Source: Microcoleus sp.
GTDB taxonomy: Bacteria; Cyanobacteriota; Cyanobacteriia; Cyanobacteriales; Microcoleaceae
Reading direction: 5' to 3'
DNA: 32,035 nt
Assembly: GCA_042408215.1 (NCBI GenBank)
Contig: JAYFMW010000023.1
Span: 1 to 32,035, forward strand
In this document: in pieces, positions 1 through 32,035 of the stretch
How positions within the stretch are numbered: position 1 is the stretch's first letter
Layout: every line of letters begins with the position of its first letter
Notes under the pieces: generated by a model
Seen by the model: the letters and a program-made list of their open reading frames with translations, nothing else
What the model was told of the DNA's origin: nothing
The model's database searches: none
Made by a program: the position numbers and the translations under genes

Positions 1-1362
1 TTAAGGATTAGCAAAAGTATTGATTTCGCCACCACCAATATAGCGTCCCGGAGTCATTGAACGGGGTGTCGCAAAAGACTGCGGTTGAGTTGACTGCACA
101 CCCTGATTAGTGTTTTGGGGAACAACTCCAAAACTAGGCTGGGAAGGTAAGTTGAGCTGATTCGGTTCAACTGGTTGAAATTGAGAATTCGCTGAGTTGG
201 GAGAGAATTGAGAGTCCTGGATTTTGCTTCCCCCAATAGCACTCGGAAACGATGATTTCCCCACATTGGGAACTACCGGTATAGGCGAAGGTGTGGCCAG
301 TTGAATTGGAGCTGGTTGAGCGATGGGTGCGTCGCCGAATAAGTTAGTTTGGTAAGGATTTTTGGGCAAAGCCGAAGTTGCAGGCTGTGCAGTAATTGCG
401 GGGATGTTTGGTACTCTCAAATTTAACCCTGGAAATGATTCAGGCACTGTTGCTCCCTGGTTTAAGATTGGTTGAGAGTCGTTAATCGTAGTATTTGTCG
501 GTGCGGTCATGGGGGGAAGTGTAGTCGGAATATTCACAGGATTTGCCCCATTTTGAGCTGTAGCGATCGTTGGGACTAAATTGACCTGATTTGTCACCGG
601 CGAGGTGGTGGTCGGTCGATCGAGCAATTGACCCTCCCTTGCAGTTTTCTGAGTCGAAGTCCCCGTTGCCGAAGTGCTAGCAGCGATGTATTTTTTCATG
701 GCTGCTTGTAGCGGACTCAAAGGCAGAGGATTTTCGTTTTGTTTACCTGAATTACTCACACCCAGAGTAGCCGATAAGGTTGTTGTGGCTGTACCTCCAG
801 ACTCAGGGGCGATGGTTTTGCTCCCCGACGAAATCTGGCCACCGTCGCCAGAGGGGCTCAAAGCTGCTGTCGGGTTTGAACTTGGCCAGCTTGAATTTGG
901 CGGGTTATTGTTGGTTGTCCCGATCGCAGGATTTGCTAAACTTGGCCCTGTCAAAAGTGTTCTGCTTGTCGCCTGCTTGGGCGCGGTGGATGCCGATCGA
1001 ATTTCCGAGCCTCGATCGCGATTTTCGTCGAATAAACCTTTGCCTTCAACTACTGATGAATTTAACACACCGAACTCTGAATTAGAGCGATTGAACTGAT
1101 TGACTAGCACCGGTATGGTGTCGATTTCAGCAGCAATTGCGCTATCTTCAGCAGACAGAAGATCCGTTGAACTTGGACTATTTGAGGCTGCTACCTCTTC
1201 GTCATCTATGTTCAACCTTTCTGGATTTACGGATACCTCCCAAATAAACACACCTCCCGCACACAAAACTGCTAGCGGTACCCAAACCGTAGGCTGCATC
1301 CAGTAGCGCAACCGCGCTATCAGATAGCGGATAGATGTAGGTAATCGGTTAAAACTTGACAT
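1..1362 (-). CDS. Hypothetical cyanobacterial membrane-anchored protein (one N-terminal TM helix, long Ser/Thr/Pro/Asn-rich low-complexity tail)
   Basis: 453-aa ORF, ATG at 1362, stop at 1-3; hydrophobic stretch VWVPLAVLCAGGVFIW; C-terminal YIGGGEINTFANP. Confidence 0.75.
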   Translation of the reverse strand: MSSFNRLPTSIRYLIARLRYWMQPTVWVPLAVLCAGGVFIWEVSVNPERLNIDDEEVAASNSPSSTDLLSAEDSAIAAEIDTIPVLVNQFNRSNSEFGVLNSSVVEGKGLFDENRDRGSEIRSASTAPKQATSRTLLTGPSLANPAIGTTNNNPPNSSWPSSNPTAALSPSGDGGQISSGSKTIAPESGGTATTTLSATLGVSNSGKQNENPLPLSPLQAAMKKYIAASTSATGTSTQKTAREGQLLDRPTTTSPVTNQVNLVPTIATAQNGANPVNIPTTLPPMTAPTNTTINDSQPILNQGATVPESFPGLNLRVPNIPAITAQPATSALPKNPYQTNLFGDAPIAQPAPIQLATPSPIPVVPNVGKSSFPSAIGGSKIQDSQFSPNSANSQFQPVEPNQLNLPSQPSFGVVPQNTNQGVQSTQPQSFATPRSMTPGRYIGGGEINTFANP

Positions 1363-1725
1363 AGTTTTGCTGTCATTGCGAGCGCGGACTTAAAACAAGT
1401 TTTCCTAATCTACTATATCATCTTGGTTGTTTTCGCGGCCTACGCATACAGCGCTCGGATGGATGCGACTGCGATCGCCACAAGCTTTTGATTAAATATC
1501 TAACACATATCTCACAGATATCTACAAGATCTCAACTTCGATCGAGCACTGGTAGAAATATCTGTTGCTTTCCTCAAATCAAGCGGGCATCAGGATGATA
1601 AAATCCGACTGAACGAAGTGTTGAGCCTTTCCGGCGACGCGGGCGATCGACCTTAAAGCATCCCAGTCAAACTCAAGTTGGCAATTGCTGAGAAAAACAT
1701 CCCAGAAAAGTTGAGAGCAAATTCG

Positions 1726-2442
1726 ATGAAAAAATTAGTAGAAGTATTAGCAAGTAAGGAAGAACTCATACAGCGCTCACTGTCAATTGTGCGATCGCAA
1801 ATCCAAACAGCCATCGCAGCACGGGGGCAATGTACGATCGCCTTAGCCGGCGGAAGCACACCAGAGCCACTTTACAGGGCGATCGCAGCCCAAGACCTGC
1901 CTTGGGACAAAATTCACGTTTTTTGGGGCGACGAACGCTACGTTCCCTCATACCACCCAGACAGCAATCAAAAAATGGCGCGCCTCGCATGGCTTGACCA
2001 AGTAAACATCCCCCCCAGCAACATCCACCCCATGCCCACAAGCGCTGCCGACCCAGCCGCCGACGCCAGGGCACACCAAACCGAATTGCAGCAGTTTTTC
2101 CAAGTATCAGAGGGCGAGTTTCCTGCTTTCGACATCATTTTATTGGGAATAGGGGACGACGCCCACACAGCCTCTCTCTTTCCGCACACAGAAGCCTTGC
2201 AAGTGCGCGACTCCCTGGTAACAGTCGGCAACAAAGACGGTCAACCCCGCATCACCTTTACAGTCCCCTTAATTAACAAAGCCCGGTGCGTCATCTTCAT
2301 CGTTGCAGGGGCCAGCAAACAACCAGCACTCGCTCAAATTTTTGCCCCCGCAGCCGACGCAATGACCTATCCATCCAGACTAATTCAACCAGAGGGCGAA
2401 CTTTGGTGGTTACTAGATGCGGCCGCAGGCGCATCGCAGTAA
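1726..2442 (+). CDS. pgl: 6-phosphogluconolactonase
   Basis: Motifs ALAGGSTP, FWGDERYV, DSNQKMAR, LLGIGDDAHTASLFP, PRITFT; in-frame ATG at 1726 preferred over TTG at 1678. Confidence 0.95.
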   Translation: MKKLVEVLASKEELIQRSLSIVRSQIQTAIAARGQCTIALAGGSTPEPLYRAIAAQDLPWDKIHVFWGDERYVPSYHPDSNQKMARLAWLDQVNIPPSNIHPMPTSAADPAADARAHQTELQQFFQVSEGEFPAFDIILLGIGDDAHTASLFPHTEALQVRDSLVTVGNKDGQPRITFTVPLINKARCVIFIVAGASKQPALAQIFAPAADAMTYPSRLIQPEGELWWLLDAAAGASQ

Positions 2443-2670
2443 AACAGCCTCGGTAGCCTGGGGTGATAGCGGTGGGAGTTTGCCAACATAGTCAGTAGTA
2501 TCACTAACTAAATCTTGCCCGTCATCGCTCCCGTCACCGCAGTTCGGCAACTTGCTAGCAAAGCGCGAAGCAAGATCAGAATTGTGGCGGTTAAAGTTAA
2601 AATTTGACCGTATACTCAAATATTTTTATGAGGCTGATTCTAAAATCTGGCCGATAGCAAGGAGAAATCG

Positions 2671-3477
2671 ATGATTGTCTGTCCCAATTGCAATCACCAG
2701 AACCCCGATGGGGCCAACCAGTGTGAGGCTTGTTACACGCCTTTACCCATTACCGCCAGTTGCTCGAACTGCGGTGCAGCGGTTCAGACAGATGCGGCCT
2801 TTTGCGGTCAGTGTGGTTTTAACTTGCGTCCGGGTTCCTCTGTTCCAGAAGTTGAAACAACGCCCGTAGCCACATCGTCTGTCGGGCCGACAGTGGTCTC
2901 ACCACCCCAGCCTGATTTAATCCCACCTCAGCCCCTGGTGGCACCGGAACCTCTAGTTACTGCAAATTTCGAGCCGAATTTGGCAAAAACTCCCCTTAGC
3001 ATTCCTACTCTTCCCGAACCGCCACTTCCACAGCCGCCACTGTCGCCACCAGTTCCTGTTACCACAGAAGCGGTGGCAACAGCAGTCAATACCTCTCCCC
3101 CAGTGGCTAGCCAACCTGCTGTGGGTGTGGCAAAAACTCAACTGCAACAGCAGTCGGCGCGGCTGATACACGTTCAGACAAATACGCCGATCGAATTACC
3201 TCACAATCTGTCTGTGATTCACATAGGCAAGCCGAATGACTTAGTGCCACCGGATATTGACGTTTCTGGATTGGCTAATTCAGAGATAGTTTCTCGGGTA
3301 CACGCCAATCTCCGAGTGGAGGGAGATGCTTGTTACCTAGAAGATGTTGGCAGTTCCAACGGCACTTACGTCAACAATACTCCACTGCCAAAGGGAAATC
3401 GACACCGGTTGCGAGGGGGAGACCGCATCTCTCTCGGCAAAGGAGACCTGGTTACTTTTCTATTTCAACTCTCTTAG
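2671..3477 (+). CDS. Double zinc-ribbon + Pro-rich linker + FHA domain protein (FraH-like)
   Basis: Four CxxC pairs at the N-terminus; FHA motifs IGK...VSRVHA...DVGSSNGTYVN; SD AAGGAG upstream. Confidence 0.88.
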   Translation: MIVCPNCNHQNPDGANQCEACYTPLPITASCSNCGAAVQTDAAFCGQCGFNLRPGSSVPEVETTPVATSSVGPTVVSPPQPDLIPPQPLVAPEPLVTANFEPNLAKTPLSIPTLPEPPLPQPPLSPPVPVTTEAVATAVNTSPPVASQPAVGVAKTQLQQQSARLIHVQTNTPIELPHNLSVIHIGKPNDLVPPDIDVSGLANSEIVSRVHANLRVEGDACYLEDVGSSNGTYVNNTPLPKGNRHRLRGGDRISLGKGDLVTFLFQLS

Positions 3478-3559
3478 ATCGAGTTTGGATTGGGCGATCG
3501 AAAGTCGAAAATCTAAAATCGCATCTTGATGTGCTCTACCACAACTCAATGCAGCCAAT

Positions 3560-4051
3560 GTGATTAAGCTGACCTTGCTACATCCACTCCAGTCTATACC
3601 TGTTCGCAGTTGGAGCTTTGAAGACGAACAGGTCATCCGGATCGGGCGATCGACCGAAAACCAGGTGGTTCTTTTCAGCGCGGTGGTTTCTCGCCGTCAC
3701 ATGGAATTGCGGCGCACCGGCCTAACTTGGGAACTGATCAATTTAGGTGTGAATGGCACTTACCTCGATGGTAAACCGATCGCTAAGGTTCCGGTTGTGG
3801 ACGGTCTGATCGTTCACTTGGCTCATTCGGGCCCGATCATTCAAATCAACGTTGACCCGAATCAGTCCTCAGCCCAGTTAGCCAAAATTAGGGTCAAGCC
3901 TCCTGATGCTCAGGCAATTCATGCTCCCCCAGGGGCCGCTCAGATTAGCACGATTCCGGTTCCAGACCAAAAAGAAACTGGCACTTCTAGGGAAGAGGAG
4001 GAGTTAACGGAGACAGACAACAGGCTATATTATTCTTCCGAAGACTATTAA
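3560..4051 (+). CDS. FHA domain protein
   Basis: IRIGRS, VVSRRH, GVNGTYLDG motifs; GTG start. Confidence 0.88.
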   Translation: MIKLTLLHPLQSIPVRSWSFEDEQVIRIGRSTENQVVLFSAVVSRRHMELRRTGLTWELINLGVNGTYLDGKPIAKVPVVDGLIVHLAHSGPIIQINVDPNQSSAQLAKIRVKPPDAQAIHAPPGAAQISTIPVPDQKETGTSREEEELTETDNRLYYSSEDY

Positions 4052-4543
4052 CTCGCTGTCTTGGGTGTCAACAGTTGGCGTAATAGCTTGTAAAAGTATA
4101 GTCATTTATTACAGTGCCGTGGGAGGCATGAAGTCCCTCCCCTTTCTTTTTTACTTCGAGCGGATTGACCCTTCTAAAGCTGAACTACGCAGCTCTCTAT
4201 CCCATTGCACAAGGCATTTGGGATTGCTTTTCTCAAAATATTGTAAGACCCGTTAACATCGGCGTTAATCAATCGACCCTTCTGACTATATGATACTACC
4301 ATTGTCTATTGATGCTTACAATCTTAATGAAGTTTTACAATACGTAGGTTTTGCTTGAGAGAATCTCTGTAGACAGATACAGGAAAAAACTTAAAATTTA
4401 CACAACAACGGTTGACACCCCCGCCGTCTGAGGATTCACCCCCCAGTTATACAGGCGTTTGAGAAACTTGACTTCTTGTCTAATTACTAGAAACGGAAAT
4501 ATTGGAGTATATTGGAGCAAGTCTCTACAGTAACTTAAATCCA

Positions 4544-5173
4544 ATGACTTATCTTTCTCCATTTCAAGTGCAAAAAAAATACGGCTATCATCCTAAGACT
4601 TTGGCGGATTGGGCTGACGCCGGGAAAGTTGAGTTCATTCGCTCCAAGGGTGGACACAGGCGCTACTTAGAATCCAGCCTAACTGGACTGGGTTCTACAG
4701 TGGTGAATGAACATATCGTAATCTACTCTAGGGTTTCAACCCACTCACAAAAGGTTGACCTAGAAACTCAAGTCGCCGCGCTTCAGAAGGTCAGGCTGGG
4801 TGAATCTATCCAAGAGATTGGTTCTGGTATGAACTTCAAGAGGAAAAAGTTTCTAAACCTGATGGAACGAGTGGGACGCGGCGAAGTTTCTGAAATCGTT
4901 ATCGCTCACAAAGATCGCTTGTGTCGATTTGGTTTTGATTTTGTCGAATGGTATTGCACCCAGAATGGTTGCAAAATAACGGTTCTAGGGAAAACAGAAT
5001 TGTCACCTCCTGCGGAATTAATGCAAGATTTTATGACAATCATGCACTGCTTTAGTAGTCGCCTGTATTTTCTTCGTAGATATAAAGACCCCATTCTTAA
5101 AGAAAAGGTGAATGCTGAAGACAAACCGGAAAATACTATTGACGAATCGGAGTGCATAGGAGTATCATTGTAG
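4544..5173 (+). CDS. tnpA: IS607 TnpA serine recombinase (MerR-type HTH + resolvase)
   Basis: HTH with GGHRRY, catalytic YSRVST, EIGSG, AHKDRLCRFGFD. Confidence 0.92.
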   Translation: MTYLSPFQVQKKYGYHPKTLADWADAGKVEFIRSKGGHRRYLESSLTGLGSTVVNEHIVIYSRVSTHSQKVDLETQVAALQKVRLGESIQEIGSGMNFKRKKFLNLMERVGRGEVSEIVIAHKDRLCRFGFDFVEWYCTQNGCKITVLGKTELSPPAELMQDFMTIMHCFSSRLYFLRRYKDPILKEKVNAEDKPENTIDESECIGVSL

Positions 5174-5214
5174 TAATCCAGGAAACATCATTGGTCGAAA
5201 GATCCTAAAACGTC

Positions 5215-6075
5215 TTGTTTTTTGGAGAAATTACGAATTACGAATTACGAATTAGGAATTACGAATTACGAGTTGTTTTTTGGAGCAATTAGAAATTCCG
5301 AATTAGAAATTACGAATTCCGAATTACGAGTGGTTTTTTGGAGGAATTAGGAATTAGAAATTCCGAATTCCGAGTGGTTTTTTGGAGAAATTAGAAATTC
5401 CGAATTCCGAGTGGTTTTTTGGAGAAATTACGAATTCCGAATTCCGAATTCCGAGTGGTTTTTTGGAGGAGTTAGGAATTAGAAATTCCGAATTCCGAGT
5501 GGTTTTTGGGAGAAATTACGAATTCCGAATTCCGAGTGGTTTTTGGGAGAAATTAGGAGTTAGGAATTAGAAATTCCGAATTCCGAGTGGTTTTTGGGAA
5601 AAATTACGAATTCCGAATTCCGAGTTGTTTTTTGGAGAAAATTACGAATTCCGAATTCCGAGTGGTTTTTTGGAGAAATTACGAATTAAGAATTACGAAT
5701 TCCGAATTCCGAGTGGTTTTTTGGAGAAATTCCGAATTCCGAGTTGTTTTTTGGAAAAATTAGGAGTTAGAAATTCCGAATTCCGAGTGGTTTTTTTGGA
5801 GGAATTATAAATTACGAATTCCGAATTCCGAGTTGTTTTTTGGAAAAATTAGGAATTATAAATTCCGAATTCCGAGTGGTTTTTTTGGAGGAATTATAAA
5901 TTCCGAATTCCGAGTTGTTTTTTGGAAAAATTAGGAATTATAAATTCCGAATTCCGAGTTGTTTTTTTGGAGGAATTATAAATGAGAAATGATCGATTAG
6001 AAATTAGGAGTTAGGAGTTACGAATTACGAGTTGCTTTTTGGAGTAATTCGTAATTCCTAATTCGTAATTCCTTC
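5215..6075. repeat. Hierarchical tandem repeat: ~19 anchors GAGT(G/T)GTTTTTTGGAGAAA separated by variable numbers of heptamers (GAATTCC/GAATTAC/GAATTAG)
   Basis: Directly visible; anchor spacings mostly 30/37/44/51 nt (16+7n); inverted heptamers at 6045-6072. Confidence 0.95.
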
Positions 6076-6343
6076 CCGATTCGCGTCATGTAGCTCCTAG
6101 GAAGCGGGATTTAGGAAAGATTGCAATCAAAATGGGCTCCACAGGGATTATTTCCCGTGGATTCGCTAAAACAGCATGGGACTCTCTATCTGCTAGAGAG
6201 ATTGAATATTCTAGGGCTGTATCTCGTGAACTTGTTGAGTTGGCAAATCATTGGCGGTCTGATGTAATTAGTTTTGAATACCTTGGAAGTTTGCGACCCA
6301 AACGCGAGAAGTATTCAAGACGCTCAAATCAGAAACGTGCTTA

Positions 6344-6500
6344 TACCAATTTTTTATGAGGCTGCACATATCCCGATCCCCCCAGCCCCCTTAAAAAGGG
6401 GGAGCAAGAATTCAAAGTCAACCCCTACTCACACCCTACTCCCAAGGGTGCGGGGGATTTAGGGGGATCGGGATATGTGCAACGACCTATTAAATTGGTA
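6344..6500. mobile_element. 157-bp MITE with ~40-bp imperfect TIRs and a TTA target duplication
   Basis: TTA|TACCAATTT...TGCACATATCCCGATCCCCC ... GGGGGATCGGGATATGTGCA...AAATTGGTA|TTA; excision restores the tnpB frame. Confidence 0.9.
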
Positions 6501-7121
6501 TTACTGGTTGAAAGGCAAAATCTATGAACAAGTGAAACGAATTGCCGATCGAGATTATGCAATCTTAACAACTCGCGTTAGCCCCATGAATACAAGTCGC
6601 CTTACCCCGTGGGGCGATCGAGTTTGGAGAGGATGCAAATTCCCCTCAACTCCACTTGAATTTGATGGCTATCAAAATGGTGCTGCATTAGTCGCAACTG
6701 TTGATGGGTACAGAGCTGCGTAGTGGCTTGAATCCCGATCGTCATCTGGCGTTAAAAGCAATCAAGCGTAACCTCCGGGAGGCTACGCTTAATCTGAAAA
6801 GCTAGACGCAGTAATGCTTTGGCTGTACAATCAAACTAGAACGGTGTCAGCGCGACTACCACGAAAGATTGTACGAGGCTTGGGTAAACTGCCTCAAGAT
6901 TCCTACTTCACTACGCTCTATTTGGCCGTGGCTCGTCCCACAAGCTGAAGGAAGCGACTACAGAGGAGTCGAAAAAGTGAACTTTAGTGGAATATTGTGA
7001 TTTATTTCGATTTACTCCGACTAGGGGTAGCGAGCAGCAAGCAAAATAACTCAACATTTGTGGTAAAACCTTTACAAATCTCTTGATGGTATGCTATGTT
7101 TATACTATTGGGGTCAAATTT

Positions 7122-7322
7122 ATGTTGAGGCAGAAAGTTGTTCGTGTTACAGCCACCGAGTTTGAACTTGAAGATGGGTCAATATTCCCTCATGCAGTTG
7201 AGTTGGAAGATGTGCCTAGTCCAGAAGAGTTTCAGAAGTTCTATGACCATTGGTTTTCTATCTTTGAGGATTTAGCCAATGGAGAAACTTCTGACGATCG
7301 GACAAGTTGCCAAGCAGCTTAA
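7122..7322 (+). CDS. Small acidic hypothetical protein (66 aa) at the IS607 left end, overlapping the tnpA start
   Basis: ATG at 7122; MLRQKVVRVTATEFELEDGSIFPHAVELEDVPSPEEFQKFYDHW reads as a globular beta-beta-alpha sequence. Confidence 0.6.
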   Translation: MLRQKVVRVTATEFELEDGSIFPHAVELEDVPSPEEFQKFYDHWFSIFEDLANGETSDDRTSCQAA

Positions 7323-7884
7323 TGTTACAGTTAAGACTCTGAGGCTGTGGGATGAAGAAGCTAAATTATCTGCCATACGGACTCCTGGTAAACATAGAAT
7401 GTATCGAGAGTCCGATATTGCAAAGTTTATAGGCACTTATATAGAAGATAAATCAGTTGAGTTACCAGTCTGTGTTTACTGTAGAGTTAGTAGCCATGAC
7501 CAGAAGCAAAAAGGTGATTTAGAGCGTCAGCAAGGCAGAGTTTTAAATTACTGCGCCAATAAAGGTTACAAGGTTGAATATTCATTGGCAGAAGTTGCTT
7601 CTGGTATGTCTGATACTAGAGCTAAGTTGCATAAATTGTTCCGGCTTGCGATTGATCAGAAGATTTCCCAACTAATCATTGAACATCGAGATAGACTGTG
7701 CAGATTTAACTTTGAAATATTTAAGTTATTTTTCGAGACTCATGGTGTTGAAGTTGAATATATGGAAGAGACTTTACCTAAAACATATGAAGCTGAGTTA
7801 GTAGAAGATATGCTGTCACTAATGTCTTCTTTCTCAGCTAGGATTTACGGCAAACGTTCGGCCGAACGAAGGAAGAAGAAATGA
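7279..7884 (+). CDS. tnpA: IS607 TnpA serine recombinase
   Basis: LLTIGQVAKQLNVTVKTLRLWD HTH, TPGKHRMY, YCRVSS, EVASG, EHRDRLCRF, IYGKRS. Confidence 0.95.
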   Translation: MEKLLTIGQVAKQLNVTVKTLRLWDEEAKLSAIRTPGKHRMYRESDIAKFIGTYIEDKSVELPVCVYCRVSSHDQKQKGDLERQQGRVLNYCANKGYKVEYSLAEVASGMSDTRAKLHKLFRLAIDQKISQLIIEHRDRLCRFNFEIFKLFFETHGVEVEYMEETLPKTYEAELVEDMLSLMSSFSARIYGKRSAERRKKK

Positions 7885-9119
7885 TTTTAGTAGAGAGACA
7901 CATCATTAAACAATCCCATCAGCATTGGCAGTCCATAGATCGACTATCTTTCTTATCTAAGAATCTCTACAATGCAGCTAATTACATCTGTCGTCAATAC
8001 TTCTTTGCTAGTAGTAAGAAATATAGTCTCACCGACTTATATCATCTGATTAAAAATTCAGTTGACTATCGTGCGTTACCGACTAAAGTTAGCAAACAAA
8101 TAATTAAGCGTCTGGTTTCTACTTGGACAAGTTATTTTGAAGCTCACAAAGAATGGCATCAGCATCCTGCTAAGTTCTTAGGTCAACCCAGAATACCAAG
8201 ATATAAAGATAAAATCAAAGGACGCAATCTAGTTATCTACCATCACGAATCAGTTTACCAAGCTGAACTTAAGAAAGGAATCTGCCATTTATCGATGAGT
8301 GAGATTAAGATTCCCACTAAAGTAGATAACATTGTCGAAGTGAGATTAGTACCTCGTGCCACTTGTTATGTAGTAGAAATAGTCTATTACAAGCAGGAGC
8401 AACAACGAGCGTCTAGTCATTATGTGGCTGGTATTGACCTTGGCTTAACTAACTTAGTAGCCCTAACTTCAAACCAACCAGGTTTCAGACCGATTCTGAT
8501 TAATGGACGACCGCTCAAGTCGGTAAACCAATTTTATAACAAGACTAAAGCTGAATTACAAACTCAATTAGATGGGGAGCGTAAAACAAGTAAGAGAATT
8601 CAATCTCTGACTGCCTATCGCAATCGCTATGTTGACAATTATCTGCACAATACAAGCAGAAAAGTTGTCAATTTACTACAAGAGTCGGAGATTGGTATCT
8701 TAGTAATTGGTAAGAATGAGAACTGGAAACAGAATCTGAATATAGGTAAAAGAAATAATCAGTCATTCACACAGATTCCCCATGCAAAATTAATTGACCA
8801 AATTACATATAAATGTCAATTAGCAGGAATCAAGGTCGTAGTCACTGAAGAGTCTTATACTTCAAAGACGAGTGCTTTAGATTTAGAAACACCCCGCAAA
8901 CATAATACCTATTTGGGTAAACGTGTTAAGAGAGGCTTGTTTCAATCTCAGTCAGGAGTCAAACTCAATGCTGACGTTAATGGTTCCTTACAAATAACTA
9001 GAAAAGTATTCCCTAATGCCTATACAGTAGAAGGGATAGCGAGTGCAGCCGTTGCACCTTTAAAGGTAACACCTTTATTAAGTGTCAAGAGTGAGCAAAT
9101 GAAGATTTGTTCAGTTTAA
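7881..9119 (+). CDS. tnpB: TnpB RNA-guided endonuclease (IS607-type, rearranged RuvC-II, no Zn finger)
   Basis: SKNLYNAANY, RuvC-I GIDLGLTNL, IGKNENWKQ in place of the canonical Glu, TEESYTSK, RuvC-III NADVNGSLQI; ATGA overlap with tnpA. Confidence 0.93.
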   Translation: MILVERHIIKQSHQHWQSIDRLSFLSKNLYNAANYICRQYFFASSKKYSLTDLYHLIKNSVDYRALPTKVSKQIIKRLVSTWTSYFEAHKEWHQHPAKFLGQPRIPRYKDKIKGRNLVIYHHESVYQAELKKGICHLSMSEIKIPTKVDNIVEVRLVPRATCYVVEIVYYKQEQQRASSHYVAGIDLGLTNLVALTSNQPGFRPILINGRPLKSVNQFYNKTKAELQTQLDGERKTSKRIQSLTAYRNRYVDNYLHNTSRKVVNLLQESEIGILVIGKNENWKQNLNIGKRNNQSFTQIPHAKLIDQITYKCQLAGIKVVVTEESYTSKTSALDLETPRKHNTYLGKRVKRGLFQSQSGVKLNADVNGSLQITRKVFPNAYTVEGIASAAVAPLKVTPLLSVKSEQMKICSV

Positions 9120-9177
9120 CACGAACGGTTACTCTCAGGTATCGAGTTAGATTTATTGCTATATTTTGATAACATCA

Positions 9178-9636
9178 ATGATTACCTTAACCCTCCTGCA
9201 TCCTATCCAGTCCGTGCCTGTTCAAAGTTGGTGTTTTGAATCCGAATCGGTGGTTCGGATCGGTCGATCGAACGACAATGATGTGATTATTTACAGCGCT
9301 GTCGTTTCCCGCCACCATGTGGAGCTGTGGAATCATCCTTCAGGCTGGGAAATTATTAATTTTGGTGCTAATGGCACTTATGTAGACGATCGCCCGATCG
9401 CTCAGGTGTCAGTGGCGGATGGGATGACGATTCGTTTGGGCAATTCCGGCCCCAAAATTCGGATTCGGGTGGGCGTGACGAATCTCGAACCGGGCCAAGT
9501 AAAGATGCCACTGAAACCATCGCCCCCCGCCAAAATGTACGAACCTCCAAAAGAAAGGCGAACTGCTTTACCTGTGAATCTGGCCATCATCCATGACGAT
9601 GAAGCAGGGGCGTTGACTCAAACCGATTTTGATTGA
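9178..9636 (+). CDS. FHA domain protein (paralog of 3560-4051)
   Basis: MITLTLLHPIQSVPVQSW, VRIGRS, VVSRHH, GANGTY. Confidence 0.88.
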   Translation: MITLTLLHPIQSVPVQSWCFESESVVRIGRSNDNDVIIYSAVVSRHHVELWNHPSGWEIINFGANGTYVDDRPIAQVSVADGMTIRLGNSGPKIRIRVGVTNLEPGQVKMPLKPSPPAKMYEPPKERRTALPVNLAIIHDDEAGALTQTDFD

Positions 9637-9700
9637 GTGGCTGCTATTCCTATGAGCAAGCTCAAACAGGCAAGCTTCCAGAAACACCTCTTGTCAAAAG

Positions 9701-9734
9701 TTATGAGTTTTATTGCTTAGTTAAAAACTCATAA
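9701..9734. terminator. AT-rich inverted repeat between convergent genes, possible terminator
   Basis: TTATGAGTTTT...AAAACTCATAA. Confidence 0.4.
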
Positions 9735-9932
9735 GCTCAAATCCGCGCTTCATCGTCGGGCGTAAAGTCGAGTCAAGTGGCAACCAAATATGCAGGGCAG
9801 GAGTCAGGAGTCAGGAGTCAGGAGTCAAGATGCTTAACTATTAAGGGTGGAAGCAATCATTAATATCATGTCCGCCGGGGCTTCTGCTAGATCAGAGCAA
9901 TTTTCACTTCTTTGATAAAATATTCGACTCAC

Positions 9933-10110
9933 TGTCAACCGTCAACTGTCAACCGTCAACTGTCAACCGTCAACCGTCAACCGTCAACCGTCAACTGTCA
10001 ACTGTCAACCGTCAACCGTCAACCGTCAACTGTCAACCGTCAACCGTCAACCGTCAACCGTCAACCGTCAACCGTCAACCGTCAACCGTCAACTGTCAAC
10101 CGTCAACTGT
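9933..10110. repeat. STRR-type heptamer array (CCGTCAA/CTGTCAA) x ~25
   Basis: Directly visible; a shorter (CAGGAGT)x4 array lies at ~9798-9826. Confidence 0.95.
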
Positions 10111-10169
10111 TAACAATCATTGCTGAGTGCAACCGGAATCGATATAACTCCTAACTCGCAACTCAACTA

Positions 10170-10754
10170 TCAGACTTGCCCTTCTACAGATAATATTGGG
10201 GGGCGATCGCTCACAAATACCTCTGTTTCGTTGCCGGCCCACTGACGGTAATCTAAGAGTAACTGGTACATCAATCGCTGTTTGATAGTCAGCAGTACAC
10301 TCTTGAGCAAACCGTTGCCCGTTGCTTCTAAAATCGGTTTGGGTGTCAGCCAAAAAAGTGGCGGCATCTCTACTCCCACTTCCAAATCCGCTTTTCCCTT
10401 GAGATAAGTTGTCCCCCCGCTTTGATGCGGTGACAACTGCCCTTTGAGATTGAGAGCAAAGCGATCGTTAATGTAATCCACGCCCCGAATTTCGCAGGCG
10501 ACAGACTCCAAATTGATTGTGCCGTCCGACTGCGCCCACACCCTCATGTCTACTGTGGGTTGAATGCTCAGCATCATAAATTCTAACGGCCGCATTTTTA
10601 GCCGAAAACATTCATCACTTAGCTGCTCAGTGCGACTTCGATCGACTAGGGCGTTCACAAGTCGCCGGGGCTGACGCAGATAATGTTGAATGGGAACCCG
10701 TTCCTCTGGTACGGCTATCTCAACGGATTGGGAAGCATTAAACCGGATATACAT
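10170..10754 (-). CDS. DUF1997-like conserved cyanobacterial protein
   Basis: IQHYLRQPRRLV, FRLKMRPL, LEATGNGLLKSVLLTIKQRL motifs recalled for this family. Confidence 0.85.
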   Translation of the reverse strand: MYIRFNASQSVEIAVPEERVPIQHYLRQPRRLVNALVDRSRTEQLSDECFRLKMRPLEFMMLSIQPTVDMRVWAQSDGTINLESVACEIRGVDYINDRFALNLKGQLSPHQSGGTTYLKGKADLEVGVEMPPLFWLTPKPILEATGNGLLKSVLLTIKQRLMYQLLLDYRQWAGNETEVFVSDRPPILSVEGQV

Positions 10755-10950
10755 GAGAGGATGTCAAAATATAGGATTCGTCAGAATATCTTAATAAAGT
10801 TTCGCCCTGATTGGGTGACATAGGTCAGGCGGCGAGCAATGTCATCCGAGAAATAACGGAGAAAAGCTTTCGAGAAATCAGTAATTTCCCCATGATACTT
10901 GCCCGTCGATCGGAGTTAAGCAAAGAGTTGTAACGTAAAATTGTCAAATT

Positions 10951-11883
10951 ATGAAAATTTCGTTAGCGAAGCCCTCGAAGAGGATCGCACATCTGGGCCC
11001 TGTTGGTACTAATGCAGAAACAGCCGCTCTGGCTTATCTCAAGTGGTTGAGCGAAGAAACTAACTCCGAATGCACCCTCTGTCCTTATTCAACCATTTCC
11101 CAGGCGCTAGAGGCATCTGCCTGCGGACAGGTTGACTATGCAGTTGTGCCGGTGGAAAATTCGATCGAAGGTAGCGTGACGGTGACGCTAGATACGTTGT
11201 GGCGACTCGATCGGCTCCGCATTCAACACGCCTTAGTGTTACCGATTTCCCACGCCCTAGTATCAAAAGCTCAAGGTTTTAACGAGATTCAAAAAGTTTA
11301 CTCTCACCCGCAAGCCCTTGCTCAGTGTCAGTTGTGGTTGGGGAAGTTTATCCCATCGGCTCAGTTGATTCCGGCAAATTCAACTACCGAAGCATTGCAG
11401 TACCTGGATGATAGAAGTATAGCGGTGATTTCTGCGCCCAGAGCAGCTCAACTTTACAATTTGCCAGTGTTAGCTCACCCGATTAATGATTATCCCGACA
11501 ATTACACTCGATTTTGGATACTTGGCAGGGGTGTTGAAGAACTTGGAAATGCCGGAGAATCCGATCGCTCATCTAAATCGGCCGCCAGCTTGAGCCTCGA
11601 TGCTGAGCCATCTAATTGTACTCACACGTCGCTAGCTTTTAGCGTGCCCGCCAATATGCCGGGAGCGCTGGTAAAACCTTTGCAAGTATTTGCCAGTCGG
11701 GGTATTAATTTAAGTCGCATTGAATCTAGACCGACTAAGCGATCGCTCGGAGAATATCTTTTCTTTATGGACATTGAAACCGACGCTTGCCAAGCATTAG
11801 TTCGTGAGGCACTAGAAGAGTTAAAAATCCACACTGAAACTTTAAAAATCTTTGGTTGCTACAGTGTACTGTCAGTAGTGTAA
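10951..11883 (+). CDS. pheA: Prephenate dehydratase
   Basis: LGPVGT, VPVENSIEGSV, SHPQALAQC, DNYTRF, ACT domain INLSRIESRPTK. Confidence 0.96.
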   Translation: MKISLAKPSKRIAHLGPVGTNAETAALAYLKWLSEETNSECTLCPYSTISQALEASACGQVDYAVVPVENSIEGSVTVTLDTLWRLDRLRIQHALVLPISHALVSKAQGFNEIQKVYSHPQALAQCQLWLGKFIPSAQLIPANSTTEALQYLDDRSIAVISAPRAAQLYNLPVLAHPINDYPDNYTRFWILGRGVEELGNAGESDRSSKSAASLSLDAEPSNCTHTSLAFSVPANMPGALVKPLQVFASRGINLSRIESRPTKRSLGEYLFFMDIETDACQALVREALEELKIHTETLKIFGCYSVLSVV

Positions 11884-11912
11884 TTTTCAGTAAAACTCAT
11901 GAGCCTAGGAAG

Positions 11913-12554
11913 ATGAATGCTGATGAACTTCTGAAGCGATCGGCAGCCGGGGCAAGAAATTTTCATGAAACCAACTTAAAAGAGGCTTCTTTGCAAGCAG
12001 CTTTCCTAAGTCATATTTGTCTCGCTTGTGCCAATTTGAAAGAGGTCAATTTAGCTTGGGCAGACTTAAGTTGGGCAAACTTAATAGGTGCAAACCTCAA
12101 GAATGCTTGCCTGCTGATGACTGAACTCAATTGCGCTAATCTAAGCAGAGCAAATCTAACTTTAGCGAGGTTGACAGGGGCTGACATGATTGAGGCAAAC
12201 CTGGAAAACGCCAACTTGGGCGACGCAAAAATGATTGGTGTCAATTTGACCCGGGCTAATTTGTTTGGCGCCAACCTCATGGAAGCTAACCTCATCGACG
12301 CTTGCTTGCAGGAAGCAGATTTGAGACAAGCAAATTTAACTGAGGCCAAACTTCGGGGAGCGAATTTGCAACGCGCTAATTTGAGTGGGGCCTGTTTATA
12401 TGAAGCAAATCTTCAAAATGCAGATTTGACAGGTGCTGACTTACGCGGTACTAACTTGAGCGGGGCATTTTTGTGCGGCGCTAATCTGGAAGGAGCTAAG
12501 TTAGATGGGGCAGATTTAAGTGGTTCAATACAATTTTGTTTCAGACAAGTCTGA
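11913..12554 (+). CDS. Pentapeptide repeat protein
   Basis: Continuous A(D/N)Lxx repeats; typical N-terminus MNADELLKRSAAGARNF. Confidence 0.92.
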   Translation: MNADELLKRSAAGARNFHETNLKEASLQAAFLSHICLACANLKEVNLAWADLSWANLIGANLKNACLLMTELNCANLSRANLTLARLTGADMIEANLENANLGDAKMIGVNLTRANLFGANLMEANLIDACLQEADLRQANLTEAKLRGANLQRANLSGACLYEANLQNADLTGADLRGTNLSGAFLCGANLEGAKLDGADLSGSIQFCFRQV

Positions 12555-12590
12555 CAGCAATTTGGCAGTAAAGAATCTGCAAGCTAAGGA

Positions 12591-13135
12591 CTAAAAAATA
12601 TGTTGTTTATTTCGCTGAAAGGTGCAGTTAATTTGCTCTTGTACCTTGGCAAAATGCAACTGCATCTTGAGTGTTTCTTTCTGAGAATTAGCTTCAGTAA
12701 GCAACAAATTCGGTGCAATTTGTTGAGGAGTTTCAAATATTAGTTGTGCTTCTGACAACTGTTGATCGTTGTTTTTTTCTGCGAGATTGAGGATTGCGAT
12801 CGCAGCGACAGATTGTCCTAATATTTTTTGATGGCAATCGGCTGCTGTTTCTGAAGCAGCAGGTACAAATGCCAGTAACTTTTCTGTGGCGATGGAACTC
12901 AGCTTTTGTCTGAGCAAATTGCAGGCCGCCCGCTGCAATGGCCCTGTTTCGCTTTGACAAATCTTGATGATTTTTCAGCCTGCATCGCCGGAATTCAAAG
13001 TTTCTTTCAAGGCTGCAATTCGATGTTCGCTAACTGAACTAGACAGCCGGTGTTCAACTCCCGCTAGTCCGCCGATCGCGACACCACAGGTGGCATTTGA
13101 CCGCCTCTAACTGCACTGCCTATGATTTCGGTCCA
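12591..13135 (-). pseudogene. Probable pseudogene beginning with the cyanobacterial 'AVLGG...GGxxGVxxRL...RIAAL' HEAT-like N-terminal module
   Basis: Manual translation AVRGGQMP / GVAIGGLAGVEHRLSSSVSEHRIAALKETLNSGDAG*KIIKICQSETGPLQRAA; in-frame TGA at 12975-12977 and an upstream frameshift. Confidence 0.55.
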
Positions 13136-13171
13136 TCGATATTTTCTCACACAAACTTACTCCTGAATCAC

Positions 13172-13268
13172 AAGCTGTCGGGCATCTAAATTGTATTTTT
13201 CGGGCGGGCGGGACACCCCACAAAAATTTGATTAAACTTGACTGTAAAATTTAGATGCGCCTCAGCTT
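13172..13268. mobile_element. 97-bp MITE-like element
   Basis: TIRs AAGCTGTCGGGCATCTAAATT / AATTTAGATGCGCCTCAGCTT. Confidence 0.7.
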
Positions 13269-13284
13269 AGTAACGAGAGGATGA

Positions 13285-13926
13285 CTACTTGAGTGTATCT
13301 TTAAGTACAGTCCGAGCTGCCAAGTGATTGCGAGTCGAAGTCAAAATTTCTGTTTCGCGTTCCAATCTAGCAGCAGTATCTTGCAATTCTAAAAGTATTT
13401 GCTGTTCTGTCGCCGCGCCGTAAAGGTAGCTGGCTACCCAATAGGACAACTCTGTAGGCAAACTGGGAATATCTTCTGGTAAGTCGATCGCCTGATCCAT
13501 CAATTTGCTAGAGAGGCGAACTACATCTCGAAGCAGTTGTTCGACATCTCGGCTTAAAGATCTGAGGTCTTTTTGCGGCGGTTCGTCTTCAATCCATTCT
13601 ACTAAACCGACTAAATAGGGTTTTTCCCTCACTGCGTCGAGCACCCGGAACCGTTGCTGTCCGATAGTCATAATTTTCATGCGATCGTCGGGGAGTCGCT
13701 GACAGTGAATTACTTCGGCGCAGCAGCCGACGGCGGAGACTTTATTTTGGTCGGGGTCCCACATGAGTACACCGAAACGGCGATCGCCCTCCAAAATCGT
13801 ATTCATCATGATTCGATAGCGAAACTCGAAGATTTGCAGCGGGAGCGGTCTACCAGGAAATAGAACCACTTCCGGTAAGGGAAATAGGGGGAGTTCGCGA
13901 ACTGCTACTGAGGAAGAGGATGCCAT
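13285..13926 (-). CDS. LON peptidase N-terminal (substrate-binding) domain protein
   Basis: ELPLFPLPEVVLFPG, LQIFEFRYRIMM, GQQRFRV; no AAA+ or protease domain. Confidence 0.92.
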   Translation of the reverse strand: MASSSSVAVRELPLFPLPEVVLFPGRPLPLQIFEFRYRIMMNTILEGDRRFGVLMWDPDQNKVSAVGCCAEVIHCQRLPDDRMKIMTIGQQRFRVLDAVREKPYLVGLVEWIEDEPPQKDLRSLSRDVEQLLRDVVRLSSKLMDQAIDLPEDIPSLPTELSYWVASYLYGAATEQQILLELQDTAARLERETEILTSTRNHLAARTVLKDTLK

Positions 13927-14250
13927 TATCGCTCGAATGTGAGGGTACTTGCGCTGATTTTTCTTACTTTAACTGATTTGAGTAATTCTGGGGCGGGGGC
14001 GATCGGGCTGCGGACGGGACGGGAGCGATCGCTCGCGATCGCCAATGCTCTCAGCACCCGCTGCCTGCTTCAACAAGCCGTCCTGCCCTCAAAATGATTA
14101 AAATTATGTTTTTGGTTAACCAACGATGTCAAATGCGATGAGAGCGACTTTTAAACGATGGTTTGTTTAGCGATCGATGATTATTTTTACGAAACACTAA
14201 TAACTAATGACTAATAATTAATAACTCATATTGTCGATCGCACTTTTAGC

Positions 14251-14291
14251 AAAAAGAAGGAACAAAGTATTTTTCCCTTGTTCCTTCTTTC
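14251..14291 (-). terminator. Intrinsic terminator after rpsJ
   Basis: AAAAAGAAGGAACAA...TTGTTCCTTCTTT hairpin followed by a U-run on the minus strand. Confidence 0.7.
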
Positions 14292-14311
14292 CGAGTTTCC
14301 GATGAGTCAAT

Positions 14312-14629
14312 CTACAACTTAACTTCGATATCTACGCCGGCTGGCAAATCCAGTTTCATCAAAGCGTCAATTGTTTTAGCAGAAGGCTGGTGAATGTCGA
14401 TGATGCGGCGGTGCGTGCGGGTTTCAAAGTGTTCGCGAGAATCTTTGTCTACGTGGGGCGATCGCAGCAAACAGTAAATCCGCCGTTTTGTGGGCAAAGG
14501 AATCGGGCCGATCGCAGTAGCGGCTGTCCGATTTGCTGTATCTACAATCTTTTCACAAGATGCGTCTAGAATGCGGCGATCGAAAGCTTTGAGGCGAATG
14601 CGAATTTTTTGTTGTGGGATAGCTGCCAT
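14312..14629 (-). CDS. rpsJ: 30S ribosomal protein S10
   Basis: [31 protein letters not shown]. Confidence 0.99.
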
Positions 14630-14665
14630 TTTTGTTTCTTTAATTTTCTAGGTTCAGTTTATTTT

Positions 14666-14847
14666 TAGTCATTAGTTATTAGTCATTAGTTATTAGTCAT
14701 TAGTTATTAGTCATTAGTTATTAGTCATTAGTTATTAGTCATTAGTTATTCACTATTTAATCGTTAACTACTAACCGCTGACTGATGACTGATGACTGCT
14801 GACTGATGACTGATGACTGCTGACTGATGACTGATGACTGATGACTA
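14666..14847. repeat. STRR arrays (TAGTCAT/TAGTTAT)n and (TGACTGA/TGACTGC)n in opposing orientation
   Basis: Directly visible between tufA and rpsJ; adjacent hairpin TAGCAGAAAAG...CTTTTCTGCTA-like at ~14850-14889. Confidence 0.9.
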
Positions 14848-14909
14848 AATAGCAGAAAAGCCTATTGACATTTGGCGACTTTTCTGCTATCTAGGCTGTG
14901 AGCGTAGTC

Positions 14910-16139
14910 CTACTTGAGGATTTTGGAAACAACGCCTGCGCCGACGGTGCGTCCGCCTTCGCGGATGGCGAAGCGCATTCCTTGTTCGATCGCGATCGGG
15001 TGAATCAGCTCAACAGTCATTTTAATCCGGTCACCGGGCATCACCATTTCAACTTCAGTACCGTCGTCAGCCGTGAACGCTGCGATCGTGCCGGTCACGT
15101 CGGTGGTACGGACGTAGAATTGAGGGCGATAGCCAGAGAAAAAGGGTGTGTGCCGGCCGCCTTCTTCTTTCTTCAGGATGTACACTTCAGATTCAAACTG
15201 AGTGTGAGGCAAAATGCTCTTCGGCTTGGCAATCACCATCCCCCGTTCAATATCCGCCTTTAAAATCCCCCGCAGCAGTAAGCCCACGTTGTCGCCGGCC
15301 AAGCCTTCCTCCAGAGATTTTGTGAACATTTCCACACCAGTCACCGTAGTGCTGCGAGTGTCCTTCAGACCAACCAATTCGACGCTTTCGCCGACCTTGA
15401 CTTTCCCACGTTCAATCCGGCCAGTAGCAACAGTACCCCGACCAGTAATCGAGAATACGTCTTCTACTGCCATCAAGAAGGGTTTGTCAATTTCACGTTC
15501 TGGAGTGGGGATATAACTATCCACGGCTTCCATCAGTGCGTAAATTTTGTCAATCCAGGGATCCTCGCCCTTTACAGCCTTGGGATTGGCAGCCATCGCT
15601 TCGAGAGCTTTCAATCCCGAACCAGTCACGATGGGGATATCATCGCCAGGAAAATCGTAAGAGCTCAGGAGTTCCCGAACTTCCAGTTCCACCAATTCCA
15701 AAAGTTCTGCGTCATCTACCATGTCTTCCTTGTTCAAGAAAACAACCAAGCTAGGAACGCCAACTTGCTTGGCTAGCAGGATGTGTTCGCGAGTTTGAGG
15801 CATGGGGCCGTCTGCCGCTGACACAACTAAGATGCCACCGTCCATTTGAGCCGCACCGGTGATCATGTTTTTCACATAGTCAGCGTGTCCGGGGCAATCA
15901 ACGTGGGCATAGTGCCGAGCTGTGGTTTCGTACTCAACGTGAGCCGTATTAATCGTAATACCCCGCGCTTTTTCTTCAGGCGCAGCATCGATTTCATCAT
16001 ACTTCTTACCCTTGGCCTGACCTAGTGCAGAAAGAGTCATCGTAATCGCGGCGGTCAAAGTTGTTTTGCCGTGGTCAACGTGACCGATGGTGCCGATGTT
16101 TACGTGGGGTTTATTCCGTTCAAATTTTGCGCGTGCCAT
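14910..16139 (-). CDS. tufA: Elongation factor Tu
   Basis: [23 protein letters not shown]. Confidence 0.99.
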
Positions 16140-16167
16140 TCTCGATCTGTTCCTTGTTTTTTTTAGC

Positions 16168-16240
16168 GATTTTAGACTTGAGATTTTAGATTCTCGATTT
16201 TGGATTCAATCCAAAATCCAAAATCTAAAATCTAAAATCA
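16168..16240. repeat. Inverted STRR heptamers (GATTTTA)n/(TCCAAAA,TCTAAAA)n forming a long hairpin
   Basis: Directly visible between fusA and tufA. Confidence 0.8.
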
Positions 16241-18313
16241 TTAGTTCCCTTTGTTCTTAGCGATGATGGCTTCAGCCACATTTCGCGGCACTTCTTCGTA
16301 ATGGCTGAATTCCATTGTGAAGATGCCTCTACCTTGGGTTTTCGAGCGGATGTCGGTAGCGTAACCAAACATTTCTGCGAGTGGAACTTTTACAGAAACT
16401 TTGGCAATTCCCTGATCCGTCTCTTGACCCTCAATATGACCCCGACGAGAGTTGAGGTCGCCGATGACGTTCCCGATATAATCTTCGGGAACTTCCACCT
16501 CTACTTTCATCATAGGCTCTAGCAGCACAGGCGTTGCCTTCATCACGGCTTCTTTGATCGCCATTGAGCCGGCGATCTTAAATGCCATTTCTGAGGAGTC
16601 TACATCGTGGAAAGACCCGTCTACCATAGTAGCTCTAAGGTCAATCACGGGATATCCTGCTAGAATACCTGATTCGCAGGCTTCTTTCATCCCTTGTCCT
16701 GCCGGGCTGATGTACTCTTTGGGTACTGTGCCGCCGACAATTTTGGAGACAAATTCAAAGCCTGTTCCTACTTCTGTTGGTTCGAGTTCGATCACGACGT
16801 GACCGTACTGACCTTTACCGCCGCTTTGGCGGATAAATTTACCTTCGGCGCGGACGGCTTTGCGAATTGTTTCGCGGTAGGCTACTTGTGGCTGACCGAC
16901 GTTGGCTTCTACTTTGAATTCCCGCAGCATTCTGTCTACGAGGATTTCTAGGTGAAGTTCGCCCATGCCGGCGATGATTGTCTGGTTGGTTTCCGGGTCA
17001 ACGTTGACTCGAAAAGTCGGGTCTTCTTCCGAGAGGGACTGGAGGGCTTTGGAGAGCTTCTCCATGTCTTGTTTGGTTTTGGGTTCCACCGCCACCGAGA
17101 TGACTGGCTCTGGAATAAACAGGGATTCCAGAATCACTGGTGCTGTTTCGTCGCAGAGGGTGTCCCCTGTGAAGGTGTCTTTCAGACCCAAAACTGCTCC
17201 CAAGTCTCCGGCCCGGAGTTCGTCTACTTCTATCCGATCGTCCGCTTTGAGCACAATTAGGCGAGAAACCCGCTCTTTTTTGTCTTTGGTGGAGTTGAGG
17301 ACGTAAGTACCTTTTTTGAGGATACCGGAGTAGACCCGAACAAAGGTCAGGCGACCGTAGGGGTCTGCCATGATTTTGAAGGCCAAGGCTGACAGGGGGG
17401 CGCTGTCGTCTGCGTGTCGATCTGCTGTGTCGCCGTTGGGCAGGAGTCCTTGAATTGCAGGAACCTCCAAGGGCGAAGGCAGATAGTCGATGACTGCATC
17501 CAACAACAACTGAACGCCTTTGTTTTTGAAGGCCGAACCGCACAGCATGGGGACGATCGTGCCTTCGACCGTACCGTGGCGTAGGGCGGTGCGAATTTCG
17601 TCTTCCGTCAACTCTTGGCCTTCAAGGTATTTCTCGGTGAGGGCGTCGCTGGTTTCTGCTACGGACTCGATCAGCTTGGTGCGGTATTCGGCGGCTAGCT
17701 CTTTGACTTCATCGGGGATTTCTACTTCAAGGATCTCGGTGCCGGTGTCGTTGTTGTAGATATAGGCTTTCATTTGCACTATGTCTACAATTCCCCGGAA
17801 GTTTTCTTCGCTGCCGATCGGAATTTGGATGGGTACGGCGTTCGCTCTCATTCGATCGCGAATTTGACCGTAGACTTTGTAGAAGTTTGCACCCATCCGA
17901 TCCATTTTGTTGACGAACACAATCCGAGGTACTTTGTACCGATCGGCTTGTCGCCAAACAGTTTCCGATTGTGGCTGAACTCCGCCTACCGAGCAGAATA
18001 CTGCGATCACTCCATCTAGCACTCGCATGGAGCGTTCGACTTCGATCGTGAAGTCTACGTGTCCGGGAGTGTCGATGATGTTGATTTTGTAATCTTTCCA
18101 ACTGGTGGTGATAGCGGCGGCAGTAATCGTAATTCCCCGCTCCCGCTCTTGCTCCATCCAATCGGTGACTGCTGTTCCTTCATGCACTTCACCCATTTTG
18201 TGAACCATGCCTGAATAGAACAGAATTCTTTCAGTTGTCGTTGTTTTGCCCGCATCTATGTGGGCTGCGATGCCGATGTTGCGGGTTTTTTCTAGCGGGA
18301 CGGTACGTGCCAC
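16241..18313 (-). CDS. fusA: Elongation factor G
   Basis: [26 protein letters not shown] start with AGGAGG SD. Confidence 0.99.
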
Positions 18314-18647
18314 AGCTACCTCCTTGAGTTTTCTCTGCTGTTATAATACAATTATACTACACAGAAACCCTATTTTGTAGTCGCGACGGACTGACAACAT
18401 AAGTATATGGAGCTTATTGTTACATTTTAATATTTTTTGCAAGATTTGTTTACAAAAATATTAAGGATGTGACATGGAGGATTAAGAGAGTTTTGAATTT
18501 TGAGTTTTCGAGTGTTGAGTTTGCTTCATTGCTCGCAGCCCAGCGCCGGGGGAAGCAATCTCAATACTCAAAACTTACACTGTTCAATCTCTCGCCCAAT
18601 GCTCTCATACCACAGAGTCGTCCAATTTGACCTACCCGATTTGGCGA

Positions 18648-19118
18648 TTAGTATCGGTAGTGGGCGAAGGCCTTGTTGGCTTCGGCCATACGGTGGGTTT
18701 CTTCGCGCTTGCGAATGGCACTGCCTGTTTCATTGGCTGCATCCATCAGTTCGTTGGCCAGCTTGGCGGCCATTGAGCGACCGGTTCTGGCTCTGGCAAA
18801 TCTGATCAGCCAGCGGAGGGCGAGGGTAGTTCCGCGATCGGAACGCACTTCCATTGGCACTTGGTAGGTAGCGCCACCCACTCGGCGGGCTTTGACTTCG
18901 ACTAGGGGTGTAGCGTTTTTGACTGCTTTTTCAAACAAGTCTAACGGTTCGGCTCCTGTCCGTTCTTGGATGGTTTTGAGGGCGTCGTAGACGATGCTGG
19001 ATGCCACGGATTTTTTGCCGTGCTGCATGATCCGTCTCACCATCATGCTCACCAACCGGCTGTTGTAGGTGGGATCTGGGGGGACTGGACGTTTTTGAAT
19101 AACTGTGCGGCGAGACAT
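18648..19118 (-). CDS. rpsG: 30S ribosomal protein S7
   Basis: [30 protein letters not shown]. Confidence 0.99.
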
Positions 19119-19257
19119 AGTTCTATTTGGGATTTTTGATTTTGAATGATTGAGTTTGGGGTTTTTGTTAGCTATCGATCGACTATTAACTGGCTATCAA
19201 CGGGCGATCGCCAATTATTTTTGCTCCCAAACCCCGAAAGCAAGTGCGAGTTCCGTT

Positions 19258-19638
19258 TTATTTCTTCGCTTTGGGACGCTTAGCCCCGTATTTAGAACGG
19301 CCTTGCTTGCGGTCTTTCACCCCGGCCGTGTCTAATGTACCGCGAATGATGTGGTATCTAACTCCCGGCAAATCTTTTACCCGGCCACCACGGATCATTA
19401 CTACCGAGTGTTCTTGCAAGTTGTGACCGATGCCTGGGATGTAGGCTGTCACTTCAAATCCAGAGGTCAGCCGCACCCGCGCCACTTTCCGCAGCGCCGA
19501 GTTAGGTTTTTTCGGGGTGGTTGTGTACACTCTGGTGCAAACTCCGCGGCGCTGGGGGCAACTCTTGAGAGCTGGCGATTTGGTTTTTTTCTGCGTTTGT
19601 TCCCGTGCTGAACGAATGAGTTGCTGAATAGTGGGCAT
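19258..19638 (-). CDS. rpsL: 30S ribosomal protein S12
   Basis: [29 protein letters not shown]. Confidence 0.99.
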
Positions 19639-19769
19639 GAGTTACGGCATTTCTAGCTTTTTGCTGAATAATAGAGTGAGCTGGCGGCATCCGCGCTGAA
19701 AGTCCCTTCCCCTCTACGGGGACGGGATTTTGGCAAAAATTATGGAAAAGTGAGGATACCAGACTCTAT

Positions 19770-19798
19770 ATTGTACATGACTCGACCTTCTTTGGCAA
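19770..19798 (-). promoter_or_regulatory. Sigma70-type promoter of the rpsL operon
   Basis: TTGCCA-N17-TACAAT on the minus strand, ~130 nt upstream of rpsL. Confidence 0.7.
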
Positions 19799-20409
19799 GG
19801 AATTAGGAATGAGGGGGGGCGATCGAACTTTTTCCCCTGGCTTGTTCCTGAAAGTTTTCGCGGTCATCAACAACGAGTTTTGGCGCTGATTGCATAATTT
19901 AACCGCTGTCGGTGCCACAGCAGCCACAGCAGTGATAGCCAGCGCTCGCCACCTCCAACTGTCGATCGCCTCACAATTTTGGGGAGAGGCGCGTCAACGG
20001 TAGCGGGGGGTTGCATCACAGTATTGGGTCGATCGAGATCACATCTGACGATCTAAAATTGCCAGATCATCAGAAATATAGATTGAGTTGACCGCAGATG
20101 AGAACCGCAGCTTGGATTCCTGAATATACATTTTCCGAAGTATACTTGAATATTTGGAAATCCGGTAAGATCGATCTCAGTTCCACCAGATTCCATAGGC
20201 AATTTATTGTCAAAAGTTGATCGATTCACAGGAGGAGCTAAAAATTGTCAGCAGACCAATGTATGCAGTGCGCCTGGGAAGGCTGTCCGTCATGGACTGA
20301 CTTGCTAGGATTTTTTGAGTTTTGAGTGAAAATCCCCTTAATATAATTAGAGGGATGTAAAAAAAAATCCCAATTATTTAAAGGTGTTTTCAAGGTAAAA
20401 GGACGGGGT

Positions 20410-21261
20410 ATGTTTAATTCTACTGAACTGCTGATCGAGGCTTTCATTCAACAACTTGAGAATGGGTACAGTCGCACTTACGGAGGATACAAATCAGATT
20501 ATGCCGACATTATTGCCTGGGTAGGGGCAATGGCGTTAGAAAATATCGCCAGCAGCGACGCTCTGTATCACAATGTAGAACACGCGATTTGTATTACCTT
20601 AGTCGGTCAAGAAATCTTGCGGGGAAAACACATTCGCAAGGGCGGAGTATCCTGCGAAAATTGGCTGCACTTCATCATATCTTTGCTGTGCCAAGATATC
20701 GGATATGTCAAAGGAGTTTGCCGACAAGACCAACAAGCAGAAAGATTGTATGCTACGGGAAAAGATGGCATGAAAATTGCACTTTCTCCGGGTGCAACAG
20801 CAGCCAGCCTAGCTCCTTACCGAGTGGACAGAGCTAAACTTTTCATTGATGAGCGCTTTGGGAACCACAAGCTAATTAATGCTGAAATAATTAAGGAAAA
20901 TATAGAACAGACTCGTTTCTCGGTGCTAGATAGCAACACTCATGAAGATGCAGTTAATTATTCTAGTTTAGTTCGCGGTGCTGACTTGATAGGTCAGCTT
21001 AGCAACCCGCAATATTTACAGAAAATTGGCGCGCTGTTTTACGAGTTGGAAGAAAGCGGTGCTACTAAAGTTTTGGGCTGCCGACATCCGGGCGACTTGC
21101 TGCAAAGCTACTCGAAGTTTTACTGGAGCGGTATTTATCCGCACATCAGCGAATCTCTCGGCTACTTACAGTTAACTCAGGAAGGCAAACAGATTGTGGC
21201 TAGTTTGTACGCTAATGTATTTCGCATGGAACATCAACGTAGTGATTCTGAGGTTGCTTGA
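20410..21261 (+). CDS. Cyanobacterial HD-domain metal-dependent phosphohydrolase-family protein with a degenerate HD motif
   Basis: DALYHNVEH, LLCQDIGY (HD to QD), RGADLIGQL, LFYELEE. Confidence 0.85.
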   Translation: MFNSTELLIEAFIQQLENGYSRTYGGYKSDYADIIAWVGAMALENIASSDALYHNVEHAICITLVGQEILRGKHIRKGGVSCENWLHFIISLLCQDIGYVKGVCRQDQQAERLYATGKDGMKIALSPGATAASLAPYRVDRAKLFIDERFGNHKLINAEIIKENIEQTRFSVLDSNTHEDAVNYSSLVRGADLIGQLSNPQYLQKIGALFYELEESGATKVLGCRHPGDLLQSYSKFYWSGIYPHISESLGYLQLTQEGKQIVASLYANVFRMEHQRSDSEVA

Positions 21262-21446
21262 GTCAGAAGGGCTGGCACTCACAGGCACTGCTTAAATGGC
21301 GGCCGGAAAGATTCATTAAGCGGGCGTTGCCGGCGCAGCAGGGAAAAGATGCTGCTTCGGCTGGGAAGGATTTTTTTGCCTGGGTTGTCACGGCGAGTTA
21401 CCTGTTGAGAAAGATGTCAATTGAGTCATAAGCTTGAGGGGCTGAT

Positions 21447-21927
21447 CAAGAATACCCTGAAAACCCTGTGACTTTAGTCCAGGGATGAAAGGGCGTTGCA
21501 GGATAAATCCAGCCTGCCCTCTAGATCAAGAAAATGGGTCTAAAACCCCGTCCTTCTAGGACGGCTTTAAGCTAAAATTGAGAAAAGTCGGGATGAGGCA
21601 TCGCCACGACTCTAAATGGACATTTCAGGAGAGTCAGACTACTTTCGGTAGCTTCGCCTTTCGGAAGTGTCAAGAATCACCGCACTTTTAGGGCGGTGAG
21701 TATGTCAAGCAAGACACAAACCACATTCTGTTACCAGAAAAATGTGGGATGGATACACAGAAGCAGGTCTATACCAGCAAATGCCTACCACAAGTAGCCA
21801 TAGACTCAGCAATGGGCGAGTGGGTAGTGGGTTATTGACAAACCCTTTAAGCATCAAGATTTGGGTGGATTCATCCCCCAAAAATTATCCTTAAGCATCC
21901 CCGCGTCTTTAGACCGGGGAGTGTCAA
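21447..21927 (+). mobile_element. Non-autonomous IS200/IS605-type mini-element (outer)
   Basis: CTGAT|CAAGAA start, left hairpin CCCTG...CAGGG, right hairpin TCCCCG...CGGGGA followed by GTGTCAA; no ORF. Confidence 0.7.
21527..21708 (+). mobile_element. Non-autonomous IS200/IS605-type mini-element (inner, 182 bp), probable TnpB omegaRNA scaffold
   Basis: TAGAT|CAAGAA start, left hairpin CCGTCCT-TCT-AGGACGG, right hairpin TCACCGC...GCGGTGA followed by GTATGTCAA. Confidence 0.75.
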
Positions 21928-21982
21928 TGATATAGATGATCAACAATTTTCGGAGTTGCATCAGGCGTGGATATTTCAAATC

Positions 21983-22016
21983 AAAAGCCTGAGAGCAAGT
22001 GTTCCCAGGCTTTTTT
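21983..22016. terminator. Bidirectional intrinsic terminator downstream of rpaA
   Basis: AAAAGCCTG...CAGGCTTTTTT. Confidence 0.75.
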
Positions 22017-22056
22017 AGCTAGATTCGTAACTGCTTGTTGCATCTGGCGTCCTAGT

Positions 22057-22797
22057 TCAAGCCGATGATTTGCTTTCCTCGGCTACTTGCTCGTTGCTGG
22101 GTAACTCCAGACAATAACCGGCCCCGTATACGGTTTTGATGTACCGAGGATGGCGGGGATCGGGTTCCATCTTGGTTCTCAGGTGTCTGATGTGTACGCG
22201 AATGGTTTCGATGTCGTCGTCGGGGTCGTAGCCCCAGACTTCTTTGAGAATTTCGCTGGGAGAGACTGTCTGACCGTGGCGCTGGAGCAAGCAGTGGAGC
22301 AACTCGAACTCTAGGTGGGTCAGTTTGACTGTCTGAACGTACCAAACCGCTTCAAACCTTTCGGGGACAAGGGTCAGCGGGCCATAATTCAGGATTTCTG
22401 AGTGTTTGGCGGCTTGGGGGATGCGGTCTGTGCGCCTCAGTAGGGCTCGCACTCGCGCCAGCATTTCTTCTAATTCAAAGGGCTTGGTCAGGTAGTCGTC
22501 GGCGCCGGAGTTGAAGCCTTCTACTTTGTCTTGAGTTTGACTTAAGGCTGTCAACATCAAGACGGGAATGTCTGCTGTGCGATCGTCTCGCCGCAAGCGC
22601 TGACACACTGTGAATCCGTCTACTCTAGGCAGCATCAGGTCTAGGACGATCAGGTCGGGGAGCAGTTGTATGGCTAGTGCCTGACCTTTGATGCCGTCTT
22701 CTGCATGGGTTACTTCGTACCCAGCCATTTCTAGGTTGATGGCTACGAGTTCGGCGATCGCCGCGTCATCATCAATAACAAGTATCCGAGGCATCAT
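22057..22797 (-). CDS. rpaA: OmpR-family response regulator RpaA (circadian output regulator)
   Basis: [62 protein letters not shown] are characteristic of RpaA. Confidence 0.93.
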
Positions 22798-22880
22798 AAA
22801 AAAGTTCGGTAAGTGGGAAACGAGCGAGTCTTTAGACCTGAGAGGGAAACTATAAGGGTGGTTTTAACCACCGTGAATCT

Positions 22881-24178
22881 TCAAAATGCGTAACTGTAAC
22901 CATCTTTGTGATGAACGGTCTTGGCAGTATTTCTGACTAATTCCTGACACCAATTCGGGTGCAGAGATATTGAAATGACCCACACGTTCTAACAGCAACC
23001 CGCCCGATATAAGTGCCGACTTTTCTTCCCAGAGGAGACAACAATCGCTTTCACGATGTCGCCCGTTTGAAAACCTTTGACAAACTTAAATCTAGGGACA
23101 TACCGAGATGGAAAACCAAACTTGTCAGTGCGGCACATTTGGCGCGTCCCATGACCCGTAGCCTTGATTAACAGTGGTTGATTTGTTAATAGTTTAAGCG
23201 ATGTCAATTTGTCCCACACAAGCTGCGTCGATCCAGTGGGCTTTAGGTAAGTTCAAGCGAGGGCGGTTGAACTTAGTTAAACCGCCACTGAACCAGTAGA
23301 AGACAGGTAACCCAGTTTCCTTGAGTCGATTAAACAATGCCCAAGCGAGTTGAATTGACGGCTGCTGCATCTTTTAAAGGACGCTTTGCCTGAGACAAGA
23401 ATGCTGCTTCAGAAAGCTCGGGCTTTTTAGCTAGGAACTGCTCAATATCCTTGAGTCCCTTTCTTGATGTTGCACCTTTCGCAAGCAAGGCAGAGGTTAG
23501 AGATTCTGTTGCTTCCGCCCTTAGCTTTAGGATGGATATGTTCAACTTGTAACGGCACATTTTCAACACCGCAGTCAGCGCATTTTCCGCTCCCATTTGT
23601 TAAGCAGATATTCTCTAACTTCGTAGCCTATGCAACTCGCCTTGCCGATACTCAACTCCAGAGATTTCAGGGATTCTCTAATCTGCTGGAAGTCAAACCG
23701 TGACTAAGCTCTTGAACAATTGCGCCAATCGGTGCAAGTCTGATTAGACTTATTCACCCAAGTCAAGGTGGTTTCAACCCGGTGTTGGAGGCTAGGCGCT
23801 AACCAGCCTTTAGGGCGGGTACGGTTGAGAAATCTGGCTTGACGATAACGGGTATGGCGGTTTCTTCGCCCTCTACGCAGTGAGTGGCGAGATTCTAAAC
23901 TCGCTTTAATCGCCTGACCCCGATGGGTTAGTTCAGCACCCCAAATGACTCTTTCTCCTTGCAGCAAGGCGACGCCAGTTGTTTGAGAGCCAGGATCTAT
24001 TTTTAAGACATGATTGGCTCTGGAGTTGCTGTTACTTCCTCCTTCAGAATTATGGCGAACGGATACCTTCTGAAAACTGCCGCTTTACCGGACGTTAATA
24101 ACTTACGAGCCAATCCTGGCCGAATAGGATCAAGCGGCTCGTTTTTTGGCATCAAGAACGAAATATAAAGTTAGACAT
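22881..24178 (-). pseudogene. iscB: iscB pseudogene (multiple frameshifts)
   Basis: PLMP-like VLDAKNEPLDPIRPGLARKLL, RuvC-I KIDPGSQTTG, bridge helix RHSLRRGRRNRHTRYRQARFLNR, HNH VEHIHPKAKGGSNRISNLCLACERCN, RuvC-III HWIDAACVG, C-terminal HKDGYSYAF*. Confidence 0.93.
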
Positions 24179-24180
24179 TT

Positions 24181-24418
24181 TTGTAGTCCTCCCTTGCGGG
24201 GTAAAGTTCGCTTCGTCAATGTTATTTGGGCTTGTTAAGGTAGTAGCACTATAAAGCGTGACTTTAGAATTGTTTAACTAATACCGACAGAGCAAGAAAC
24301 TAGCGTCGCATTTCAGGGTGTCGTGACCCAAATAACGTAGCCAATTAAGGCTTAGACTGGTCAGGATAGCTCACAATTTCTTGCAAGCTCAGTGGCGTTG
24401 ACTCCCTGAGTTCCTGAC
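24181..24418 (-). ncRNA. IscB omegaRNA (HEARO-like)
   Basis: Immediately upstream of iscB; motifs TGACCAGTCTAAG, CTACGTT, ACACCCTGAAATGC, AACATTGACGAAGCGAACTTTACC typical of HEARO RNAs. Confidence 0.85.
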
Positions 24419-24460
24419 AAATCTTGCCTGGGGTTGATTTTTTGTCTGCTCGTAGCCTAA

Positions 24461-24489
24461 ACTTTAGCAGAATGTGCGGGCGCTTTCAC
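24461..24489 (-). promoter_or_regulatory. Putative native rpaA promoter
   Basis: GTGAAA-N17-TAAAGT with an extended TGn -10, ~40 nt upstream of the IscB insertion point. Confidence 0.45.
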
Positions 24490-24704
24490 CGGCTCCGACT
24501 GTCCTTCTCTGGGAAATTTGAGAGCCGACTGGGCCTCGATGGGATGCCAAATTAGTCGAGCTTGCTTTGGAGTCACGCACATTCAATAGTCTGCTTCCTT
24601 TGAGTTCCAGGTCGAGCGCTGTCTTTAAGGCGAAAATTAGACAATTGGGTTAAAAATTGTTAAAGGGAGAAAAAAAAATTTGGGTTTTTTTTGAGGGTTA
24701 GCCC

Positions 24705-24818
24705 TTGCTTTTTTTGGCTCTTGACTGTATAATTAGATAATGGGAGTATGACTACTTGTGCCTAAAAATGTCAATATTTCCATTATCTAATGGTATCATA
24801 CAAATATCAAGAAGTCAA
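24705..24818. promoter_or_regulatory. Face-to-face dual promoter/hairpin module, type A copy 1
   Basis: + TTGCTT-N17-TATAAT; - TTGACT-N17-TACCAT; central IR ATTAGATAATGG...CCATTATCTAAT. Confidence 0.65.
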
Positions 24819-24928
24819 TCCCAAAACCCGAAAATTTGGGCCGATTTTTTTTATCCCTGGGTAAAATTTTGCCCTCGCCCTGGAGGTAAATCACCGAAAA
24901 AACCGACCGGCGGGACAACTACCGAGAA

Positions 24929-25115
24929 TTAGCTGGCTTGCTCTCTAGCAGACTCAGTAATTTTGCTGGCAACATTTGGCTGGCTGCCTAATTTTTGGAA
25001 GTAAAGGGGGCCGACTGTGACTAAGAATATTGTATAACCAACGGCTTGCAAAAGATACAGTCGCTCTCTGTAGCCAAATAGTGCTTTGAGGAGGATTCCG
25101 GGAAATTGGCGATCG
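24929..25115 (-). pseudogene. Duplicated 3' fragment of the FTR1 permease gene
   Basis: DRQFPGILLKALFGYRE...EQAS* nearly identical to the end of 25574-26530. Confidence 0.9.
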
Positions 25116-25348
25116 AATGTGCGGGCGCTTTCACCGGCTCCGACTGTGCTTCTCTGGGAAATTTGAGAGCCGACTGGGCCTCGATGGGATGCCAAATTAG
25201 TCGAGCTTGCTTTGGAGTCACGCACATTCAATAGTCTGCTTCCTTTGAGTTCCAGGTCGAGCGCTGTCTTTAAGGCGAAAATTAGACAATTGGGTTAAAA
25301 ATTGTTAAAGGGAGAAAAAAAAATTTGGGTTTTTTTGAGGGTTAGCCC

Positions 25349-25462
25349 TTGCTTTTTTTGGCTCTTGACTGTATAATTAGATAATGGGAGTATGACTACT
25401 TGTGCCTAAAAATGTCAATATTTCCATTATCTAATGGTATCATACAAATATCAAGAAGTCAA
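25349..25462. promoter_or_regulatory. Face-to-face dual promoter/hairpin module, type A copy 2
   Basis: Same sequence as 24705-24818. Confidence 0.65.
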
Positions 25463-25573
25463 TCCCAAAACCCGAAAATTTGGGCCGATTTTTTTTTATC
25501 TCTGGGTAAAATTTTGCCCTCGCCCTGGAGGTAAATCACCGAAAAAACCGACCGCCGGGACAACTACCGAGAA

Positions 25574-26530
25574 TTAGCTGGCTTGCTCTTTAGCAGACTC
25601 AGTAATTTTGCTGGCAACATTTGGCTGGCCGCCTAATTTTTGGAAGTAAAGGGGGCCGACTGTGACTAAGAATATTGTATAACCAACGGCTTGCAAAAGA
25701 TACAGTCGCTCTCTGTAGCCAAATAGTGCTTTGAGGAGGATTCCGGGAAATTGGCGATCGGGCAAAATTGCGGCTGCATTCCAGACCATCGGGCCTAAAA
25801 TACAGGAGTGGAGTTGTGAAGTGCGATCGAAATAAACACAAATCCCTGCATACTTGCTATCCGTCTGGGACAAAATGGCAGCAGCTTGGTCAAAATGTTT
25901 GAGTGCAGATACTGCTAAACCCGCTACAATTAGCAGCAACAAAATCCCCATAAACTTGAAAAACTGGCGGAGCTCAATTTTGACACCCCACTTGAAGATT
26001 AGCGCGCCAATGATTGCAGCCCCAAGCAAACCGCCCAAAGCACCTAAAGCCGGAGTGAAACCTTGTTGAAATTGAGCGCTGACAAATATAACTGTTTCAA
26101 AACCTTCGCGAAGTACAGCGATCAAAATTAAGCCGAATACGCCCCAGCCAGCATTAGTATTTTCTTTCAAAGCTGCTGTAACGGCTCCTTCCACTTCAGC
26201 TTTGAGAAAGCGCGCTTGCTGAGTCATCCAAATTAGCATCCAGCTTAGCATTACTATGGCGACAATTCCCAGAGAACCTTCGAGCAATTGCTTGATTACT
26301 GGTGCGTAAGGCTGATTTGATGTTGAGAGTACGTGGAGTAACTGATTGAATAATGCACCTACACAAGCGCTAGCAGCAATGCCGACTCCGATACCTGTAT
26401 AAACCCAAGAATTGAGGTGACTTTGCTCTGCTTTTTTTAAGCAAGCTAGGACTATTCCGACGACTAAGGCGGCTTCTACGCCTTCGCGGAGGGTGATTAC
26501 AAATGTTGGGATGGCTTCAGTAAAGTTCAT
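25574..26530 (-). CDS. FTR1/EfeU-family high-affinity iron permease
   Basis: Two RExxE motifs (REGVE, REGFE), multiple TM helices. Confidence 0.95.
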   Translation of the reverse strand: MNFTEAIPTFVITLREGVEAALVVGIVLACLKKAEQSHLNSWVYTGIGVGIAASACVGALFNQLLHVLSTSNQPYAPVIKQLLEGSLGIVAIVMLSWMLIWMTQQARFLKAEVEGAVTAALKENTNAGWGVFGLILIAVLREGFETVIFVSAQFQQGFTPALGALGGLLGAAIIGALIFKWGVKIELRQFFKFMGILLLLIVAGLAVSALKHFDQAAAILSQTDSKYAGICVYFDRTSQLHSCILGPMVWNAAAILPDRQFPGILLKALFGYRERLYLLQAVGYTIFLVTVGPLYFQKLGGQPNVASKITESAKEQAS

Positions 26531-27108
26531 TTTTTGATAACTGCTAATTTGTGGTTAGTCCTGAGTCCTTTTATTATTGAACCGCGAAGGCGCGAAGGAC
26601 GCGAAGGAAAAGAAAGAAGAGAAGGATTAGGTACTCTTAATGCGGTTCGGGAGTAACTAAGGACTAAGGACTAATGACTAACTCAACTGTAATCCCGCAG
26701 CATTTTTTTCAGTTCTACTTGGAGTAACTGATTGAATAATGCACCTACACAAGCGCTAGCAGCAATGCCGGCTCCGATACCTGTATAAACCCAAGAATTG
26801 AGGTGACTTTGCTCTGCTTTTTTTAAGCAAGCTAGGACTATTCCGACGACTAAGGCGGCTTCTACGCCTTCGCGGAGGGTGATTACAAATGTTGGGATGG
26901 CTTCAGTAAAGTTCATTTTTTGATAACTGCTAATTTGTGGTTAGTCCTGAGTCCTTTTATTATTGAACCGCGAAGGCGCGAAGGACGCGAAGGAAGAGAA
27001 AGAAGAAAAGGATTAGGTACTCTTAATGCGGTTCGGGAGTAACTAAGGACTAAGGACTAATGACTAACTCAACTGTAATCCCGCAGCATTTTTTTCAGTT
27101 CTACTTGG
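26334..27108. repeat. Tandem duplication, 386-bp unit x2 (5' end of FTR1 + intergenic + 3' end of ferritin-like gene)
   Basis: TGG microhomology at 26334, 26720 and 27106; copies differ by a few SNPs. Confidence 0.95.
26683..26916 (-). CDS. Chimeric 77-aa ORF: FTR1 N-terminus fused in frame to the ferritin-like C-terminal 12 aa
   Basis: MNFTEAIPTF...LFNQLL + QVELKKMLRDYS; retains the FTR1 upstream region; expression unknown. Confidence 0.55.
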   Translation of the reverse strand: MNFTEAIPTFVITLREGVEAALVVGIVLACLKKAEQSHLNSWVYTGIGAGIAASACVGALFNQLLQVELKKMLRDYS

Positions 27109-27503
27109 TGCAATTCTTCTTGTCCAATCAGGGTGCGGGCATATTCTTCTAGATAAACGCTGGAGTCGGTGACGACTTCAAGTAATGATTTGTACTTGTC
27201 GAGCGCTTTTTTCTCGTGATTTAAGCTTTCTTCTAACAAGTCTTTGATGGAGTGTTTGTAGGTTTCTTCTATGGGAGCAATTTTCTGGCTGGGATGTCCG
27301 TCTAAACCTGTTAAAATTTCTCCGGCTTGTTGGGCGTGGAGTAGGGATTCGGTTGCTTGTGCTTGAAAAAACTGCACGATGGGAATCCGGTTTGGCCCTG
27401 TCACCATGAGTGCATAGTGGGTGTAGCGCACGACTCCTGCTAGTTCCCATTCCATGATGGTACATAGCAGTTCCTGGGTTTTTTTATCGTCAAGTTCTTT
27501 CAT
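27069..27503 (-). CDS. Bacterioferritin/ferritin-like di-iron protein
   Basis: Ferroxidase-type pattern WELAG, ESLLHA, HEKKA, QEELH; four-helix bundle size; adjacent to FTR1. Confidence 0.88.
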   Translation of the reverse strand: MKELDDKKTQELLCTIMEWELAGVVRYTHYALMVTGPNRIPIVQFFQAQATESLLHAQQAGEILTGLDGHPSQKIAPIEETYKHSIKDLLEESLNHEKKALDKYKSLLEVVTDSSVYLEEYARTLIGQEELHQVELKKMLRDYS

Positions 27504-27622
27504 TTGTTGTTTTAGATGTAGAAGACCTTACAGGATGCTCTTTATAAGAGTATCACATTTAAGTTAAAAATTCAAAGTAAGGTGTGCCCTAAGCACCTTA
27601 CCGGATAGATTTTGCAGGTGAG

Positions 27623-28233
27623 TTACGGGTTAACTTCTAAGGTTCCAGTAGGAGCAAATACTACAGTAAACTTAGCGACTGGTGCTGCACTGTTGCTGCT
27701 GGTAGTTTCGGAAGAATTGAGCAGATTTGGCAGGGGAGTTTCTTGGGCGTAATCCTTGGCTGGTTGATTGAGGGGCTCGAAATTGCCGATCGCCCCATCT
27801 TGACTAACACCCACCCGATAGACTAGATTTTGATTGAAGGTGGGGCTAGTTTGCCAAGTCTGATTTATGCGATCGTACAGTTTCAGAGCTAACTCATCTA
27901 GTTTAGTGCGATCCGTAATTTCTGCTGTCTGATTTGTTCCATCCACCGCCTGAACTTCCTGCTGAGCTGCTGATACAGGTACAGCTTCGACTGTCTTATC
28001 TGTAGGGCTACTCGCAATAGCCGTTTCAGTAGACGTATTAGTGAAAGGTAAAACCTCTAGAGACTTGTCAGGCAGTTGTTTTTGGGTGTCAACAGCTAAA
28101 TTGGAATTATTTGCAGCCGGAAGTGTAAGGGATCGGATGCAAGAGGTTGACTAGAGGTAAAAACAGAATCTAACTGTTTGGGAAATTCCGATGTAACTAA
28201 ATCGGTAGTTGAGTCTGGTGTTGATTGTTGCAC
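27623..28233 (-). pseudogene. Hypothetical protein gene with one apparent frameshift near 28130; C-terminal domain resembles that of DUF4335-type cyanobacterial proteins
   Basis: AAGGAGG SD + GTG at 28233; span is 611 nt (one base short of 203 aa + stop); downstream frame is open from ~28130 to 27623 (EITD..L..L..KLYD.I...W...LVYRVGV...TPLP...FTVVF..GTLEVNP). Confidence 0.6.
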
Positions 28234-28271
28234 CGTTGGCGGGCCTCCTTGAGTGTGGATTGTTCAGGAAG

Positions 28272-28635
28272 TTATTTGAGAATAGTTGCATTAGTTTTCT
28301 AAGTTTTTTGATAATATATGCCGTATGGGAAGTGTCGATCGCACATTAGCCCGATCGACAACCGCAAAAATACTGCTCAAACTAGATATATTAGCAATAA
28401 TCTCTGGTTTTTGAGTTAAAAAATACCAAAAACTCTTGTTTTTACTAGCTCTTTAGCAATTTTGCTACTTTTATTAGAAATAGTTTAATGCAACTAATTA
28501 TCAATAATTTAGAATAAAACCAATTATCGGCTTTCAATTATTTCTTTATATTTTTTTAATATTTTTGTCGAAACCTTACATTTGCTAGATTTTGCTACCC
28601 GGTCGATCGCAAGTTATTGATAATACTTCTCAAAA
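28272..28635. promoter_or_regulatory. Three Fur/PerR-like AT-rich boxes in the divergent intergenic region
   Basis: TTATTTGAGAATAGTTGCATTA (28272-28293), TAATGCAACTAATTATCAATAA (28486-28507), TTATTGATAATACTTCTCAAAA (28614-28635); upstream of iron genes. Confidence 0.6.
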
Positions 28636-28829
28636 ATTCCCAAATATACTGATTTTTTTTTGAATTCAGCCTTCCGAGCGTGAGTATCCGATTGATATGC
28701 GTGAATTATTCAATCCAAAATCCAAAATCTCAAATCTAAAATTCTGTCAATCCCCCCATAGGGGATTGTAAAGTTTTGTAAAAAAGAGTTGACTAAAGGG
28801 TTGGGAGTTCTCGCGTTTAGGATACATCG

Positions 28830-29756
28830 ATGCACATACCTGATGGCTTTCTTTCACCGCCCGTAGCCGTAGCCACCGGCATAGCAAGTGCAGCAGTAAT
28901 TGCAGTTGCCTTGAATCGAACGCGCGAAAGTCTTGGGCTGCGACAAGCCCCAATCATGGGTTTAACCACAGCTTTCGTGTTTGCGGCTCAGATGATTAAC
29001 TTTCCCGTAGCAGGCGGCACCAGCGGGCACTTGTTAGGAGGCGCGCTAGCATCTGTCGTTTTGGGGAGCCCTTGGGCGGCAACTCTGGCGATGAGCACGG
29101 TTTTTATAATTCAGAGCGTCTTATTTGCCGATGGGGGTATCACCGCCCTGGGAGCCAATATTTTTAATATGGGGCTAGTCGGAATTTGGGTGGGCTGGTG
29201 GCTGTTGCAGCCATTGCAGCGACTGTTGGGAGGCTCCAGAAATCGTTTGCCGCTAGCCGCGGGGATTGCAGCCGCCCTCAGTGTTGTGGCTGCTTCGATT
29301 TGTGTGGCGATCGAATTGGCAATTTCTGGAACAGTAGCACTTAATATTGCATTGCCAGCAATGGTAGGTGTTCATATTTTAATCGGCCTTGGCGAAGGGC
29401 TAATTACAGGCGGTGTTTTAACTTATCTCGTCAAAGTACGGCCGGATTTGTTACCAGGAGAACAGCCACAATTGCAGAAATGGCTAGTGCCAGTAATTGG
29501 GGTTTTATTAATTAGTGGCGTGCTGTCGCTGTTCGCTTCAAGTTGGCCTGACGGGTTAGAAGCGGTAGCAGAAAAATACGGTTTTAAAGATCAAGAAGCT
29601 GTGGCGATTGAGAATCCCACTCCTTTAGCAGATTACAGTGTTAAAGGATTAGAAGAACAGCCTATAGGTACTAGCATTGCTGGACTTTTAGGCTCTGCTG
29701 TCAGTTTCGGCGCGGCTTTTGGGATTGCTCAGTTGGTTAAACCTAAAGATGCTTAA
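28830..29756 (+). CDS. cbiM: Ni/Co ECF transporter substrate component, CbiM/NikM fused to a PDGLE (NikN-like) domain
   Basis: MHIPDGFL N-terminus, GGTSGHLLGG, ASSWPDGLE. Confidence 0.92.
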   Translation: MHIPDGFLSPPVAVATGIASAAVIAVALNRTRESLGLRQAPIMGLTTAFVFAAQMINFPVAGGTSGHLLGGALASVVLGSPWAATLAMSTVFIIQSVLFADGGITALGANIFNMGLVGIWVGWWLLQPLQRLLGGSRNRLPLAAGIAAALSVVAASICVAIELAISGTVALNIALPAMVGVHILIGLGEGLITGGVLTYLVKVRPDLLPGEQPQLQKWLVPVIGVLLISGVLSLFASSWPDGLEAVAEKYGFKDQEAVAIENPTPLADYSVKGLEEQPIGTSIAGLLGSAVSFGAAFGIAQLVKPKDA

Positions 29757-30405
29757 ATTCTCCATACCTTTTCGACTGCGACTGTCTCTCACAATTGTGA
29801 TTGGCATTGGTTTTATGAAGACAGGCGCTTGGCTGTGGCTGGGAATTTATGGGGCGATCGCACTTGTGTGGTCATTGTGGCTGAGAGCGCCTCTGCGAAC
29901 CTTAGTACAACTGTTAGGAGCAGAATTAATTTTTCTCTCCTTATTAGTGCTACCGCAAGGTTGGGAACGTGCGAGTTTTCTGTTGGTACGTTCCCTAATT
30001 TGTCTGCTAATTATGAACAGTTTTCTGCTAACCTTGCCGCCGCACAGTTTCGGCATAGCCCTCAAAGGATTGCCGCTACCAGCAGGCTTGCAAGAGATTG
30101 TGCTTTTAGCGGGACAATACTTAGAAATCTTGCTAGCCGAAGTCAGCCGCATGAAAATATCGGCTCAACTACGAGGCTTATCGGGTACGGGTGGATGGCT
30201 GAGATACGCCAGTGCTTCCATGATCGGAGCGCTTTATTTGCGAAGTCTCGATCGGGCTGAGAGAGTTCATGCAGCCATGCTAATTCGCGGCTATCAAGGA
30301 AGTTTGCCGACCGACTCAAAATCGACACCAAAAGAGCGACTCTGGCTGACAGTAACAATGTTAATGGCTGCCGGATTAACCATAGCTTCTTATGGTAAAT
30401 TGTAA
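29749..30405 (+). CDS. cbiQ: ECF transporter transmembrane component CbiQ/NikQ
   Basis: SAQLRG, LRSLDRAERVHAAMLIRGY; overlaps the cbiM stop. Confidence 0.9.
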   Translation: MLKFSIPFRLRLSLTIVIGIGFMKTGAWLWLGIYGAIALVWSLWLRAPLRTLVQLLGAELIFLSLLVLPQGWERASFLLVRSLICLLIMNSFLLTLPPHSFGIALKGLPLPAGLQEIVLLAGQYLEILLAEVSRMKISAQLRGLSGTGGWLRYASASMIGALYLRSLDRAERVHAAMLIRGYQGSLPTDSKSTPKERLWLTVTMLMAAGLTIASYGKL

Positions 30406-30486
30406 TGGGTTATTGGTTATTGGTTATTAGTTATTGGTGCTGGTAAATGAGATAATAACAAATAACTAATAACAACTGACTTCTGA

Positions 30487-30589
30487 TATCAAATCCGGCT
30501 CTACACCCCCCTGATCTTCCTCCTCTTCTTTGTGTCCTTCGCGTCTTCGCGGTTTATTAAAAAGGGGGGTTAGGTCAGCGGATTTGGTA
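30487..30589. mobile_element. 103-bp MITE with a TGA target duplication
   Basis: TGA|TATCAAATCCG...CGGATTTGGTA|TGA. Confidence 0.8.
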
Positions 30590-30595
30590 TGAATT

Positions 30596-30730
30596 CTATA
30601 GCAACCGCCTGGGCAGTTAAGAGATAGTAACAGCAGTAGAGTGGGCGCTGCTGTGACGATATTTCTGCTAAGATGATAGCAGTGCCCTCCCTACCAGAAT
30701 TTGTCCTCACCTATGGGGCGAGTGCTATAG
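30596..30730. mobile_element. MITE-like element with CTATAGCA...TGCTATAG ends and an internal GC hairpin
   Basis: CTATAGCAACCGCC / GGCGAGTGCTATAG; internal GGGCGCTGCT...AGCAGTGCCC. Confidence 0.65.
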
Positions 30731-30836
30731 TTGGATTGGGAGTTTTTTACCGCAGATCTCAGCGGATGAACGCGGATGCAATTTCCGAAGTGTTGAGCTG
30801 CGTTGATCTGTGGCCCAAAAAAAGCAGGATTACCTA

Positions 30837-30951
30837 TTGACGTTGGTGGATTTTTTGTGGTATATTTTAGATAATGGGAGTGGTGGCACAAATAAAAAAA
30901 ATGCCACCACTCCCATTATTAGATTGTACTTGATTAAATCCTGAGAGTCAA
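30837..30951. promoter_or_regulatory. Face-to-face dual promoter/hairpin module, type B copy 1
   Basis: + TTGACG-N18-TATATT (TGn extended); - TTGACT-N17-TACAAT; perfect 18-bp IR ATAATGGGAGTGGTGGCA/TGCCACCACTCCCATTAT with a 13-nt loop. Confidence 0.7.
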
Positions 30952-31369
30952 GGGTTTAACCCTAAAAAAAATGGCGATTTTTTTTTATTTCAATCAAGTA
31001 AAATTTCCCTGACTAGAGCAACAGCCAGGGCAGTAGGGTAACGTCCGTTCGACCTGGGAAGGGATTGATTCGCGGTCGCAATTCTGCAATAATCTCAAAT
31101 CTCAAATTAGTTATTAGTTATTAGTTATTAGTTATTGGTGCTGGTAAATTTGAGAATAACAAATAACTCATCAGAACTGACTGCTGAACCCAAATTTCTC
31201 CTAAGATGATAGCAGTGCCCTCCCTACCAGAATTTGTCCTCACCTATGGGGCGAGTGCTATAGTTGGATTGGGAGTTTTTTACCGCAGATCTCAGCGGAT
31301 GAACGCGGATGCAATTTCCGAAGTGTTGATCCGCGTTGATCTGCGGCCCAAAAAAAGCAGGATTACCTA

Positions 31370-31484
31370 TTGACTTTGGTGGATTTTTTGTGGTATATTT
31401 TAGATAATGGGAGTGGTGGCACAAATAAAAAAAATGCCACCACTCCCATTATTAGATTGTACTTGATTAAATCCTGAGAGTCAA
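31370..31484. promoter_or_regulatory. Dual promoter/hairpin module, type B copy 2
   Basis: As copy 1, with + strand -35 TTGACT. Confidence 0.7.
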
Positions 31485-31911
31485 GGGTTTAACCCTAAAA
31501 AAAATGGCGATTTTTTTTTATTTCAATCAAGTAAAATTTCCCTGACTAGAGCAACAGCCAGGGCAGTAGGGTAGCGTCCGTTCGACCTGGGAAGGGATTG
31601 ATTCGCGGTCGCAATTCTTGAATAATCTCAAATCTCAAATTAGTTATTAGTTATTAGTTATTAGTTATTGGTGCTGGTAAATTTGAGAATAACAAATAAC
31701 TCATCAGAACTGACTGCTGAACCCAAATTTCTGCTAAGATGATAGCAGTGCCCTCCCTACCAGAATTTGTCCTAACTTATTTGGCGAGTGCTATAGTTGG
31801 ATTGGGAGTTTTTACCGCAGAGTTCAGCGGATGAACGCTGATGAACGCTGATGCAATTTCCGAAGTGTTGAGCCGCGTTGATCTGCGGCCCTAAAAAAGC
31901 AGGATTACCTA

Positions 31912-32026
31912 TTGACTTGGGTGGATTTCTTGTGGTATATTTTAGATAATGGGAGTGGTGGCAAAAATAAAAAAAATGCCACCACTCCCATTATTAGATT
32001 GTACTTGATTAAATCCTGAGAGTCAA
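31912..32026. promoter_or_regulatory. Dual promoter/hairpin module, type B copy 3
   Basis: As copy 2; substitutions fall only in the promoter spacer and hairpin loop. Confidence 0.7.
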
Positions 32027-32035
32027 GGGTGTAAC

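What the first reader, a model, noticed from the sequence alone, without database searches (positions are those of the whole stretch)
22790..24490. IscB/omegaRNA transposon inserted exactly at the rpaA start codon; its guide is the rpaA 5'UTR
Seen: the element's 3' end (...CCGAACTTTTTT) abuts ATGATGCCT of rpaA. Its 5' end (GTCAGGAAC) is preceded by ...AAAATCAACCCCAGGCAAGATTT and a plausible promoter (24461-24489). Known: IscB guides come from the 5' flank of the omegaRNA, and the TAM lies 3' of the target; ATGA is, from memory, the TAM reported for Allochromatium warmingii IscB. Inference: the empty site was CAGGCAAGATTT|ATGA, so the TAM is the start codon. The rpaA promoter would now transcribe guide + omegaRNA + dead iscB + rpaA, giving the circadian output regulator a 1.6-kb leader. 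iscB is heavily frameshifted while the omegaRNA looks intact, so it could guide IscB in trans against un-inserted rpaA alleles.
Basis: partly seen in the sequence, partly recalled or inferred. Interest (0 to 1): 0.7.

Follow-up and report, generated by a model that had tools for sequence, protein, structure and literature searches.

The report
IscB transposon replaces rpaA leader
A known kind of small mobile element (an IscB guide-RNA transposon with a dead nuclease gene) sits directly in front of the clock-output gene rpaA, where it has replaced the gene's own 191-base upstream leader, and its guide sequence matches the untouched version of the same site, which it would likely direct a nuclease to cut.

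Summary
Window 22798-24418 (minus strand) is a 1621-base IscB/omegaRNA (HEARO) element of the published ISC N|ATGA class. Its omegaRNA is intact. Its iscB carries 18 frameshifting indels. Its 3' end abuts the ATGATG start of rpaA.

The window is a whole contig (C23) that runs colinear with part of contig C28 of the same assembly. In C28, one close relative and one metagenome contig, CAGGCAAGATTT is followed by ATGACCAACAG, 191 bases upstream of the rpaA ATG. All 22 same-genus loci keep that conserved leader, which includes a likely TATAAT box. So this allele has the element and has lost the native leader between two ATGA sites. The guide comes from DNA upstream of the likely promoter, not from the 5'UTR.

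Two independent metagenomes hold contigs that cross the same rpaA-element junction. rpaA stays intact, and the differences seen are mostly synonymous.

The same two-ATGA leader replacement occurs at an EF-G gene: 2 of 14 resolved copies, against 12 simple start-codon insertions. The guide's only genomic match next to ATGA is the empty C28 site.

This scan has already reported start-codon landing of this family several times, in this genome too. The leader replacement was not among those reports. All 19 indels in iscB are added bases, which I cannot explain.

The parts
22798..24418 (-). Whole non-autonomous ISC (IscB/omegaRNA) element, 1621 bases
   Evidence: The ends are set by the identical mini copy on C6, by the empty allele C28:256596/256597 and 256787/256788, and by an X6 contig that joins 22797 to 24419 with 191 letters between.
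24201..24418 (-). omegaRNA scaffold (HEARO RNA)
   Evidence: Rfam RF02033 at 140.5 bits over the full-length model. It is 100% identical over 218 nt to C6:210182-210399.
24419..24438 (-). Flank that would be read as the guide (ATCAACCCCAGGCAAGATTT)
   Evidence: The 14-, 16- and 20-mers occur only here and at C28:256577-256596, where ATGA follows. No other site in the genome has up to 3 mismatches plus ATGA.
22880..24178 (-). iscB pseudogene
   Evidence: RRXRR domain pieces. There are 19 indel events, all extra bases, 18 of them frame-shifting, with 16 to 25 stops per frame. The rpaA-linked contigs of X1 and X2 share the extra bases at the sites they cover (table 4).
22798..22885 (-). 3' terminal region with a subterminal hairpin (22857-22872). 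By the convention described in the Meers preprint this would be the transposase's left end.
   Evidence: The motif TTTCCCACTTACCG plus a T-rich spacer is shared by 47 ends in the genome, including ends next to Y1 transposase genes such as C13:77060 beside 77171-77515.
22794..22797 (-). ATGA: the rpaA start codon plus A, the family's target/TAM motif at the 3' junction
   Evidence: N|ATGA is described in PMC4810608.
22057..22797 (-). rpaA, intact, 246 codons
   Evidence: PDB RpaA match at E 1.6e-143. It differs from the C28 copy at 11 codons, 9 synonymous and 2 not. All 7 listed differences to the X1 contig are synonymous.
24745..24824 (-). Nearest upstream promoter-like sites that could read into guide and omegaRNA (consensus match only)
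   Evidence: TTGACA-18-CATACT and TTGATA-17-GATAAT, 10 of 12 matches each. They lie inside a 645-base tandem duplication.

Best explanation
This is a non-autonomous IscB/omegaRNA transposon of the ISC N|ATGA class with a dead nuclease gene; it lies between an upstream ATGA site and the ATGA of the rpaA start codon, so it has replaced the gene's native 191-base leader, most likely because two neighbouring insertions of the element recombined.

Shown:
- The element's identity and its ends.
- The empty allele, which reads ...CAAGATTT|ATGACC...(191 bases)...AAATA|ATGATG.
- The loss of exactly that stretch in this allele.
- The same junction in two other samples.
- An intact rpaA.
- A second case of the same structure at an EF-G gene.

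Inferred:
- Y1 transposases encoded elsewhere in the genome moved the element.
- It came to sit at both ATGA sites. This could happen by a short hop, with the vacated site refilled by guide-directed cutting and copying from a sister chromosome.
- Recombination between the two direct copies then removed the leader and one copy.
- rpaA would now be transcribed by read-through from upstream or from within the element, and translated without its former ribosome-binding stretch.
- The omegaRNA, with a nuclease from one of the intact paralogues, would cut the wild-type allele at CAAGATTT|ATGA.
For: Identity: HEARO at 140.5 bits; RRXRR pieces; an identical mini copy; the N|ATGA target published for cyanobacterial ISC elements.

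Empty allele: C28 of the same assembly, G008 and an X6 contig with 191 letters between the flanks.

The leader is native: 22 of 22 same-genus loci keep it directly before ATGATGCC, and 7 of 9 aligned wild-type sequences keep CTTATAAT.

Both junctions are canonical family junctions.

Independent samples: X1 record 1 (1428 nt) spans 21901-23338 and X2 record 18 spans 22489-23240.

Recurrence: at EF-G (C9:14585), relatives read ...GATTACA|ATGAGTAGG...(about 157 nt)...TAAAT|ATGAAAGAT, while G000 has the element between the same two points.

The leader attracts this family: G019 carries a mini copy at a third ATGA in the leader.

Machinery in trans: at least 13 open Y1 transposase frames. Nine intact IscB frames, two of them in elements matching the window's along nearly the whole length, ends included (C8:36976-38550 and C3:407065-408660).

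Target: the guide 16-mer plus ATGA occurs only at C28.
Against: - No intermediate was found: no element-leader-element form, and no element at only one of the two sites with the leader kept. Neither junction occurs in any of the 78 other genus genomes. The junction patterns found nothing in the species-representative genome collection or in the JGI metagenome contigs.
- A one-step loss between the two ATGA repeats would give the same product.
- 12 of 14 resolved copies are plain insertions, so leader loss is the exception.
- There is no RNA evidence for this allele. The one RNA contig at rpaA (X14) appears to carry a different sequence upstream of the ATG, presumably the wild-type leader.
- A terminator-like hairpin sits 60 nt before the ATG.
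- It is unknown whether any intact IscB accepts this omegaRNA. The closest omegaRNA next to an intact iscB is 82% identical.
- If C23 and C28 share a cell, the surviving empty site argues against efficient cutting.
Confidence: 0.55

Rival explanations
1. One insertion at the upstream ATGA (191 bases before rpaA) was followed by a spontaneous deletion between the two 4-base ATGA repeats, by replication slippage or microhomology repair. This needs no second copy and no transposase.
For: The lost stretch starts with ATGA and is followed by ATGA. The product is the same as in the best explanation. No intermediate with two copies was found.
Against: Four bases is very little homology. The same exact structure recurs at EF-G with canonical junctions on both sides. 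No selective reason is evident for losing a conserved promoter-leader.
Confidence: 0.2
2. The element first landed on the start codon, the family's usual place. The Y1 transposase then joined the element's omegaRNA-side end to the DNA just past the next upstream ATGA (TCAT on the transposase's strand). This would be an intramolecular 'adjacent deletion' that also gave the element a new guide.
For: 12 of 14 resolved copies sit as plain insertions on start codons. The distal end of the lost stretch lies exactly at a target motif. Joining that end to DNA behind the target motif is a normal half-step of integration (from general knowledge of IS200/IS605 chemistry, recalled).
Against: No such reaction is described in the papers I could read. 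It was not tested here. It needs the target-recognising sequence of the other end to engage a site beyond this end.
Confidence: 0.15
3. One reading: the element inserted directly at the rpaA start codon of an ancestor whose sequence read CAGGCAAGATTT|ATGATG, so that the guide is the rpaA 5'UTR.
For: This is the present-day geometry, and the family does favour start codons.
Against: All 22 same-genus loci, C28 and the X6 contig have the leader between the two points. In the two sequences that share the guide (C28, G008), it is followed by ATGACCAACAG, 191 bases upstream.
Confidence: 0.03
4. Assembly artefact: contig C23 is a chimera or a poorly polished haplotig, and the junction and the frameshifts are errors.
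For: C23 duplicates 78% of its length in C28. All 19 indels are added bases, which resembles some long-read error profiles.
Against: Short-read contigs from two other samples cross the rpaA-element junction. The X1 contig keeps the extra bases at 22920, 23202, 23287 and 23299, and the X2 contig keeps the two of these that it covers. A C23-only 2.1-kb segment has open frames of 201 and 412 aa. The omegaRNA and the shared blocks show no indel noise.
Confidence: 0.02

Closest known systems
ISC transposons with the N|ATGA target (for example ISC1-1_MA of Microcystis aeruginosa; Kapitonov, Makarova and Koonin 2016, PMC4810608, passages read)
   Same: It encodes IscB and has no transposase of its own. 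Its 5' end starts with GT. It has subterminal hairpins and no target duplication. It inserts immediately 5' of ATGA. It shares an end with IS200/IS605 elements that carry a Y1 transposase.
   Different: iscB is dead. The two junctions correspond to two different ATGA sites 191 bases apart in the empty allele. The passages I read describe only plain insertions, and 'start codon' does not occur in that paper.
IscB-omegaRNA (OMEGA) systems and the transposon-retention model of Meers et al. (bioRxiv 10.1101/2023.03.14.532601, passages read)
   Same: The omegaRNA lies upstream of iscB and is bounded by a transposon end. The guide is encoded outside the element and so needs read-in transcription. 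Guide plus flanking motif re-create the empty donor site as a target.
   Different: Activity was not tested here. The nuclease would have to come from a paralogue. The present guide targets a site that is not the element's present 3' neighbour.
HEARO RNA (Rfam RF02033)
   Same: Full-length match above the gathering score. The genome holds 70 matches at E up to 0.001, 64 of them over the family's cut-off.
   Different: None for the RNA itself. I recall that the original description (Weinberg 2009) mentions ATGA or GTGA insertion sites, but that paper is not held and I could not check it.
Protein-less omegaRNA mini-elements on start codons reported earlier in this scan (for example e1-7816776 and e1-8289116, same genome)
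   Same: Same family, same ATGA flank and the same start-codon habit. My own count is 27 of 47 ends before open frames of 100 codons or more.
   Different: Those were plain insertions of mini copies. This one is full length with a dead gene and has removed the host leader.
Classical IS-mediated deletion between two direct copies, and promoter replacement by IS elements
   Same: A host regulatory region is lost and the gene becomes dependent on transcription from or through the IS.
   Different: Here both end points are dictated by a 4-base target motif, and the surviving copy's guide would aim at the wild-type allele.

Membership tests
HEARO / IscB omegaRNA (Rfam RF02033) | Covariance-model score at or above the gathering score over the whole model | tested here: met
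   140.5 bits against a gathering score of 83, model positions 1-211 of 211.
IscB protein family | RRXRR / RuvC-HNH protein encoded directly downstream of the omegaRNA | tested here: met
   Pfam RRXRR PF14239 matches two pieces (42.3 and 103.1 bits). tblastn with an intact paralogue covers residues 4-422 in three frames.
IscB protein family | Open, translatable reading frame (a functional nuclease) | tested here: not met
   18 frame-shifting indels and 16 to 25 stops per frame. The longest open piece is 88 aa.
ISC / IS200-IS605 superfamily, N|ATGA group | Insertion immediately 5' of ATGA with no target duplication, shown by an empty site | tested here: met
   5' junction: empty sites in C28, G008 and X6 read CAAGATTT|ATGA. 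3' junction: the element abuts ATGA. The two are different ATGA sites, so this is not a single plain insertion.
ISC / IS200-IS605 superfamily, N|ATGA group | Subterminal hairpins instead of terminal inverted repeats, and an end shared with Y1-transposase elements | tested here: met
   Hairpin GGTGGTTAAAACCACC at 22857-22872. The same terminal motif lies next to Y1 transposase genes at C13:77060, C30:360684 and C17:182907.
ISC / IS200-IS605 superfamily, N|ATGA group | Mobilisation by a Y1 (HUH) transposase | not testable with these tools
   The genome has 20 matches to PF01797 at E up to 0.001, at least 13 of them full-length and open. Movement itself was not tested.
OMEGA RNA-guided nuclease system (functional) | Guide-dependent cleavage next to the TAM | not testable with these tools
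   Only the target is shown: the 16- to 20-mer plus ATGA at C28:256577-256600. ATGA is cleaved by the related nickase DtIsrB (PMC9581776, passages read).
RpaA (circadian output response regulator) | Full-length similarity to characterised RpaA, clearly above other OmpR-family regulators | tested here: met
   PDB 9dvt_R RpaA at 479.6 bits, against 163.5 bits for the next hit, MtrA.

The most novel reading that the evidence does not exclude
ATGA-targeting IscB elements do more than park on start codons. By hopping to a neighbouring ATGA, being copied back into the vacated site by their own guide-directed cut, and then recombining, they excise the host DNA between the two sites. This replaces promoters and leaders of core genes (here the clock-output regulator rpaA and an EF-G gene). 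It also leaves a guide aimed at the wild-type allele, so the promoter-replacement allele could spread through polyploid chromosomes and populations like a natural RNA-guided gene drive.
Probability: 0.15. Interest if true: 0.8.

Novelty: new member of a known kind. Interest (0 to 1): 0.5.

Why it matters
RpaA is the master output regulator of the cyanobacterial clock. An allele whose conserved promoter-leader has been swapped for a 1.6-kb transposon, and which still keeps an intact coding sequence in several samples, is a natural experiment on how this gene can be expressed.

The pair of alleles also fits the published idea that IscB and TnpB elements use their guide to cut the empty site and get copied back. 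Here an occupied allele with a guide, and an empty allele with a perfect target plus ATGA, are both found in nature. They can be tested directly with the genome's own intact nucleases.

The second case at EF-G suggests that loss of the DNA between two target motifs is a recurring by-product of this family. It would be a route to promoter replacement and guide change that I did not find described.

Tried and rejected
- Assembly artefact: rejected on the X1 and X2 contigs and on open frames in a C23-only segment.
- A compensating outward promoter in the element's 3' end: TTCACG-17-TATAGT at 22877-22849 scores 9 of 12. But the TATAG variant is one step from TAGAG, which other subfamilies carry. 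No weight given.
- Searches for the junctions elsewhere. The 3'-junction patterns found nothing in metagenome contigs or genome contigs. Neither junction pattern matched any of the 78 other genus genomes.
- Sequencing runs: no run held half or more of the sampled words. All four runs laid were contigs, so depth and absence say little. X1 and X2 contigs reach only 27 to 29 bases across 24418/24419, under the tool's 31-base rule for bridging. No wild-type contig was laid in X1, which does not prove absence.
It remains open whether element-plus-leader intermediates occur in those runs.
- Literature:
  - Weinberg 2009 is not held.
  - Searches 'HEARO'+'ATGA', 'IscB'+'start codon'+'TAM'+'insertion', 'IS605'+'start codon'+'ATGA'+'transposon' and 'IscB'+'ATGA' gave no listing that suggested a description of start-codon bias or of two-site leader loss.
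  - I read passages only in PMC4810608, the Meers preprint, PMC9581776, PMC13565253 and PMC9755519.
  - No supplements were opened; the supplementary figures of PMC4810608 may show more target sites.
- Survey loci left unresolved: L19, C5:596343, C3:533785, C8:84300.
- NCBIfam could not name RpaA because it has no model for it.
Full report
**What is there**

On the minus strand, window 22798-24418 is a 1621-base mobile element.
- Its first 218 bases (24418 down to 24201) match the Rfam family HEARO, the omegaRNA of IscB, over the whole model at 140.5 bits against a gathering score of 83.
- An iscB remnant follows, with its ATG at 24178. Two open pieces match Pfam RRXRR, and an intact paralogue aligns over residues 4-422 in three different frames.
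- Aligned to the closest intact copy (C3:79410-80681, 81.5% identity), the remnant has 19 indel events, 18 of them frame-shifting.
- The last 88 bases carry a hairpin (22857-22872) and the motif TTTCCCACTTACCG plus a T-rich spacer. They end ...CCGAACTTTTTT directly before ATGATGCCT.
- The gene that starts there is RpaA. The solved RpaA of PDB 9dvt matches at E 1.6e-143, residue 1 to residue 1, far above any other response regulator.

One exception: the consensus scan finds no promoter-like site at 24461-24489. The nearest lie at 24745-24824.

**The family in this genome**

The window is a whole contig (C23) of a 7.36-Mb assembly with 30 contigs.
- The genome holds 70 HEARO matches at E up to 0.001, 64 of them over the family's cut-off.
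- It holds nine intact IscB frames of 422-428 aa. Two of them (C8:36976-38550, C3:407065-408660) sit in elements that match the window's element along nearly its whole length, ends included.
- It holds 20 matches to the Y1 transposase family, at least 13 of them full-length and open. Some lie right beside the same terminal motif.
- A mini copy at C6:209966-210399 has an omegaRNA 100% identical to the window's and ends ...TTTTTT|ATGACTATT.

I selected 47 ends with the terminal motif, a T-rich spacer and ATGA behind them. Only 4 further motif matches with a T-rich spacer lack ATGA.
- N|ATGA is the published target of cyanobacterial ISC transposons (PMC4810608, passages read).
- 27 of the 47 ATGs open frames of 100 codons or more. 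The figure is 15% for all 50,012 ATGA sites in the genome. A crude model gives 14% among sites that would not break a gene (binomial p about 4e-12).
- Of 20 flanking frames scanned against NCBIfam, 17 matched a family. In most of these the match starts within the first few residues of both protein and profile, for example ChlB 1 to 1, PntA 1 to 1, HisG 2 to 1, PetL 4 to 1 and Psb27 3 to 2.

This start-codon habit has been reported several times earlier in this scan, including for this genome. I did not find it in the papers I could search. Weinberg 2009 is not held.

**The empty site**

C23 is colinear with C28:247665-284412 of the same assembly, at 97 to 100% identity in blocks, broken by several insertions and deletions. 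No other small contig is such a duplicate.

In C28 the text reads ...AATCAACCCCAGGCAAGATTT|ATGACCAACAG...(191 bases)...GGTGAGATAAATA|ATGATGCCTCGG.
- The close relative G008 reads the same.
- A contig of metagenome run X6 joins window 22797 to 24419 with 191 letters between.
- All 22 same-genus loci fetched keep the conserved leader directly before ATGATGCC.
- 7 of 9 aligned wild-type sequences keep CTTATAAT about 150 bases before the ATG, a likely -10 box.

The occupied allele has lost exactly the stretch from that ATGA up to the start codon's ATGA.

The guide is DNA upstream of the likely promoter, not 5'UTR. The native promoter, leader and the bases before the start codon are gone from this allele.

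**Is the allele real, and is rpaA alive?**

Short-read contigs from two unrelated samples cross the rpaA-element junction: X1 record 1 covers 21901-23338 and X2 record 18 covers 22489-23240.
- Where an X6 contig lacks the window's extra bases in iscB, X1 keeps them at six sites (22920, 23202, 23287, 23299, 23453, 23583) and X2 at the four of these that it covers (table 4). The frameshifts are therefore real and shared.
- X1 and X2 contigs also reach 27 to 29 bases across the 5' junction. This is below the tool's 31-base rule for bridging.
- A C23-only 2.1-kb segment has open frames of 201 and 412 aa, a serine recombinase and a TnpB. This argues against a noisy contig.

rpaA is intact.
- It differs from the C28 copy at 11 codons, 9 synonymous and 2 not.
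- All 7 differences listed against the X1 contig are synonymous. That table was cut, so more differences may exist.
- In X1 only the occupied allele was laid. Contigs cannot prove that the other allele is absent.

Neither junction occurs in any of the 78 other genus genomes. The 3'-junction patterns found nothing in the species-representative collection or in the JGI metagenome contigs.

**Is leader loss a one-off?**

I compared 17 further copies with five relatives, which makes 18 copies with rpaA.

| Outcome | Copies |
|---|---|
| Plain insertion on a start codon, flanks adjacent in a relative (12) | ChlB, PntA, CobH, Psb27, C5:490433, C6:209965, LepB, C14:66460, C29:75579, C17:257533, C6:775177, PetM |
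| Leader between two ATGA sites replaced (2) | rpaA, EF-G |
| Unresolved (4) | L19, C5:596343, C3:533785, C8:84300 |

The EF-G copy at C9:14585 repeats the rpaA structure. G008 and G005 read ...CTTCAGATTACA|ATGAGTAGG...(about 157 bases)...CAGTAAAT|ATGAAAGATCTC, and G000 has the element between exactly these two points. That makes 2 of 14 resolved copies.

In another species (G019), a mini copy sits at a third ATGA inside the rpaA leader with the leader kept on both sides.

**How it most likely works**

Shown: the identity, the ends, the empty allele, the loss of the leader, and its recurrence.

Inferred: both junctions are canonical insertion junctions at two different target motifs. The simplest route is that the element came to occupy both ATGA sites and the two direct copies recombined, which removes the leader and one copy.
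- A short hop by a Y1 transposase would place the second copy.
- The vacated site could be refilled as in the retention model of Meers et al. (passages read).
- That would give the tandem intermediate.
- I found no such intermediate.

Two rivals give the same product: a slippage deletion between the 4-base repeats, and a transposase-made adjacent deletion starting from a start-codon copy.

Expression of rpaA from this allele would depend on read-through or on a promoter within the element. The scan offers only consensus-level sites, and it also shows a terminator-like hairpin 60 bases before the ATG.

The guide's 14-, 16- and 20-mers occur only at the occupied site and at C28, where ATGA follows. 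The omegaRNA could therefore aim a paralogous IscB at the wild-type allele. ATGA is accepted as TAM by the related nickase DtIsrB (PMC9581776, passages read). Whether any IscB here accepts this omegaRNA is unknown.

**Unexplained**

All 19 indels in this iscB are added bases, net +27, and none lies in the omegaRNA or in the 3' end. The seven other broken iscB copies in the genome have only one or two indels each. I have no explanation for an insertion-only decay.

**Verdict**

This is a new member of a known class (ISC, N|ATGA) with an unusual outcome: the promoter-leader of rpaA has been replaced, the occupied and empty alleles both occur in nature, and the structure recurs at a second gene.

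The element type and its target are already known, and start-codon landing has been seen before in this scan. The two-site leader loss and the matched allele pair are the parts worth following up.

Noticed in passing
G000 contig C9:14585-15165 (locus L069): A 580-base omegaRNA mini element in front of an EF-G gene has replaced about 157 bases of leader between an upstream ATGA and the start-codon ATGA. This is the same structure as at rpaA.
   Followed up: yes
window 22880-24178: All 19 indels of the iscB remnant are added bases (net +27), with none in the omegaRNA or the terminal region. The other broken iscB copies in the genome have one or two indels each. Unexplained.
   Followed up: partly
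window 24470-25760: A tandem duplication of a 645-base unit (98.9% identical) that includes the last 60 or so codons of the upstream FTR1-family permease gene (25574-26530) and promoter-like sites. It is also present in C28.
   Followed up: partly
window 7029-9126: A 2.1-kb insertion absent from C28, with open frames for a MerR-HTH serine recombinase (201 aa) and a TnpB (412 aa) that overlap by 4 bases. It looks like an IS607-type element.
   Followed up: partly
L036 (G019), about 95 to 525 bases upstream of rpaA: In another species of the genus, a mini HEARO element of about 430 bases sits at CCTTA|ATGAAGC inside the rpaA leader, in the gene's orientation, with the leader kept on both sides.
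   Followed up: partly
L032 (G005), upstream of rpaA beyond about -135: The conserved TATAAT-bearing part of the leader is replaced by unrelated sequence that carries a hairpin (CCCACTCCTGGCCAGGGGTGGGAG). The rpaA upstream region seems to take many insertions.
   Followed up: no
window 1-32035 against C28:247665-284412: The two versions of this 32- to 37-kb region differ by at least five insertions or deletions. Their identity is a mosaic of blocks from 97.4% to 100%. No other small contig of the assembly is duplicated like this.
   Followed up: partly
window 24188-24413 in run X14: Metatranscriptome contigs of an omegaRNA 98% like this one lie at word depths of 153 to 237, with other guides attached. 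This hints that relatives of this omegaRNA are abundant in RNA, though it does not prove transcription.
   Followed up: no
C3:79410-80886 and similar copies: The iscB closest to the window's (82% identity) sits in an element whose omegaRNA and 3' end do not match the window's. Nuclease gene and ends appear to be shuffled between element types.
   Followed up: no
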